Assembly: GCA_963815195.1 (NCBI GenBank)
Contig: CAWFGE010000013.1
Span: 480,001 to 544,000, forward strand
Direction: 5' to 3'
Length of the DNA stretch: 64,000 bases
From: an uncultured Planctomycetaceae bacterium
GTDB lineage: Bacteria; Planctomycetota; Planctomycetia; Planctomycetales; Planctomycetaceae
Under the pieces are notes generated by a model. That model had not been told where the DNA came from. It searched no databases and saw nothing but the letters and a program-made list of their open reading frames with translations. The translations under genes were made by a program, and so were the position numbers. Positions 1 to 64,000 of this stretch are shown here, in pieces. How positions within the stretch are numbered: position 1 is the first letter of the stretch; the number at the start of each line of letters is the position of its first letter.

Positions 1-2
1 AG

Positions 3-176
3 CTGCGGTCGTTTCCCCACCTCAGGAGTCTCTCGCTCAGCGACACCTCGCTCACCGAGGAGGGGCTCACGCGGTTGCATCAAACCTTTCCACGGGTCCA
101 AGTCAGGGCGCGGCATTTGGATTATGAGGACCCGTTCCCTTCTTGGCAGGATGTGCCCTATGACACGGTCTTTTGA
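3..176 (+). CDS. C-terminal end of a probable leucine-rich-repeat protein (5'-truncated by window)
   Basis: Manual translation from nt 3: LRSFPHLRSLSLSDTSLTEEGLTRLHQTFPRVQV...YDTVF*, an LxxLxLxxT-type LRR; TGA at 174-176. Confidence 0.55.
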   Translation: MRSFPHLRSLSLSDTSLTEEGLTRLHQTFPRVQVRARHLDYEDPFPSWQDVPYDTVF

Positions 177-994
177 TCGGCCCACGATTTTGATGTGCCC
201 GCCGGACTTTTACGGGATCGAATACGAGATCAACCCCTGGATGAGCCGCAGCCGGCAAAGCGACGCGGCGACTTCGCAACAGCAATGGCAGGATTTGCAC
301 AATTTGCTTTCGTCGTTGGGGGCGGCGATTCGCTTGCTGACGCCGGTCAAGGGCTTGCCGGATTTCGTGTTCACGGCCAACGCGGGTTTGGTCTGGCGGG
401 AGAAAGTGTTTCTCGCGCGGTTTCGGCACGCGGCCCGGCAGGGAGAGACGGTGCTCGATGAGGAATGGTTCCAAAGCCAGGGGTTCGAGACAATCACCGT
501 TCCCGACGCGTGGAATTTCGAGGGGGCCGGCGATGCGCTGTTCTGCGGGGACACGTTGTTCGCGGGGTATCTCATCCGCAGCGACGCCCAGGCGATGCAA
601 TGGCTTGCGGGGGAAATGGGCTGCCGGGTCATTCCGCTGCAACTGGTCGACAACTATTACTATCACCTCGACACCTGCTTCTGCCCGCTCGCGGAGGACT
701 TGGCGCTTTATTATCCGCCGGCATTCGACGGCTACGGCCGCACGGCGCATCTGCGAGCACATTCCCAATTTGATTTCCGTCGAAACGGAAGAGGCCCGGC
801 GGTTCGCGTGCAACGCGGTCGTGGTGGGCCGGCATGTCGTTTTGAACACAGGCTGCCCCCGCTTGGAAGCCGACCTGAAAGAGCACGGCTTCGAGCCGCA
901 CGCGACGGAGTTGGGCGAGTTCATCAAAGCCGGGGGCAGCGCAAAATGCCTGACGCTCAGGCTCGACGGCGAAGACGCGGCCGTTTGGCCGTAG
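160..994 (+). CDS. Amidinotransferase / dimethylarginine dimethylaminohydrolase-family protein (frameshift ~745)
   Basis: LMCPPDFYGIEYEINPWM, PDFVFTANAG, FEGAGDA and YHLDTCFCPL in ORF 124-1383; continues as FACNAV...EFIKAGGSAKCLTL in ORF 458-994. Confidence 0.85.
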
Positions 995-1175
995 CGCGAG
1001 GGGTCGCCGATGCCGGCGCGAAAAGTCTTTCAGAATTCGGAATAGCGCTTGACACGGCAATCGCCACGGGGGATTATCATTTTACATTCATCGAATGTGT
1101 TTCAACCGGCGGTCTGCATTGCGGTTACACATTTTGTTGCGTTTCCCTCTCTGGTTTGTGCCCAAGGAATAAAAC

Positions 1176-1532
1176 ATGTCAACTGGCTATCGGCGATTGG
1201 ACATCGAGGAAGTGGGCGATGTCACCGTTGCCAAATTCATCGACAAAAAGATTCTCGATGAAACCAACATTCAAATCATCGGCAACCAATTGTTCGGCCT
1301 CGTCGATGAGGACGGCCGCGACAAAATCGTGCTGGATTTCTCCAACGTGGAATATCTCTCGAGCGCCGCCTTGGGCAAATTGATTACGCTGGACAAAAAA
1401 GTCAAAGCCGCCAAAGGCAAACTGCGGTTGTGTTCCATCCGCCCCGACATTTACGAAGTCTTCGCGATCACCAAGCTCAACCAGCTTTTCGCGATCGATA
1501 AAGACCAGGAAACATCGCTGGCGGCGTTTTAG
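1176..1532 (+). CDS. STAS-domain anti-sigma factor antagonist (SpoIIAA/RsbV-like)
   Basis: 118 aa; IVLDFSNVEYLSSAALGKLI phospho-Ser motif; AAGGA RBS upstream. Confidence 0.9.
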   Translation: MSTGYRRLDIEEVGDVTVAKFIDKKILDETNIQIIGNQLFGLVDEDGRDKIVLDFSNVEYLSSAALGKLITLDKKVKAAKGKLRLCSIRPDIYEVFAITKLNQLFAIDKDQETSLAAF

Positions 1533-1685
1533 TCCGCGTCCCCGCGGCCACTGGATGGAACCTGCCTCGGTCCGTGTCCGTAAACATCCCCGCATCCTCT
1601 GTTTGCCTTCCCAACGGTCACTCTCGCATTTTTGACCCCAGTCGCGTGTGTCAGCCAACCGTTCCATTGAACATCTTGTGGATTC

Positions 1686-2109
1686 ATGGTCCAAGACGAA
1701 TTTCAAGTCGCGATCCCCAGCAAAACGGGTGAAGGCCAGGCCGTTCAGGAGCGAATCGTCTCGCTCCTCGAACAGTTGGAATACCCGCCGCGGGACGTGT
1801 TTGGAGTTCGCCTGGCCTTGGAAGAGGCGCTGGTGAATGCGATCAAGCACGGCAACGGGATGGTGCCGTCAAAGTTGGTCCGGATCGAATGCCGGGTCAG
1901 CGCAGGATTCCGTGTGGATTCGCATCGAGGATGAAGGCCACGGCTTCGATTTGGAATCCTTGCCGGATCCCACGCTGGAGGAGAATCTGGAAAAACCCTC
2001 CGGCCGCGGCATTTTGCTCATGCGGGAGTTTATGACGAAAGTCGAATACAACGAGCGCGGCAATTGCGTTATTCTGGAAAAACGCCGCGATGTCGCCGAC
2101 GCCGACTAA
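1686..2109 (+). CDS. Anti-sigma factor / Ser kinase, RsbW-like HATPase (frameshift ~1905)
   Basis: LALEEALVNAIKHGN (N box) in ORF 1686-1934; IEDEGHGFD...PSGRGILLM (G boxes) in ORF 1837-2109. Confidence 0.85.
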
Positions 2110-2578
2110 GCCGCCGACAGCCGAGTGGGAAAAAGCCCTCGTTTGCGACCCAGGGTTTTCTGGGGCGGCAAATCGGGGAAAACGCGAAATCTGTGAGGAT
2201 TCTGTGTAGACAACTCTTCCACAATTCGGCAGACTGAACCAAGCGCTCGATTCCTCAACTTCGCTTCCCAGCGTAAGTTGAGGAAGGGCAACTGTCCTAC
2301 GAACGTGAAAAATCCGAAATCCTCCCCTCTGTGGGAGACCTTCGGTGCGGGCCATTTCATCATAAACTCGTTCGAGAAACGGAATTCCTTTGCGGGTGGA
2401 CGACCCGCCTGGCGTTTCCTCCGTGTCGCTGAATACCTAATTCGCAACCCACTCGTCTTCCAGAAGCGCGAATGCGAAGGGTGGGCGGCACGTGGAATCT
2501 TGAAGTGTTGGGTTTCTCGACTTTTGTGTTTGCGGAGGTGGCTCGCCCGGTTGGTTTCCCCCAACTTAGGATTCTCTC

Positions 2579-3571
2579 ATGGCCCAAACCGTTTCGCCCC
2601 CCAATGGACGGATGGCGCGATTGGACCGCCGGCATGATGCGATTTGGTTGGATGGTCCAGTCCCGGCGGGGTTTTGGGACGAGTGGGAAAACCGCAGGCG
2701 TTACCTGCTCTGGCTCGGCGAGCAGCTCGGCTTTGAATCGGTCCGGGATTGGTACCGCGTTACCACGGACGACGTCAAAGCCCATCGCGGCGGCGGCGTG
2801 CTCAAATACGCCTGGAACAGTTCCATCATCGCCGGCGTGAGAGACTGCTTTCCCGATTATGACTGGAAAGATTGGCTGTTCGGAATGTGCCCCCGCACCT
2901 TCTGGTGCGATCCCAAGAACCACAAGGTCTACATGAATTGGCTGGGCCAGCAGCTGGGAATCCGCCGCGCCGAAGATTGGTACAACGTGACCAACGACGA
3001 CTTCATCCGCAACAAAGGCGGGGCGTTTTTGCTGCACTACAACTGCACTATCTCCGCCGCGGTGATGGCCCATCTCCCCGATTACGAGTGGAAAGAGTGG
3101 CTGTTTCGCAAGATCCCCAAAGGCTTCTGGCATTTGAAGAAAAACCGCCTCCGCTATCTCAAATGGCTCGCCGATCGCCTGGAAATTCGCCGCATGGAAG
3201 GCTGGTATCACCTTACCCGCCGGCATTTTGAAGAGAACTGCGGGAACAATCTGCTCAAGCAGTTCGCCGGCTCGCCTTGCCTGCTCTTGAAAGACGCCTA
3301 TTCCCGCTACCCCTGGAAGGAATGGATGTTCCGCCGGGTGCCTTTGGGGTTCTGGAAACGCCGCGAAAACCGCCGCCGGTATATGGATTGGCTCGGCAAG
3401 CACCTCGGATACAAAACCCCCGAGGATTGGTACCAAATCCGCCGCAGCGATTTTCTGCAAAACTACGGCGGCGGATTGTTGGCGTCGCTTTCGTCCTACA
3501 AAGATCTCCTGGAAGAACACCTGCCCGATTTGGACTGGAACCGCGAAGCCCTCGCCATCCCTCGCCAATAA
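2579..3571 (+). CDS. Hypothetical Trp-rich protein built of four ~75-aa repeats
   Basis: Repeat consensus PxGFW..xNRRRYLxWLGxxLG...EDWY...GGxLL...PDYxWKxWxF; AGGA RBS. Confidence 0.8.
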   Translation: MAQTVSPPNGRMARLDRRHDAIWLDGPVPAGFWDEWENRRRYLLWLGEQLGFESVRDWYRVTTDDVKAHRGGGVLKYAWNSSIIAGVRDCFPDYDWKDWLFGMCPRTFWCDPKNHKVYMNWLGQQLGIRRAEDWYNVTNDDFIRNKGGAFLLHYNCTISAAVMAHLPDYEWKEWLFRKIPKGFWHLKKNRLRYLKWLADRLEIRRMEGWYHLTRRHFEENCGNNLLKQFAGSPCLLLKDAYSRYPWKEWMFRRVPLGFWKRRENRRRYMDWLGKHLGYKTPEDWYQIRRSDFLQNYGGGLLASLSSYKDLLEEHLPDLDWNREALAIPRQ

Positions 3572-3694
3572 CAAAAGCCGGCGGATCCGGAAAATGGGAA
3601 ACAAAAGTCTGGATCTGAGGCGAAGTTCACGGTACGCTTTCTCGAAGAGCCTCTCTTCATTTCCCTGCGCTCGACTGGAAGGAATCCCGTTCCC

Positions 3695-4078
3695 ATGAGC
3701 GTCTCCGACTCTTTTACTCCCGGCCGCAATCGAACCGAAACTCTGCCCAAGGTCTTCGACATCGATGAGTCGGCCAAGTCGATCCTCGTGAGACTCGGCC
3801 GGGAAGCGTCTTTGGAGGAGGCGTTCATTGTCCGTTGCCGAAAGGAGATCACCCGGCTGTTGGAATCCGGGGACTTCGAGACCGTGCTCTTCGATTTGGA
3901 AGATTTGCTGATTTTGCCAAGCAGCGCCTTGGGTTTGATCGCCGCCGTCAGCAGGCAGCCCGCACTTGTCATCGTGAAAAACGCGTCCCCGGCGATTCAC
4001 GAGGATTTCCAACTCACGGGTCTCTATCGCATGGTCGAGTTCGACCCGGCCCCGGGAAAATCTCCTCCTGCGAAATGA
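3695..4078 (+). CDS. STAS-domain protein (divergent anti-anti-sigma factor)
   Basis: VLFDLEDLLILPSSALGLIA and EDFQLTGLYRM motifs. Confidence 0.7.
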   Translation: MSVSDSFTPGRNRTETLPKVFDIDESAKSILVRLGREASLEEAFIVRCRKEITRLLESGDFETVLFDLEDLLILPSSALGLIAAVSRQPALVIVKNASPAIHEDFQLTGLYRMVEFDPAPGKSPPAK

Positions 4079-4085
4079 TCTTGGA

Positions 4086-5086
4086 TCATTCTGCGAATCG
4101 CTTCAATTCCGGCTCGATCCGCCGCAGGCCTTCTTCCACGCTGATCTCGGGATTGTAGCCGAAGTCGCTCTTCGCTTTGGAAACGTCATAAGTGTGCGAT
4201 TGGCTGAGTTCGAGGGCCAGAAACCGCGTCATGGGAGGCTCGGCTGCGATTTTGAGCGTCTTGTAAATCCCCTCGAATACCGCCCCCAATCGATAAGCGG
4301 CCTTTGCGGAGATGTGTTTTTTGACCGGCGGCACGCCCGCCCGCTTTAACAACTCGTCGATCCAATCCCACAGGTTGACCGGTTCGGGCTCGTTGATGAA
4401 GTAGGCTTCTCCGCAGACCGCGGAACCGGGAACCAGGGCATCGCCCGCTTGGAGATGGGCGGCGGCGGCGTTTTCCACGTAGCACATCGAAATCAGATTG
4501 CTCCCATCACCCACGCGCCGCAAGCGCCGGACTTCGCCCGGCGGATGAGCCGCGGGATCAAATGATTGTCCCGCGGCCCCCAAATCAGATGCGGCCGCAG
4601 AGCGCACGTCAACAGCCCGTCCCGGCCGTTCGTGGCGAGAACCGCTTGCTCCGCGAGGGCTTTTGTGTGCGGATAATGACAGAGATACCGCTGGGGATAG
4701 GGGGCGGTTTCATCGGTCCCCAAATGCGGCGTGCCGTCGAACACCACGCTGGGGGAACTGGTGTAAACGAGCCGCCGGACGCCGCGCTCCCGGCAGGCTT
4801 CGATGACATTCAAAGTGCCCTGGGTATTGACACCGTAGAAATGTTTCCAGGACCCCCAAATCCCCGGAACCGCGGCGACGTGAAACACCGTCTCGCAATT
4901 CGCCGCGGCTTGGGAGACGGCCGCCCGATCCCGCACGTCTCCGCGAACACAGGAAACGCCCAGAGCCTTGAGTTCGGGATACTCCCCGCGGGCCAACACG
5001 CGAACCTCGTCGCCCCGGGCTCGCAGGTGCTCCACGATATACCGCCCCAAAAACCCCCCGCCGCCCGTGACCAGTGTCGTCGCCAT
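4086..5086 (-). CDS. NAD-dependent epimerase/dehydratase, 3-beta-HSD / OleD-like (frameshift ~4525)
   Basis: [41 protein letters not shown]-terminal half in ORF 4086-4607. Confidence 0.85.
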
Positions 5087-5230
5087 GTTGATTCATGAGC
5101 AAAGTGAAAGAAAATAGAGGATAGAAGTTGGAGGATAGCCGCTTCTAACCTCGATCTTCCATCCTCAATCCGGCGTGTGAAGGCAGGAGATTATCCTCCG
5201 CCAGGTCGCTCGTCATTCCGGTGCCTTTCC

Positions 5231-5345
5231 CTCGTTCCCAAGCTCTGCTTGGGAACGCACTCACGCGAAGCTCCGCTTCGCAACGCATCCATAACGCGAC
5301 CGTCTCCGAGTGGATTTGAGTCGCCCGACGGAGCTTGGGAACGAG
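5231..5345. repeat. REP-like palindromic element (CTCGTTCCCAAGCTC...GAGCTTGGGAACGAG)
   Basis: Terminal inverted repeats at 5231-5245 and 5331-5345; internal hairpins GTTCCCAAGC/GCTTGGGAAC and GCGAAGC/GCTTCGC. Confidence 0.75.
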
Positions 5346-5368
5346 GGTAGAAAATGCACCGGCGGACA

Positions 5369-6215
5369 CTACTCTTCCGCCAGGTCGCTCGTCGCTCCGG
5401 TGCCTTGCTCTTGGATTCTCATGTCCACGTTGAAGGTGGAGGTGGACTGGTAATCGTCGCGCGAAGCGTTGCCGTCTTTCTCGTGGCGAACCACTTCGAC
5501 CTTCCAGCGGGCGAGGCCGAACGGAACCTGGTCGCTGGTCCAAATGTCGGCTTTGTTGACCGAACGATTGGTGGGGCTTTCCATCGTCAACTCGCCCTTG
5601 TAATGCGTCGCGGTGGTCACCGACTGAAGTTTGACTTGGGGAATCTTCGCCCTCGCCGGCGACCTCCAAGGTGCGATAATAAGCCAAGAGCGAGATCATC
5701 GGGTAGGTCTGCAAAACCCCGGACGTGATCGGTTCCACGGGCCGTTCCCCGAACCGGCGATAGCCTTTCACCACCGGCAGAAACGCCACGGGGATAGTGT
5801 CTTTGTCGATGACTCGACCTTCGACCGGCGGGCCGGTGATGCCCGCGATCGGCACGAGCACCTTGTAAATTCGCTGCCCGCCGGGGCCGGGTTTCAGAGT
5901 TCCGTCGCCGCCTTTTTCCGAAGCCGTGATGACTTTGATCTCGAACCATTGGCAATCCACGGTTTGGCCCTCGTACTCCGCTTGGGTCTTTTTGAGGGCT
6001 TTGAGCGTCAGGTGCCGACGCCAGGGGCCGAGTTTCAGGCGTTTATCGACCGGATCGTTGGGGCGGTCGTCGAACTGCGAGTAGTCGCCTTCGTACCGCA
6101 CCCAGGTTCCCTCGTCGGGGGCTTTCCAGATCAAGCCCTGTGCGGACGCCGAGGACGCGGTGTAAGCTCCGAGTCCGAAAACCAACAGATAACCCAAGAA
6201 AAATCGCCGAAACAT
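5369..6215 (-). CDS. Secreted hypothetical protein (frameshift ~5625)
   Basis: Signal peptide MFRRFFLGYLLVFGLGAYTASSASA-QG; C-terminus in ORF 5369-5620. Confidence 0.7.
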
Positions 6216-6440
6216 AAGTTCCTCGATATTTGAAACCAATGATGGGAAATATGGAAACCCTGGATTGGGGAAGGAAGAGTCCTTCTTTCCAGTGTGACAC
6301 ACCGCCGCGGAGGTGGCAAGGGTTTTTCTCGGCGGCGGAATTTGACCACCACGAAAGTTTTTATCCGGCGCAAAAATCGGCACGGAGAATGTCGCTTGGG
6401 ACATCTTCCGCGCCGATTGGGGGGGGCCGTCGATTTGGGA

Positions 6441-6956
6441 TTATTTCGCGGCGGCGAAGGCGGCGTCGTAGTTGGGATGCTCGGCGATTTCCTTCACGTA
6501 TTCCACGTGCTTGACTTTCCCTGCGCCATCGACCACGAACACCGCCCGCACCAGCAATCGGTCAAGCGCACCGCCCGAAAGCAACACACCATAATCTTCG
6601 GCGAATTTCGTGCAGCGGTGGGCGCTTAAGGTTTTGACATTGTCCACGCCCTCGGCTCCGCACCAGCGTTTGATCGCGAACGGCAGATCCATGCTCACGA
6701 CCATGATCTCCACGCCCGGGTGGCTTTTGGCCAGGTCGTTGAATTTTTTGGTTTCTTCGCTGCAAACCGGGGTGTCCAGCGAGGGGACGGTGGCGATGAC
6801 GCGCGTTTTGCCCGCGGATTGGGCCAGCGTGACATCTTCCAGAGCCGGACTTTGCAGTTTGAAATCGGGAGCCGAGTCGCCCGCTTTGAGCACCGTTCCC
6901 GCGACATCCACGGGGTTGCCTTTAAATGTCACCGCATCATTTCGCACATTGGCCAT
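6441..6956 (-). CDS. tpx: Thiol peroxidase (atypical 2-Cys peroxiredoxin)
   Basis: [37 protein letters not shown] motifs. Confidence 0.95.
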
Positions 6957-7112
6957 CGTGTGATCCTTCCATATAATGAAGATTCCAAAAGGGAGAGTCC
7001 CGCTCACAATCCGCAGTATCCCAACTGCCGCCCAAGTTGCAAGTCTGTCGGCGGCCAGACTGGGAGATGGGGAGAGCCGAGGCGAAAACTCAAATACACA
7101 ACGGACAGCGGA

Positions 7113-8947
7113 ATGGCACGATCGGTTTATGATTTTGACGTCGTGGTCGTGGGAGCCGGGCATGCGGGCTGCGAGGCGGCATTGGCGGCGGCTCGCATCG
7201 GGGCGAAAACCGCGCTTTTGACCATGAACTGCGACACCGTGGCCCAGATGAGTTGCAACCCCGCCATCGGAGGCGTGGCCAAGGGGCAGATCGTCCGCGA
7301 GATCGACGCCCTGGGCGGCGAGATGGGCCGGGTCACCGACGAGACCGCCCTGCAGTTCCGCATGCTCAACCGCGCCAAAGGCCCGGCCATGCACAGCCCC
7401 CGCGCCAGGCCGACAAAAAAGCCTACCAGTTCCTGATGAAGCAGCGGGTCGAGGCCCAGGAAAATCTCGTGCTTCGCCAGGAAATGGCCGAGGGCCTAAT
7501 CGTCGAAAACGGAGCCGTCGCCGGGCTAAAAGTCCGCGGCGATGCGATGTATCGGGCGAAAGCGGTGGTGCTGACCACGGGCACGTTTTTGCAGGCCGTG
7601 ATGCACACCGGCGAATCCAAAACCCAAGGCGGCCGGGCCGGCGAAGGCACCACGGGCACGCTGTCCGATTGCCTCTCGGCGTTGGGGTTTGAGCTGGAAC
7701 GATTCAAGACCGGCACGCCCGCCCGCTTGAACGGCCGCACGATCGATTATTCCCTCCTCGAACTCCAGCCCGGCGACGACGACCCGCAGCCGTTTTCGTT
7801 TCTGACCGACCGCCTCACGCAGACGCAGCTTCCCTGTTACATCACGCACACCAATGCCGGCGTCCACGAGATCATCCGGGCCAATCTCGACCGGGCCCCG
7901 ATGTATTGCGGGCAGATTTCCTCGACGGGGCCGCGGTATTGTCCGAGCATCGAGGACAAAGTCGTGCGGTTCGCCGAGCGGGATTCGCACCAGATTTTCC
8001 TGGAGCCCGAAGGCTACAACACGCACGAAGTGTACTGCAACGGCATCTCCACCAGCCTCCCGCGGGACGTGCAGGACGAGATGGTCCGCCGGATTCGCGG
8101 CTTGGAGAACGCGGAGATCATGCGGTACGGCTACGCGGTGGAATACGATTTCGCTCCGCCCACGCAACTCAAGGCGACCTTGGAGACCAAGCGCGTGGCC
8201 GGTCTGTATTTCGCGGGCCAACTCAACGGCACGACCGGTTATGAAGAAGCCGCGGGCCAGGGACTTTTGGCGGGAGCGAACGCGGCCCTCAAGATCGCCG
8301 ATCAGCCGGCGTTGATTCTCGACCGCAGCCAGGCGTACTTGGGGGTGTTGATCGACGACCTCGTCACCAAAGGCGTCGATGAGCCTTACCGCATGTTTAC
8401 CTCGCGGGCGGAGTATCGGCTCTTGCTCCGGCACGACAACGCCGACCGCCGACTTACGCCCCTCGGCCGCCGGGCCGGGTTGGTGTCGGACGAACGCTGG
8501 CGTCGGCTGGAACGGCACGAAGCCGAGATCGCCCGCGCGACTGAACTCATCACCGGCCGCCGACATCAGGGGGCGACGTTGGAAGAGCTTCTCCGCCGGC
8601 CCGAAAACAATTGGGACAAGATTTCCGCGGTCTCGCCTGAAGCGGCGGAACTCGATCTCTCAGCATTAGCCCGGCATCAGGTGGAAGTCGAAACCAAATA
8701 CGCGGGCTACATCCGCCGGCAGTTGGCGACCGTGAACAAGCAGCAAAAGGTGCAAAACGTGCGGATTCCCGACACGTTCGACTACATCGCCATCCCGCAG
8801 CTTCGCGCAGAGGCCAAGGAAAAGCTGACCCGCATCCGCCCCCAAAACCTGGGCCAAGCCGGCCGCATCAGCGGCATCACCCCGGCCGACCTCGCGGTGT
8901 TGATGCTGTATCTCGACAACCCCAACCGCAGCGCCTCGACCCGCTGA
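7113..8947 (+). CDS. mnmG: tRNA uridine-5-carboxymethylaminomethyl(34) synthesis enzyme MnmG/GidA (frameshift ~7405)
   Basis: [66 protein letters not shown]. Confidence 0.95.
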
Positions 8948-9010
8948 TGCTCCGGCCAAACTCAAACCGTGCGCTTCGAGGCTTAGATGAATGGTGACCG
9001 TTGAAACCAA

Positions 9011-9038
9011 GACCGGCGACTAGCGCCGTTCCGCTCAC
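9011..9038. repeat. REP-like copy (GTGAGCGG..GGCGCTAG family, inverted)
   Basis: ACCGGCGACTAGCGCCGTTCCGCTCAC resembles the copy at 49546-49573. Confidence 0.55.
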
Positions 9039-9115
9039 GTTGGCGGAATCTGCATTTTCACGCACGCTTTCAACAAGAACCCGGCCAATGACAAAATGCA
9101 CCCGAATCGTGGCGT

Positions 9116-10711
9116 TCAAGCGGGTTTGACGTGCGGGTCGCCGGCTTCGACGACGAAGGACGCCCGTGTGGAACACTTGCCGCCCGGCTTTTGAATATCG
9201 TCGACCACCACGTAATCGCTGGTCCAAGTCTCCGGCGTGACGCGGCAGCGGACGTAGCCCCGCTCGCGGTTGTGGAACTTGACGCAGGGATTGTCCGCGA
9301 GCAGTTTTTCGAGATCGCGCGGTTTGTCCTCGCCGTTGCCGCCGCTGCTGATCGATGTGCCCACGAACTCGGTGGCGACGACGGCTTCGCCGGGTTTCCG
9401 GTCATCGATGCGGAGTTCGTTGACCCAGTTGGAATGAATGTCCCCCGTGAGCACAACGGGATTGGGCACCCGCCGCTCGGCGATGTACTTCATCAACTGC
9501 ATTCGCTCGTAAGCGCAGCCGGGCCATTGATCCATCGAATACACCGGCGGCTCCATGCCCTTCGCGAAGCCGACGAGGCCCATCATCACCTGCTGGGCGA
9601 GCACGTTCCACGTCGCTTGGGACGCGATCAGCGATCGGTCCAGCCAGTCCCGCTGTTTGTCTCCCAACAACGAATTGCCGCGGTAGAGGGCCGCATCGTT
9701 CAAGGGCGATTTCTTGTCGCCGTTGGGCTGATCGGTGCGGTATTGCCGGGTGTCCAATACGAAAAAGTCGGCGAGCCGGCCGAAGGGAGACCGGCGGTAA
9801 AGCTGCATGTGCGGTCCCTTGGGCAGCGAACGCCGGCGGAGAGGCATCATCTCGTAATACGCCTGATACGCATTGGCCCGCCGGATAAGATAATCCACAG
9901 GGTCGGCATCAAGCTCTTCGGAAACATCTCCCGCGCAATTGTTGTCGAACTCATGATCGTCCCAGGTCAAAAGCCACGGGCATTTCGCGTGCATGCCGTG
10001 GAGCAAGGGGTCGGCCCGGTACTGCGAATGCCGGACGCGGTAATCGCCCAGCGATTCGAGTTCCGGGCCGAGGTGCGTCCGCACCTTGCCGTTTTTGCCG
10101 GAGGCGTATTCGTAGATGTAATCGCCCAGATGGATCACCAGGTCGAGGTCGTCTTGGGCCATCTGCTCGTAGGCGGTGAACAGGCCCTGCTCGAAATTCT
10201 GGCAGGAGGCGAAGGCGAATTTCAGTTCTCCCGGGAGCTGAGCCGGGCTGGGGAACGTGCGGGTGCGGCCGATGGGACTCTCCGCATCCCCGGCCCGGAA
10301 ACGATACCAATACCAGCGGTCCGGCTTGAGGCCTTCGACTTCGACGTGAACCGAATGTCCCAACTGCGGCGTGGCCAGGGTCTTGCCGGAAGCGACGGTT
10401 TTCTTCATCGCGTCGTCTTCTGCCACTTCCCACTTCACTTCGACCGCCGAGGGCGGCATGCCGCCGTGGGGATCGAAAGGTTCGGGAGCGAGCCGGGTCC
10501 AAATCACCACGCCCCGGCTCCAGGGATCGCCCGATGCGACGCCCAGGGCAAAGGGTTCCTTCGGAAAATTGGGGATCGCTTCGGCCATCGCCGCGCGGTT
10601 CAAAAGCGGTAGCGAAGACAGCGCGGCCCCGTAGCCCAAAAACAACCGCCGGCTGATGCCCCCTTCATAACGCACCGCTTCGCGAAGATTCCGCAGATCG
10701 AACATCGTCAA
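9116..10711 (-). CDS. phoD: Alkaline phosphatase D family protein, Tat-exported
   Basis: SRRLFL Tat motif; FALGVASGDP, HLGDYIYE, TWDDHE, LDTRQYR, LTGDIH. Confidence 0.93.
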   Translation of the reverse strand: MTMFDLRNLREAVRYEGGISRRLFLGYGAALSSLPLLNRAAMAEAIPNFPKEPFALGVASGDPWSRGVVIWTRLAPEPFDPHGGMPPSAVEVKWEVAEDDAMKKTVASGKTLATPQLGHSVHVEVEGLKPDRWYWYRFRAGDAESPIGRTRTFPSPAQLPGELKFAFASCQNFEQGLFTAYEQMAQDDLDLVIHLGDYIYEYASGKNGKVRTHLGPELESLGDYRVRHSQYRADPLLHGMHAKCPWLLTWDDHEFDNNCAGDVSEELDADPVDYLIRRANAYQAYYEMMPLRRRSLPKGPHMQLYRRSPFGRLADFFVLDTRQYRTDQPNGDKKSPLNDAALYRGNSLLGDKQRDWLDRSLIASQATWNVLAQQVMMGLVGFAKGMEPPVYSMDQWPGCAYERMQLMKYIAERRVPNPVVLTGDIHSNWVNELRIDDRKPGEAVVATEFVGTSISSGGNGEDKPRDLEKLLADNPCVKFHNRERGYVRCRVTPETWTSDYVVVDDIQKPGGKCSTRASFVVEAGDPHVKPA

Positions 10712-10848
10712 AAAGTCCTTATGAGTTAGCAGCGGTTCAGAAATTAGCCGCAGGGCGCTAGCCTGGGCTGTTAAAAAATTGGTATTGAAGTCTAAAAACG
10801 CGGGTTCTGGCTTGCGCCACCTTTGTTCTCGTTTTTTTGGAAAGCATT

Positions 10849-11042
10849 AGGGCCGAAGGCCCGGCTCTCTGTCAGCCCAGGGCCAGCGCAGCGCCGCCCT
10901 GGGTTACGGATGATCCATGAAACGCAAGCCCCACGGGGGCGGCCCCTCTCGCCACGGAACAAGGCATCGCGCATTTCCGATTTCGGGCCGCCCCGTTGGG
11001 GCTTCGGCATTTTGCTCGTTCCCGTTCCCAGGGCTGCGCCCT
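10849..11042. repeat. REP-like hairpin cluster, continuing at 12700-12731 on the far side of the IS110
   Basis: AGGGCCGAAGGCCCGGC..TCAGCCCAGGG at 10849 is inverted relative to CTGGGCTGAC..GCCGGACCTTCGGCCCT at 12700-12731; internal GCCCC/GGGGC stems. Confidence 0.7.
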
Positions 11043-11176
11043 TATAGGATTTGCTGAGGGATGGATCGGCCGCGGGAGAGGGCGGGGGGACGCAAGTCTC
11101 TCCCCACGGACTCTTCCGCGCCGGAGCCGATCCAGCGCCGTTTTTTTCCTGTTTTTCCAGCCCCAACTTTGAGAGG

Positions 11177-11358
11177 ATCAAAATCAGGCACGCGTCGCCC
11201 CGCTACGAATCGTGCGCCCCATCGCTTCAACGATTGAGCCCAGACTTTCGAGCGGGACGATGCTCTTGGGAACCAACGAATCACTCCAGATGATGACGCC
11301 AAAACGTCTCGGACTATAAGGTTTTCGCCCGCTCCCAAGATCGCGTGCCCTTTTTGAT
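11177..11358 (+). ncRNA. Putative IS110 bridge RNA with target-binding and donor-binding loops
   Basis: Closing stem 11177-11194/11342-11358; target arm 11195-11260 with TGCGCCC and AGCCCAG; donor arm 11264-11340 with CAGATG and CTATAAG; guides match target CTGCGCC-CT-GGGCT and donor CAGATGT-CT-TATAG. Confidence 0.8.
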
Positions 11359-11389
11359 TGTGTTTCACTTTAACAGGAGACGATCCCCC

Positions 11390-12673
11390 ATGCACTCGAA
11401 TTTGCTCGACCCCAATGCCTGTGTGCTGATCGGCCTCGATTGGGCCGACCGCGAACATGCCGTCTGCCGGCTGCTTCCCGACGGCGGAACCGAACACCGG
11501 CAACTCGAACACACGCCCGAAGCGATTGCCGACTGGCTCGCCGGCCTGCGGAAGCAATTCCCCGGTCGCCCGATTCGGATCGCGTTGGAGCAAAGCCGCG
11601 GCGCGCTGATGAACGCGCTCCGCCGTTTCGCCGACCTGGAACTCGAACTGTATCCCATCAATCCCAAGCAGCTGGCCCGCTATCGGGACGCGATTCATCC
11701 TTCGGGAGCGAAATCCGATCCAGACGATGCGCAGCTCTTGGCCCGCTTTCTGCAAAACCATCAGGAGCAACTCCTCCCGTTCGTGGCGGACGATCCCGAA
11801 ACCCGCCGCCTGGCCGAGTTGTCCGAACTTCGCCGCAAGCTGGTCGATGACCGCAAAACCCTTGTGCAGAAGCTCGAAGGCACGCTCAAGCTGTATTTTC
11901 CGCAACTGCTCGAATGGTGTGCCGGCAAGAGTCGCCAACCCCTGTTGCTCGCCGTGCTTCGCCGCTGGCCGAGCTTGGGCGATCTTAAGCGGGCTCATCC
12001 CAAAACGCTGCGCACGTTCCTCGCCGAGCATGGCCTGCGGAACCCCGACCAGCAAACCGAGTGGATCGACAACGTCCGCCCCGCCACCCCGTTGACCGAG
12101 GATGCCAGTTTGATCGAACCCCGCGCGATGTACGCCCAAAGTCTCGGCCGGCAAATCGAGGAACTGAACGAGGCCATTGCCAAATTCGAGAAGCAACTGG
12201 ACGAGGCGACCACCGCGCATCCCGACCACGAACTGTTCCGCTCGCTGCCCGGTGCCGGCGACGTCCTCACGCCGCGACTCATCGTGGCGATGGGCTCCGA
12301 CCGGGACCGCTACCAAGACGCCGGGGACGTGCAATCCAAAAGCGGCATCGCCCCGATCACCAAGCAAAGCGGGAAGACCCGGCTCGTGTTGTCGCGAATC
12401 GCCTGCCCCAAATTTCTCCGGCAGACATTCCACGAGTTCGCCGACCAGGCCCGCCGCTGGAGCGATTGGTCCCGAGCGTTCTATCAAATGAAACGCGCGG
12501 CCGGCATGAGCCACCACGCCGCGGTCCGCGCCTTGGCCTTCAAATGGATTCGCATCATCTTTCGGATGTGGCAAACCGGCACCCCTTACTCGGAAATGAA
12601 GTACCAGGAACAACTCACAATCAGAAACAGCCCCGTCTGGAATTTATTGGAAACAACAACAGAAACCACCTGA
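11390..12673 (+). CDS. IS110-family recombinase/transposase (DEDD RuvC-like + Transposase_20 domain)
   Basis: IGLDWA (D), IALEQS (E), KSDPDDA (DD), SLPGAG, GIAPITKQSGK (catalytic Ser region); AGGAGA RBS at 11375-11380. Confidence 0.95.
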   Translation: MHSNLLDPNACVLIGLDWADREHAVCRLLPDGGTEHRQLEHTPEAIADWLAGLRKQFPGRPIRIALEQSRGALMNALRRFADLELELYPINPKQLARYRDAIHPSGAKSDPDDAQLLARFLQNHQEQLLPFVADDPETRRLAELSELRRKLVDDRKTLVQKLEGTLKLYFPQLLEWCAGKSRQPLLLAVLRRWPSLGDLKRAHPKTLRTFLAEHGLRNPDQQTEWIDNVRPATPLTEDASLIEPRAMYAQSLGRQIEELNEAIAKFEKQLDEATTAHPDHELFRSLPGAGDVLTPRLIVAMGSDRDRYQDAGDVQSKSGIAPITKQSGKTRLVLSRIACPKFLRQTFHEFADQARRWSDWSRAFYQMKRAAGMSHHAAVRALAFKWIRIIFRMWQTGTPYSEMKYQEQLTIRNSPVWNLLETTTETT

Positions 12674-12680
12674 AACCCAC

Positions 12681-12701
12681 TTGAAAAAACCTCAGATGTC
12701 T
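12681..12701 (+). promoter_or_regulatory. -35 half (TTGAAA) of the IS110 circle-junction promoter
   Basis: Joining right end to left end through CT gives TTGAAA-17 nt-TAGGAT (-10 half at 11045-11050). Confidence 0.7.
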
Positions 12702-13145
12702 GGGCTGACATCGGGCCGGACCTTCGGCCCTTTTTCTCAAATTTGAAACAGTTGAATTTACGAACGGTCGAAAAGCTGCGCAAAGACAAATCGTCGTCAA
12801 CACCAAATTTTTAAGGGCCCAGCGCTAGCCCCGGTTCACTGGGATAACCGGACGCTAGCACATTCCGGCTGTGATTGAAAAGTTGCCTGGATGAGCCGCA
12901 GGGCGCTACCGTGAAACAAAACTCCTACTAAAAAGTGTAGCGGGGCTTGATGAAGATACAATGAACGGGGTGCAAAGAGTTCGTCAAACCCCCGGGGCGG
13001 CGAAATGACCAATGAATGAATGACCAAAACTTGAAACATGCAACTGGAAACTGCCGGACAACGGATACGGACCAATGGCAGAATCCGCCGGATTTGCTAC
13101 ATTGCCGGGGGATTGTCTCTCTTGGTCCTTTTGCTTTGAATTGCC

Positions 13146-15260
13146 ATGCCGCCCGAACCGAATCGATTCTTCAATCGCGAACTGAGTTGGTTGGAATTCA
13201 ATCAGCGGGTGCTCGACGAGGCCCGCGACGCCTCGATTCCGCTCTTGGAACGGCTGAAATTCCTGGCGATCACCGCGTCCAACCTGGATGAGTTCTTCAT
13301 GGTCCGCGTGGGCGGTTTGCAAATGGTCTCCGCCCAGGGCAGCACCAAGACCGATCCCTCCGGGATGACCGCCGACGAGCAGCTCGACGCCATCAGCCGC
13401 CGAACCCACAAAATGACGGCCGACCAGTGCAAATGCTTTCTGGCCGACCTGGAACCCGCCCTTGCGCAAGCGGGCTTCCGCCGATTGGCGGGCGATCAAC
13501 TCACCCGGGAGCAACTCCAATTTGTTGAGCAGTTGTTTGCGGAAGAGATCTCGGCCGTGCTCTCGCCGATGGCGGTTTCCGCGGACGAGGAGTTCCCGCT
13601 GTTGGGGAACCAGACGCTCAACGTCTGCGTGCAGCTCAAGCCGAAGGCCAAGGATGAGGCCCCGCGGTTCGCGCTGATTCCTTTTGGGCTGTACTCCCGC
13701 CGGTTTATCACTTTGCCCATGCAGGAGCGGAGCGATCAGTACGAATACATTCTTCTGGAAGATGTGGTCAACCTGTTCGCCGGCCGGTTTTTTCCCGGCG
13801 AGCCGGTGGTGGAGTGCGTGCCGTTTCGCATCACCCGCAATGCCGACCTCAGCGTGCGCGAAGATCTCGCCGCGGATTTGATGGTCAGCATGGAGGAGAT
13901 CCTCGATGCCCGGAAACAAAGCGCCTGCGTACGCCTGGAGATTTCTGACAATTGCACATCGGCGACGCTCTCGTTTTTGCGGAACACGCTCGGCGTCCTG
14001 GAGAACAGCGTGTATGCCTCGCCGGGGCCCTTGGATCTGGCGGCGTTCATGCGGCTGACCGATGTCAAAGGCTTCGATCCCCTGAAGTACGAGTCCTGGC
14101 AGCCGCAGCCTTCGCCCAACGTCGATCCGCAAACCAGCCTGTTTGAAACGCTCCGCGACCGCGACGTGCTGCTCTACCATCCCTTCGAGAGCTTCGAACC
14201 GGTGCTCCGGCTTATCGAAGAAGCCGCGGCGGATCCGGACGTGCTGGCGATCAAGCAGACCTTGTACCGCACGAGCCGCGACAGCCCCGTGGCCGCCGCC
14301 TTGATGCGGGCGGCGGAGAACGGCAAATACGTCACCGCCCTCGTGGAGCTCAAAGCCCGCTTCGACGAAGCCCGCAACATCGAATGGGCGAAGAACCTCG
14401 AGCAAGCCGGCGTGCAGGTGATCTACGGCGTCAAAGGCCTCAAGACGCACGCCAAGATCTGCGTGATCATCCGCCGGGAACCGCAGGGCATCAAACGCTA
14501 CGTCCACTTCGGGACCGGCAACTACAACGAGCAAACCGCCCGGCTCTACACCGACGCCAGCCTGATGACCGCCGACGAAATCCTCGGCTCCGATGCGACC
14601 GCGTTCTTCAATGCGGTCACCGGCTATTCGCAGATTCACGAATTCCAAAAGCTCGCCGCCGCCCCGATTAGCCTGCGCGACAAACTACGGGAACTGATCG
14701 AGGGCGAAATCGAGCGGAAGAAACAAAACCAGGCCGCGAAAATCGTGGCCAAAATGAATTCGCTCGCCGATCCGGCACTGATCGATGCCCTCTATGCCGC
14801 GTCGGAAGCCGGCGTGAATGTGGAACTCAACATCCGGGGCATTTGTTGCCTCCGGCCGGGCGTGAAGGGCCTCAGCGAGAATATCAAAGTTGTGAGCATC
14901 ATCGACCGGTTTCTGGAGCACAGCCGGATCTTTTCGTTTCATCACGGCGGGGACGATGTGGTGTATATTTCCAGTGCCGACTGGATGCCCCGCAACCTCG
15001 ACCGCCGGGTGGAGCTATTGGTCCCCGTCGAAGACAACAGAGCCCGCCAGCAGTTGCTCCGGGTGTTAAGTTCCTCGATGAAAGACACGGTCAAAGCCCG
15101 GCGGCTGACGGCGGACGGGCAGTACAAAAAAATCCGCTCCAAAACCGCCCACCGCAGCCAGGAAAGCCTGTATCAAGCCGCCTGCCGGGCCACCGCCCGC
15201 GCCGCCAAGACCCAAGCCGTCGCCTTCGAACCCCACCGCGCCCCGGAGGACAACGGGTGA
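13146..15260 (+). CDS. ppk1: Polyphosphate kinase 1
   Basis: FFNRELSWLEFNQRVL, LLYHPFESF, VELKARFDE, KTHAK, FLEHSRIF, SSADWMPRNLDRRVE. Confidence 0.97.
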   Translation: MPPEPNRFFNRELSWLEFNQRVLDEARDASIPLLERLKFLAITASNLDEFFMVRVGGLQMVSAQGSTKTDPSGMTADEQLDAISRRTHKMTADQCKCFLADLEPALAQAGFRRLAGDQLTREQLQFVEQLFAEEISAVLSPMAVSADEEFPLLGNQTLNVCVQLKPKAKDEAPRFALIPFGLYSRRFITLPMQERSDQYEYILLEDVVNLFAGRFFPGEPVVECVPFRITRNADLSVREDLAADLMVSMEEILDARKQSACVRLEISDNCTSATLSFLRNTLGVLENSVYASPGPLDLAAFMRLTDVKGFDPLKYESWQPQPSPNVDPQTSLFETLRDRDVLLYHPFESFEPVLRLIEEAAADPDVLAIKQTLYRTSRDSPVAAALMRAAENGKYVTALVELKARFDEARNIEWAKNLEQAGVQVIYGVKGLKTHAKICVIIRREPQGIKRYVHFGTGNYNEQTARLYTDASLMTADEILGSDATAFFNAVTGYSQIHEFQKLAAAPISLRDKLRELIEGEIERKKQNQAAKIVAKMNSLADPALIDALYAASEAGVNVELNIRGICCLRPGVKGLSENIKVVSIIDRFLEHSRIFSFHHGGDDVVYISSADWMPRNLDRRVELLVPVEDNRARQQLLRVLSSSMKDTVKARRLTADGQYKKIRSKTAHRSQESLYQAACRATARAAKTQAVAFEPHRAPEDNG

Positions 15261-15280
15261 TGGGCGAAGTTTATCAGACG

Positions 15281-15351
15281 GCATGCGCTAGCGTCCGGTT
15301 CATCGAAATCCAGCGAATCGCAGTAACCGGGGCTAGCGCCCTGCGGCTAAT
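15281..15351. repeat. REP doublet (ATTAGCCGCAGGGCGCTAGCCCCGGTT family) between convergent genes
   Basis: GCGCTAGCGTCCGGTT ... AACCGGGGCTAGCGCCCTGCGGCTAAT inverted pair. Confidence 0.7.
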
Positions 15352-15392
15352 TTTCTTGCACCGTAATAATCGCAAATGGCTGGACGCTCCGG

Positions 15393-17114
15393 TTACGATC
15401 TCCCGCGGAGCCAGATGTTGGCGGTGTTGACGGTGTCCGCGTCGTCGTTGTGTTTGATCGCCCGGAAGCGGTCTTGGTTTCGGCGGTACGCCAGTTCCAT
15501 ATAGTAAAGCCCCGTGGCGAGTTCCTGCTCCGTCGGCCGCTGCTCGGTGCTCAACAGGCGGGAAAACACGCAGCTGGACATAAACAGCTCCGTCGCGGCA
15601 TCGCCGATTCTGGCTTGGATGAGTTGCCGATTCAAGATGCCTTCGCGGTATTGAATCAATGCCGACTGGCACGCCGACGCGAAGTTCGCGATTTGCTTGG
15701 AAAGATGGTTCGCCGCCCGTTGTAACGGCGGGGTCAGGTCGGCTTTGGGCATTCGCGGCCGATTATGCCACAGCGTCCACACATTCCACGGTTTCTTCGT
15801 CAAACTTTCGAGGTGCTTGCCGACGTTGCGGAGGCCGTACATCGCGATGAAGCCGCGGAGCACATCGTTGGCCCCTTCGCCGATGAGGTTCAGCCGGGCG
15901 TCGCGCATCATCCGCTCGAAAGGCTGGTCGGTGAAGAAGCCCGCCCCGCCCCAGATTTGCAGGCAGTCGTTGACGATCCGCCACAAGGCATCGCTCGCGA
16001 AGACTTTGATCATCGCGGTTTCGAGCATGTAGTCCTCGGCCCCGCTGTCGATGAGCGCGGCCGTGTGATAGGTCGCGCTTTCCATTGCGTAAGTCTCGGC
16101 GGCGGCGAGGGCGATTTTTTCTTTGACCAACTCAAACTCGCCGAGCGTCTGCCCGAACTGCCGGCGGGAGTTGGCGCGCTCGATCATTTCCTCCAGGCAA
16201 AACTTCGCCGCCCCGGTGCAACTCGCTCCGAACGTCGTCCGGCCGAAGTCGAGCACCGTGAGCGCGAGCTTCAATCCTTTGCCGATTTGCCCGAGGATGT
16301 TTTCCCTGGGCACGAACATGTTGTTGAAGCTGAGCCGGGCGGTCGCGGTGCCGCGGATGCCGACTTTGGGCATGCGGGCTTCGAGGACTTCAAAGCCTTC
16401 CATGTCCGGCGTGACGAGGAAGGCGGTGATCTTGCCGTCGGGGTCTTTTTCGTCCGGCGTGCGGGCCATCACGGTGAGCACCCCCGCGATGCCGCCGTTG
16501 GTGATGTAGCGTTTCTGGCCGTTTAAGATATAACCCTTGCCGTCGGGCGTGGGCTGGGCGCGGGTTTGCACGTTGGAGGCGTCGGAGCCGGCTTCGGGTT
16601 CGGTGAGGGCGAACGCCGCGAGCTTTTGCCCGCTGGCGACGGGCCGCATCCATTGGGCTTGTTGCTCCTTCGTGCCGAAGAGTTCCAAAGCCCTGAGGCC
16701 GATGGAATGGTGGGCATTGACGAACACCGCCGTCGAACCGCACCGCCCGCCGATGACTTCCATCACCCGGCAGTAGTTTTGCTGCGACAATCCCCGCCCG
16801 CCGTGTTCCGGTCCGACCGTCATGCCTAAGACGCCGAGCTTGGCGAGGCCGTCGATGACCGATTGCGGAATGGCTTCGTCCCGGTCGATCTGAGCGGGGT
16901 CCACGTGCTCATCGAAAAACTGCCGGACTTGGGCGACGGCTTCGTCGCCGATTTTGCGTTCGGCCGCGGACAACACGGGATAGGGCAAAATCGATTCCGT
17001 GCGGAACCGGCCGAAGAACAGTTCCTTCGCAAAGCCCGCCTTCTGCGGGCCGGAAAACAAGAGTTCCTCCGCCTGCTCGATTTGCTTCTGTTGAAGCTCA
17101 GTCATCGTGGTCAT
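15393..17114 (-). CDS. Acyl-CoA dehydrogenase (VLCAD/ACAD9-like)
   Basis: AAFALTEPEAGSD, LNGQKRYITNG, RRQFG, ERMMRDARLNLIGEGAND; start MTTMTEL after GGAGG RBS. Confidence 0.92.
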   Translation of the reverse strand: MTTMTELQQKQIEQAEELLFSGPQKAGFAKELFFGRFRTESILPYPVLSAAERKIGDEAVAQVRQFFDEHVDPAQIDRDEAIPQSVIDGLAKLGVLGMTVGPEHGGRGLSQQNYCRVMEVIGGRCGSTAVFVNAHHSIGLRALELFGTKEQQAQWMRPVASGQKLAAFALTEPEAGSDASNVQTRAQPTPDGKGYILNGQKRYITNGGIAGVLTVMARTPDEKDPDGKITAFLVTPDMEGFEVLEARMPKVGIRGTATARLSFNNMFVPRENILGQIGKGLKLALTVLDFGRTTFGASCTGAAKFCLEEMIERANSRRQFGQTLGEFELVKEKIALAAAETYAMESATYHTAALIDSGAEDYMLETAMIKVFASDALWRIVNDCLQIWGGAGFFTDQPFERMMRDARLNLIGEGANDVLRGFIAMYGLRNVGKHLESLTKKPWNVWTLWHNRPRMPKADLTPPLQRAANHLSKQIANFASACQSALIQYREGILNRQLIQARIGDAATELFMSSCVFSRLLSTEQRPTEQELATGLYYMELAYRRNQDRFRAIKHNDDADTVNTANIWLRGRS

Positions 17115-17284
17115 CAAACGCCCTCCGGTTTGTGCAAACATTCTCTCCATTAAGAATGATACCGCATGGGAGGCGTTTTGACCGGAATTTCCGGAAGAAA
17201 TAAAATACAACTCTCTGCTGTGTTTGAAGTTACGACGATTATCGCCGTCATCCTCTGATTGGGACAGTTTCCAATGGATGTCAC

Positions 17285-17489
17285 TACGCCGAAGGCGTTT
17301 CACAACAAAGCCCAGGGTCAACGGCGCAGCCGCGCCACCCTGGGTTCAGGAACCCAAAAAATCCTTACGCCGAAGGTGTTATACAGAATCGCTGTATAAC
17401 GCCTTCGGCGTAAAGAATGAATTGGGGACGCTGTTCACCCAGAGTGCGCTTCGCGACTCTGGGCTTTGTTCTGTAACGCCTTCGGCGTA
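17285..17489. repeat. ~205-bp REPIN/MITE-like element, TACGCCGAAGGCGT family, copy 1
   Basis: Four ACGCCGAAGG(C/T)GT / ACGCCTTCGGCGT units plus CCCAGGG/CCCTGGG and CCCAGAGT/ACTCTGGG hairpins; similar copies at 31696 and 33021. Confidence 0.85.
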
Positions 17490-17618
17490 AAAACAATTTC
17501 CCGATTTCGTGAGATTCGTTCACGCGTGCCGTGGCCAATAATCTCCTGATACTGTAGCGGACAGCGAAAACTTCGTATGGTGGAGCGATTGGCGTTTTGT
17601 TTTTGTGAGAACGATCCA

Positions 17619-18716
17619 ATGAACGAATCCGGTCCGCCCTCCTCCGAACCTCACACAAGGCTCCGCGAATGGATGCGGCAAGCCGTGGCGAGGGGGGCGT
17701 CGGATTTGCATTTGGTTCCGGGCTATCCGCCGGTGCTCCGCGTGCATGGGATGCTCGAGCAGCTTGCGGAACAGCCGTTGGACCGCGAAGAAACCGCGGA
17801 CATGTTCCGAGCGATTTGTCCCCAAGAATTGGAGACCACGTTCGAAGCCGAGACCGATTTGGATTTTTCCTTCGTGATGGAAGAAGGCGGGAAGCCGGCG
17901 CGGTTTCGGGTGAATGTGTTTCGCGCGGCCGGGAGCCGGGGGGCGTGTTTGCGGTTGATTCCTCCGAAGATTCCGACCTTCGCCTGGGCGGAGTTCTCGC
18001 CGGAGCTCGGCGAGCGGTTGGCGTTTTTGCGGGATGGGTTGGTGGTCGTCACGGGGCCGACGGGTTCCGGGAAGACGACCACGCTCGCCATGCTCGTCGA
18101 ACTCCTCAACCGCGAAGGCGGGCGGCGGATTCTCACCGTGGAGCAACCGGTGGAATACGTGTTTTCGCGGGCGACCGAGTCCGTGGTCACGCAGCGCGAA
18201 GTCGGCCCCGATGTGCCCACGTTTGCGGATGGACTCAAATACGGGCTCAGGCAGGATCCGGATGTGATTCTTGTCGGCGAAATCCGCGACCGGGAGACGG
18301 CTCAGATGGCGCTGTCTGCCGCCGAGACCGGACATCTCGTTTTCACCACGTTGCACACGCGGGACGCCAAGGGCATGGTCACGCGGTTTGCCGATTTGTT
18401 TCCGCAGGAAGCGCAGAAGGACATTCGCTCGCAACTCGCGATGAGCCTGCGGGCGGTCGTCAGCCAGCGGCTGCTCCCGGATGTGGAGCCGGGAAACAAA
18501 CGCCATCTCGCCGTGGAGGTGCTGTGGAACACGCATCCGATCGCGAGCGCCATCCGCACCGGCAAGGTGGAGAGCATCGACAACTATCTCGTCACCCGCC
18601 GGGACGAGGGCATGGTCAGCTTTGATGAATCCGTCCGCCGGCTGTATCAAGAAGACAAAATCGCCCGCAGCGTCGCTGAGCAGAACGTCACGGATCCGAC
18701 GGTGTTGGGATATTGA
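17619..18716 (+). CDS. pilT: PilT/PilU-family type IV pilus retraction ATPase
   Basis: ASDLHL, VTGPTGSGKTTTL, LRQDPDVILVGEIRD, AAETGHLVFTTLHT, ASAIRTGK. Confidence 0.9.
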   Translation: MNESGPPSSEPHTRLREWMRQAVARGASDLHLVPGYPPVLRVHGMLEQLAEQPLDREETADMFRAICPQELETTFEAETDLDFSFVMEEGGKPARFRVNVFRAAGSRGACLRLIPPKIPTFAWAEFSPELGERLAFLRDGLVVVTGPTGSGKTTTLAMLVELLNREGGRRILTVEQPVEYVFSRATESVVTQREVGPDVPTFADGLKYGLRQDPDVILVGEIRDRETAQMALSAAETGHLVFTTLHTRDAKGMVTRFADLFPQEAQKDIRSQLAMSLRAVVSQRLLPDVEPGNKRHLAVEVLWNTHPIASAIRTGKVESIDNYLVTRRDEGMVSFDESVRRLYQEDKIARSVAEQNVTDPTVLGY

Positions 18717-18807
18717 CCGGCGAGCGTGGGGCGTCGCCCCGGGCGTCGGCTCCATGATCAGGGGGATTGTCGAAACAATCCGCTTCATCGGAATGGATTG
18801 CGACGTT

Positions 18808-19185
18808 TCACACCGGGCTGGGGTGCTCGACCGTGATGTTGGTGCGGATGCCGCCGCGGGGCGTGAATTCCGCCACGATTTTCAGCCAATGGGGTTCGGT
18901 GACTTCGAGCAAGTCCTCAAAGATGCGGTTGGTGACATCTTCGTAGAAGGCCCCGACGTTTCGGTAAAGCTGCAAGTAGTGCTTGAGGGATTTCAGCTCG
19001 ACGCATTTCTGGCGGGGGCGGTAGGTGATCGTCAACGTGCCGAAGTCGGGCTGGCCGGTTTTGGGGCACACCGAGGTAAACTCGGGGCAAATCGTTTCGA
19101 TGGTATAATCGCGCCCGGGGTGGGGATTGGGAAAGGTTTCCAACTGATCCTTAAACCGGGACGTGTCTTGGGATGCGGGATTCAT
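18808..19185 (-). CDS. queF: NADPH-dependent preQ0 reductase (short-type QueF)
   Basis: [38 protein letters not shown]. Confidence 0.95.
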
Positions 19186-19212
19186 AATGGGTCGGTCAAT
19201 CGGCGGCACATC

Positions 19213-19280
19213 CTAGACCCAAGCCGCCGGCTTGCCGGCGGACCGCGCTAGACCCAAGCCGCCGGCTTGCCGGCGGACCG
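19213..19280. repeat. Tandem duplication of a 35-bp palindromic unit
   Basis: CTAGACCCAAGCCGCCGGCTTGCCGGCGGACCG occurs twice, each with a CCGCCGGC-TT-GCCGGCGG hairpin. Confidence 0.8.
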
Positions 19281-19309
19281 GCGTCAAGGCGTCGGCTTGG
19301 GTGTCATTT

Positions 19310-22300
19310 TCAGGGACGGACTGCCAGAACGCGGATGCCTTCTTCTCGCGTGAGGGGTTTGGTGGTCTGCTCCGAAGCGATTTCCAGCCGCAGCCGGGCG
19401 TCGCCGGCTTTTACGGATTTGAGGACCAGGTCAAATTCCAGTTCCGTTCGTCCTTGAAGGGACTCCACAGGATTAAATGTAAGCGTCCCGCCGTCGCGTT
19501 TGAAGTCCACGGGGCCTTTGGCGGACACAAATTCCAGTTCTTCCGGGATTTGCAGCTTGACGACGACCTGGCTCGCGGCCCCGGTGCCCCGGTTGGTGGC
19601 GACGATTCGCAGATTCACCTCCTGGCCGACGTCCACGGGCTCCGCATATTCGCGGACATCCAGGCGGAGCGCGGTGTAGCCTTCGATGAGGGTTTCGGAC
19701 TTGACCACGGACCGCGTGCCGTTGGGATCGAACGCCGTCACTTCGCTGGCTTGCTTGCCTTCGTTTCGGGCGACGAGTTCGAGCTGGAGTTCTTGCTCTT
19801 CGCGGGGTCCGAGTTCCCGGATCGCCCAGGTCACCGTGCGTTTGTCGGGGTCGAATTTCCCGCCCGCGGTGGCCTTGACGAAATCCAGGCCGGCGGGAAC
19901 GGCTTCCACGACTTGAAAGCCCGCCACGTTGGTGTCGGATTGGTTGGCGATCGTGTTGGAGAACGCAGCGAGCCGGCCGATGTATCGGCGTTTGGGGCCG
20001 GTGCGGGTGATCTTTAACCGGTCGCCGATGATCTTCAGGTTCGACGTGGCTTCCTCTTGCAGGCCGCCGCTGGCGGAGATGACGGCTTTGTTGACGAACT
20101 CGCCGGCCGCCGCGGCGCTGACGGTGAGATCGATCTCCCGGCTTTCGCCGGCCTTGAGCGTCCCGACTTCGTATTCCAGGTCGCCCCCGTCGGGGTGTTT
20201 GAGTCCTTTGGGAAGAATGTTTCGCAAAAAGACCCGAGCGGCGTCGCCAGTGCCGGTGTTGGCGATTTTGAAGTGATAGGTCACATTGTCGCCCAGAACC
20301 GCCCGCTCGGGGCCGGTGAATTCCAGGTCGAGGTTTGGAGCCGCAACCACTGTCTGTGAAGCGACTTCCGCGACAAAACTCACCTTGGCCACGCTGCCGA
20401 TCTGGCCTTCCTGAGTGGGGATGAGACGCACGGCGATTTTCTTTTCTTCGCCGGGCGGAATCTCTCCCAATCGCCAGATCAAGCGGGAATCGGCCATCTC
20501 GCCGCGGGGAATCGTGCCCGTCAAACGAGTCCCCTTGGGAATTTGATCTTCCACTATCACCTCGCGGGCGGCACTGGTGCCCACGTTGCGGACGACGATG
20601 TTGTAGATCATCGGTTGTCCGAGCACCGCCTTGGGCGGGGCGGTCTTTTCGATTTTCAGTTGCGGACGCTGCTGCGCGGCTGGGGGCAATTCCGCCAGTT
20701 CAGCGGTCTGCGGCGTGTCGGAACCTGGTCCCGGCTCTAAGGGCGGCGTTCCCATTGGGAAGGGGGACACCGGGGACGGGGCATCGGTGAATTGGATGGG
20801 GGGGGATGATTTCGGTTCTGTGCTCAATGCGGGCGGCGAGGTTTCAGGCAGCGGATTGGCATTGATTTGTGCCTGCGGACTCGAGGTGGGCGGGTCGGCA
20901 TCCGGGAACGTCACTTGATCCAGCGGATCGACAAATGCGGCCGGGCCGACTGCGGGAGCCTGCGAGCTACCGGCGGCGGGAATAGCACACCCCGGGACGT
21001 TCGGGGCCATGTTCGTTTCCGGCCCCACGACCGCGGGGCTGGTCAAATTCGGACCGGCCGGCTCAGCTTGCGGAGGCAACGTCCCGGTTGATTCCGGCGC
21101 AGTGGGGAAAGGATTTTCATTTTGATGTTCATTTTCGCTCGCCGATTGGGGTGCCGAGGGGGCGGGATCGACGGGAAACCGCGGACTGTTATCGACGGGC
21201 GGCGGTGCCAAGGGGGGCGAAGAACTCGCCGGCACGCGCACCGAAGCCCGCCCCGGAGCAGGCGGGTCTGCGCCGGTTGGCAATTCCTCCAGCGAGGCTT
21301 CTCGAGGCGGATTCAAGTCCAACGGATCGACGGGGGCCGCCGGGGCGGAATCCATCGGTTCGGGTGCGACGGTCAACCCGCCGAAACGGGGATCGCCTGG
21401 ATCGGCCGCATTGCTCGGCGGAACTGCGGGAAGAGGGGAAAGTGTAGGCGACGCCGGCACCTCGGCCGAAGCGGGCAATTTGGGTTCCGCCGGATCAACA
21501 GGACGCTCGGCCGGCCCGGCAGAAATCGATGGCCCGTTCAATTGCGGCGGTTCGATGGGATCGGCGGGATCGGATTCCGCGGGCATCGGTCCCGGCAAGA
21601 CCGGCGGCGTGGTTTCAGGCGAGTCGCCTGCCGGTTCGGGTTCATACGGATCGAAGGGAGCCTCGACCGGTTCTGCTTCCGTTTTATGTTCGGTTGAAGG
21701 CAGAACGGGATCGGAGAATGGATTGTCTTCCGGCGGTATGGGTGGCTGGGAAACGGGCGGAACGGCAGTCGGCGGAGCCGGGGCCGGTTCCGATTGGCTT
21801 TCGGCAGAAAACGCGTTGAGATCAGGGACCGCGGGGCCTTCGGCTTCCACGGCCGCTGCCGGAACGGCAATGGGAAGTTCCGGAAACGCAGGCTCCGGAG
21901 GATTGCCGACTTGTTGGATGGGGCTGTCCGCCGCAGGTCGTGCGGGGGCCGCTGTTTCCTGCGAAGGGCCGTTGTCCGCCGCAGGCGTCAACAACGGCCC
22001 AGCATTTGCCGCCGGGTCCTTCGCGACAGGAAAAGGCGTCGGGGGATCGTTCGCGGCCTCAAAGGGGTTGTTCTCTGCCGGTTCGGGAAGCGGCTCGAAC
22101 GTCGGGACCGGTTCCAAACCGGCCGCTCCTCCGGGATTTTGCTCTCCGGACGGAGAGGCGGCAAAGGAGGGGGCCGCCCGCACCGCCGCGGGTTCTTCCT
22201 CCGCCGGGTCGCCCGTGGAAGCCGTGGCCGGCCTGCGCTCCGAAATTCGGAGCGAGCGACAAGCCTTCCATCGCTTGCAGCACAACCAGAAACCCAATTC

Positions 22301-22346
22301 CCGTCACGCCCGCCAGCGCGACGAATTGCCAAAGGAGATTGCGCAT
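19310..22346 (-). CDS. Large Pro/Ala-rich exported protein with C-terminal DUF11 (OmcB-like) Ig repeats (frameshift ~22240)
   Basis: N-terminus MRNLLWQFVALAGVTGIGFLVVLQA; long P/A/E-rich linker; repeats such as LKIEKTAP..YNIVVRNVG..A..V.VED.IP.G. Confidence 0.8.
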
Positions 22347-22671
22347 GGGAGTCCTTTCCCCATCTCCGAAAGATTTCAAGGTGATTCCGTGAGAATTTCC
22401 CCGCCAAAAGGGAGTCCATGCGGACACCGGATTCGTTATCCAAAGGGGGAATCGGCGCTACTTACCACAATCCCGCGCATGAGAAAAGATCAATCTGAAT
22501 CGTAAAGGCGTTTTCTGTTACCGTATTGTTACACGTTTGGCCCGTCGTTGCGGTTAGAATCATGGGTGCAGGGAGCGGGATAGGGCGGAGTCACCTGGAA
22601 GACTGGCCGCCTTGGACAAAATGGGGCGAGGGAGCCGATTTGGAGAATATGCGTTTTTGGGAACTTTGAAA

Positions 22672-25053
22672 ATGAAATGGCATAACGGCTTCTTGCTGGT
22701 TCTCGCCTTGTGTCTGACTCGCGCGGGCCTGGCTCAAGAGCCCGCGAACCGGCCCGCGGGAACACCTTCGCCCGAAGTGGTTCTGCCCTATGTGTCGTCC
22801 GCGGCGGTGACTCGCGGTTTGACGCGAAATGAGCCGGCGGCCGCAAAGTTGGAGAGTGTCACCTTGGGGCGATGGAAAGTTCCCAAAGTCTCCGCACGGG
22901 TCAAAATCCAAAACGATCTCGCCGAGACGCAACTCGATTTTTTCTGCACCAACACGGCCAGCGTCACCGCCCCGGCTCAAATCGCCCTGCCCGTGCCGGC
23001 GACCGCCCAACTGGTCCAAGGCAAATCGTTGGCCGCCGGTTGCGAGGTGGTCTCCGCGAAAAACGCCCTGCCTGTGTGGCAGAGCTACGCCCGGCAGATT
23101 GCCGACCCGGGACCGATCGAGTTCTGCGGATGGCCGCTCCTCCAGACCGGGCCGATGAGCATCCCGGCCGGCAAGTCGGAGCCAATCGAACTCACATACA
23201 AGCAAACGCTGCCGCAAAATCATTCCCGTTTTGATTATGTGCTGCCGCGGAGCGAATCCATCCAATACGCGGTCCCCTGGTCGATCGAGTTGGACGTGCA
23301 AGCGGACCGGCCGATTTCCACGGTGTATTCGCCGTCGCATAAGCTGCGGACCGAGCGAATCTCGCCGAACGTTTTGCATGTGACGGTCGACGAAACCGCC
23401 GCCGCCCAGCCGGGTGCCTTTTGGTTGTCCTATTTGCAGGACGGGGGCGAAGTGTCGGCGACGTTGTTTACGCAACCGGACGAAACGACGCCCGCCGGCG
23501 GCGGCACGTTCTTGTTTCTCGCCGGCCTGCCGGCTGAAATGCCCGCGGACAAGGCCCTGTCCCGGGAGTTCACGCTGGCCCTCGATCGTTCCGCCAGCAT
23601 GCAGGGCAAAAAGATCGAGCAAGTCCGCGATGCCGCGGTGCAGGTTGTGGAAGGTCTGAAGGACGGCGAGTTCTTCAACATCGTCACCTACAACGACAAG
23701 GTCCATTCCTTTGCCGAGAAGCCGGTGCGGAAAACGCCGGAGACATTGGACGCCGCGAAGGACTTTATCAAAGAGGTCAAACCCCGCGGCGGCACGGATT
23801 TGAACGGGGCTTTGCTCGAATCCGTCCGGCAGGAACCCACGGCGAAGACGCTGCCCATCGTGCTGTTTTTGACCGACGGCCTGCCCACGGTGGGTGAAAC
23901 GGACGAAGTCAGAATCCGCGATGCGGTCGCGAAGCAGAATCCCTTCCGCCGGCGGATTTTCACCGTGGGCGTGGGCGTGGACGTGAATACGCCGCTCTTG
24001 GAAACCATCGCCACCCAAACCCGCGCCCAACCCGCGTTTGTCCTGCCCACGGAAAACATCCAGGCCAAGATCGCCGGGGTCTTCAAAAGCCTCGAAAATC
24101 CGGTCCTCGCCGACGCCCGGTTGGATTGCATTACTCCGTCCGGTCAGCCTGCTCCGAGCCGCATCGGCGATGTGTTCCCCAATCCGCTGCCGGATTTGTT
24201 TCAGGACGACCACCTGGTCGTGCTGGGACGGTATCAGGGATCGGGACCGTTGACGTTCCGAATCCAAGGCAATTACCTGGGCGAGGCGAAGACGTTCGAG
24301 TTCACGTTTCCGCTGAAGGACCAGCCGGCTTATCCGTTCGTGGTCCGGTTGTGGGCGACGCGAAAGATCGCCGACCTGGTCCGGCAAATCCGGCATTCGG
24401 GAGCCGAGGCCGACCCCTACACGATCCTCAGCAATCCCAAGCAGGATCCGAAATTGAAAACGCTCGCCGAGGACATTCTCCAACTGACGACGCGGTACGG
24501 GATCGTCACCGAATACACCGCGTTTCTCGCCGAGAGCGGCAACACTTCGCTCAGCCGGAGCGAACAACTCAATCAGGCCTATCGCAACTTCGACGAACGG
24601 GCGGTGAAGACCCGCGTGGGGCTTTCGTCGGTCAATCAATCGATCAACAACAGCCTCTTGGGGCAGCAGCATTATTTGAACGGCGGCAATTACTATTGGG
24701 ACGCCAACATGCGGCGCGTCGCGGCGACCGGCGTGCAGCAGTTGGGCCGCGGGGCCTATTTCCTGCGGGGGGACACCTGGGTGGACGGGCGGCTGGCGGA
24801 TCAGGTCCAGATCACGCCGCAGGAAGTCGTGTCCTTCGGCAGCCCGGCTTATGACAAACTGCTCCACCGTCTCGTGACCAAAGGCGAGCACACGCCGCTC
24901 TCGCTGAACGGAAACGTGCTCATGCAAATCGACAACAAACCGGTCCTCGTCTGCCCGCCCGCTGCGAATCCCGTCGCCGCTGCGGGAGCCGTCGAGGCGC
25001 GCGTGGGGCGTCAGCCCCATGATGCTTCACAATCGGACGTCAAGAATCGATGA
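22672..25053 (+). CDS. Exported VIT + von Willebrand A domain protein
   Basis: Signal peptide; MIDAS DRSASM, GGTDLN, LFLTDGLPTVGE, LWATRKIA, YGIVTEYTAFL. Confidence 0.85.
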   Translation: MKWHNGFLLVLALCLTRAGLAQEPANRPAGTPSPEVVLPYVSSAAVTRGLTRNEPAAAKLESVTLGRWKVPKVSARVKIQNDLAETQLDFFCTNTASVTAPAQIALPVPATAQLVQGKSLAAGCEVVSAKNALPVWQSYARQIADPGPIEFCGWPLLQTGPMSIPAGKSEPIELTYKQTLPQNHSRFDYVLPRSESIQYAVPWSIELDVQADRPISTVYSPSHKLRTERISPNVLHVTVDETAAAQPGAFWLSYLQDGGEVSATLFTQPDETTPAGGGTFLFLAGLPAEMPADKALSREFTLALDRSASMQGKKIEQVRDAAVQVVEGLKDGEFFNIVTYNDKVHSFAEKPVRKTPETLDAAKDFIKEVKPRGGTDLNGALLESVRQEPTAKTLPIVLFLTDGLPTVGETDEVRIRDAVAKQNPFRRRIFTVGVGVDVNTPLLETIATQTRAQPAFVLPTENIQAKIAGVFKSLENPVLADARLDCITPSGQPAPSRIGDVFPNPLPDLFQDDHLVVLGRYQGSGPLTFRIQGNYLGEAKTFEFTFPLKDQPAYPFVVRLWATRKIADLVRQIRHSGAEADPYTILSNPKQDPKLKTLAEDILQLTTRYGIVTEYTAFLAESGNTSLSRSEQLNQAYRNFDERAVKTRVGLSSVNQSINNSLLGQQHYLNGGNYYWDANMRRVAATGVQQLGRGAYFLRGDTWVDGRLADQVQITPQEVVSFGSPAYDKLLHRLVTKGEHTPLSLNGNVLMQIDNKPVLVCPPAANPVAAAGAVEARVGRQPHDASQSDVKNR

Positions 25054-25143
25054 AAAAAAGGAACTCTCGAGCCCCGGCGACCGTCCCAACGTTTGCGATC
25101 GCAGCGATTTTTCATTCCCACTCCCGAACGATAGGCTCGCTTC

Positions 25144-25842
25144 ATGAACCGCCAGCGGATTTTGACGATCGAAGACGACCCCGCGATCCGGCGAGGCGTG
25201 GTGGACGTGTTGGAGTTTGAAGGCTACGCCATCCTCGAAGCCGACCGCGGCGACACCGGGCTCGCCATGGCCTTGGAACGCACCTACGACCTGTTGCTTT
25301 TGGATTTGGTTTTGCCCGGCGTGGCGGGGCTGGAAATCCTTAAAGAAGTCCGCGACCACCGCCCGACGTGCCCGGTCATCATCTTGTCGGCCCGGGGCGA
25401 AGAAGCCGACCGCGTCGCCGGGCTGAAATTCGGAGCCGACGATTACGTCGTCAAACCCTTTAGCGTCAAAGAACTCGTGGCCCGCGTCGCCGCGGTGCTC
25501 CGGCGGTCGCCCGAACGCGCCGCCCTCTGCCCGGAAGTCCCCGTGCCCGGCGGCATTGCCGACTTGAGCCGCGGGGAAATCCGTTATGATGATGGGAGCC
25601 GCAGCGATCTATCGGAACGGGAGGTGGATATTTTAAGGTATCTCTCCAGCCACGCCGGGCGGACGATCAGCCGGGACGAATTGATGGCCCGCGTGTGGCG
25701 GATCGATCCCCGCGGCCTCAACTCCCGCGCCATCGACATGCAGATCGCCCGCCTCCGCGAGAAACTCCGCGACAACTCGCAGGTCATCCGCACCGTCCGC
25801 GGCAAAGGCTATGTCTTCGTGACCGGCGAACCGGTCTCTTAG
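25144..25842 (+). CDS. OmpR-family response regulator
   Basis: IEDD, LLDLVLP, GADDYVVKPF, winged helix IRTVRGKGY. Confidence 0.95.
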   Translation: MNRQRILTIEDDPAIRRGVVDVLEFEGYAILEADRGDTGLAMALERTYDLLLLDLVLPGVAGLEILKEVRDHRPTCPVIILSARGEEADRVAGLKFGADDYVVKPFSVKELVARVAAVLRRSPERAALCPEVPVPGGIADLSRGEIRYDDGSRSDLSEREVDILRYLSSHAGRTISRDELMARVWRIDPRGLNSRAIDMQIARLREKLRDNSQVIRTVRGKGYVFVTGEPVS

Positions 25843-25862
25843 CCAATCATCGAAACGAACCC

Positions 25863-25994
25863 ATAAGCCGCAGGGCGCTAGCCCCGGTTCTTGAACAAAA
25901 GGGGAGACAAGGAGAAGGGGAGATTGGGAGAGTGTTCAACGTACAATCCCAACGACCGCAATCGATGAGCCGCAGGGCGCTAGCCCCGGTTCTT
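25863..25994. repeat. Two direct REP copies (AGCCGCAGGGCGCTAGCCCCGGTTCTT)
   Basis: Identical cores starting at ~25866 and ~25968, between the regulator and kinase genes. Confidence 0.8.
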
Positions 25995-26116
25995 AAACCA
26001 TGATTATGTAATGACGTGACCGAGCATACGATGATGAATAGCGAATTAAACTCAATGGTGCGGCCCCTAACTCCGTATCTCCCGACCTCCCCTTCTCCCG
26101 ATCTCCCAATCTTGAC

Positions 26117-28018
26117 ATGATGCGGCCAAGATTCATCTGGTTGGCGTTTGTGTTCTGCCTCGCCATCGTGACGGCGGCGATGGGCTGGATCAGCCATACC
26201 GTGCTCAGGCTTGAGACCGCGGAAATTCAGGCCGGCCGCCAATCGGAAAACGAACGGCTTGCGCTCTGGCGCATGGATTCCACGATGATGCCGCTGATCA
26301 CCCGCGAAAGCGCCCGCCCGGCGTACGAATACCAGCCGTTTTATCAGCCGGACAACCTCTACACGCGGATGTTCTCTCCGATCGACGCCAGCCGGCTGCA
26401 AAGCCGGTCCTCGCTGATCACGCTGGACACGCCCATGATCCGGCTGCACTTTCAATACGAGGCCGACGGCAGCCTCTCGTCTCCGCAGGTGCCCACAGAG
26501 AGTTGGCGGGATTTTGCCGAGTCCCAACACTTCACAACTTTCGAACGGATCGAAGCCTATTCGCGGGAACTGGGGTCGCTGAAACAGGGCGTCCACTGGG
26601 CCGATCTCAACGCGGCCTTGCCGGACGAGATCGAAACCGAGCCGGACGCGGTCGGGCCCGAGGACCAACTTGCGGAAGTCCAGCCCAACGCCGATCGGAA
26701 TTCTCCGCCGGACGATTTTCCCATGCAGGCGGGGTTGCCGCAGCAACTCGCCCAGCCTCTCCAACAGAAGCGGTTTCTCGAGAACAACCGCAGCATGAAC
26801 GAGTTTGAACGCCGCAAAGGAGCGGCCCAGAAAAACCAGGTCCGCAGCAACTCCTATCAGCAGCCGAACGCCCCGCCGCCATCGGAACCGAATCCGAATG
26901 CCGATCCGATCGGGCCGCAAACCGCGCCGGTCCCCGCTGCCAAAGGGCAGGGGCAATCGCGGCACGGGCCGATGCACGCCGTGTGGCACAACGGGTTGTT
27001 GCTGTTGGTTCGCCGGACGATGGTGGCGGGCAAAGAATCGATCCAGGGATGTCTTTTGAACTGGCCGGAGATTCGCCGCCGGCTGCGGTTGGACATCGCC
27101 GATCTTCTGCCCAAAGCCAAGCTCATTCCCGTCGCCGGCGCTCCGACCGCGAACCGCACCTTGCTCTTGGCGACGCTCCCGGTGCGGCTTTCGCCGGGCG
27201 GCGCACCGGCGGAAGTGATTCCCCCGGTCACGCCGATCCGCTTGTCGCTCCTCATCGCCTGGGGCGGCGTGTTTCTCGCGGCGACCGCGGTTGCGGTGCT
27301 GCTCATGTGCGTCGTGCGGTTGAGCGAACGCCGGGGCGCGTTTGTCTCGGCCGTCACACACGAACTCCGCACGCCTTTAACCACATTTCGGCTCTACACC
27401 GAAATGCTCGCCGACGGGATTGTGCCCACCGAGGAAAAACGCAGAACCTATCTGCAAACGCTCCGCGTGGAGGCCGACCGCTTGGGGCATCTTGTGGAGA
27501 ACGTGCTGTCTTACGCCCGGCTCGAAAACGGGCGGTCCAAGCGGGTCAAGGATGAGATCGATCTGGCGGAGCTCTTGGGCCGATTGGAAAGCCCGCTCCG
27601 CGAACGGGCCGAGCGGAGCGGGATGACGCTCCAGTTGGACCTGCCCGCCGATTCGCCGCTGTCCGTGCGCGGCGACGGGGCCGCGATCGAGCGGATTGTG
27701 TTCAACCTCGTGGACAATGCGTGCAAATATGCGATCGAAGCCCACGACCGCTGCATCCACCTCGCCGGCCGGGCGGAAGGCCATCATGTGCTCGTGGAAG
27801 TCCGCGACCACGGGCAAGGCATCGCGAAGAAGTCGGCCCGGCAGCTGTTTCGGCCGTTCTCCAAATCCGCGACCGAAGCCGCCCACTCCGCTCCCGGCGT
27901 GGGCCTGGGCTTGGCCCTCTGCCGCCGTCTCGCGAAAAGCCTAGGCGGCCAACTGATCATCGACCACAACGTCGAAGAGGGGGCCTCGCTGATCCTCCGC
28001 CTGCCGATTTCGCGGTGA
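26117..28018 (+). CDS. Membrane sensor histidine kinase
   Basis: Two TM segments; H box VTHELRTPL, N box NLVDNACKY, DHGQG, GVGLGLAL. Confidence 0.93.
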   Translation: MMRPRFIWLAFVFCLAIVTAAMGWISHTVLRLETAEIQAGRQSENERLALWRMDSTMMPLITRESARPAYEYQPFYQPDNLYTRMFSPIDASRLQSRSSLITLDTPMIRLHFQYEADGSLSSPQVPTESWRDFAESQHFTTFERIEAYSRELGSLKQGVHWADLNAALPDEIETEPDAVGPEDQLAEVQPNADRNSPPDDFPMQAGLPQQLAQPLQQKRFLENNRSMNEFERRKGAAQKNQVRSNSYQQPNAPPPSEPNPNADPIGPQTAPVPAAKGQGQSRHGPMHAVWHNGLLLLVRRTMVAGKESIQGCLLNWPEIRRRLRLDIADLLPKAKLIPVAGAPTANRTLLLATLPVRLSPGGAPAEVIPPVTPIRLSLLIAWGGVFLAATAVAVLLMCVVRLSERRGAFVSAVTHELRTPLTTFRLYTEMLADGIVPTEEKRRTYLQTLRVEADRLGHLVENVLSYARLENGRSKRVKDEIDLAELLGRLESPLRERAERSGMTLQLDLPADSPLSVRGDGAAIERIVFNLVDNACKYAIEAHDRCIHLAGRAEGHHVLVEVRDHGQGIAKKSARQLFRPFSKSATEAAHSAPGVGLGLALCRRLAKSLGGQLIIDHNVEEGASLILRLPISR

Positions 28019-28032
28019 CTGGCCCCGAGGCG

Positions 28033-29025
28033 TCAAAAGTCTGAGATTGGTTGACCGTCGTTTCGCGACATCAGTCGTTCCAGGGTGGAGTCCACCGCGT
28101 CGGTTCTCGTGGAAATCGAGCCGGGGCCGATGTCGGCGTCGATCGTTTCCGAGATAAACCTCACCGAGCCGTCGGCAAACAAGAATTGGACGCCGCCCGA
28201 GTGCGAACTGGAGAAACCGCGACGAATCTTGGAGTGGCCGCCGCCCGGAGCGTCGTCGTTGAACCTTGAGTTCAGCGCATACTTCCCACAACCCTGGTTG
28301 TCGGCCAGCCCGTGTTGGGAGGCCTCTCGGATTCCACGCGTCCCGTACACGACCCCGGCGCGGTGGTCCTGCGGGAGGCTGCCCCACCCCTTGCCCGGAA
28401 GAGACCAGCAGCGTTCTCCGACCATGAGCGTATTTGAGGGTCCATCAATGAAATCTCCAAATCTAACGGAGCTATTGACGTAAAACGTGCCGTTCGAGAC
28501 GTGCTGTAACTCACCGCTGCCGTTGACGCCCACATAGTTGGACAAGGCGAGCGCGTACTGAGGTTCGCCGTTCAAACCGGCGAACGGCCGGGAAACGTTG
28601 ATCGCGGGGCCGCCGTCCGAAGGACATTGAAAGACCTGAAGACCAACGCCGGTCGGCGTTCCCGACGCATCCAAATTGGCGGGCATCGAACGATAATCGA
28701 ACTCGCGGTATAAGCGCATATCGAGATAAGGCAAGACCGACGCTCCCCAGCCCCAGTTCCCCTGATATGTGACCGCCTGGGGATCGCCGTCAACCCCGGG
28801 AACGACGTTCACGCAGCCGGGTGGGAAGCAATTGTATGAATCATGATAGTTGTGCAAGGCCAGTCCCATCTGTTTCAAATTGTTCTTGCACGTCGAGCGC
28901 CGGGCGGCCTCGCGGGCCTGCTGCACGGCCGGCAACAGCAGTGCGAGCAAGAGCGCCAGGATGAAGTTGACAATCAAGATTTCATGCAGGACGAACCCGG
29001 CTTTCCGCCAACCTAACCAGAACAT
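28033..29025 (-). CDS. DUF1559 prepilin-type protein with H-X9-DG motif
   Basis: G-FVLHE, LLLPAVQQAREAARRSTCKNNLKQMGLALHNYHD, DGPSNT, SHSGGVQFLFADGSVRF. Confidence 0.93.
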   Translation of the reverse strand: MFWLGWRKAGFVLHEILIVNFILALLLALLLPAVQQAREAARRSTCKNNLKQMGLALHNYHDSYNCFPPGCVNVVPGVDGDPQAVTYQGNWGWGASVLPYLDMRLYREFDYRSMPANLDASGTPTGVGLQVFQCPSDGGPAINVSRPFAGLNGEPQYALALSNYVGVNGSGELQHVSNGTFYVNSSVRFGDFIDGPSNTLMVGERCWSLPGKGWGSLPQDHRAGVVYGTRGIREASQHGLADNQGCGKYALNSRFNDDAPGGGHSKIRRGFSSSHSGGVQFLFADGSVRFISETIDADIGPGSISTRTDAVDSTLERLMSRNDGQPISDF

Positions 29026-29075
29026 GGTGTATTCCCCGACTGATGGGACGACCGATCTTGCGCAAATGGAAATCT

Positions 29076-30338
29076 CTACTTGTTCGGACCCCGCTGACTA
29101 TCTTCCTGTTGGAACTCGTCTCGATCGTTTTGCAGTAGTTCCGCCAGTTCCGCGCCGCTTAAGGGCGTGACCTCAGCTTTGCGGGATGAGTCGGATGGCG
29201 ATGAAGACGCAAAAATCAGAGCTTGGCCGACGGAGAATAATAGCGGCGACATCATGGACACAAAGCCGATGCTGGCCTTGATTCGGTCCCACGGAATGCC
29301 GACGTCGCGAATATACAAAAACCAGTTCTGCACCAGCAGCCACATATTCACGAGCGCGAAGGGTCCGGCAATGAGCACGCCGATAAACTTTAATCCGGGT
29401 TGGAGAGTGCCTGCCAAACCGACCGCGATTTGCACGACGACTTGCAGGACCAGCAGCAGCGCCTGCAGTTTGACGATATCCCCAAACATGCGGTCTGAGT
29501 GCCGGCGTCCCTGCGGAATCGGCTGGACGGGACCGCACCAGTCAGGACAGGTTTTATCAGGCGGCAGGAGAGGCTGCTTTTGCACGGAGTCCGCCAACGA
29601 TCGGATTTGCTTACGGAAGCCGCGCACGCCTTTGCGGGACGACTTGCCCGGCCAGATCACGATCTGACCGACACCCGCCGCAACGTCGGCCCCCAGTTCC
29701 TCGGTCAGAATTGCTCGGATGTCGTCAGCCGTCTGAGGAGCGTGGCCGAGGAACACGACGCGGTCGAAGCCGAGCGCATCGGTTACGATGCGAGTTTCCT
29801 CGCGCACGGCGGGAGTCGGCGTCGACAGGTCGATGAACGCCAACTGCCCTTTTCGAAGAGAATGCCACAGTCTGGGTATCCAGTCGTTTCCGGCCACCAG
29901 ATCCATGTGGCGCGGCGTGCAGTATTTCATGGCCATGTAGATCGGACTGTATTTCTCCTTCAAGCCCAGTTTGCGCCGTCTCGGATCGCGAATCCCAGAC
30001 AGCCGCAGCTTGTTGCCGAGCGCGCGTTGGATCTCCACGCGGATCGGCCAGGTGTCGACGTCGTTCTGGAACGATCTCAGATAAAAAGCATCCGTGATAT
30101 GCCTTGGCGCGAAGGCGCGCCACCAGACCAACACTCCGACGGCGACGAACACCAAGAGCCACGACAGCAGCGTGCCGACGAGCGCCACAGTTCCGACCGC
30201 TTCGGTCGGCGAAGACATCGCGACGCCAATGCCGGCTATGGTGAGGAGCACCGCCAGGATCAAGGCGCGAAGCGTCCACTTCTGAAAGATGGACGTCATT
30301 TCGCGAATCGGATCTTCCAATTCGAGGCAATCAGCCAT
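29076..30338 (-). CDS. Hypothetical multi-pass membrane protein (start may be 30299)
   Basis: 420-aa ORF; two N-terminal TMs, soluble domain starting FYLRSF, three C-terminal TMs. Confidence 0.7.
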   Translation of the reverse strand: MADCLELEDPIREMTSIFQKWTLRALILAVLLTIAGIGVAMSSPTEAVGTVALVGTLLSWLLVFVAVGVLVWWRAFAPRHITDAFYLRSFQNDVDTWPIRVEIQRALGNKLRLSGIRDPRRRKLGLKEKYSPIYMAMKYCTPRHMDLVAGNDWIPRLWHSLRKGQLAFIDLSTPTPAVREETRIVTDALGFDRVVFLGHAPQTADDIRAILTEELGADVAAGVGQIVIWPGKSSRKGVRGFRKQIRSLADSVQKQPLLPPDKTCPDWCGPVQPIPQGRRHSDRMFGDIVKLQALLLVLQVVVQIAVGLAGTLQPGLKFIGVLIAGPFALVNMWLLVQNWFLYIRDVGIPWDRIKASIGFVSMMSPLLFSVGQALIFASSSPSDSSRKAEVTPLSGAELAELLQNDRDEFQQEDSQRGPNK

Positions 30339-30760
30339 AGTGCGGGGATATCCTCAAGTGGAACGCCGGGCCACAACGCATGGCACAATGGTCTGCACCG
30401 CCCGACGGGTCGTCTGGCCGACGCGCGCCGCGATGGAGTGAAAAACGTCGGCTGTGCATTATGTGGCGGTTCGATGGCTCGTTCAAGTCCGAAGGTGTTT
30501 GCGGCATGGATGCAGAAACTCAGCGGCGACACATTGTCGCGAGCCCGGATTGCTCTCCGAAATCCCCGTCCGATTCCATGCGGTGAGGCCCCGGCAAATC
30601 AGTATTGCACACATTTTATGCCACCCCCAAACTGCGTTTGCCCCAATTCCCGCGGGCTGGGGGGGACCGACGTTGCCGACCTCTCATCCAATGCTTTAAG
30701 ATGCGGGAACAGGTAGAATCGTCTGTTCCCAGGCTCCATCCGGCGAGGGAGACTCCACCC

Positions 30761-31600
30761 GTGAGCACACCTGACACCCAACCGACAACCCAGTCTTCGC
30801 CCCCGCCGCCCCGATTTCGCGGACGGTTGGCTTGGAGCCTGGGCGGGTTGGTTTTGATCGGCGGCGTGTGCATCGCCTGGGCGATGGCCGTGGATCAACC
30901 GGCCGCCGTCCAAGGTTACGAAGTCGTCCAAATCTATCCGCACGATGCGGGGGCCTTCTCGCAGGGCCTCGTGATCGAGAACGGCGATCTTTACGAAGGC
31001 ACCGGGCTATATGGCGAATCCACCCTCCGCCAGGTCGATCTCAAGACCGGCAAAGTTCTCAAAGACTACAAGCTGAACCCGCAAGTTTTCGGCGAAGGCA
31101 TTGCGTTCGTCGATGACACGATCGTCCAACTCACCTGGCGGCGACAGATCGCGATCGTTTACGACCGCAAAACCCTCAAACCCCAGCGAAGCTTCCCCTA
31201 TCGCGGCGAAGGCTGGGGGCTCACCTACGACGGCACCCACCTCATCATGAGCGACGGGACTTCGCGGCTGCGGTTTCTCAACCCGAAAACCTTCCGCGTC
31301 GTCAAGCGGCTCCGCGTGAGCGACGGCGATCGCGAAATCAACCGGCTGAACGAGCTCGAATACGTGGGCGGCGAAATCTTCGCCAACGTCTGGCACTCCG
31401 ACCGCGTCGCCCGCATCTCCCCCAAAACCGGCGAGGTGCTGGGCTGGATCGATTTGAGCGGCCTGCTCAAACCGGGTGAAGTCGACAACGAAGAAGCCGT
31501 CCTCAACGGCATCGCCTATGACGCCAAGACGAAAAAACTCTACGTCACCGGCAAGAACTGGCCGAAACTCTTCGAAATCCGCCTGACCAAAAACCGCTGA
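30761..31600 (+). CDS. Glutaminyl-peptide cyclotransferase (bacterial/plant type)
   Basis: [50 protein letters not shown]. Confidence 0.93.
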
Positions 31601-31695
31601 CACACGAAAATCCGAATCTCGAAATTCGAAACAAATGTTACATTCAAATGACTAAAACTTTTGCGACACGAGGAATCGCTTCTCGTGCGGGATTA

Positions 31696-31901
31696 TTACG
31701 CCGAAAGGCGTTACATCCCAAAGCCCAGGGTCAGCGGCGCAGCCGCGCCACCCTGGGTTTCGAATCAAACAAATTTCCTTTACGCCGAAGGCGTTATACC
31801 AAGATGTTGTATAACGCCTTCGGCGTAAAGAAATCGGGACGATCGTTACCCAGAGTGCGCTTCGCGACTCTGGGCTTTGGGATGTAACGCCGTCGGCGTA
31901 A
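31696..31901. repeat. ~205-bp REPIN/MITE-like element, TACGCCGAAGGCGT family, copy 2
   Basis: Same modular layout as 17285-17489. Confidence 0.85.
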
Positions 31902-32029
31902 AGGATTGGAAGCCCAATCTCTTTGAAAGTTTGCGCGGAAAACAATCCCGGTAAATAATACTCTTTTTCGTTTGTCGCATAGAGGACCGCGAAATCCGTC
32001 CTTGGCTTCTCATTTAAGGGTTGTATTCG

Positions 32030-32980
32030 ATGTGCATTCAACTTCGCCGGCTTTTGGTTTGCATCGTGATTGGTGGTTCGGCTTTGCAACTGTTGGCAGC
32101 CGAGCCGGGGGCGGTGTTTCCCGACGAGTTGGTGAAGTTTAAACCCTATGCAAAAAATCCCGTGTTCGTCTCAGGCGGGAAAAATGATTGGGACGCCCGC
32201 ATCCGGGAGCGCGGCTGGATTTTGAAAGACAAGGGCGGCTATCGCATGTGGTACACCGGCTTTAACCCGGACACCTCCGAGGGCCTGACCATGAAGCTCG
32301 GCTACGCCACCTCGCCCGACGGCATCCACTGGAAACGCGATCCCCAAAACCCGATCTACACAAAACATTGGGTGGAAGACATGATGGTGGTTCCACATGA
32401 GGGCAAGTATTACATGTTCGCCGAGGGCCGGGGCGATCTGGCACAACTCTTGGAATCGTCCGACGGCATCCACTGGACCCGTCAGGGCCAACTCGATGTC
32501 AGGACCACGGAAGGCAAACCCATCAAGGCCGGCCCTTACGGAACACCTACGGCTTACCTGGAAGACGGCGTATGGTATCTGTTTTACGAACGCCGGGACC
32601 TGGGCGTGTGGCTGGCAACTTCAAAGGACCGGAAAGTTTGGACCAACGTGCAAGAGGAACCGGTCCTCAAGCTCGGCCCCGGCGAGTATGATTCCGAGCA
32701 GATCGCGCTCAATCAGGTCATCAAATACAAGGGCCGATATTACGCCTACTACCACGGCAGCGGCCACACCTCCAAACCCCGCCTGTGGTGCCCGGCGATC
32801 GCGACGTCCACCGATTTAATCCACTGGCAGAAGTACGCCGGCAACCCGCTCCGCCCGATGAAGGAAAACCGCTCCAGCGGCATCGTCGTCCCGGATGGCG
32901 ACCAATTCCGTTTCTATACCATGCACGACAAAGTCGATCTGTTCCTCCTAGTCAAAGAGACCCCCCAAAATTCCGAATGA
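32030..32980 (+). CDS. Secreted five-bladed beta-propeller glycoside hydrolase-like protein (GH32/43/130-like)
   Basis: Signal peptide; repeated NP(V/I), YRMWYTG, ATSPDGIHW, ATSTDLIHW blades. Confidence 0.75.
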   Translation: MCIQLRRLLVCIVIGGSALQLLAAEPGAVFPDELVKFKPYAKNPVFVSGGKNDWDARIRERGWILKDKGGYRMWYTGFNPDTSEGLTMKLGYATSPDGIHWKRDPQNPIYTKHWVEDMMVVPHEGKYYMFAEGRGDLAQLLESSDGIHWTRQGQLDVRTTEGKPIKAGPYGTPTAYLEDGVWYLFYERRDLGVWLATSKDRKVWTNVQEEPVLKLGPGEYDSEQIALNQVIKYKGRYYAYYHGSGHTSKPRLWCPAIATSTDLIHWQKYAGNPLRPMKENRSSGIVVPDGDQFRFYTMHDKVDLFLLVKETPQNSE

Positions 32981-33020
32981 CCGAAACCCATGAAAAACGG
33001 AAGCGGTGCTTCACAAAGTT

Positions 33021-33231
33021 TTTACGGCGAAGCCGTTACATATCAAAGCCCAGAGTCGCGAAGCGCACTCTGGGTGAAATTGACCCCGCCTATCCGTTTT
33101 ACGCCGAAGGCGTTATACATTCGGGTTGTATAACGCCTTCGGCGTAACGGCATGTTGTTTGAATCGGAGCCCAGGGTGGCGCGGCTGCGCCGCTGACCCT
33201 GGGCTTTGGGATATAACGCCTTCGGCGTAAA
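33021..33231. repeat. ~205-bp REPIN/MITE-like element, TACGCCGAAGGCGT family, copy 3 (inverted)
   Basis: Reverse-complement layout of copies 1 and 2. Confidence 0.85.
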
Positions 33232-33277
33232 GACAAAAGACATTGCACTTCAATTCAAAACTTTTAAGGGATTATTC

Positions 33278-34576
33278 ATGTCGAGTTTTTTGCGTTTGCT
33301 GTCTGTGGTTTCCTGTCTCATAGTCACATCGGTTTCGCTCGCGGATGATTGGCCGCAGTGGGGCGGGCCTGAAAGGGATTTGGTTTGGCGGGAGACGGGA
33401 ATCATCGACAAGTTCCCCACGGACGGGCTGTTGCCCCGCGTGTGGTCCACGCCGATTGCAGAGGGGTATTCCGGCCCCGCGGTGGCGGGCGGGCGGGTTT
33501 ATATCACGGATTACAAGCGGGAAGAGCGGCGGGAGCGCGTGCTGTGCCTGGACGCCGAGACCGGCAACTTGCTGTGGATCCACCAGTACCCGGTGGTGTA
33601 TCGCATCAGTTATGCCGCGGGGCCGCGCTCGACGCCGGTGATCGACGGCGGCCTGGTTTATACCGTCGGCGCGATGGGGCATCTGTTCTGCCTCGATGCC
33701 AAGACCGGCGACGTGAAATGGAAGAAAAACTTCGTGGAGGACTTCGGCACGCCGATTCCCAATTGGGGCATGGTCGCTTCGCCTTTGGTGGAGGGCGATC
33801 AACTCATCACCTTGGTCGGCGGCGAGAACGCGCTGATTGTCAGCTTCGACAAAACAACAGGCAAGGAACTTTGGCGGTCCTTGGACGACCCGGAAGTCGG
33901 ATATTGTCCGCCGGTGATATTTCCGTTCGGCAAGACCCGGCAGTTGATCGTCTGGCATCCGCGGGCCGTGTCTTCCTTAAATCCCGAAAACGGAAAAGCG
34001 AATTGGGAAATCCCCTTCCGCGTGCAGGCGGGTTTGACGGTTCCCACGCCTCGCAAAATCGGCAATCGGTTGTTGGTGACTTCGTTCTACAACGGCTCGC
34101 GGATGATCGAAATCGCCGACGACGGAGAATCGGCCAAGGTCGTCTGGCAAGGCCACAGCGACAATGAACTTCCCGACCGCACCGACGGTTTGCATTCCAT
34201 CATCTCGACCCCGGTGCTGACGGAGTCCACGATCTACGGAGTGTGCAGTTACGGGGCGCTTCGCGGCTTGGATGCCAAGACCGGAAAGCGGCTTTGGGAA
34301 ACCTACCAGGCCACCGGCAAAGACCGCTGGTGGAATGCGTTTCTCATCCCGCACGAAGGCCGCTATTTTATTCACAACGAGCAGGGCGATCTGATCATCG
34401 CGAACCTCACGCCCCAAGGCTACGAGGAAATCAGCCGCGCGAAGCTCGTCGAGCCGACCCGCTCCGTCCGCCGGCGAATGACGATCTGGTCGCATCCCGC
34501 GTTTGCGATGAAAAGCGTGTTCGCGCGGAACGACAAAGAAATCGTCCGCGTGAATTTGGCGAAGGAAGGAAAATAG
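33278..34576 (+). CDS. PQQ-binding-like beta-propeller protein (BamB-like planctomycete family)
   Basis: Signal peptide then DWPQWGGP; GYSGPAV, LDAETG..LW, STPVIDG, WSHPAFA. Confidence 0.9.
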   Translation: MSSFLRLLSVVSCLIVTSVSLADDWPQWGGPERDLVWRETGIIDKFPTDGLLPRVWSTPIAEGYSGPAVAGGRVYITDYKREERRERVLCLDAETGNLLWIHQYPVVYRISYAAGPRSTPVIDGGLVYTVGAMGHLFCLDAKTGDVKWKKNFVEDFGTPIPNWGMVASPLVEGDQLITLVGGENALIVSFDKTTGKELWRSLDDPEVGYCPPVIFPFGKTRQLIVWHPRAVSSLNPENGKANWEIPFRVQAGLTVPTPRKIGNRLLVTSFYNGSRMIEIADDGESAKVVWQGHSDNELPDRTDGLHSIISTPVLTESTIYGVCSYGALRGLDAKTGKRLWETYQATGKDRWWNAFLIPHEGRYFIHNEQGDLIIANLTPQGYEEISRAKLVEPTRSVRRRMTIWSHPAFAMKSVFARNDKEIVRVNLAKEGK

Positions 34577-34636
34577 TTTGGACCGGCGGTCAAAATTCCG
34601 ATTGATTCCTTTGTGAACAGCGCGGATGATGAAGGC

Positions 34637-34843
34637 ATGAGCGAACAACATACGATTCCCGAAGAAGTCGAAGCCGACATGCAGGCGGTGATGGAAGCCC
34701 TCCACTCCGGCCGCCGGATGGATGAAGAAACCTACCGCCGCATCCGGGCACGTGCGGACAAAGTCCGGGACGAGCTAAAAAGGCAGCATGGAGAAATGGA
34801 CATCGCCGTGGACTTGATCCGCCAAACCCGCGATGACACATGA
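34637..34843 (+). CDS. Putative antitoxin (68 aa) upstream of a PIN toxin
   Basis: Small charged ORF ending AVDLIRQTRDD; ATGA overlap with the PIN gene. Confidence 0.7.
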   Translation: MSEQHTIPEEVEADMQAVMEALHSGRRMDEETYRRIRARADKVRDELKRQHGEMDIAVDLIRQTRDDT

Positions 34844-35258
34844 GGTACGTCCTGGATTCCAACGTGGCCCTCAAATGGGTTTTGCCTGAAGCGGATTCTG
34901 ACAAGGCGACTGCACTGCGCGACGATTATCACGCGGGCATCCACGAATTGATCGCCCCCGATATTTTTCCGGTGGAGTGCCTGCATGCGCTGACGAAGGC
35001 CAAGCACAAAATCGGATTACCGACGGTTTCGTCCTCTGGCAGTCGATTATGGCCGATGCGCCGATCTTGCATCCTCACATTCTCTTGTTGAACCGGGCCT
35101 ATGCAATCGCCACTGTCACGCGCAGCGGCATTTACGATTGCATTTATGTGGCTCTCGCGGAGCAACAAGGTTGTAAGTTGATTACGGCGGATGATCGGCT
35201 GGTCCGAAACATGCAATCGAAATTCCCATTTGTGCGTTCGCTCAATCCGATGCCGTAA
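34840..35258 (+). CDS. vapC: VapC-type PIN-domain toxin (frameshift ~35005)
   Basis: YVLDSNVALKW...APDIFPVE, then IYDCIYVALAEQQGCKLITADDRL in ORF 34977-35258. Confidence 0.85.
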
Positions 35259-35437
35259 AAAGCCCATCCTCCGAAGTCGCCAGTGAATTTGGCGAAACCA
35301 GGAAAGTAAGACGGATTGTCAACCACAAATTCCTCTGGTTAAAAGTCCGCGTCCACAGTACGATCCCGCTTCCTCCACAGAGCAGCCTCCGTTGATTGAT
35401 CCCGCCATCGCACGCAAAAAATCACGGAGCAGCAGGA

Positions 35438-36538
35438 ATGAAAAAGTCTCTTTTCAGATTCTTTCCGATCAGCGTCGCAAGTTTGGCAGTGGCCTGCTGT
35501 TTGGTGATTCAAAGCTGCAGCGCACTTGAATCGACGGAATCCGAGGAGATTGCCTCCAACGGCTGGGTGTTGCACGACGAGATCGGTGCGTGGTCTCCGC
35601 CCGTGGCATCGATTGCCTTTTCGCCGGACGGCTCCCAAATCGCGACGACGCATACATCGCTTTGCCCATCGACCTACCGATGCTCCCCGATGCTTTGTGT
35701 AGGCTATCTCAAGCTATGGAAAAACGATCTGTTCAGACTGAATAGCGTCTCGGTTCTCGTTGAAGATCTTACGCGGGAAATGGTTGCGTTTCGCTCGGAC
35801 GGGAAACAGATTCTTGTGCCCGTCAAAAAGGGCGTCGTCGCCTGGGATCTCGACAAGAAACAGCTCGTACAAACTCCGCCGGCTTGGGGACTTGCTATTT
35901 CCCCCGATGGCCGATTTGTCGCGGCCCGGACGGATTCCGAGGACGAATCGGGCAGCATCCTCGTGATGGACGTGCAATCGCAAACGCTGCTCTCCAAGAT
36001 CCGCATTCCAAATTACGATCTCACGGCTTTCTCGTTTTCCGCCGGCAATCGCTTATTGGGCCTCTTCGCGGAAACTACTGACGATCATTCCCAGAGAAAA
36101 CTCATCGTTTGGAATCTGAAAACTGCAACTCAACAGTCCATCATCGAACTCTCGTCGGAAGTCAAATGGTTTTCGGTCTTCTCGCCCGATGGCAAACAAC
36201 TTGCGACTCTGTCGTATGACGACAAGGTGCGGTTGTGGAACACTTCGGACGGTTCGCTCATCAAAATCCTTGATGGGGGAAAAGAGGGCGAAGGTTACCT
36301 CTGGCAAATTGCCTTCTCTCCCGACGGAAAATTTCTCGCGGCCGGATACGAAGAAGCAGAATCGGATGAAGGCGGCGGGGCGATTGTCTGGAATGTCCGT
36401 AGCGGCGAGCGAGTGACTAAAATCTCGGACAAGCCGGCGTGGGGCGTCACGGCTGTCGCTTTCTCGCCCGACGGGAGTTTGCTTGCCACTGGAAACAGCG
36501 CGGGCGAAATCAAATTCTGGAACGTTCCGGAAGAATAG
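35438..36538 (+). CDS. Exported WD40-repeat protein (possible lipoprotein)
   Basis: Repeated IAFSPDG / VRLWN / IKFWN; hydrophobic leader with QSC. Confidence 0.85.
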   Translation: MKKSLFRFFPISVASLAVACCLVIQSCSALESTESEEIASNGWVLHDEIGAWSPPVASIAFSPDGSQIATTHTSLCPSTYRCSPMLCVGYLKLWKNDLFRLNSVSVLVEDLTREMVAFRSDGKQILVPVKKGVVAWDLDKKQLVQTPPAWGLAISPDGRFVAARTDSEDESGSILVMDVQSQTLLSKIRIPNYDLTAFSFSAGNRLLGLFAETTDDHSQRKLIVWNLKTATQQSIIELSSEVKWFSVFSPDGKQLATLSYDDKVRLWNTSDGSLIKILDGGKEGEGYLWQIAFSPDGKFLAAGYEEAESDEGGGAIVWNVRSGERVTKISDKPAWGVTAVAFSPDGSLLATGNSAGEIKFWNVPEE

Positions 36539-36555
36539 TATCGCCTCGGTTTTCT

Positions 36556-36711
36556 TTATCCGTCCGTTTTCGCAAAGAACGCCGTATAGAGCGACCAAAC
36601 CAATATGATCGCACCCGCGCTGGCCCAGAACCAGCGCCAATCGGCGTCGAGCCAGGCCATGCCGATGAGGAACAGGCTGCCGAGGATGCCCCACAGGTCT
36701 TCACGTTTCAT
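36556..36711 (-). CDS. Small 51-aa two-helix membrane protein (absent from ORF track)
   Basis: Manual translation MKREDLWGILGSLFLIGMAWLDADWRWFWASAGAIILVWSLYTAFFAKTDG*; starts 16 nt after the K+ channel stop. Confidence 0.6.
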   Translation of the reverse strand: MKREDLWGILGSLFLIGMAWLDADWRWFWASAGAIILVWSLYTAFFAKTDG

Positions 36712-36727
36712 GCGGGCGGTTCCCGAA

Positions 36728-37774
36728 TCAGGAACCGGTGTTGCCGACGCGCATCGTGTCGTTGACGGCTTGGGTGCTGCCGAAGGCGAACAGGCTGTCG
36801 CCCGCCATGATGACCGCGGTGCCGGGCGGGGGCATGAGTTTGTCCCCGTTCTGCCGGCGGATGCCGATGACCATCACGCCTTGCTCGCGGAGCGTGGTGT
36901 CCATCAGGCGTTTGCCGACGAGCGGGTGGTCGGCTCCGATTTGCACGTCGGCCAGTTCCAACTCGTGGCCCCGGCGGTCGGCGATCTCCAGGAAGTCTTC
37001 GATGTTCGGGTGCAGCATGAACCGGGCCATCTTGTGCGCGCCGGTGCTGAACGGCCTGACGACCCGCGTGGCTCCGGCCCGCTCGAGTTTGACCACGGCT
37101 TTCTCGTTGTCGGCCCGGGCGATGATTTGCAGATCGCTCGCGAGCATCCGCGCGGAGAGCACGACATACACATTGTCGGCATCGGTCGGCAAGACGGACG
37201 CCAAGGCCTTCGCGCGCTCGATTCCCGCCCGCAATAGCGTCTCATCGTCGGTGGCGTCGCCGTGGACATAGAGCCAATTGTACTCCGTGCAGAGTTCGTG
37301 GAGACGTTCCTCATCGCGATCCACGACGACGAACGGCTCCCGGCGTTCGTGCATGTTCGCCGCGATGATCGAACCCATCCGGCCCAAGCCGCAGATGATG
37401 AAATGGCCCGAAAGTTTTTGAATCTGATTTTCCATGCGTCGTCGTTCCAACAGGCCTTGGAGGCGGACATTGACGATCCACTGCCCGAGCAGCGAAGCAC
37501 TATAAGTAAACACGCCCAAGCCGAGCACCAGGTAGATGATAATGAAAACCCGCCCCCGCGTGCCGAGCTCCACGGTCTCGCCGTAGCCCACGGTGGTCAG
37601 CGTGATCACCGACAGATACAGGCAGTCGATCCAACTCGTGCCTTTGGGCGTGAGGAGTTTCAGCCCCACCGTGCCCGCAATCGTCAGGAACAACAACAGC
37701 AGCACGACCGTCAGCAGCTGCCTCCAGGGGCTGCTGCGGCGAGCGAGCGAACGCGGCAGAGGTTTTTCCATCAT
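36728..37774 (-). CDS. Potassium channel protein (2-TM pore + RCK-N/RCK-C, MthK-like)
   Basis: Selectivity filter TLTTVGYG; IICGLGRMG; GDATDDETL..AGI; TrkA-C-like tail. Confidence 0.93.
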   Translation of the reverse strand: MMEKPLPRSLARRSSPWRQLLTVVLLLLFLTIAGTVGLKLLTPKGTSWIDCLYLSVITLTTVGYGETVELGTRGRVFIIIYLVLGLGVFTYSASLLGQWIVNVRLQGLLERRRMENQIQKLSGHFIICGLGRMGSIIAANMHERREPFVVVDRDEERLHELCTEYNWLYVHGDATDDETLLRAGIERAKALASVLPTDADNVYVVLSARMLASDLQIIARADNEKAVVKLERAGATRVVRPFSTGAHKMARFMLHPNIEDFLEIADRRGHELELADVQIGADHPLVGKRLMDTTLREQGVMVIGIRRQNGDKLMPPPGTAVIMAGDSLFAFGSTQAVNDTMRVGNTGS

Positions 37775-37851
37775 GCTGGGAGTTCGCGGCGACAGGGATC
37801 AGGTCCTTCGATGCGGAAAGGTCGGGGGGGCGCGAAGAGAGTTTACAAGGC

Positions 37852-39248
37852 TCAACGTCCGCCCAGCAAGAGCCGGGTCAGCCAACTCACCGGCAAGTCG
37901 GGCTGGAGCACTTTCTCAGATTGGCCGAGGTGGGACAAGACGTTCTCGGCGGCGAGAAACCCGCTGCGGACGGCCCCTTCCATCGTGGCCGGCCAGCCGG
38001 TTTGCGTCCAGTCGCCGGCGAACTGCAGGTTGTCGATCGGCGACTGCTGAGGCGGCCGGAGTCTGTCCGATCCCGCCGTCACCGAAAACACCGCCCGGTG
38101 CTCGGTCACCACCCGGCCACCCGTGAGCTTCGCCTCGGCGGTCTTGGGCCAGATTCCCGTCAACTCTTCGATCACCGCGATAAGAATCTCGTCCTGCGAA
38201 CGGCCTTTCAGTTCCCGGCTCGCGCTGATGACGACTTGATAATAATGAGAATCCGGCTTACTGGAACCTCCTTGCAGCAGCGTGCGATTGAACATCCACT
38301 GCGACAGTCGGCCGATGAGCACCGCGTGCGGGAGTTCGGTGATCGCCCGATCAAACCACAAATGCACGCTGGAGATCGGCGCGGATTCCAATTCCGCCGC
38401 ACCCGCAACTTTGGGATCTTGCGCGAGTGACGCCGGCAGCAAGTCCAACACGCGATAATGCGGCACCGCGAGGACAAAATGCTTCGCGGAAAGCGTTTCG
38501 CCGCCGCGCAAGCGGACCTGAGAAACACGGCCGGCTTCGGTTTCGAGCTGTTCGACGCCGGTTTTCAGACGAACTTGAACGCCGTGTTCCGCGAGCCAGG
38601 CTGTGAGCGGCGCACCGTAGATTTCCTCCAAAGGCACCGTGGGAATCTGCACTTCCCAACCCTTGCGGTGGGCGAGAAAGCCATCGAAGAATACTTTGCG
38701 CCCTGAAAGGTGTCGATCCGGTCGAGGGTTTCGCTCAACGCGCTCACCAACACCACCAGCCAGAAGTTCTCGATAACGCTCGGCGATTGCCCGTGCTCCT
38801 TGAGCCAGCGGTCGAAGGGTTGGCTGACGGGAGTGTTCTTTGAAAGTTTGGCGAGTGCCTTGAGGCCGCGCGCGAGTTCGCGCACGTCCGAGCGGGACAA
38901 GTAACTCAATCGACGAAACGCGGGAAACAGATGCAGCGGGGCCGGCAATCGGCTGGCGGAGAAGGGATTGATCCGGCGATCCGCCCCGATGAAATACAGC
39001 GTCGGTTCCGTGCGGAGCAAGTCGGCCGCGCCCACGGTTTCGCAGAACCGCCGGAAGTTCGTGCAGCAGCCCATGCTCACGTGCTGGCAGTTGTCAATCG
39101 CCGTGCCCGTGGCTTGATCGACGAACGAACTGGCCCGCCCGCCCAAACGCGGCCGGGATTCGAGCAGCGTCACCGCGACGCCGCGCTCCGCGAGCGCCAC
39201 GGCCGCCGCCAACCCCGCCAACCCGCCGCCGATGACAATCACATCCAT
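37852..39248 (-). CDS. hpnE: Hydroxysqualene dehydroxylase HpnE (frameshifts ~38660-38710)
   Basis: VIGGGLAGLAAA, LGGRASS, IDNCQHVSMGCC, PAPLH; C-terminus AGDWTQTGWPATMEGAVRSG. Confidence 0.85.
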
Positions 39249-39387
39249 TGAAGTCCCAATGACCAAATCCCAATGACCAAATCCGAGGTTTGTAAATTTT
39301 GGATCAAGTGCAGCCAGATTGTAGAAACCATGCACCGGTTGGCGTACTCTATTGAAGAAGATTTCCTTTTCGGCGATGGAATCCCTC

Positions 39388-40182
39388 ATGCGCGAAACTC
39401 AAGTTTCCGGCGGCCCGATGTCCCGGGCTTCGAGAGTTCTGGACGGGCTTGGGCTGTTTTGCCGGGCGGGAGTGGACTTTGTTTATCCGCCCGCGTGCTT
39501 GATATGCAGCCGGGAGATGGATTCCGCCTCTCGGCCGCAACTCTGCCTGTCCTGCCTGCGGGAATCGGCCCCGGAGATCGCCGACGTCTGCGAGCGGTGC
39601 GGGGCGCCGGTGGGGCCGTTTTTGGACACCTCGCTCGGCTGCGTGCATTGCCGATTTACGCCCTTCCATTTTGAGAAAGCCATCTGCCTGGGCGTTTACA
39701 GGGATGTGCTGAAGGAGACGTGCTTGAGAATGAAACATTCCGGAACCGAGCCGCTCGCGCGGGCTTTGGCGGAATGTTTTTGGCAGCAAAAGCGCGAGCC
39801 GCTCGAACGCGTGGACGCCGAGCGAATCGTTTCCGTCCCCCAACATTGGACCCGCCGGTTCAGGCCCGGGCACAACGCGTCCGAAACCATCGCATGCCAC
39901 CTCGCCCGGCGGCTTCGAGTTCCGGTCGATGTCCGGCAGGTGCGCAAATCGCGGCGGACGCTCGAGCAAAAGACGCTGCCCCGCACCCGGCGGTTGAGCA
40001 ATTTGCGGGACGCTTTTCAAATTCGACATCCGAAAACGATCCAGGGCCGGCGGATTCTCTTGGTGGACGATGTGCTCACCACCGGCACGACGGCGAACCG
40101 CATCAGCCGACTGCTCAAAAAAGCCGGGGCGAAATCCGTCACCGTCGCTGCGCTCGCCCGCGGTCTCGGCGACGCCCGGTGA
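39388..40182 (+). CDS. ComF-family protein (double zinc ribbon + PRTase domain); start uncertain
   Basis: CLIC/CLSC/CERC/CVHC and ILLVDDVLTTGTT. Confidence 0.88.
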   Translation: MRETQVSGGPMSRASRVLDGLGLFCRAGVDFVYPPACLICSREMDSASRPQLCLSCLRESAPEIADVCERCGAPVGPFLDTSLGCVHCRFTPFHFEKAICLGVYRDVLKETCLRMKHSGTEPLARALAECFWQQKREPLERVDAERIVSVPQHWTRRFRPGHNASETIACHLARRLRVPVDVRQVRKSRRTLEQKTLPRTRRLSNLRDAFQIRHPKTIQGRRILLVDDVLTTGTTANRISRLLKKAGAKSVTVAALARGLGDAR

Positions 40183-40198
40183 ATCGAACTCGGCAAGT

Positions 40199-40591
40199 TC
40201 ACAGGGAAGTTTGCCGCGACTTGAAGCGCCGGCGAAGATCGCGGGTCCAGACGATCGCCATCGCCAACACGACCGCCAGGTAAACCGAAATGGCGATGAT
40301 GTCAGACGTGGACCGGCTCATCGAGAGGCCGCAACCGTGCTCGGCGATCAATTGAACGTAAGACGTTTCGGTGTCGGCATACCCCAGCTTTTCGCGGATC
40401 TCCATATGCCAGTCGGTGCACAGGCAATAGCCCCAGCCGTAAAACGCGCCCATCCCAAACCAGGAGAACGTCGTCAGCCCCATCGAAATCAAATGCCAAA
40501 ACCGTGTCCTCCGCCAAATCCAACCGAACATGTTGAATCCGATGAGCAGAGTATGAACAATAAAGAATCCAATATCGGCCAGAACGAGCAT
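40199..40591 (-). CDS. DUF2784-like membrane protein
   Basis: FFIVHTLLIGFNMFGW, HL...SWFGMG..YGWGYCLCTDWH; GGAG RBS. Confidence 0.7.
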   Translation of the reverse strand: MLVLADIGFFIVHTLLIGFNMFGWIWRRTRFWHLISMGLTTFSWFGMGAFYGWGYCLCTDWHMEIREKLGYADTETSYVQLIAEHGCGLSMSRSTSDIIAISVYLAVVLAMAIVWTRDLRRRFKSRQTSL

Positions 40592-40686
40592 TGCGTCTCC
40601 GGGAATTTGATTTTTCATCTCCTATCCTGATTGATCCATCCGTCGGCCGATTTATTCCCCGCGTTCTTTCGATGGATGCCAAAGCC

Positions 40687-42615
40687 ATGAGCCGCAGTTT
40701 CCGTTTTTTGCCGATCTTGTTCCTCGTGTTTGTTGTCGCACCGGTGTTGGCGGGCGTCGGGGATCCGCAGGTTCGCACGGATCATCTCTGGTATCCCGGC
40801 GAGTTGGCGTGTTCGACGTTTGATCGATTGCAGGAAACACAGGCGAAGGTGTATGAGCACATCACGGGACAAAAGCCCCAGACCGACCAGGACCGCGTCC
40901 TCGCGGCGTGGCTTTGGCGGAACACGCATTACGCCCACGGCGAGGAAGGCGTCGAGGATTTCTGGGGCCAGGGCTTTCAGAACTCGACCGAGAGCGCCAC
41001 CCGCGACTATTGGACGGGGCTGTTCGCCCATGGGTTTGGATTGTGCGGCACGACCCACGCCCAGTGGACCGCCGAGATGGAGCACCTCCTGGGCCACAAC
41101 CGCGCGCGCGTCGCCGGCGTGACGGGACACAATTCGTTCGAAGTGTTTCTGAAGGGGAAGGATTACGGGAACGGCCGCTGGGCGCTTTTGGATCACGATG
41201 TCTCCACGGTGATCTTCGACGATGCGGGAAAGAAACTCTTATCCATCGCGGATATCAAGGACAACGTCCGCCGGTACACGAAAGAGAACACCGCCGCCGC
41301 CAAGCAGCACGGCTGGCTGGTGTGCGGCTTGCACCCCGACGACGGCGGAGCCTATGACGCCTTCCGCTCGGCGGAATATCTGGCCGGTTACGCCGGGCCG
41401 CCGCCGATGGTGCATCTCCGGCGGGGCGAAACGCTCCGCCGGTATCTGCGGCCTGGTCTGGAAGACGGGCGGACGTTTGTGTTCTGGGGGCGAAACTACA
41501 ACACCGCCGGCATCCCCGGCCCCGAACGTTCGCGGACCTGGGTCAATCAGCCGGAAAAAATGCATGGCTCCCAAACGGGCACGGGCTATCATCCGGGACA
41601 GGCCCGCTTCGCGAACGCGGTCTTTACCTATCACCCTGACTTCAAGACCGGCGATTACCGCGAAGGCGTGATCGAGGAATCCGAAAAACAGGTAACGTTC
41701 GAATTTCAATCGCCCTACATCATCGCAGCGACCCCGGCGAGCGATGCGCCGTGGGCGATCTATCAGCCCGGCTGCCGAAACGGATTGATCGTGGCGGGGA
41801 AAAGCGGCGTGCGGGTTTCGCTTTCGACCGACCGCGGACAAACCTGGCACGACGGCGGCCGACTTGCCGATCGGTTGGACCTTACCGATTTCGCCAAGGG
41901 CCATCGGCAGTATTGGATCCGCTTCGACGCCGGCGCGGGGGATCTGCGGGAGGCCGGCTTGACGATCACCACCGTCTGCCAGGCGAACGCCTCGACGATG
42001 CCCCGGCTGACGGATGACGGTTCCCGCGTGGAGTTTTCCGCTTCGGGGCGGGCCGTCGTCAGCGCGGGACCCAACCTCGCGCAGGCGGAAGCCCACCGCG
42101 TCGACGGGGCGTTCGATTCGCCGCGGGTTGTGCTGGAACTTGCCGCTCCGCGAAACGCCCCGGTCGTCGGCCTTTCCGCGGTCGCGCACGTGGCCTCGTC
42201 GAATCCGCCGTCACCCGAGGTGGCGTACCAAATCGAGTATTCCACCGATCGAGGCGCCTCGTGGAAACCGGTCCTCAAAGACTGGCGGATCACCCGGCAA
42301 GGCAACGAGCCCTCGGACTTCTGGTCCCAGAGTTTTTGCTGGGGTTCGTCCGAACTCGACAACGTGCAGGCCCCGGTGCGCGTGCGGTTTTCCAACACCG
42401 GTGGCAAGCGGTATCGCCGGGCGGAACTGCATGTGATCTATCGCACCCTCCCGCAGGACGCGACTTGCGTTTCGTTTCATTGGAAGGACGACAAGGGGCT
42501 GCACACGGCGTCGCGGGACTTTCCGCCGCAGCTGGACGGGACCACTCAAACCTGGAACGTCCCCACCGGGAAAAGCACCGAAACCCTCTGGGTCGAATAC
42601 CGCCCCGTCCCCTGA
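40687..42615 (+). CDS. Large secreted hypothetical protein with a possible transglutaminase-like Cys-His-Asp domain
   Basis: Signal peptide; GFGLCGTTH, GHNSFEVF, WALLDHD. Confidence 0.65.
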   Translation: MSRSFRFLPILFLVFVVAPVLAGVGDPQVRTDHLWYPGELACSTFDRLQETQAKVYEHITGQKPQTDQDRVLAAWLWRNTHYAHGEEGVEDFWGQGFQNSTESATRDYWTGLFAHGFGLCGTTHAQWTAEMEHLLGHNRARVAGVTGHNSFEVFLKGKDYGNGRWALLDHDVSTVIFDDAGKKLLSIADIKDNVRRYTKENTAAAKQHGWLVCGLHPDDGGAYDAFRSAEYLAGYAGPPPMVHLRRGETLRRYLRPGLEDGRTFVFWGRNYNTAGIPGPERSRTWVNQPEKMHGSQTGTGYHPGQARFANAVFTYHPDFKTGDYREGVIEESEKQVTFEFQSPYIIAATPASDAPWAIYQPGCRNGLIVAGKSGVRVSLSTDRGQTWHDGGRLADRLDLTDFAKGHRQYWIRFDAGAGDLREAGLTITTVCQANASTMPRLTDDGSRVEFSASGRAVVSAGPNLAQAEAHRVDGAFDSPRVVLELAAPRNAPVVGLSAVAHVASSNPPSPEVAYQIEYSTDRGASWKPVLKDWRITRQGNEPSDFWSQSFCWGSSELDNVQAPVRVRFSNTGGKRYRRAELHVIYRTLPQDATCVSFHWKDDKGLHTASRDFPPQLDGTTQTWNVPTGKSTETLWVEYRPVP

Positions 42616-42647
42616 GATGGGTGGAGAAGAATATTCCAAACGGCGCG

Positions 42648-42700
42648 AAAAAAATCCGCGAGGGAAACGCAAAATCATCGTTTCCCCGCGGAGATTTTTT
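42648..42700. terminator. Bidirectional intrinsic terminator
   Basis: A-run, TCCGCG.GGGAAACG / CGTTTCCCCGCGGA stem, T-run, between convergent genes. Confidence 0.7.
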
Positions 42701-42720
42701 CGAATCAAACTCCACACAGG

Positions 42721-43173
42721 TTATTTCTCAGCCGGTTGGAGAACCTCGACCTTCGCATTGCCGAGAAAATACTTCACGTCTTCCAGTTCCACTTTGACTT
42801 CCGGATCGAAATCCCAGTCATAATCCTTGTCGACATCGACCACAGAAAACTTCTTGACTGTCCCCGTCGCTTGCACGGTGGCGCCCTCGACGGCGTTCAT
42901 TGGCAGCGCGTCTTTCGTCACCACGACGAGATCCTTGTCAAAGTCGAACCCCGGATCATCCATGCGGAAGGTGTGCGTGTCGAAAACTTTGGTCACTTCG
43001 CCTTTTAATGTGATCTCTTCTCCCATGGGCACGTTGCCCTTTTGGACGTCCTCGGGCTCGACGTTTCCGGGGGGACTCTTGTCGGCGTTGGTCTTGTTGA
43101 CGTTGTCATTGTCGCTGCAACCGCTGAGCACCAAAGCAAAGCCGGCCGTTAGACAGAATATGAAGGACTTCAT
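42721..43173 (-). CDS. Hypothetical lipoprotein
   Basis: Lipobox LSGC; AGGAGA RBS. Confidence 0.75.
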   Translation of the reverse strand: MKSFIFCLTAGFALVLSGCSDNDNVNKTNADKSPPGNVEPEDVQKGNVPMGEEITLKGEVTKVFDTHTFRMDDPGFDFDKDLVVVTKDALPMNAVEGATVQATGTVKKFSVVDVDKDYDWDFDPEVKVELEDVKYFLGNAKVEVLQPAEK

Positions 43174-43342
43174 CTCTTTCTCCTGAGTTTTGGAAGGGTG
43201 TCGTCAATGGGCTTTCCAGGAATTCCTTTTGGCTCGATGACGACGCAAACCCCATGCCAACGGGAGAAGTGTGCGTCCCCGGTCCCGAATCCGCCGCAAT
43301 CGGCCGCATCGCGGGCGGCAACCGGCCCATCCATGAACAGTT

Positions 43343-43810
43343 TTAGCGCAGCCTGGTCGCTGAACGACCGACTTCGGATTGGGTGCGGAGGTTAATGGCG
43401 CGCTTGAGAAGCTCGTCCACCGGGGCGGGCGGCTGGGGCTGCATTTGGTAGAAGAACTGGTTGCGGTTCGTCACGCCCGGCGGCCAGAGATTATCCGAGA
43501 AGAAATCGACCGGGAAAAACTGGTACCAGGGCTTGGGCACTTTTTGGAGGACGGTCAGCGTCTCGAAGCCCGGCTTGACGAGTTGGACTTCCCGCGTGCC
43601 GTAGTAGAGGAAATCCATCGAGTAAGGCGTGTAGCCTCGTTCTTTGCCGTCGATGAGCACCAAAGCCCCCGGCGGGTCGGATTGAATCGTCGCTCGGCGG
43701 TGCACGCAACCCGTTTGCCCCGCACAGCAAATCGCCGCCAACACCAGCCCCCAAATCGCCACGCGCGATCGCCCGGGGCGGGGCGGAGACGGATGTCGGG
43801 AAGCTGGCAT
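43343..43810 (-). CDS. PEGA-domain lipoprotein
   Basis: TGCVHRRATIQSDPPGALVLIDG..GYTP, KPGFE. Confidence 0.8.
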   Translation of the reverse strand: MPASRHPSPPRPGRSRVAIWGLVLAAICCAGQTGCVHRRATIQSDPPGALVLIDGKERGYTPYSMDFLYYGTREVQLVKPGFETLTVLQKVPKPWYQFFPVDFFSDNLWPPGVTNRNQFFYQMQPQPPAPVDELLKRAINLRTQSEVGRSATRLR

Positions 43811-44088
43811 CAACCGCATGGCGAGGGCGACTCAGACAGTTTGCACGAGGACATTTTGAGGGGATTCGCGAAGCCGCGGATACTAACACGAACCCCCAAA
43901 CCGTCCAAGACCAGTTGCACCGCGTTTTCGATGCTGGGGTGAGTGAATTTCCGCGCTGTGCCTTGGTGAATCAATGATTTTTTATGTATTATAAGTATTT
44001 GTAGTAACCGAATCGGTCGAAGCTTCAATTTGAGGTTGGACGGTCTCGCGAAGTTTCCGATGCTGAGGACGCTAAGAGAGGTTTGTGA

Positions 44089-45491
44089 ATGCTGACGGTT
44101 TTCACAAAACAGGCCCATCCGGATTGCCAGGGCATCTCCCGCCGGGATTTTTTGCAGGCGGGCACGCTGGGATTGGGCGGATTGACGCTGCCTTGGCTGC
44201 TCCAACACCGGGCGGCGCACGCGGCGGACGAGCCGAGCTACGTTCGCGACAAAGCCGTGGTGCTCTTGTTTCTCTCCGGCGGGGCGAGCCACATCGAAAC
44301 CTTCAACCCCAACATGACCGCGCCGGCCCCCTATCACAGCGTCACCGGCGAAGTCCAAACGAACGTCCCGGGGCTGAGCTTCGGCGGCACGTTCCCGATG
44401 CTGGCCGAGCATGCCGAGAAATTCGCCGTCGTCCGGTCCTTTCAACATCCCATCGGCGGGCATGTGCAGGCGATCGTGCACGTCCTCACCGGCGGCACCG
44501 ATTCCACCGGCCAGGGCATGCAGGGCTTCAGCCTGGGATCGATGTATGCCCGCATGCGGGGTTCCAATCATCCCCGCACCGGGATGCCGACGTTCGCGCT
44601 CCTCAACTCCGATGAGGTGGACGGCCAATACCGGAACGAAAAAGGCCGGGTGGAAAAAGGGTCCCGGCCCGGCGCCTCGGCCCGTCTTATGCCCCGTTCA
44701 TCCCCGGAGGCAAAGGCCCCGCCACCGACAACATGACGCTCAACATGGCGCGGAACCGCCTGGACGACCGCCGGGAGCTATTGAGATCGCTCGACGGCCT
44801 CAAACGACAGGCCGAAGCCGAGGCCGCCTTAGACGGAGCCGACCGCTACAAAGAGCAAGCCTTTGACTTGATTCTGGGCAGCGCCGCCGATGCCTTCGAT
44901 TTGAACAAAGAAGACCCGCGGATCGTGGAGCGCTACGACACGAGCAAATTCCGCGTGGGCAAAAAAGTCTTCCGCGATTCGCAGCTCGGCCGGCATATGC
45001 TCACGGCTCGGCGGCTGATCGAAGCCGGCTGCGGGTTCGTCACCGTGCACAGCGCCGGCTGGGACATGCACGCCGACGGCAACAACCCCGGCATCTATGC
45101 GGGGATGGAAATGCTCGGCCGGCCCGTGGACCGCGCGGTCTCGGCGTTTTTGGGCGATCTCGAAGAGCGGGGTCTGCTCGACAAGGTGCTGTTGGTCATC
45201 ACCGGCGACTTCGGGCGCACGCCCAAAGTCAACAGCCGGGGCGGACGCGATCACTGGGCGAACCTGTGCACCCTGGCGTTCGCCGGCGGCGGACTCAACA
45301 CGGGCGGAGCTGTCGGCCAATCCGCCCGCAAGAACGATGTCCCGCTCACCGAGCCCATCGGCACCGACCAAATGCTGGGCACGGTGATGCACACGCTGTT
45401 CGACATCGGCACGCTCCGCGTGACCCGCGGCGTCCCGCGCGAAATCCTCTCCAAGCTCGAAACCAGCCCGCCAATCGAAGGCCTGCGCTAG
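44089..45491 (+). CDS. DUF1501-family protein (frameshift ~44680)
   Basis: SRRDFLQAG, LFLSGGASHIETF, ARRLIEAGCGFV, WDMH, GDFGRTPKVN..GGRDHW. Confidence 0.9.
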
Positions 45492-45498
45492 ACCGTCT

Positions 45499-46191
45499 TC
45501 AGGTGAATGCCTCCATAGCCCGAATCGCAAGCGAGGGAAGCAAATTACGGTACGAACCCCTCGCTTGCGCTTTTTGAAGTTGCGCTTTTCCGGAGTCGCG
45601 AAGCGACGGAAGCGGATAGCCGTGGACGTAAGCCGTAGCCGGCTGCTGGCCATAAACCTGGATGGGGAAACTGTCGATGTCGATGGTGGCAGAGCGGACG
45701 CGGCGGTCGCTGCTGCCCGTGCTTTTGACATGCCGGTGGGTCCAGTCGAACAAGGCGCTCCGCACGGCCTTGAGATTCGTTTTGCAGCCGGCCGGCCAGC
45801 CAATCGATGAGCCGGGAATGGGTGGGTTGGCGGGCCAGCCGTTGGTTGAGGACGTCTTCGCCAGGTCCCAGGCGGCCATCTTCATGGCGGGATCATGGGC
45901 GAGCCGGTCGAGATCATCCTGATCGGACTCTCCCAGGGCCATGGCGTCGATTCTTTCCCGCAGCAGTTCGACGCTTTGATAGCGGACGCGGTCTTGCCGG
46001 CGAGGATCGATCAGTCGATCGGCAAGGGATTCGGTGAGCGCGAGCTTGTCCGTCCAAAACGGCAAGTGGCCCTTGAAAATCACTCGATCAAAACAGCTCA
46101 AGATGGCTACAATAAAGTTGGCAAACTTGGAAACGAAACTCAAAGCAAATTCCATGGCGTCCTCCAGCGGTTGGCGGTCTGATAACTCCAA
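45499..46191 (-). pseudogene. Degraded IS1380-like transposase fragment fused to the N-terminus of another mobile-element protein
   Basis: DPRRQDRVRY..LLRERI..DQDDLDRLAHDP and TIDIDS...YGQQ (IS1380-type); far shorter than a full transposase; N-terminus LSCFDRVIFKGHLP appears unrelated. Confidence 0.65.
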
Positions 46192-46395
46192 CAGGATTGA
46201 AGGACGTCAATTTATTCAAACCACCTCTTCGGTTGCGGCCAAGCCGCGTTAAGAATCAAACGAGACATTCCCGTTGAATTGCTGCAGGAGATTTCTCGCT
46301 ATTTGGCAAGCCATTCTGATGGGATTGCCAATTAACCGGAGGCACCAGATGCGAATTCCGTTTTGGTTATGGCTAGGCCATGTTAAGGAATCTCG

Positions 46396-47361
46396 ATGTA
46401 CGATCTGATTGGCGACATCCACGGGCATGCCGACGAGTTGGTGTTTCTGCTCGAGCAAATGGGCTACGACCGGCGGAGCGGCGTGTATGCCCATCCCGAG
46501 CGGCGGGCGGTGTTTGTGGGGGATTTGATCGACCGGGGGCCGAAGATTCCCGAAGTGCTGCGGATTGTCCGGGGCATGGTCGAAGCCGGGCATGCGCTGT
46601 GTGTGATGGGTAATCACGAGTTCAATGCGCTGGCTTATCATACCCGCCATCCCGATGATCCCAGCCGATTTCTGCGAAAGCACGACGCCCGCGGCGGGAA
46701 AAACGTCCGGCAGCATTTTGAAACGCTCCGCCAAGTCCCACCCCAAGAACTCTACGACCATCTGGAATGGTTTCGCAAGCTCCCTTTGTGGTTGGACTTA
46801 GGGGAATTGCGTGTCGTGCACGCCTGCTGGGATCAAACCGCGATGCGGCGGATTGAAACCGTCTGGAATCGGGAGGAAGGATTGACGACCGAACTCCTCG
46901 CCCGGGCCACCAATTCGGAAACCGACCTGTTCGATGCGGTGGAGGATGTGCTCAAGGGGAAGGAAATGCCCCTGCCCGAGGGCATCGTATTCCACGACAA
47001 GGACGGGCACCTCCGGCGGAAATTTCGCGTGAAATGGTATGAATCCCCGGAACATAAGACGTTCCACACGTATGCGTTCCAGCCGGACGAGGATTTTCCC
47101 AACGACCCGTTGCCCGAGGAAATCCATCAGAAAATCACGCCCTATCCAGCGGACGAGCCGCCGGTGTTCTTCGGACATTATTGGCTGCACGCCGAGTCGC
47201 CGGCCCCGCTGGCCCGAAATATCGCTTGCCTCGATTACAGCGTGGCCAAGTCCGGGATGCTTTGCGCCTACCGCTGGAACGGCGAGCCAGAGCTGTCCGC
47301 CGAGCAATTCCTTAGCGTGCCGGCTTTCCCTAAGCGAATGCGAGAAGAGGATTTAGACTAG
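46396..47361 (+). CDS. Calcineurin-like metallophosphoesterase (ApaH/PrpE-like)
   Basis: IGDIHG, VGDLIDRGP, MGNHE, VVHA, FFGHYW. Confidence 0.9.
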   Translation: MYDLIGDIHGHADELVFLLEQMGYDRRSGVYAHPERRAVFVGDLIDRGPKIPEVLRIVRGMVEAGHALCVMGNHEFNALAYHTRHPDDPSRFLRKHDARGGKNVRQHFETLRQVPPQELYDHLEWFRKLPLWLDLGELRVVHACWDQTAMRRIETVWNREEGLTTELLARATNSETDLFDAVEDVLKGKEMPLPEGIVFHDKDGHLRRKFRVKWYESPEHKTFHTYAFQPDEDFPNDPLPEEIHQKITPYPADEPPVFFGHYWLHAESPAPLARNIACLDYSVAKSGMLCAYRWNGEPELSAEQFLSVPAFPKRMREEDLD

Positions 47362-47521
47362 ATGTTCGTTTCGTAAGTTCGCCTGCGTTTCGGGCTAATA
47401 AATCGGCCGGATTCTGCGCCGCACTGGGTTTTTTCCCGAATTTTGAAAATAATCTCCGTGTGGGGAGCATCATCATATAAAGAATGGTTTTGGCGTTGGC
47501 GAGTCCTCTCCCATCGTCGGG

Positions 47522-48061
47522 TTGGAGCAGCGTTTGACCACCACGAATGAGGTGCGAATCGATCCCGCCGTTATCGCGGCCTTGTACCTGGAACATGGCG
47601 ATGAACTGCGGGCATTTTTGGCCGGCGTGTTGAAAGACCACGATTTGGCCAACGAAGCCCTGCAAGCGACGTTCATCAAGGCTATGGAACACGGACACAA
47701 TGCGCGCGAGGAAACCCGCAAAGGGTGGCTGTTTCGGGTCGCATTTCACGAAGCCCTGGCCATCAAACGCCGCAACAAGATGTACGACAAAAACTTGCGG
47801 AAAATGGCCTGGAGCCGCCCGAACCCCGAAAACCATTCCCCCGACGACCGATTGTGCCGTTGGGAGACAATCGTCAATGTCCGAAACGCCTTGGACGAGT
47901 TGCCTGCCAACCAGCGGGAAGTGGTCCGGCTGCGAATTTATGAAGAAAAAACCTTCGCCGAGATCGCGGAGGAATTGAAGGTCCCGCTAGGAACCGTGCT
48001 CACCCGAATGCGGCTGGCCATGCGAAAACTCGAAACCCTTTTTGACACCAAGAAACACTGA
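47522..48061 (+). CDS. ECF-family RNA polymerase sigma factor
   Basis: Region 2 EALQATF..KGWLFRVA; region 4 LPANQREVVRL..TFAEIA..VPLGTVLTR. Confidence 0.9.
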   Translation: MEQRLTTTNEVRIDPAVIAALYLEHGDELRAFLAGVLKDHDLANEALQATFIKAMEHGHNAREETRKGWLFRVAFHEALAIKRRNKMYDKNLRKMAWSRPNPENHSPDDRLCRWETIVNVRNALDELPANQREVVRLRIYEEKTFAEIAEELKVPLGTVLTRMRLAMRKLETLFDTKKH

Positions 48062-48068
48062 GCAAACG

Positions 48069-48737
48069 ATGAACCCTCAAGACTCCCTCGCCCAAAACTT
48101 TTCAGAGGATTTGCCTTGGCTGGCATTTCTCTATGTGAGCGAGGATCTCACACCCGATGAAGCGGCCGATTTTGAAGAGCGGCTGCTCACCGACCAGGCG
48201 GCCCGCGAAGCGGTCGCCGAGGCGATGACGATGGCCGAGGGCCTGTGGATGGCAAGCGCGATGGATTCGCTGACGCCCAAACCGGAATCCGCCGACGCGA
48301 TTGCCCTGGAAACACGCCAAACCGCACGCCGCAAATCCCAAAGGCTGTCTTGGCTGGCATCCTCCGCGGCGCTGGCGGGGTTGGCATTTTTTGTGGGTTG
48401 GTGGGCGGCCCATCAGCATGTTTCGCCGCAAAAACCGGCTCCTTCGATCACGCACAATCCGCCCCAATCCCCGGCACCGGTTCCGCCGATTCCCGTTCCG
48501 CGAATCGTTCCCGAACTGGAGGGAGCCGGGCAGCTTGTGGAAATCTGGTCGGATTCGCAAACCCTCGTGGCGGAGCTGTTGACCGATTCTCCCGTTGCGG
48601 AATCGGCCGAGGAATTCCTCCCCCGCGAATCCGCCGAGCCCGAAGAAGACACCTTCGCCTGGATGCTGGCGGCCGTTTCCACGGACCGGCCGGAGGATGC
48701 CAACCCCCAACAGCCTTCCGCCGTGATGGAGAACTGA
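48069..48737 (+). CDS. Putative membrane anti-sigma factor
   Basis: Follows the ECF gene; N-terminal LAFLYVSEDL..E..FEERL domain; single TM. Confidence 0.7.
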   Translation: MNPQDSLAQNFSEDLPWLAFLYVSEDLTPDEAADFEERLLTDQAAREAVAEAMTMAEGLWMASAMDSLTPKPESADAIALETRQTARRKSQRLSWLASSAALAGLAFFVGWWAAHQHVSPQKPAPSITHNPPQSPAPVPPIPVPRIVPELEGAGQLVEIWSDSQTLVAELLTDSPVAESAEEFLPRESAEPEEDTFAWMLAAVSTDRPEDANPQQPSAVMEN

Positions 48738-48741
48738 TTCG

Positions 48742-49475
48742 ATGAGAAACCGTCTCCCGCGTCGGCCGGCTTTTTCCCGTTGGGGCGTTCCCGCGGTTCT
48801 GGTGCTGATCGCAAGTTGGGCATTTGCCCAATCCAATGAGGGCCAGGACGTTTCACCGAAGAACTCCAAACCGGGAACGACCGCGGCGAAACGCGCTGCG
48901 AGCACCGCCGGAGCGGACAAAGTGATTATGACTCCGGAGCGCCAGGCCGCGGCTCTCAAGTTCGCGGAGCTGCATCATCCCGAGCTTTACGAACTCTTGC
49001 AAAACCTCAAACAGGGCCGGCGGCCGGAATATCAACAAGCCGTCCGCCAACTGTACAACGACAGCGAACGCCTGGCCCGCATCAAGGAGCGCATGCCGAC
49101 GCGGTATCCGCTCGCCTTGACCGAGTGGCAGCTCGATTCCCGATTGCGTTTGCTCGTCGCCCGGATGACCATGTCCGTCGACGATCCCGATCTGGCGGCT
49201 GAACTCCAGGAGCTCTTAAAGAAACGCCTCGACGCCCGCTTGGAGCTTTTGAAGCTCGACCGGGAACGGCTCGCGGGCCGGCTGGCGAAGATGGACGACC
49301 AGATTCAGGCGATCGAAGAGGACCGAGACTCGGCCATCGAAAAAGATTTGCAGCGAATCAAGCGCAGTTTGGGACTCAATCAACGCAGCCCCAACCGGCG
49401 CAAGTTTCCGCCAAGAAAACCAACCCGCCCGATCAGACCAAACCCAAACCAGCCGCCCCGCAGAAGGGCGACTAA
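48742..49475 (+). CDS. Exported helical hypothetical protein (true stop probably TAA 49473-49475 after a frameshift ~49400)
   Basis: Signal peptide; coiled-coil-like region; alternative frame AKKTNPPDQTKPKPAAPQKGD* ends just before the MITE. Confidence 0.65.
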
Positions 49476-49606
49476 GGACGTGTTTGAAAATGTGAGCGGT
49501 AGGCGCTAGCCTCCGGTTTCGATGAAAGGTTACTCACAAAGTCAAGACCGGCGGCTAGCGCCTTGCCGCTCACGTTCCCAGGCGAATAAATGTTTCAAAC
49601 ACGTCC
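49476..49606. mobile_element. 131-bp MITE with 14-bp perfect TIRs and TAA duplication, enclosing a REP doublet
   Basis: GGACGTGTTTGAAA (49476-49489) / TTTCAAACACGTCC (49593-49606); TAA on both sides. Confidence 0.75.
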
Positions 49607-49725
49607 TAAACCCCGATGCCCAGCCGGAGGAACGGCGGACGCCTTTCCTCCCCCGCCGACTTGAACCTTACACACCGTTTGACCCACCTTCCGTTTGCAA
49701 CAAACACTCAGGGAGAAGTTCTTCG

Positions 49726-52461
49726 ATGAAACGTCTTGTTCTGACCACACTCGCCTTGGTTTCGCTTACAGTGGGAGCGTCCGCCGCCGACGGCGTGATT
49801 GCCCCCATCAGCGAACGCTTCGCACCGCCGAAGGACCAGATCAAAGAGGTGCCGGAATTCCGGCAGCACATCGTGCCCATGCTCGGCAGGCTGGGCTGCA
49901 ACGGGCGGGCCTGCCACGGCTCGTTCCAGGGGCAAGGCGGGTTTCGGCTGTCCTTGTTCGGTTACGACTTCAAAATGGACCACGACGGTCTCACCGGCGG
50001 CAAATATCCCCGCGTGGACCTCAAAAAGCCGGACGACAGCCTCGCGATTCAAAAGCCGACGATGGTCGATCCCCACGAAGGCGGCCTCCGCTATAAGCCC
50101 GGCTCGTGGGAACACAAGGTCTTCCTCCGCTGGGTCGAAGGCGGAGCCAAAGGCGTCGATGAAAACACGCCGGGCTTCGTCCGCCTGGACGTGACGCCCA
50201 GCGAAATCCAGTTCCAGCGCGCCGGAGACAAGACGCAGCTCAAAGTCATTGCCGTCTGGTCCGACGGTGCGCGGGAAGATGTGACGGCCCTCTGCCGGTT
50301 CCAAAGCAATAGCACCAGCGTCGCCGAGATTTCCAAAGAAGGCCTGGTGACCGCCGTCGATCCCGGCGACACGCACGTCGTGATTTCCTACGACACCGGC
50401 GTCGTGCCGATCCCCGTGATTCGGCCCGTCTCGAAGCTCGCGGGAGCGAAATACCCGAAAGTTCCCACGCCGACCAAAGTCGACGAACTCGTGGTGCAAA
50501 AGCTGCAGAAGCTGGGCATCGTGCCCTCGGAGCTTTCCGATGACGCCGAGTTCCTCCGCCGGGTCTCTTTGGACATGACCGGCACGCTGCCTTCGCCTTG
50601 GGAAGTTGAAAAGTTTCTCGCCGACGGCTCGCCCGACAAGCGGGCCCGCAAGATCGACGAGCTTCTGGAAAGCCCCGCCTACGCCGCGTGGTGGACCACG
50701 AGACTCTGCGACATCACCGGGAACAACGACGACAACTTGAACAATGTCACCCCAGTCCGCTCCGCGGCCAGTCAGGAATGGTACGACTGGATCCACAAAC
50801 GGGTTTCGGAAAACACGCCTTACGATGAACTCGTCGCGGGGATCGTGCTTTCCCAGAGCCGAAACAAAGGCGAAGACTTCAAGACCTATTCCAAAAACAT
50901 GAGCGAAATGTATCGCAAAGGGTCGAAAGCCAACTTCGCGGAAGATCGCGAAACCATGCCCCACTACTGGGCCCGGCGGAACTTCCGCCAGCCGGAAGAG
51001 CGCGTGATCGGCTTCGCCTACACGTTCATGGGCATTCGCATCCAGTGCGCCCAATGCCATAAGCATCCCTTCGATCAATGGACCCAGGACGACTTCAAAG
51101 AGTTCACCGGGTTCTTCACCAACGTGCGGTCCGGCACCAATCCCGAATCACGCGACGAATACGACGAGATGCTCGCCGCCCTCGATCTGGGCGAAAAGAA
51201 GGGCAACCAACTCCGAAGGGAGTTTCCGCGGCTGATCAGCGAAGGCAAAACCGTGCCCTTCCAGGAAGTGTTTTCCACCAAGGCCCGCGCCCGGGGGAAT
51301 AACAACCGCAACAAAAACGCCCGCAACCGTAACGCGACCTCCGTCACCGCGAAGCTGCTGGGCGGGGAAACGGTCGATCTCACGAAGTACGAAGACGCCC
51401 GCGAACCGTTGATGGCCTGGCTGCGGGCAAAAGACAATCCCTACTTCGCGAAGGCGTTCGTCAACCGCGTCTGGGCCGGTTACTTCAAGGTGGGCATCGT
51501 CAATCCGCCGGACGACTTGAGCCTCGCCAATCCGCCCTCCAACAAAGCCCTGCTCGATTATCTCGCCCAAGGCTTCATCGACCACGGCTTCGACATGAAG
51601 TGGGTGCACCGCGAAATCGCCAACAGCCGCACCTACCAGTTGACCTGGAAACCGAACGAAACCAATCGGCTGGACGAAATCAACTTCAGCCATCAAGTGC
51701 CCCGCCGGTTGCCCGCGGAATCGGCGTACGATGCGCTCGTCCTCGCGACCGCATCCGATGCGACCGTCCGCAAACTGCACGAAGAACTCGACGACCGGGC
51801 GATTGCGATTCCCGGAGCCGGCCGCCGCGGACGGGGCGGTTCGAGCTATGCCTTGACGATCTTCGGCCGCTCGATTCGCGAATCCAACTGCGACTGCGAC
51901 CGCTCCGAAGAAGCCAGCCTCTTGCAAACCGTCTTCCTGCAAAACGACCGCGAAGTCTTAAGCATGATCGACGACCGCAGCGGCTGGTTGGCTCAGGTCT
52001 CGAAGGAATTGAACACCCGCTTTGTGCCGCAGACTCAGCCGCAACCGGGCGGAAACGATCGCGGCCGCGTGAGCCGCCAGCAGATCGAAGCCATCCAAAA
52101 ACGGTTGGCCAAAGATGAAAAAGAACTGAAGGCCCTGAAGAAAGCCGGCAAAGACCAACAGGCCGAAGAACTCGAGCGCCGCGTGAGCCAGATCAAAAAA
52201 CGGCTCGCCGTGGTCCGCAAAGGTTCCGAACCCCAAAAGTCGCCGGCGGGACAAGCCCAGGAGAAAGGCGAAAAAGTCGCGGAGCTCAATGCCGACCAGA
52301 TCATCAAAGAAGCCTACCTCCGCACGCTGAGCCGGTATCCGACGGACGAAGAACTCAAGCGGTCCCGGCAATACATCGACGGCAACGATGACACGATCAA
52401 CGGCATCCGCGGGCTCTTGTGGGCCTTGGTCAACACCAAGGAGTTCATCGTGAACCACTAA
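49726..52461 (+). CDS. DUF1549/DUF1553 planctomycete protein with Ig-like domain and CxxCH-type motifs
   Basis: Signal peptide; GCNGRACHG, FLRRVSLD.TG.LP, IQCAQCHKHPFD.WTQ, NPYFAKAFVNRVW, WALVNTKEF. Confidence 0.9.
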   Translation: MKRLVLTTLALVSLTVGASAADGVIAPISERFAPPKDQIKEVPEFRQHIVPMLGRLGCNGRACHGSFQGQGGFRLSLFGYDFKMDHDGLTGGKYPRVDLKKPDDSLAIQKPTMVDPHEGGLRYKPGSWEHKVFLRWVEGGAKGVDENTPGFVRLDVTPSEIQFQRAGDKTQLKVIAVWSDGAREDVTALCRFQSNSTSVAEISKEGLVTAVDPGDTHVVISYDTGVVPIPVIRPVSKLAGAKYPKVPTPTKVDELVVQKLQKLGIVPSELSDDAEFLRRVSLDMTGTLPSPWEVEKFLADGSPDKRARKIDELLESPAYAAWWTTRLCDITGNNDDNLNNVTPVRSAASQEWYDWIHKRVSENTPYDELVAGIVLSQSRNKGEDFKTYSKNMSEMYRKGSKANFAEDRETMPHYWARRNFRQPEERVIGFAYTFMGIRIQCAQCHKHPFDQWTQDDFKEFTGFFTNVRSGTNPESRDEYDEMLAALDLGEKKGNQLRREFPRLISEGKTVPFQEVFSTKARARGNNNRNKNARNRNATSVTAKLLGGETVDLTKYEDAREPLMAWLRAKDNPYFAKAFVNRVWAGYFKVGIVNPPDDLSLANPPSNKALLDYLAQGFIDHGFDMKWVHREIANSRTYQLTWKPNETNRLDEINFSHQVPRRLPAESAYDALVLATASDATVRKLHEELDDRAIAIPGAGRRGRGGSSYALTIFGRSIRESNCDCDRSEEASLLQTVFLQNDREVLSMIDDRSGWLAQVSKELNTRFVPQTQPQPGGNDRGRVSRQQIEAIQKRLAKDEKELKALKKAGKDQQAEELERRVSQIKKRLAVVRKGSEPQKSPAGQAQEKGEKVAELNADQIIKEAYLRTLSRYPTDEELKRSRQYIDGNDDTINGIRGLLWALVNTKEFIVNH

Positions 52462-52469
52462 GGCGTTCG

Positions 52470-52541
52470 GCCCCTCACCCTAACCCTCTCCCCCAAGGGG
52501 AGAGGGGATAAGACGGAACTCACCCTCTCCCCCAAGGGGAG
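52470..52541. repeat. REP (CCCCTCACCCTAACCCTCTCCC...GGGAGAGGG family), 1.5 copies
   Basis: Hairpin CCCTCTCCCC-CAA-GGGGAGAGGG followed by a partial copy. Confidence 0.7.
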
Positions 52542-52626
52542 GACGGACAAAACTGAGTATTTTTGAAACCAACGGCTTTCTTCAGCCAATTTTTGAAAAC
52601 ACCTTCTTTTTCAAAGGAATTGCTTC

Positions 52627-53935
52627 ATGGCCATTCATCAAACTTGCGACGGAATGAAACGACGGGATTTCCTGAAAGCCGGTGCCTTGGGCGCGGGCGG
52701 GCTGACCTTGTCCAGCTATCTCCAACTGGCCCAAGCCGGCGATGTCCGCGATGATGCCCCCGCCAAAGCCGCGATCTTCATCAACCTCACCGGCGGCCCG
52801 ACGCACATGGACACCTTCGACTTGAAGCCGGACGCCCCGGCCGAGTACCGCGGGTTGTTCAATCCCATCAAGACCAACGTCGACGGCATCGAAATCTGCG
52901 AGCATATGCCCAAGCTCGCCCAGACGATGGATAAGTTCGTGATCCTCCGCGGCGTGTCCCACACTTTGGGGGCCCACCAACTGGGAACCGAATACGTCAA
53001 CACCGGCAACCGGCCGCTGCCTTCGATCGAATACCCCGGCTACGGTGCCGTGGCGACGAAAGAAGCGAAAACCATCGAACCGGACCTGCCCCCGTTCGTC
53101 TCCGTGGGCAACTCCAACCAGAAGCCTGGCTTTCTGGGCGTGAAATACGCGGCCCTCAACACCGGCTCCACGCCGCGCCGGGCAACCGTTCAGCGTGCGG
53201 GGCATCACCCTGGGCAACGGCGTCACCATCAAAGAAATCGAAAAACGCCAAACACTCTTGGGCGATCTCGACAAGACCTTCCAAGGCTTCGAAAAGGACA
53301 GCCAACTCCTCGAAGGCCTGGATCAGTTCGGCGAGCAAGCCTACGCGATGATCACCTCCAAGCGGGCCCGGGAAGCCTTCGACACCAGCAAGGAAGATCC
53401 CGCCTACGCCGCGCCGTTCGGCGATTCGCCCTTCGGGATGAGCTGCCTCCTCGCCAGCCGGCTCGTGGAAAGCGGCGTGCGGTTCGTCACCTTGACTTTG
53501 GGCGGTTGGGACACCCACCAAAACAACTTCTCCAAGCTGAAGGACAGTTTGCTGCCCACGCTCGACGCCGGCTTGTCCTCGCTGTTTAGCGGGCTTGCTC
53601 AAAAAGGCCTGCTGGAATCGACGGCGATCTTCGTCACCGGCGAGTTCGGCCGCACGCCGAAAATCAACAACCGCAGCGATCCGGGCGGCCGGGACCACTA
53701 TCCCCGCTGCATGTTCATGCTCCTGGCGGGCGGCGGGATCAAGGGCGGCCAGGTCATCGGCAAAAGCGACGACAAAGCCACCCAACCGGCCGACGAAGTC
53801 ATCACCCCGGACGACGCCGCGGCCAGCTTCTATTACGCCTTGGGCATCGATTCCAAGAAAGAATACCACACCAACATCGGCCGCCCGATCACGATCGTCC
53901 GCAACGGCAACGTGATCGAAAAACTGTTTGGATGA
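52627..53935 (+). CDS. DUF1501-family protein (frameshift ~53175)
   Basis: KRRDFLKAG, LTGGPTHMDTFD.KP, RLVESGVRFV, WDTH, GEFGRTPKIN, GRDHY. Confidence 0.9.
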
Positions 53936-53967
53936 TTGGTCCGTCGTCCTGCTGATTTTTGAAATTG

Positions 53968-54011
53968 AAAACAGGCTCCGGGGAGTTCTTCACCTCGGAG
54001 CCTGTTTTTTT
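53968..54011 (+). terminator. Intrinsic terminator after the DUF1549/DUF1501 operon
   Basis: ACAGGCTCCG...CGGAGCCTGT stem followed by a T-run. Confidence 0.8.
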
Positions 54012-54151
54012 GTCAAAGGCCGGACTGCTGACAACGGACGACCAGATTTCCCCCCAGGAATCCCTTGCGTCTCGGCCTGGGGGCGATACACTGATGTGGA
54101 TAATGTCGTCTCGAATTGCCCACACGGATTGCGTTTCCAAGGGGGGAAACA

Positions 54152-56435
54152 GTGGCTCAGGTGTTGATGCTGCCTGCGGAACTGGAGGAAATCACCGATC
54201 CACCGCAGGAAGAGGATGAACTCTTAACGGCTGACGAACTCGATACAATTTCGCTGTTCTCGTCGCTGCAAAAAGGCGGGCCGGATTTTCGCCGGTTTCC
54301 GAGCACGACGGTTCTCCGCCGCTGCCGGAAGGGGCGGGTGATTTGCGAGCAGGGCGAAAGCGGCTCGACGGCGTATTTCATTTTGACGACCGAGGATGTG
54401 CTCAAGCTTCGCGAGGTGCAAAAGAGCCTGTTGGAAGCGACGATCCAAGGCAAGGTCGAGGGCAAGCCGGAGTTCGAGCTGCATCCGTATTTCGTCCGGT
54501 ATACGCCGGCGGAACTCGAAGACCGGCTCGCCGAAGTCACCCAGGAAATCGCCGAGCTCAAACAGCGGCTGCATACGCTGCCTCCCTTGGAAGGCGAAAA
54601 CGGTCCGCAGCGGGAAGTGGCCGCGGCGCACCTGTTCGTCAATTTGGATGGCGAGAAAAAGCGTAAAGGCCTCTTGCACCGGATGTTTTCGAAACTCGGC
54701 GGCGGGAAACGGAAACGCCGGATGAATCCCGCGAACATCCTCATCGACGGCCCGGCCGTCATCAGCTCCGCAGACGCTCCGGGGCCCGTTGCACGAAGGG
54801 GAACTCCTGGGCGAGATGAGCTGCATGAACCGGGCCCCGCGGTCGGCCACGGTGCTCGCCGAGCAAGAGTGCTATATGCTGGAAATGCTTCGCAACGTGC
54901 TGGACATGCTGCAGAAGGATCAGGCGTATAAAGAGCGCACGGACGCCATGTACCGCAAGCGGGTGATGGAAACGCACGTCCGGCGGCTCTCGGTGTTTGA
55001 GAATCTCGGCGACGAGGATTTCGAGAAGCTCAAGCAGGCCATCGAACTGGTGGAGTTCGAGTCCGGGCAGACGATCTTCGAGGAAGGCGAACCTTCGGAT
55101 TGTTTCTACGTGATCCGCAGCGGATTGGTGAAGGTCATCAAAAACGCCTGGTACGAATTCCGCAAGGAAGAGTTCCAAGACGAGCATTGGAAGAATCTCG
55201 CCCAGGAATTCGACGACGCGAACGACGAAGACGCCGACATGCGGCAGGCCGTCAAGGAGATGCTCTCCGACGAAGCCCAAGCCGCCTTGGGGGCGGCCAA
55301 GAAAGGCGGAAAGCTCTCCGACGAACATCAGCAGGCGCTGATCGGAAGTCTGAACGAGTTCATCCGCGACGCGAAGCTGCACGAGCAGCTTGGCAAAACC
55401 CGCAAAGAGGTTTTGGAGGTCATCCGCGGGCCGCAGTTGGAAGTCACCATCGCCGAGTATGCCAAGGAAACCAAGAAGTGGTCGGTGCTCGAGTACCGCA
55501 TCTTCCACCGGGCGCTGTTGGAGCGGCTGTTTCCCGGCGGCCTCCCCCGCCAGTTGGAAAAAGCGGGGCCCAGGCGGACGCTGGCCTATTTGGGCCGGGG
55601 GGAGATCATCGGGGAAATGGGCGTGTTTACGGATCCGCCCAGCGCCCGCAGCGCGACATGCGTGGCTTACGACCATCCCGACAGCGGGTTCCAACAGCGG
55701 ATTCCCGACGGGCGGATGGGCGCGGTGCCGTCGCGGGTCGAATTGGTCAAAATCAAGCGGGCCGAGTTCCAGCAGATGCGAAAATCCTCGCCCGCGATCG
55801 ATGCGAAGATCCGCGATTTGATCACGATTCGGAAATTGCAACAGGCGGAAACACAGGACCTGCGGATCGGCGAGTCGGCGGGGATTGCCCCCCAAAGCCG
55901 GGAGTTCGAGCGGCTGGGCCTGATCCAGGGCCAGAAGCTGATGCTGATCGACCTGGACCGCTGCACCCGCTGCAATGCCTGCGTAGAAGCGTGCGTCGCG
56001 TCGCACGAAGACGGCCGCACGCGGTTGTATTTGGACGGCCCGCGGTACGACAAGTTTCTCGTCCCCTTGACCTGCCGAAAGTGCCTGGATCCCGTGTGCA
56101 TGATCGGCTGCCCGGTGGGTTCGATCAATCGGGGCGAGAACGGAGAGATCGTCATTCGGGACTGGTGCATCGGCTGCCGGATGTGCGCCGAGCAGTGCCC
56201 GTACGGCTCGATTCAAATGAACGAACTGCGGACGCCCATCGAATTGACGCTGGAGCAAAAGACGATCATCGGGCCGGAGGCGACGCTCAAAGCGGTCGGC
56301 GAGCAAGCGGTGGTTTGCGATTTGTGCAGTTCGCTGCCCAGCAAGGATCCGTCGTGCTGCTACGCCTGCCCGCACGATGCCGCCTTCCGCGTCAACGCTC
56401 AGGAGTTTTTCTTCCAGGACAGTGGGAAAGCGTAA
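54152..56435 (+). CDS. Tandem cyclic-nucleotide-binding + 4x[4Fe-4S] (DmsB/NrfC-like) protein (frameshift ~54765)
   Basis: cNMP motifs ICEQGE..GEMS..PRSATV and IFEEGE..GEMG..ARSAT; Cys groups CTRCNACVEAC, CRKC..C..CP, CIGCRMCAEQCP, CDLC..C..ACP; GTG start after AGGGGG. Confidence 0.85.
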
Positions 56436-56436
56436 T

Positions 56437-56582
56437 GGCGAGCGGGGGGGCGTGAGTCCCCTGGTTCTGTGAAAACGCTGAATTCACCGATGAATGGAAT
56501 GCCTTCCACATGAAAACCCCTAAGAGATCCCGGATCTTGAGAGACTCGCGAATGACCAGGGGGCTCACGCCCCCCGCTCGCC
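56437..56582. repeat. REP-like inverted pair inside the operon
   Basis: GGCGAGCGGGGGGGCGTGAGTCCCCTGGT ... ACCAGGGGGCTCACGCCCCCCGCTCGCC. Confidence 0.75.
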
Positions 56583-56601
56583 TGAGCATAAAGGAACTCG
56601 C

Positions 56602-58759
56602 ATGCTGATCGATCGAACACAACGGACGTGGGCTTGGATTTCGTTCCTCATCTTCCTGGCCGCGACGGGAAGCTATGCCGTCTATGCCGCCACCGTCCCC
56701 AACGGGCCCCACGGCGGCAGCGTGATGGGGCTGATCTACGGGATCATCGGCACCGCGTTTATGGTCTTCGCCGGGCTCTTGGCCGCGCGCAAACGCGTCC
56801 CGCATTGGCGATTGGGCAGCGGCCAATTCTGGCTCCGCGGGCACCTTTGGCTGGGCACCTTGAGCATGCCGCTGATTTTGTACCACGCCGGCTTCGGCTG
56901 GGGCGGGCTATTGGAAAACGTGCTGTGGGTGCTGTTCGGGCTGGTGTTTTTCAGCGGGCTTTACGGCATCCTGGTGCAGCAGGTTTTGCCGCGGATCCTC
57001 ACCACCCGCGTGCCGCTCGAAACCTTCCCCGCCCAGATCCCTTATCAGTGCCAGCGGATGCAGTTTCTGACGGACCATCTGGTCGCGGAAAGCTGCGGGA
57101 AGCTCGACATCCACGATGAGCCGATCTTTCAGACCTTCAAGAAACTCGCCGAGTTCGGAGCGACGGCCGGCCGGGACGAACTTCCCAACTGGCCCGACCA
57201 GGTTCCCGAGGAATTGCGAGGCTTGCTTTTGGATCTTTCCACGCACTGCAAACAACAGGGCTGGATCAGCCAGGTCAATAATTTCCCCAAAATGCTGTCC
57301 GAGATGTATAAGGATGTCGAACCGGAAGAGGCTCCCAAAAAGGCCGCGGCCAAAAAAACAGACGCCGGCGAGAAAAAGCCTTCGCCCCTGGACCAGATGA
57401 AAGCCAAGAAAAAGGCGGCCCCCGCGGAAGGGGCGGAGAAAAAGCTCTCGCCCCTGGAGCAAATGAAGGCCAAAGCCGCGAAGAAGAAAGCCGCCGGAGA
57501 CGAAGGCGGCGAGAAGAAAGCCGCCGAAGGAGGCGGGGAAAAGAAGCTATCCCCCCTCGAGCAGATGCGCGCGAAAGCCGCGAAGAAAAAAGCCGCCGAA
57601 GAGGGAGGGGCCGAAAAGAAAGCCGCGGAAGGCGGCGGGGAAAAGAAGCTTTCCCCCCTCGAGCAGATGCGCCGCGAAAGCCGCCGCCAAGAAGAAATCC
57701 GCCGAAGAAGGAAGCGGATCAGAAGCCAAAAAGCCGTCGCCTTTGGAGCAAGCCCGGGCTCAAGCCGCGGCCAAACAGGGAGGCAACGGGGCAAGGCCGT
57801 CGCCTTTGGAATTGGCCCGCGAGCAGGCGGAGGGCGCGGGCGAATTGGCGGGCATGGCTCCCGAAGACTCCGGGAAGACGATCAACTTTTCTCCCGAGCA
57901 AGCGGCGATCCTCGCCAACGCGGCCCAGGAGCGGCAAGCCAACGGCAGCGGCGAAGCGGCTCAGGAAGGCCCGATCATCGTCCCTTGTCCCGAATGCGAG
58001 CACGAGTTGAAACTGCCCGACCGCAGCCTGCTCGGACGCAAAGCCCGCTGCCCGATGTGCAGCTTCAAATTCATCCTGGAGCTTGCCGAGGAACCGGAAC
58101 CGGAACCGGTGGCCGTGGGCGCCGCGGTGGCGGAAGCAGGCCCGTCCCCATTGAAGCAAGCCATGATGCAGGATGCCGGCAAGCCCGCCCAAAAGCCCGC
58201 GGGCAAAATGTCTCCCCTCGAGCAGATGCGCGCCAAAGCCAAGAAAAAGACCGCCGCCGGCGGGGGAGGCGGAGGCACGGCGACCGCCGAGAAACCCATG
58301 TCGCCCATCGAAAAGATGCGGGCCTCCAAAGCGAAAAAAGCCGCCCCCGCCGCCAAGAAGTCCAAAAAGAAAGCCACGCTCAAGGTCCCCAAAAAAACCA
58401 AGAAAACCTACACCGGCCCGATTCCCCGGGCAGGCGAACTCCGGCAATTCTACCTCCAGCAAATCCGGCCGTTCCTGGGCGTCGACAGCCGCTATAACCC
58501 CCAACTGGCCATCGACGCCCAGTCCAAACGGCTGTTCAACCAGATGCGGTCCGAGTTGCCCGGCGAACTGCACGACACCCTCAATCAACTCGAAGATTCC
58601 GTGGACGAGCGCCGGCAGTTTTCGCTGCAAAGCCGGGTCCATCATTGGCTGCACTGGTGGCTGTATCTGCACATCCCCCTGTCGATGGCGCTCTATCTCC
58701 TCGTCATCGCCCACATCGTCATGGCCCTCATCGTCGATCCCCAACTGTTCTGGGGCTGA
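56602..58759 (+). CDS. Integral membrane protein (cytochrome b/ferric-reductase-like His pattern) with internal Lys/Ala-rich repeats and a zinc ribbon (frameshift ~57670)
   Basis: WLRGHLWLG...LILYHAGF; C-terminal WLYLHIPLS...IAHIV; SPL(E/D)QM repeats; CPEC-x17-CPMC. Confidence 0.75.
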
Positions 58760-58833
58760 TGCGGGGCGGAAGGTCGTCTATTGGTCATTGGTAACAGGTC
58801 ATTGGCAACAGGTCATTGGGATTTATCTAAACC

Positions 58834-60521
58834 ATGTCGCAACCGCGTTACAGCCGGCAGTTGTCCGGACGAGTGGAAGTTGAGTTTCATCACCACCCCA
58901 ACCGTTTCCGCCGCTTCACGTGGTGGTCGGCTCTGGTGTGCGTGATTGGCGCGGGGGTCTGGCTGGTCCAGGCGGGGACGCGGGGCGAAAACCGCATCTA
59001 CGAAGCCGGTGCCGTCGCCACCCCGCACGCCATGTTCGAGAACGAATGCCAGCGCTGCCACGTCAACAATTGGGCCCCGCTTCAGCGGCTCACGAGCTTC
59101 ACCGACCAGGTGCATTCCGTGACCAACGAAAAGTGCATCGCCTGCCACATGGGCACGCTGCATCATCAGAATCAGGTGCCGGTGCACGGGGACGGCCCGA
59201 ACGAGTTGTCCTGCGCCAAATGCCACCGGGAACACAAAGGCGACGAAGAACTGGCCCGCGTGACGGACCGCCATTGCACCGACTGCCACGGGAATCTGGA
59301 AACCTCGCCCGGCGCCCGACGTTCGCCAAGCACGTCTGGAGTTTCGAAGTCCCCGAGGGCCATCCGGATTTCAAAATCGAAGAACTCCTCAAGAAGAAGG
59401 ATGGCAACGTCGACATCGCAGAGTCGGATGGCAAACCGATCCACTATGCGTTTCGCGTGCTGGGGTTTTTCTCCCGCGACGGCGAACCCGCCCGCTGGCA
59501 AGACAAGGCCCGCATTCGCTTCAACCACAAGGCCCACCTCAAAGCGATGTTCGACAAGAAGGGCAACCGCATCAAAGGCGAACGCCAGGATGACATCCGC
59601 CACCGCGGAGGCGACAAGGACGGCGAATACATCGGCTATCCGGGAAGCTGCATGGACTGCCACGAGTTCGACGTGGAACGCCGCTATATGAAACCCATCG
59701 TTTACGAGAAACATTGCCAGGAATGCCATCCCCTCACGTTCGACGTGGATAAGTTCACGGAGCAAATCGACCCGGCCACCGGGGAGGCCAAAAAGGTCGC
59801 CGTCACCGTGCCCCACGATCGGACCGACGTGGTGCGGGGGTATCTCTCGAAGGTGTATACGATCGACCCGCTGGGGGAGAAAGCCGACGGGCCAAAGCCG
59901 GCGGAGGACGACCCGCTCGCCGAGCTTCGGCGGGGCTTTCCGGGGCGGGATTTCGAGGCGAGCTTCAACGCCGAAGAGGCCCGGAAGATCCGCGAAAAAC
60001 TCGGCGAGCAGGAAAAAGCCTTGTATCCGCTCGACTTCGTGAAGAACGAACTCGTGCGCCGGGAAGGTCAGAAGGTGCTGTTTAAGGAAAACGGCGCGTG
60101 CGCGCTGTGCCACGACATCGATAAGTCCGAGGACCCGAAAGAGCAGCCGTGGTCGATCGTTTCCCCGCAGATTCCCGACCGTTGGTACAAGCACAGTTGG
60201 TTCCGGCACGACAGCCACCGCATGTTGAGCTGCGTAGAATGCCACAACGACCTCATCAGCGGGCATCCCGTTTACGAAAGCGCCAGCACCGGCGACGTGT
60301 TAATGCCCACCCGCGCCTCGTGCGTCCAGTGCCATCGCACCGGTTTTGTCGAGAAGATCGGCGATAGCGATGTGCACCTGCTTGGGGCCCGCGTGGATTG
60401 TGTGGAATGTCATGGATACCATGATTACAGCAAAGAAGACTTCGACGGGAATCTGAAATTGGATTTGACACGTCAAGAAGAGAAATCCCTTACGACACCG
60501 GCGGGCCACGGATCGAAATAA
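58834..60521 (+). CDS. Membrane-anchored 10-heme c-type cytochrome (frameshift ~59310)
   Basis: One N-terminal TM; CQRCH, CIACH, CAKCH, CTDCH, then CMDCH, CQECH, CALCH, CVECH, CVQCH, CVECH. Confidence 0.85.
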
Positions 60522-60738
60522 ACGCTTAGACACCGGCGAATTCCGGACGGGCTTTGCGTGCCTCTTGCGCGCGCCCGTTTGCCATTATTTCCATCGCCGT
60601 GCGAATTGGCCGAGGTCGGACATTCTCCCAAGACGCACGTTACCGATTGGCAACCGATCACGGGCTCATCAGGGGGGATGTCTCGGCCCTCCGCCTTGGC
60701 GGTTCAATCGAAATATCATGAATCGTGGGAATCAAACT

Positions 60739-62290
60739 ATGGGACGTAACCTCGGTCGGCTTTTGATCTGTGTCCCGCCGGCTTTGGCTCTGGGGCTGTT
60801 CTTCCTGGGGGATCGCTCTGCGGGCATCGAACCCGATCCCGGCATCCGCGTTGCATCGGCCACGTCGGATTCCGGTCAGCCCGGCGTCATCCTGCCCGGC
60901 GACTTCGGCGCATCGGGATTATCGGGGCCGAGGTACGTCGGAGCGGCGGGATGCGCGGCGGCGAGCTGCCACGGCGGGGACGGTCTCAAAGGCACCCTGG
61001 GCAGCGAGCACAGCATTTGGATTCAAAAGGACCCGCACGCCGGAGCTTACGCGGTTTTGCTCAATCAGCAGTCCCAGAACATCATCAAACTCCTGAAGAA
61101 CTCCCCGCATTACGCCAAAAGGCTCGAAGGCCGCGAGGCCCACGAGACGCGGTTGTGCCTCGACTGCCATTCGGTCGCCCCCGATGCGTCCCAGTTGGCC
61201 GAGGCGCATAAGTTTTCCCTCCGCGACGGCGTGAGCTGCGAAGGTTGCCACGGGCCGGCGGAAAAATGGCTCGATCCCCACAAGCGCTACGATTGGAAAC
61301 TCAAATCGGACGACGAGAAAGCCGCCCTCGGGTTTTGGAATACCGACAACTTGTTGACCCGCGCGGATTTGTGCCGACTGCCACATCGGGTCGAAAGACC
61401 GCGAAGTCAACCATGACCTGATGGCGGCCGGGCATCCGCGTTTGACCTTCGAGATGGCGGCGTACTTCAGCAATCTGCCCCCGCACTGGAACGCGAACGA
61501 AGACCGCCATCGGCACAAGGCGTTCGAGGCCAAGCTGTGGGCGATCGGCCAGCTTGCCGTGGCGGAGAATTCCGTCGAACTCCTCAAAGAACGGGCGGAA
61601 GACAAACAGTACAAAGTCTGGCCCGAGTTCACCGAATACGGCTGCTACGCCTGCCATCACAATCTCCAGCCCAGCAACTGGCGGCAAGAACGCGGCTTCG
61701 CGGGTCGCCGGCCCGGTGGTTATCCCTGGGGCACCTGGCAGTTCCCGGTGCTGGCGATGGTCTCGCCCGAACTCGCGGCCGGTGAACCGAACCCATTTTT
61801 GAACGACAACAGCGTCTATGAAAAACTCAAAAAGGAAATGAGCCGGCCGCTTCCCGATCGAGACAAAGTCAAGGACCTCGCGGGCCAGATGCAGGCGGAG
61901 TTGGACAAGATCGCGGTGCATTTGAATCAGATGTCCCTTTCCGAGCCGGAAATCTTATCTCTCTTACACAAGGTCGCGGGTCCCGAGGGCGGGCAGAAGC
62001 TCGTGGGACAAAACTGGGACGCCGCGGCCCAGGTTTACCTGGCGACGGTGGCGCTCTATCAAGGCCTCGCGGATGTGGAGGGCCGGGCCGGGCAGATTTC
62101 CGATCGGGACAAAGCGATTTTCGAGCATTTCCAGGCCATCCGGAACAATTTGAAATTTCCCGAAGAAAAACCGGACAAGGGCAAAGCGGTGATTTACAAT
62201 AGCCCCAAGACTTTTGAAGAGACCGCGCCCAATCCTGTGGAAGCGATCAAGAGCCAGTTAAGCGGCATCAATCAAGCTGTGCAGCCATAA
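60739..62290 (+). CDS. Cytochrome c554-like multiheme protein, 5 hemes (frameshift ~61360)
   Basis: YVGAAGCAAASCH, DPHAGAY, CLDCH, GVSCEGCHG, CADCH (second frame), AAGHPRL, CYACHH. Confidence 0.85.
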
Positions 62291-62305
62291 AATAAGGATC
62301 AATCC

Positions 62306-64000
62306 ATGTCGAAGCGACGCCTCGTCAATCGCTGTTTGATGGGTGCCGTACTGGCCGTGCCCAGCGCGCTGTTAGGCATCTATTCATTAGGCTACGCCCA
62401 AGAACCCCCGGCCGGGACCTCGCTCTACCAACCCGCCCCAGTGCTGCGCATTGCGCAAGCGGATCCGGAGCCGGCTGCCGACAAAAGCGATCTGGCAAAG
62501 TGGGACGTGCCCGGCGGGATGGCATTGGATCCGGATGCGAAGAAGCGATTGTACTTGGGGCTCGCTGATAGTTGCATCAATTGCCATACACGCAATACCG
62601 CACCCCCCGCCCCCAATGCGCCCCAAATTCGAATTCCAGGATTTCCCGTCGTGACGAATGATGGATGGGCCTTATTGAATGAATCGTACACCTGGGCGGG
62701 GCAAGACAAACATTATGGGTCGTACGCCGTACTTCTCAACGACCGTTCGAAGCGAATGGCTCAAATCTTAAAAATCGTGGATGACGAAGGAAACTCGATC
62801 ATCCATCGCGATCTTCGCTGTATTGCTTGTCATTCAGGAATGCCGATTTATGAGATGAAGCGAGATGAAGGTCGTCCAGGAATGATCGACGAGTCCATGG
62901 TGCAGGATAAACGCTTGAGTTTCGGCGTGAGTTGCGAAGGATGTCATGGGTCAGCGGGGGACGCCGATTCTAATGATAAAATTAAGAGTTGGGTCTCTAT
63001 CCATACCTCGAAAACCGAGTGGCGATATAAAGATCCCCACACGAAGGCAGACGAATATGGTTATTTCGATGTACGTTCACCGGTGTCTCGAAGCAGGATG
63101 TGTCTTTCCTGCCATGTTGGTAATGTGCATGAAGGGCGCGTTGTGACACATGAAATGTACGCCGCTGGACATCCTCCCTTGCCCGGATTTGATGTGGAGA
63201 CGTTTTCTCAACAGGAACCCGCACACTGGCGTAACTTCCATGAAAAACCCAAAAAAATTCGGGACGAGTTTTTAGAGAGCACCAAAACATGGCGAACCAC
63301 GGAATGGAATGAAACCGACCTGCACAACACGAGGGATCTCTTGATCGGCGTCCTGGTCAACTTGAGCGAAATGCTAAAACTCAACGCCAACTTGGCCGAT
63401 TCCGATGTGAAGATCCCCATTGGAAGTAAGACGTGGCAGAGTGACGGGAGCCAACAGTGGCCCGAGCTTGCCCAGTTTGCGTGTTACGCTTGTCATCATG
63501 ATCTGCGCGGCGACGGGTGGCGGATTCAACGGACTCCGATCGGCGTTCCAGGCCGTCCACCTCTCCAGGAATGGCCGTTTGCTCTGACAAAACTCGCCGT
63601 GAAATCCACGGGATCCAATCACGAGGAGCTGTTAACGCTGATTGAAAAAGTGAAACAGGCCGGCGTCGACGGCCCGTTCGGCAACCGTGAGGACTTGAAG
63701 ACCCTGGGGCCCAAATTGGCCGCGCAACTCGATGCCGTGGCAAAGGAATTGGAGCAACGGAACATTCCCAGAGAAGCTGCTCAGCCGTTGCTGCTGGATC
63801 TCATCGAACTCGCTGAAAAGGAAACGTTGGATTACGATTCCGCCCGTCAGTTGGTCTGGGCCTTTCGGGTCATCTATGACGACTGGAAGCGAGACCCGAA
63901 TGACAAGAAAGACTTCTTCGAAATCAAGAAAATTGACGAGGTTCCAGGCTGGTATAGTGCGACGGATAATTTAACCGGTGTCAAGCAGATTCTTGCTGGG
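62306..64000 (+). CDS. Second cytochrome c554-like 5-heme protein (3'-truncated; absent from ORF track)
   Basis: Manual translation from ATG 62306 is open to the window end: signal peptide, CINCH, DKHYGSY, CIACH, GVSCEGCHG, CLSCH, AAGHPPL, CYACHH. Confidence 0.85.
   Translation, partial: MSKRRLVNRCLMGAVLAVPSALLGIYSLGYAQEPPAGTSLYQPAPVLRIAQADPEPAADKSDLAKWDVPGGMALDPDAKKRLYLGLADSCINCHTRNTAPPAPNAPQIRIPGFPVVTNDGWALLNESYTWAGQDKHYGSYAVLLNDRSKRMAQILKIVDDEGNSIIHRDLRCIACHSGMPIYEMKRDEGRPGMIDESMVQDKRLSFGVSCEGCHGSAGDADSNDKIKSWVSIHTSKTEWRYKDPHTKADEYGYFDVRSPVSRSRMCLSCHVGNVHEGRVVTHEMYAAGHPPLPGFDVETFSQQEPAHWRNFHEKPKKIRDEFLESTKTWRTTEWNETDLHNTRDLLIGVLVNLSEMLKLNANLADSDVKIPIGSKTWQSDGSQQWPELAQFACYACHHDLRGDGWRIQRTPIGVPGRPPLQEWPFALTKLAVKSTGSNHEELLTLIEKVKQAGVDGPFGNREDLKTLGPKLAAQLDAVAKELEQRNIPREAAQPLLLDLIELAEKETLDYDSARQLVWAFRVIYDDWKRDPNDKKDFFEIKKIDEVPGWYSATDNLTGVKQILAG

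Follow-up and report, generated by a model that had tools for sequence, protein, structure and literature searches.

The 1,659-bp segment at 11043-12701 (plus strand) of the 64,000-nucleotide (nt) stretch of DNA analysed here (the window) is an insertion sequence of the IS110 group, and it very probably works like IS621, with a bridge RNA encoded in its left non-coding end. A recombinase with both IS110 domains, a structured RNA upstream of its gene, and four guides that match the target and the donor can be read from the element. Across homologues, the target guides follow the DNA that flanks each element. We infer the existence of the transcript, the RNA ends and the recombination activity. 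The mechanism has been known since 2024, and thousands of bridge RNAs have already been predicted in the IS110 family (Durrant et al. 2024, PMC11208160). Our findings leave this mechanism unchanged; the element is a clean new example of it and not a new kind of system. A literature search combining IS110, "bridge RNA" and Planctomycet found no paper; the clade may be included among the orthologues that Durrant et al. list in their supplement.

Element, recombinase and genomic copies

The core dinucleotide CT lies just outside the left end (11041-11042) and occurs again as the terminal dinucleotide of the right end (12700-12701). Direct reading gave the donor halves CAGATGTCT (12693-12701) and TATAG (11043-11047), and the circle junction reconstructed from the two ends is CAGATGT-CT-TATAG. 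The target halves, CTGCGCCCT (11034-11042) and GGGCT (12702-12706), give the reconstructed 14-mer CTGCGCC-CT-GGGCT. All strings and coordinates that the original prediction had quoted for the target, donor, guides and hairpins were present as written. With 347 nt, the left end (LE) is long, and with 28 nt, the right end (RE) is short, which is the layout of the IS110 group (PMC11208160). Neither terminal inverted repeats nor long subterminal inverted repeats were seen at the element ends when these were judged by eye. The element is neighboured by a PhoD-like phosphatase gene on the minus strand and a polyphosphate kinase gene on the plus strand. The coordinates of all features are listed in Table 1.

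Table 1. Features of the element and of its target repeat in the window
Feature	Position	Strand	Remarks
Left part of REP-like intergenic repeat	10946-11042	+	left target half (LT) CTGCGCC 11034-11040, core CT 11041-11042
Left non-coding end (LE)	11043-11389	+	347 nt; starts with right donor half (RD) TATAG 11043-11047
Leader	11062-11160	+	long imperfect hairpin ~11062-11136, then U-rich tract 11142-11160
Predicted bridge RNA gene	11166-11358	+	covariance-model match; structured core 11177-11358
P1 closing stem	GGCAC 11187-11191 / GUGCC 11345-11349	+	5/5 pairs changed on both sides
Target-binding arm	11192-11263	+	outer stem 11192-11209/11247-11263; inner hairpin 11221-11234
Left target guide (LTG) UGCGCCC	11213-11219	+	identical to target 11035-11041 in the same sense: LT positions 2-7 and core C
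Right target guide (RTG) AGCCCAG	11237-11243	+	reverse complement of CT+GGGCT (11041-11042 and 12702-12706)
Target-loop handshake guide AC	11244-11245	+	complements donor positions 6-7 GT (12698-12699), not target positions 6-7 CC
Donor-binding arm	11264-11340	+	outer stem 11264-11271/11333-11340; inner hairpin 11295-11308; MFE
Left donor guide (LDG)	11284-11292	+	contiguous CAGAUG 11287-11292 equals 12693-12698
Right donor guide (RDG) CUAUAAG	11314-11320	+	reverse complement of CT+TATAG (12700-12701 and 11043-11047)
Donor-loop handshake guide GU	11321-11322	+	G11321 complements target position 7, C at 11040
Recombinase gene	11390-12673	+	427 aa; Pfam domains, PDB matches
Right end (RE)	12674-12701	+	28 nt; left donor half (LD) CAGATGT 12693-12699, core CT 12700-12701
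Right part of REP-like repeat	12702-12750	+	right target half (RT) GGGCT 12702-12706

The recombinase gene is preceded by AGGAG (11374-11378), eleven bases 5' of its start codon. The protein matched PF01548 over the full profile length (residues 14-171, E = 3.7e-25) and PF02371, the C-terminal Tnp domain (E = 8.8e-14). Among solved structures, the best match was the ISCro4 transposase (PDB 9t56, E = 1.3e-9), followed by IS621 (8wt6, E = 1.4e-7; phmmer). The catalytic candidates D17, E67, D110, D113 and S327 align with the D-E-D-D residues and the serine of ISCro4 and IS621, S327 lying in a KQSGK motif that aligns with the ESG of both proteins. The four acidic residues fall at the positions of IS621 D11, E60, D102 and D105 in pairwise alignments whose N-terminal part is weak (phmmer domain i-E of 4.9e+02 to IS621 and 0.26 to ISCro4); the numbering of the PDB chain is offset by 2 from that of the IS621 paper. 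The putative DEDD assignment is based on the Pfam match together with the position of the motifs. The protein thus has both IS110 Pfam domains and the D-E-D-D and serine positions of IS621 and ISCro4, as expected for the 427-aa DEDD/Ser recombinase of the original prediction. In public collections, the cluster of the exact protein had five members, none with a name.

The own assembly (8.9 Mb) contains four full copies of the element, 99-100% identical, and a fifth copy that lacks 302 nt internally. All five are inserted at the identical 14-mer (CTGCGCC-CT ... GGGCT). Their wider flanks differ, and the copies therefore represent separate insertions into a repeat family. A REP target had been proposed, and the insertion site is indeed a REP-like repeat, of which about 50 copies were detected in the own genome (BLAST of the flanks, 50 left-flank matches). 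The restored empty site is a predicted hairpin, CCCAGGG-CTGCG-CCCTGGG, located upstream of a terminator-like hairpin (12713-12730) that is followed by a T run. Among the 50 repeat rows, we found 19 empty N7-CT-GGGCT sites, one with the exact left target and 18 deviating from it at one to three positions. Across the genome, we counted one exact copy of the uninterrupted site, along with 16 copies that have one mismatch and 90 that have two; since these counts cover uninterrupted 14-mers, all sites counted are empty. The copies are inserted sequence-specifically in a repetitive extragenic element, as is often the case in the IS110 group.

The element was also present at high identity in other metagenome runs (contigs of four DNA runs were compared, one of which may be the source of this assembly). 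Contigs from these runs join 11040 to 12700 and 11041 to 12702, skipping 1,659-1,660 nt, and thus represent empty-site forms. Given the many copies of the flanking repeat and the metagenomic nature of the runs, these joints may stem from other repeat copies or from other organisms. They confirm the element boundaries and are no proof of excision. A scarless empty site was found both as CTGCGCCCTGGGCT in the own genome and in the skipping metagenome contigs.

We considered whether this bridge-type element is a decaying relic that is immobile in its host. The 427-aa frame is intact in only two of the five copies, the one in the window and the one designated L002; the other three carry a 1-nt insertion, a 2-nt deletion and the 302-nt deletion, respectively, and only one exact target is left empty. 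We regard a relic as unlikely, since the two intact copies retain all catalytic positions along with the full frame, and since copies that are 99-100% identical within flanking repeats that have diverged point to recent independent insertions. Moreover, the bridge RNA region is identical in all five copies, and the broken ones could still be mobilised in trans. Of the "new, intact" recombinase claimed initially, intactness holds for the window copy, while novelty holds only in the sense of a new member of a predicted family.

Bridge RNA fold and guides

The region 5' of the recombinase gene contains a structured RNA of approximately 180-190 nt, in which two arms with internal loops are joined by a common closing stem. 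A covariance model built on homologous upstream regions (see below) matched the window RNA with 157.2 bits (E = 2.1e-44). The minimum free energy (MFE) fold of 11177-11358 was a three-way junction of -65.3 kcal/mol (z = -4.72), and none of 200 shuffled sequences was as stable. The junction of about 180 nt proposed from the sequence thus agrees with the MFE fold and is additionally supported by compensatory changes in homologues. A P1 extension specific to the window pairs 11177-11183 with 11352-11358 in the MFE structure. Both arms contain a CGAA/UUCG element, which ends the outer stem in the target-binding arm (11206-11209/11247-11250) and lies at 11277-11280/11324-11327 in the donor-binding arm. 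The inner hairpins are formed by ATCG/CGAT in the first loop (11221-11224/11231-11234) and by GACG/CGTC in the second (11295-11298/11305-11308).

When the covariance model was run on the whole own genome, it detected only the five copies of the element and no second such bridge RNA. An Rfam scan of positions 10500-13300 with 4,227 families, which may include no bridge RNA model, gave no match at threshold. A RAGATH-31 match at 11077-11114, outside the RNA, was rejected as a chance hairpin (E = 0.15; 24.1 bits against a threshold of 71.8 bits).

The four guides are arranged in two loops, target first and donor second (Table 1). The LTG would form base pairs with the target's bottom strand; it is unpaired with the core T (C11220 against T) and with LT position 1. 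Both right guides comprise 7 nt on direct reading, as had been stated. To estimate how often such matches arise by chance, we shuffled the 347-nt left end 5,000 times with its dinucleotides preserved. Taken singly, the four matches were attained in 443, 127, 764 and 7 of these shuffles. All four together were reached in none of the 5,000, and the same was true of their summed length.

The LDG had been described as a 6-nt match. This match is present, and it is the longest contiguous one, with LD position 7 mismatched; we refine it to a longer pairing. The six nucleotides are probably part of a discontinuous 8-nt pairing, CUC-AGAUG, corresponding to CTCAGATG at 12691-12698. In the proposed arrangement, CU (11284-11285), one C of 11286/11287, and AGAUG (11288-11292) would pair, the other C being bulged. 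An extra nucleotide (C or A) is found at the same place in the window and in the loci L009, L010, L011, L012 and L036. The donors of the window and of these five closest relatives all read CCTCAGATG. Judged from these sequences, the bulged 8-nt pairing appears to fit better than the 6-nt pairing.

Covariation of guides and flanks across homologues

A single scan of representative genomes yielded 50 loci encoding relatives of the recombinase with 31-61% identity. Most of them belong to metagenome-assembled genomes (MAGs) of Planctomycetota, Acidobacteriota (Vicinamibacterales, Bryobacterales) and Gemmatimonadota, and it is in Planctomycetota MAGs that the closest homologues of the recombinase are found. 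Twelve upstream regions could be aligned, revealing conserved scaffold motifs and variable guides in the first loop. RNAalifold predicted 32 pairs for this alignment, 17 of them with compensatory changes.

The covariance model was built on the alignment of these 12 homologues and searched against 51 sources including the window. It gave 36 matches, 35 of which are on the plus strand directly 5' of the open reading frame (the window and 34 homologues); a weak minus-strand match in L025 was dropped from this count and kept in the 36-row alignment. The RNA thus precedes the recombinase gene in 34 homologues; a covariance model across homologous left ends had been suggested as a check. In the 36-row alignment, 95.5% of the cells were paired and 24 of the 32 pairs showed compensatory changes. 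None of 500 shuffles reached these values, and in slid controls only 33-42% of the cells were paired. In the target-binding arm, 13/15 pairs of helix 2 and 3/4 pairs of helix 3 were compensatory; helices 4-6 of the model belong to the donor-binding arm. Because the covariance model missed the outer stem of the donor-binding arm, we tested this stem by duplex energy in 34 rows, leaving out the truncated L029 and the minus-strand match. Own pairs of strands had -13.9 kcal/mol and cross pairs -6.1 kcal/mol; none of 2,000 permutations was as good.

Absence of guide-target covariation among homologues had been named as grounds for refuting the original prediction; the covariation is present. We set the ends of the homologous elements by donor features only, namely the reverse complement of the RDG upstream and CAGAT[GC]-N-C[TC] downstream. 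Among the 35 elements, 12 had no usable left junction and 6 no usable right junction (contig end or missing motif), and these were left out of the counts. The left target guide matched its own flank at 5.91 of 7 positions, compared to 2.41 of 7 for cross-pairs (23 loci, 21 distinct guides). For the right target guide, the corresponding values were 4.55 of 5 and 1.68 of 5 (29 loci, 22 distinct guides). Thus, own flanks fitted far better than foreign ones on both sides. Neither sum was reached in any of 20,000 permutations of guides against flanks, a control that ignores kinship, and several Vicinamibacterales loci share guide and target. Since the flanks lie outside the element, shared descent alone does not yield this signal.

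Exceptions were found on both sides. At the left target, five of the 23 loci had at most 4 of 7 matches, among them L012 with 3 and L026, L038 and L042 with 4; the misfit of L012 is a one-base register shift. At the right target, three of the 29 loci had at most 3 of 5 matches (L021 with 1, L024 with 2 and L009 with 3), possibly because the contigs are rearranged or chimeric.

The donor loop is conserved among the homologues, as has been published for the IS110 family. Variants of the RDG nevertheless track the left end of their own element: CTGTAAG occurs with TACAG (L011, L012) and CGATAAG with TATCG (L042).

The handshake nucleotides covary as well. In all of 23 elements, the nucleotide 3' of the RDG forms a Watson-Crick pair with target position 7 (18 G:C and 5 C:G); in 28 of 30, donor position 7 is paired by the first nucleotide 3' of the RTG. 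When the same nucleotides were compared with the cognate DNA, matches were found in only 1 of 23 elements on the RTG side (target position 7) and 3 of 30 on the RDG side. This is the handshake arrangement described by Hiraizumi et al. 2024 (PMC11208158).

These data bear on a simpler reading of the left end, according to which it would serve the recombinase mRNA as a cis-regulatory leader and nothing more, acting in translation or attenuation, while the guide matches would be due to chance or would represent protein-binding subterminal repeats. Its position would suit such a leader: the end of the structure is separated by 16 nt from AGGAG and by 32 nt from the start codon, and the structure is preceded by the hairpin and U-tract of 11062-11160. 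Older literature indeed assigned control of expression to the non-coding ends of IS110 elements (PMC11208160), and the donor-loop matches, if taken alone, could pass for internal copies of the ends. A mere leader is nevertheless very unlikely, because the host DNA that the target guides match lies outside the element, and the guides covary with it over 21-22 distinct guide/target pairs. It would predict neither the strand-specific scheme of the guides nor the handshake covariation in 23/23 elements, and the coincidence of four matches did not arise in any of the 5,000 shuffles.

Promoter-like motifs are present at the two ends of the element. The right end contains a -35-like TTGAAA (12681-12686) and the left end a -10-like TAGGAT (11045-11050), the latter with only 4/6 of the consensus. 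When the ends are joined, the two hexamers face each other across 17 nt; only in this joined form would the predicted junction promoter exist. A sigma-70 scan of the linear sequence, with a consensus that excludes planctomycete-type promoters, gave 0 promoters (0.4 expected). In the homologues, 29 of 30 right ends have a TTG-type -35 hexamer at a distance of 15-17 nt from the end of the element, and a -10-like hexamer (at least 4/6, with A2 and T6) was found in 15 of 22 left ends, a correspondence at the level of motifs only. A promoter that is reconstituted in the circle was described by Durrant et al. 2024 (PMC11208160).

By analogy with the IS621 literature, the element would excise as a circle, in which TTGAAA of the right end is joined to TAGGAT of the left end, and the resulting promoter would drive transcription of recombinase and RNA alike. 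Dimers of the recombinase on each of the loops would then bring the circle junction to the 14-bp site in the REP-like hairpin, where strands would be exchanged at CT.

The leader lies between the junction and the RNA core, which begins 134 nt into the left end. Its fold (11050-11176, -53.6 kcal/mol, z = -0.99) was no more stable than those of shuffled sequences. The leader may act as an attenuator or belong to the RNA as its 5' stem-loop, and its hairpin with the U-tract could terminate junction-driven transcripts.

Comparison with known systems

IS621 of Escherichia coli belongs to the IS110 group and has a 177-nt bridge RNA (PMC11208160; PMC11208158; PDB 8wt6). Several features are shared with it. 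Both elements combine a DEDD RuvC-like domain with a serine-bearing Tnp domain and use a CT core, and in both a long left end encodes an RNA in which the target-binding loop precedes the donor-binding loop. In each loop, the 5' guide reads in the sense of the top DNA strand and the 3' one in the antisense, and the core takes part in the pairing. Handshake nucleotides 3' of the RTG and RDG are aimed at the non-cognate DNA; the donor-loop handshake GU stands opposite donor T7, as in wild-type IS621, and a mismatch is tolerated at LD position 7. Finally, the right-end -35 box meets the left-end -10 box only in the circle (in the element described here, as predicted from motifs), and the target is of the REP type.

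Other features differ. The recombinase described here is about 100 aa longer than that of IS621 (427 versus 326 aa), to which it is distantly related (phmmer E = 1.4e-7). Its RNA arms are closed by the common stem P1 into a three-way junction, whereas IS621 has a separate 5' stem-loop. The RTG naturally comprises 7 nt, while 4 nt pair in wild-type IS621 (PMC11208158), and the two handshake nucleotides of the target loop are both matched to the donor. The LTG ends with the core C. The LDG appears to have a 1-nt bulge, in contrast to IS621, in which it is the RDG that is discontinuous. The RNA core does not start at the junction promoter but lies behind the long leader.

These differences raise the question of whether the element represents a distinct clade of long-form bridge recombinases (about 400-430 aa, in MAGs of Planctomycetota, Acidobacteriota and Gemmatimonadota) with an RNA wired unlike that of IS621. 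The wiring would consist of a three-way junction on one stem, the 7-nt RTG, a target loop in which both handshake bases match the donor, and the bulged LDG; the hairpin and U-tract of the leader might gate expression to the circular form. We consider this doubtful at present. If true, such a "post-handshake" design could outperform wild-type IS621 in efficiency or specificity.

In the reading that we favour, an IS110-group element working like IS621, the data add a bridge recombinase of natural origin to a part of the family that has been sampled poorly. Its complete wiring diagram can be read, comprising target, donor, four guides, handshake bases and the junction -35 box. The 34 homologous RNAs with 21-22 different natural guide/target pairs constitute a resource. 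The host genome serves as a natural read-out of specificity: all insertions are at the exact 14-mer, and the 16 sites with one mismatch are empty. For tool builders, it is of note that a 7-nt right guide and a full handshake, which are natural here, had to be introduced into IS621 by engineering. The element may be a candidate programmable tool, as originally suggested.

The comparison with ISCro4 (PDB 9t56) was made by protein alone. Both domains align, and the D, E, D, D and SG positions are conserved; the ISCro4 protein has 341 aa compared to 427 aa here.

The element shares with the IS1111 group, which uses a seekRNA or right-end bridge RNA, the recombinase family with its two Pfam domains and the logic of RNA-guided target and donor recognition. 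Assignment to that branch, with a guide RNA downstream of the gene, is hardly conceivable: IS1111 elements are described as having the RNA in a long right end together with long subterminal inverted repeats (PMC11208160), while here such repeats were not seen by eye, the RNA cannot be located in the right end because this has only 28 nt, and the 347-nt left end holds the modelled RNA in the layout of the IS110 group (PMC11208160).

A parallel in insertion behaviour is provided by ISPpu10 of Pseudomonas putida, an IS110 element whose insertions are all at identical copies of a single intergenic sequence that is conserved (bioRxiv 10.64898/2026.03.19.712850). The authors of that study claim an extra structural layer of target recognition (bioRxiv 10.64898/2026.03.19.712850). 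Like ISPpu10, the element described here has all of its insertions (5/5) at one sequence, a 14-mer in a hairpin-forming repeat.

Guide and core variation among homologues

Within the left donor guide of the bridge RNA, one additional nucleotide (C or A) was found at the same position, window 11286-11287, in the six closest sequences (the window and the homologous loci L009, L010, L011, L012, and L036). The donor ends of these six sequences are unchanged, which points to a base that is flipped out of the guide-donor duplex and conserved among them. In a clade of elements from Vicinamibacterales and other Acidobacteriota (L018, L023, L030, L032, L034, L037, and L046), the core is CC (…TCC|TATAG), and both right guides carry the matching GG. 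The donor-loop hairpin is also longer in this clade. A single Bythopirellula genome harbors three related elements (L017, L025, and L026), each with a different target-loop guide set.

Damaged copies and the leader region

The recombinase gene is damaged in three of the five copies in the host genome, and the bridge RNA is identical in these three. The damaged copies could be mobilized in trans by intact ones. A 78-nt stretch on contig C15 of the same genome (G000:C15:246467-246544, L007) shows 77% identity to the final 80 nt of the element, its right end; it is possibly a remnant, or else the terminus of some related element.

The leader upstream of the two-loop RNA resembles an intrinsic terminator or attenuator. 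Its predicted fold was no better than that of shuffled sequences (z = -0.99), and close homologues are T-rich at this position only in part.

Features of the element, its copies, and its surroundings (window positions or equivalents)
Feature	Position	Strand	Detail
PhoD-like phosphatase gene	9116-10711	-	
Long imperfect hairpin, then two U-runs	11062-11160		GUUUUUUUCCUGUUUUUCC; between element left tip and two-loop RNA
Polyphosphate kinase gene	13146-15260	+	
Recombinase lesion, L003 (C15)	12498		+1 nt
Recombinase lesion, L004 (C19)	11613-11614		-2 nt
Recombinase lesion, L005/L006 (C13:1055039-1056395)			302-nt deletion

Target repeat and insertion site

The element lies between divergently oriented phosphate-metabolism genes, those for the PhoD-like phosphatase and polyphosphate kinase. 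The repeat holding its target (window 10946-11042 and 12702-12750) belongs to an intergenic family of approximately 50 copies in the host genome; the repeat contains several hairpins, and its end is terminator-like. Some genomic copies lack the 12-nt segment that forms the target hairpin, so that CCCAGGG is followed directly by CTGACAT; others have a longer variant loop, CGGCGCTGCGCTGG. Thus, the target hairpin is a variable module within the intergenic repeat.

Follow-up and report, generated by a model that had tools for sequence, protein, structure and literature searches.

A planctomycete version of the ptd/PCC4 gene cluster as a candidate NADH-to-envelope electron conduit with a predicted cyclic-nucleotide switch

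Five genes at the end of a 64,000-nucleotide stretch of an uncultured Planctomycetaceae genome (here called the window) form what is, judged by homology and gene order, the ptd/PCC4 cluster in a planctomycete variant; the cluster is already in print. PCC4 was named in 2017 by He et al. (PMC5566968), and the ptdABCDEFG operon by Elbon et al. (bioRxiv 10.1101/2023.11.21.568154), with its function stated as unknown in the accessible part of that preprint. An earlier note on this DNA, made from the letters alone, had called the system uncharacterised; this holds for the function, but not for the gene set, which carried the names PCC4 (2017) and ptd (2023-24). On the basis of domains, motifs, homology to ptdE-F-G, conserved order, and co-occurring partners, we somewhat favor the reading that the five genes encode an NADH-to-envelope electron conduit across the inner membrane, with cAMP binding predicted as its switch.

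Gene content and boundaries of the locus

The five co-oriented genes occupy the + strand from 54152 to 64189, after a strong hairpin that carries a T run (53967..54012, + strand; -30.5 kcal/mol, z -6.5), as the earlier note had described. This intrinsic-terminator-like hairpin, missed by a terminator pattern scan and detected by folding energy, closes an upstream ECF sigma/DUF1549-1553/DUF1501 cluster. A promoter scan remained at chance level. The expectation that the operon continues downstream did not hold: gene 5 stops 189 bases beyond the window, at 64189, and is followed in the adjoining sequence by a convergent multiheme gene (64265-68767, outside the window) encoding a 1500-aa, 10-heme LVIVD protein. 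Between genes 1 and 2 lies a short palindromic repeat (56540..56590), with 71 blastn matches across the genome and a pile-up of public contigs, which is probably irrelevant to function.

Each of genes 1-4 contains one frame break. Three of the four, at 54768 (gene 1), 57672 (gene 2), and 61359 (gene 4), are absent from public contigs (one contig per break, depth 2-3.5). The window stretch is present in a soil sequencing run; among the runs listed as containing it there was no RNA run, which leaves expression without evidence for or against. The gene 1 break is also absent from four relatives, and a conserved or programmed frameshift in this gene was ruled out because break positions differ among four congeners. 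The gene 3 break lies at about 59307-59319, where the relatives' gene is intact.

Gene 1 (54152..56435, + strand; about 760 aa) encodes a PtdE-type protein with two cNMP-binding domains followed by a DmsB/HydN-type Fe-S domain (Pfam cNMP_binding, 4e-21, plus Fer4 families; cysteines at 55962-56370). Its 16 cysteines are invariant among 12 aligned relatives, and their DmsB/HydN pattern points to four [4Fe-4S] sites. With zero membrane segments predicted, this agrees with the cytoplasmic fusion of two cNMP domains and a four-cluster ferredoxin claimed before. Both cNMP domains are interrupted by long helical insertions, and both contain the phosphate-binding cassette G-E...R-S/T (GE..PRSAT at 54810, GE..ARSAT at 55611). 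Across the family, the first motif has G and E in 86/86 proteins and R in 67/86; the second is poorly kept (E 49/86, R 32/86) and is intact in the window protein. We found no output domain (DNA-binding, kinase, or cyclase) in the E proteins. Some E proteins of relatives bear an FHA domain, and lone E paralogues without partner genes are seen in loci L022 and L023. Insertions in E and F proteins are large and variable among relatives; a relative that is 55% identical is on record from Thalassoroseus pseudoceratinae.

Gene 2 (56602..58759, + strand; about 720 aa) encodes the PtdF/PCC4 inner-membrane protein. It carries two WX3HX13H motifs (56830 and 58658), an SGXXG motif (56953), and five predicted helices, with four conserved His on helices 3 and 5, consistent with the polytopic membrane protein with paired His read from the letters, and is predicted to hold two b hemes. 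Among its relatives, 79/83 have both WX3HX13H motifs and 70/83 have SGXXG. It also contains a CxxC..CxxC finger and a long insertion of SPLEQ repeats rich in Lys/Ala. Weak Pfam matches among the 83 membrane proteins (E 0.05) are to Ferric_reduct (11), cytochrome b561 (9), and DUF4405 (32); for the first membrane protein, the Ferric_reduct match lay under the cut-off. A fold search with the membrane-protein model of a relative (L017, pLDDT 87) returned generic helical bundles only (best Z, 9.6), and no clear solved relative of this five-helix type was found. Complex prediction for the E and F proteins of L017 scored 0.58 versus 0.00 for the best control, with agreement between runs in 63% of contacts and a partner pLDDT of 68. 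This lends weak support: the score mark is reached by 116/157 solved pairs and 2/215 mismatched pairs, and those reaching it at 0.60 or below include 18/157 solved pairs and both mismatches.

Genes 3-5 together contain 20 heme motifs (19 CxxCH and one CX4CH), in agreement with the earlier count of at least 20 c-heme sites and with the membrane-anchored decaheme and two exported c554-like proteins proposed there. Gene 3 (58834..60521, + strand) encodes a PtdG-type decaheme cytochrome c that carries 10 CxxCH and is anchored in the membrane at its N terminus; it shows only weak matches to the DmsE family. Gene 4 (60739..62290, + strand) encodes exported pentaheme 1, with 4 CxxCH and the CX4CH with which its c554 (PtdD-like) domain begins; its fifth heme is a CxxCH in an added helical domain. 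Its paralogue, exported pentaheme 2 (627 aa; 5 CxxCH, c554 type), is encoded by gene 5 (+ strand, 62306..64000 in the window). Both pentahemes have a hydrophobic N terminus and an N-terminal four-heme domain matching cytochrome c554 (6e-9). The PtdD profile also matches both (4e-11 and 4e-8), with the fifth heme and extra domain in addition; their identification as PtdA was ruled out, as the PtdA profile matches neither. The CxxCK active-site heme (NrfA type) is absent, and in 24-25/25 relatives each of the five motifs has His as its last residue. Conserved spare His number 11 for the 10 hemes of the decaheme and 6 for the 5 of the pentaheme, which speaks for wire-like hemes. A fold search with the pentaheme 2 model (pLDDT 71) gave no clear match, with c554 at Z 5.7, and a PDB sequence search with this protein alone returned nothing useful.

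Homologous loci and co-occurring partners

Window genes 1-3 have blastp matches to E, F, and G in loci that show the complete A-B-C-D-E-F-G order (L044, L045, L055, and L074), and profiles from which the window clade was left out recognize them at 1e-75, 1e-28, and 1e-30. In full-order loci, gene B resembles porin clusters and gene A (tested on L034) matches PDB 5ze8, named as a PtdA relative in the accessible text of Elbon et al. (bioRxiv 10.1101/2023.11.21.568154). Gene order is conserved: E-F-G-c1-c2 recurs in 5 loci of one set and in 11/14 window-type loci of another, one of these 11 having F detected only by a separate search. The core occurs at 562 or more sites among species-representative genomes and in 36/91 genomes of the host family. 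In the host genome (94.6% complete), we did not find the PtdA pentaheme with its C-terminal beta-sandwich (by profile), the PtdB porin, or the PtdC FAD/NAD(P) oxidoreductase, whose best match sits in an nqr-type operon. From their published descriptions, we infer that PCC4 and ptd represent the same system; the name PCC4 does not appear in the accessible text of the ptd preprint, and "cyclic" is absent from the main text of PMC5566968. Literature searches, with most subscription journals outside their coverage, returned descriptions of the cluster only in these two papers; bioRxiv 2022.05.06.490989 is, in its accessible part, unrelated to it.

On the input side, we surveyed the best 80 of at least 562 loci, ranked by likeness to one query, among which kin are not independent (as also among the genomes counted below). 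These 80 encode PtdC (41 loci), a NuoE/F fusion (10), or a TrxB-like FAD-FHA-2Fe2S protein (11), with zero overlap, and 50/53 of those with at least 14 kb contain exactly one of the three NAD(P)H flavoproteins. The E gene of NuoEF-type loci forms a fusion with a NuoG-like Fe-S module, and a quick tree, subject to a long-branch warning, places this type as sister to the window clade. The window variant has none of these flavoproteins in its operon, and the TrxB-FHA and NuoEF input types were not found in the host genome. An NDH-2/cNMP fusion is present in 15/18 window-type genomes (and not found in 3/18), in 5/18 other core genomes, and in 1/55 genomes without the core. Its gene adjoins the operon in L017 and L114 and lies unlinked to it, on contig C4, in the host. 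The missing catalytic partner reported earlier is indeed absent from the operon; it does not follow downstream, where it had been sought, and candidates lie elsewhere in the genome.

On the output side, the LVIVD protein and a probable barrel occur in the same 29/91 family genomes, all with the core, including 18/18 window-type genomes and 0/55 without the core. The 7 core genomes that lack the pair all have PtdB, and a single cluster is seen in genome G074. Because of this co-occurrence, we assign the LVIVD protein to the system. The host's barrel, on contig C15, is a probable outer-membrane barrel judged from strand pattern and C terminus only. It gave no significant alignment with PtdB (1.8%) and has no Pfam match. 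PDB searches with the barrel profile and the LVIVD sequence returned nothing useful, and the LVIVD protein matches ExtM of a selenite/tellurite operon weakly (2e-17, far below the cut-off). Next to the barrel, another possible barrel (L109:14005) showed no match with that of L017. The verrucomicrobial porin-cytochrome cluster of PMC5615132, as described in its accessible part, may or may not equal the barrel/LVIVD pair.

Cyclases lie near the core in 14/80 loci (12 recognized by Pfam and, with a profile made from these, 2 more) and in 12/53 loci of at least 14 kb, both within the best 80 of at least 562; the background is 3.0% of random 20-kb windows of one genome, the host's. None is labelled in the 14 window-type loci, nor in L001, L015, L016, and L025-L027. 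A class II phosphodiesterase is found inside L018. The anatomy, together with the flavoproteins, cyclases, and phosphodiesterase of relatives, speaks for the cNMP-linked transmembrane electron path of the earlier note, with gating by a nucleotide as a predicted feature.

Proposed electron path and competing readings

In the favored conduit, NADH would reduce a flavoprotein (in this genome, probably the NDH-2/cNMP fusion encoded on contig C4), which would pass electrons directly or via quinone to the four [4Fe-4S] clusters of the gene 1 protein; NDH-2 enzymes normally reduce quinone, a route that would bypass the Fe-S protein. From these clusters, electrons would reach the two b hemes of the gene 2 protein, the anchored decaheme (gene 3), and the two pentahemes (genes 4 and 5), and finally the 10-heme LVIVD protein and probable outer-membrane barrel, for transfer to the final acceptor. 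Binding of cyclic nucleotide in the tandem domains would shift the Fe-S domain against the membrane subunit. The switch, the outward flow, and the acceptor in this scheme are inferred.

Multiheme wires run in both directions, and an inward conduit would use the same parts: a donor outside the cell, such as Fe(II) or reduced humics, would feed barrel and cytochromes, then the membrane protein and quinone, the Fe-S protein passing some electrons to NAD. Such flow is modelled for PCC4 of iron oxidisers in the accessible part of He et al. (PMC5566968). We regard it as unlikely for the window system, given that four distinct NAD(P)H flavoproteins serve as partners and that core hosts span many phyla. 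Transfer from NADH to c hemes is downhill outward, we know of no NDH-2 working in reverse, and many of the host phyla are, to our knowledge, not known for iron oxidation.

A sensor, in which the hemes would inform the Fe-S protein, and through it cyclic-nucleotide and Ser/Thr signalling, of the redox state of the envelope at small electron flux, would suit the neighboring cyclases, phosphodiesterase, kinases, PP2C, and FHA proteins, the FHA domains and partnerless paralogues of E, and the variable insertions in E and F. This appears improbable in view of the missing output domain in E, the 30 heme sites and flavoprotein, a large outfit for a sensor, and the near-obligate flavoprotein partner (the 50/53 long loci within the best 80 of at least 562). 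Slightly less likely still is a periplasmic terminal enzyme, with vestigial cNMP domains, whose pentahemes or LVIVD protein would use electrons from quinol to reduce a small molecule, either a nitrogen oxide or an oxyanion. The kinship to cytochrome c554, the faint ExtM likeness, and nitrogen cycling, raised in the accessible text of Elbon et al. (bioRxiv 10.1101/2023.11.21.568154), favor it; CxxCK is lacking, however, conserved His suffice for all sixth positions, conservation of the first nucleotide motif extends across phyla, and a second cNMP protein co-occurs.

Extending the export reading, we tentatively propose a widespread, modular, cAMP-switched electron-export machine, with one conserved core (cNMP/Fe-S protein, di-heme membrane protein, and decaheme), four interchangeable flavoproteins supplying NAD(P)H electrons, two interchangeable outer-membrane modules, and, in the window variant, nucleotide switches on both the Fe-S protein and NDH-2. 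If true, the second messenger would bypass transcription and control a respiratory wire directly. Direct cAMP allostery on an electron-transfer chain, not found in our literature searches (most subscription journals outside coverage), would surprise bioenergeticists. Swappable input and output modules make flow direction concrete and testable, with cultured planctomycetes and verrucomicrobia as test hosts, for a core whose function both naming papers left open despite at least 562 occurrences.

Comparison with known systems

Gene 1 shares the 16-cysteine pattern of the four-cluster subunits DmsB, NrfC, and HydN but differs by its fused tandem cNMP domains and by an operon without molybdopterin or hydrogenase partner. 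The gene 2 protein resembles ferric-reductase-domain (NOX, MsrQ) and cytochrome b561 di-heme proteins in its HX13H pairs and weak Pfam matches, whereas its five helices with a cytoplasmic helical insert set it apart. The pentahemes share the N-terminal four-heme domain of Nitrosomonas cytochrome c554 (PDB 1bvb) and add a helical domain with the fifth heme. As in MtrCAB-type porin-cytochrome conduits, a heme chain leads towards a barrel; here, the barrel matches nothing in Pfam or PDB.

As far as the accessible text of the preprint describes it, ptd resembles the window system in its E-F-G series of a cNMP plus 4Fe-4S protein, a ferric-reductase-like membrane protein, and a decaheme, in its c554-type partners, and in listing Planctomycetes among its hosts. 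The window system differs in having no PtdA, PtdB, or PtdC, two five-heme PtdD-like proteins after G, long insertions in E and F, and four clusters in E by cysteine count versus two stated for ptd; the ptd hosts given there are marine or saline, whereas the window stretch was matched in a soil run. PCC4 subgroup II, in the accessible part of its description, likewise has an inner-membrane protein bearing SGXXG plus a pair of WX3HX13H motifs, an Fe-S gene directly upstream, and a decaheme. PCC4 combines a porin with 4-, 5-, and 10-heme proteins in one cluster, whereas the window system has 5-, 5-, and 10-heme proteins and an outer module of another type elsewhere in the genome.

Anatomy and conservation of the operon

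The window belongs to contig C13 in a genome of 8.9 Mb (94.6% complete) and, as the earlier note had described, carries five + strand genes after a terminator-like hairpin. DUF1549/1553/1501 genes upstream and the annotations of close homologues indicate a planctomycete. Gene 1 (54152-56435) encodes cNMP and 4Fe-4S domains, in which 16 cysteines stay unchanged across an alignment of 12 rows, gene 2 (56602-58759) a membrane protein with four histidines in two WX3HX13H motifs, gene 3 (58834-60521) a decaheme with 10 heme motifs, and genes 4 (60739-62290) and 5 (62306-64189) pentahemes with five motifs each, one of those in gene 4 being CX4CH. The domain fusion, the paired histidines and the count of at least 20 c-heme sites thus stand; the last gene does cross the window end, but the operon stops at 64189. 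Genes 1 to 4 contain one frame break apiece, most likely assembly errors: the breaks lie at other positions in congeners, every gene is whole in some relative, and three of the four are absent from public contigs (single low-depth contigs; run X1 is possibly the source sample).

Genes 1 to 3 match, by sequence and profile comparison, E, F and G of four loci (L044, which ends after F, L045, L055 and L074) with the gene order of ptdABCDEFG, named by Elbon et al. (bioRxiv 10.1101/2023.11.21.568154), whose products are described there as, in order, a pentaheme, a porin, an FAD/NAD(P) oxidoreductase, a tetraheme, a cNMP/4Fe-4S protein, a ferric-reductase-like membrane protein and a decaheme. Gene A of this locus family matches the c552 structure cited in that preprint. 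The window pentahemes match the profile of the tetraheme PtdD, with a fifth heme and an extra domain in addition; the PtdA profile hits neither of them, and that assignment was rejected.

The earlier note had staked its reading on conservation as a unit, and the five-gene order is retained in five loci of one relative set and in 11 of 14 window-type loci of another. Homologues of intact gene 1 measure 724-803 aa (best 120 of 347). A species-genome scan yielded at least 562 confirmed relatives, the best 80 of which, being best matches to one query and not a random sample, come from Planctomycetota, Verrucomicrobiota, Acidobacteriota, Gemmatimonadota, Bacteroidota, Ignavibacteria and Proteobacteria. 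The membrane protein alone comprises 2313 clusters (E 0.001); among 91 genomes of the family, 36 encode it (E below 1e-40), 18 of these in the long window type. Several genomes (G031, G104, G074, G062 and G079) have two copies, one short and one long.

Other features were observed in and around these genes. A short palindromic repeat with about 70 genomic copies separates genes 1 and 2 (56540-56590). The membrane protein contains a long Lys/Ala/Glu-rich insertion (~57330-58400) with a CxxC..CxxC finger and SPLEQ-like repeats (8 in this protein and as many as 13 in its relatives), whose Ser-Pro pairs could, as a guess, be phosphorylation sites; kinase genes are often found close to the cluster. 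On contig C12, downstream of a kinase gene, lies a third paralogue of the pentahemes, its fifth CxxCH lost (L028:9615-11540). Two congeners have lone gene-1 paralogues of 1100-1200 aa whose surroundings include neither membrane nor heme genes (L022:10581-13907 and L023:10843-14433), and locus L130 has two tandem copies. The region 47522-53935 holds an ECF sigma factor, a probable anti-sigma factor, and DUF1549/DUF1553 and DUF1501 genes, a typical planctomycete cluster that is frameshifted too.

Flavoproteins, LVIVD protein and barrel

Among the 80 loci, we observe PtdC in 41, a NuoE/F fusion in 10 and a TrxB-like FAD-FHA-2Fe2S protein in 11, never two per locus; of the 53 loci at least 14 kb long, 50 contain one. 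In the NuoEF type, gene E begins with a NuoG-like Fe-S module and is therefore tied to an NADH-oxidising unit. Window-type operons have no flavoprotein inside; the two exceptions are L017 and L114, in which an NDH-2 with a fused cNMP domain adjoins the operon. In the window genome this fusion stands alone on contig C4 (L110:7448-9169), its C-terminal cNMP domain having an intact cassette. NDH-2 in its long form, at E below 1e-130, occurs in 15/18 window-type, 5/18 other core and 1/55 core-less genomes, types being assigned by eye (ambiguous G039 counted as other); as kin are not independent, we give no P value for this.

The earlier note suggested looking downstream for a flavoprotein, cyclase or porin. 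The next gene, convergent on the - strand at 64265-68767, past the window end (L001:10266-14768), instead encodes a 1500-aa protein with LVIVD repeats, nine CxxCH and one CX4CH and no PDB match; the NDH-2/cNMP fusion and a barrel candidate lie elsewhere in the genome. The LVIVD protein is confined to core genomes among the 91, and it shares the same 29, including 18/18 of the window type, with a 947-aa protein from contig C15. All seven core genomes without this pair have PtdB, and six window-type genomes have both. Of the 80 loci, 16 carry the LVIVD gene and 21 carry PtdA/B, and none carries both. The C15 protein is probably an outer-membrane barrel, because its last 547 residues form 15 alternating strands (5-7 in soluble controls) and its C-terminal residue is aromatic; sequence comparison did not show homology to PtdB. 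It has HEAT repeats at its N-terminus, and its gene is divergent from one for a 1117-aa protein that combines a peptidase M10 domain with an HbpS-like (heme-binding) one (L109:6860-13756); both families recur near the cluster in other phyla. In genome G074, the barrel, LVIVD, HbpS-like and five operon genes form one cluster.

Proposed electron path and nucleotide control

Hydropathy, a relative's model and charged loops suggest that the two histidine helices of gene 2 run parallel, as in ferric-reductase domains, presumably with one heme on each membrane side; spare histidines suffice for bis-His ligation. This topology places the Fe-S protein in the cytoplasm, with the decaheme anchored outside and the pentahemes exported. 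When E and F of L017 were modelled as a complex, the score was 0.58 against 0.00 for the control, which is weak support: of 157 true pairs 18 scored in this range, as did both of the false passes, and Fe-S/cytochrome b pairs of this kind may pass because the predictor already knows such complexes.

On balance we lean, by a small margin over even, towards a conduit that carries electrons outward from NADH to the envelope and is controlled by cyclic nucleotides. The same proteins might take up electrons inward or act as a redox sensor, both improbable to a similar degree; slightly less probable again is a periplasmic terminal enzyme in which the cNMP domains are vestigial. The G-E...R-S-A-T cassette is intact in both cNMP domains of gene 1; in a set of 86 relatives, conservation is good for the first cassette and poor for the second.

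As for nucleotide control of the conduit, class III cyclases are present in 14/80 loci and 12/53 long loci, against 3.0% of random 20-kb windows from this genome only, and in L018 a cyclase is accompanied by a class II phosphodiesterase. Speaking against the link, no cyclase was seen beside window-type operons of the family at the loci examined, and the 13 cyclase domains and the phosphodiesterase of the window genome all lie away from the operon. Lys/Asp-type motifs in some linked cyclases point, though not firmly, to cAMP rather than cGMP. Far from the operon, near 1.20 Mb of contig C13, an FHA/cyclase gene in pieces precedes a class II cAMP phosphodiesterase (L112:7663-10367).

Relation to ptd and PCC4

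What is probably the same cluster was described earlier as PCC4 (He et al., PMC5566968). Alongside a porin and proteins with 4, 5 and 10 hemes, PCC4 has a membrane protein of five helices that bears SGXXG plus two WX3HX13H motifs, and an Fe-S gene lies upstream of that protein's gene. The earlier note's "uncharacterised" therefore holds for function, which Elbon et al. state to be unknown, but not for the gene set, already named twice. In the literature searched, we found neither the PCC4-ptd link nor a paper on the NDH-2/cNMP partner, and likewise nothing on four exchangeable flavoproteins, an LVIVD/barrel alternative to PtdAB or the cyclase association.

Membership of the five genes in the ptd/PCC4 core appears very likely. 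Because genes 1 to 3 match E, F and G while searches of the genome turned up no PtdA, PtdB or PtdC, the operon reads as a variant of this published core and not the full operon. The supplements of both papers may hold similar variants; by the published descriptions this operon shares the E-F-G core with ptdABCDEFG and differs from it in that no A, B or C was detected in its genome.
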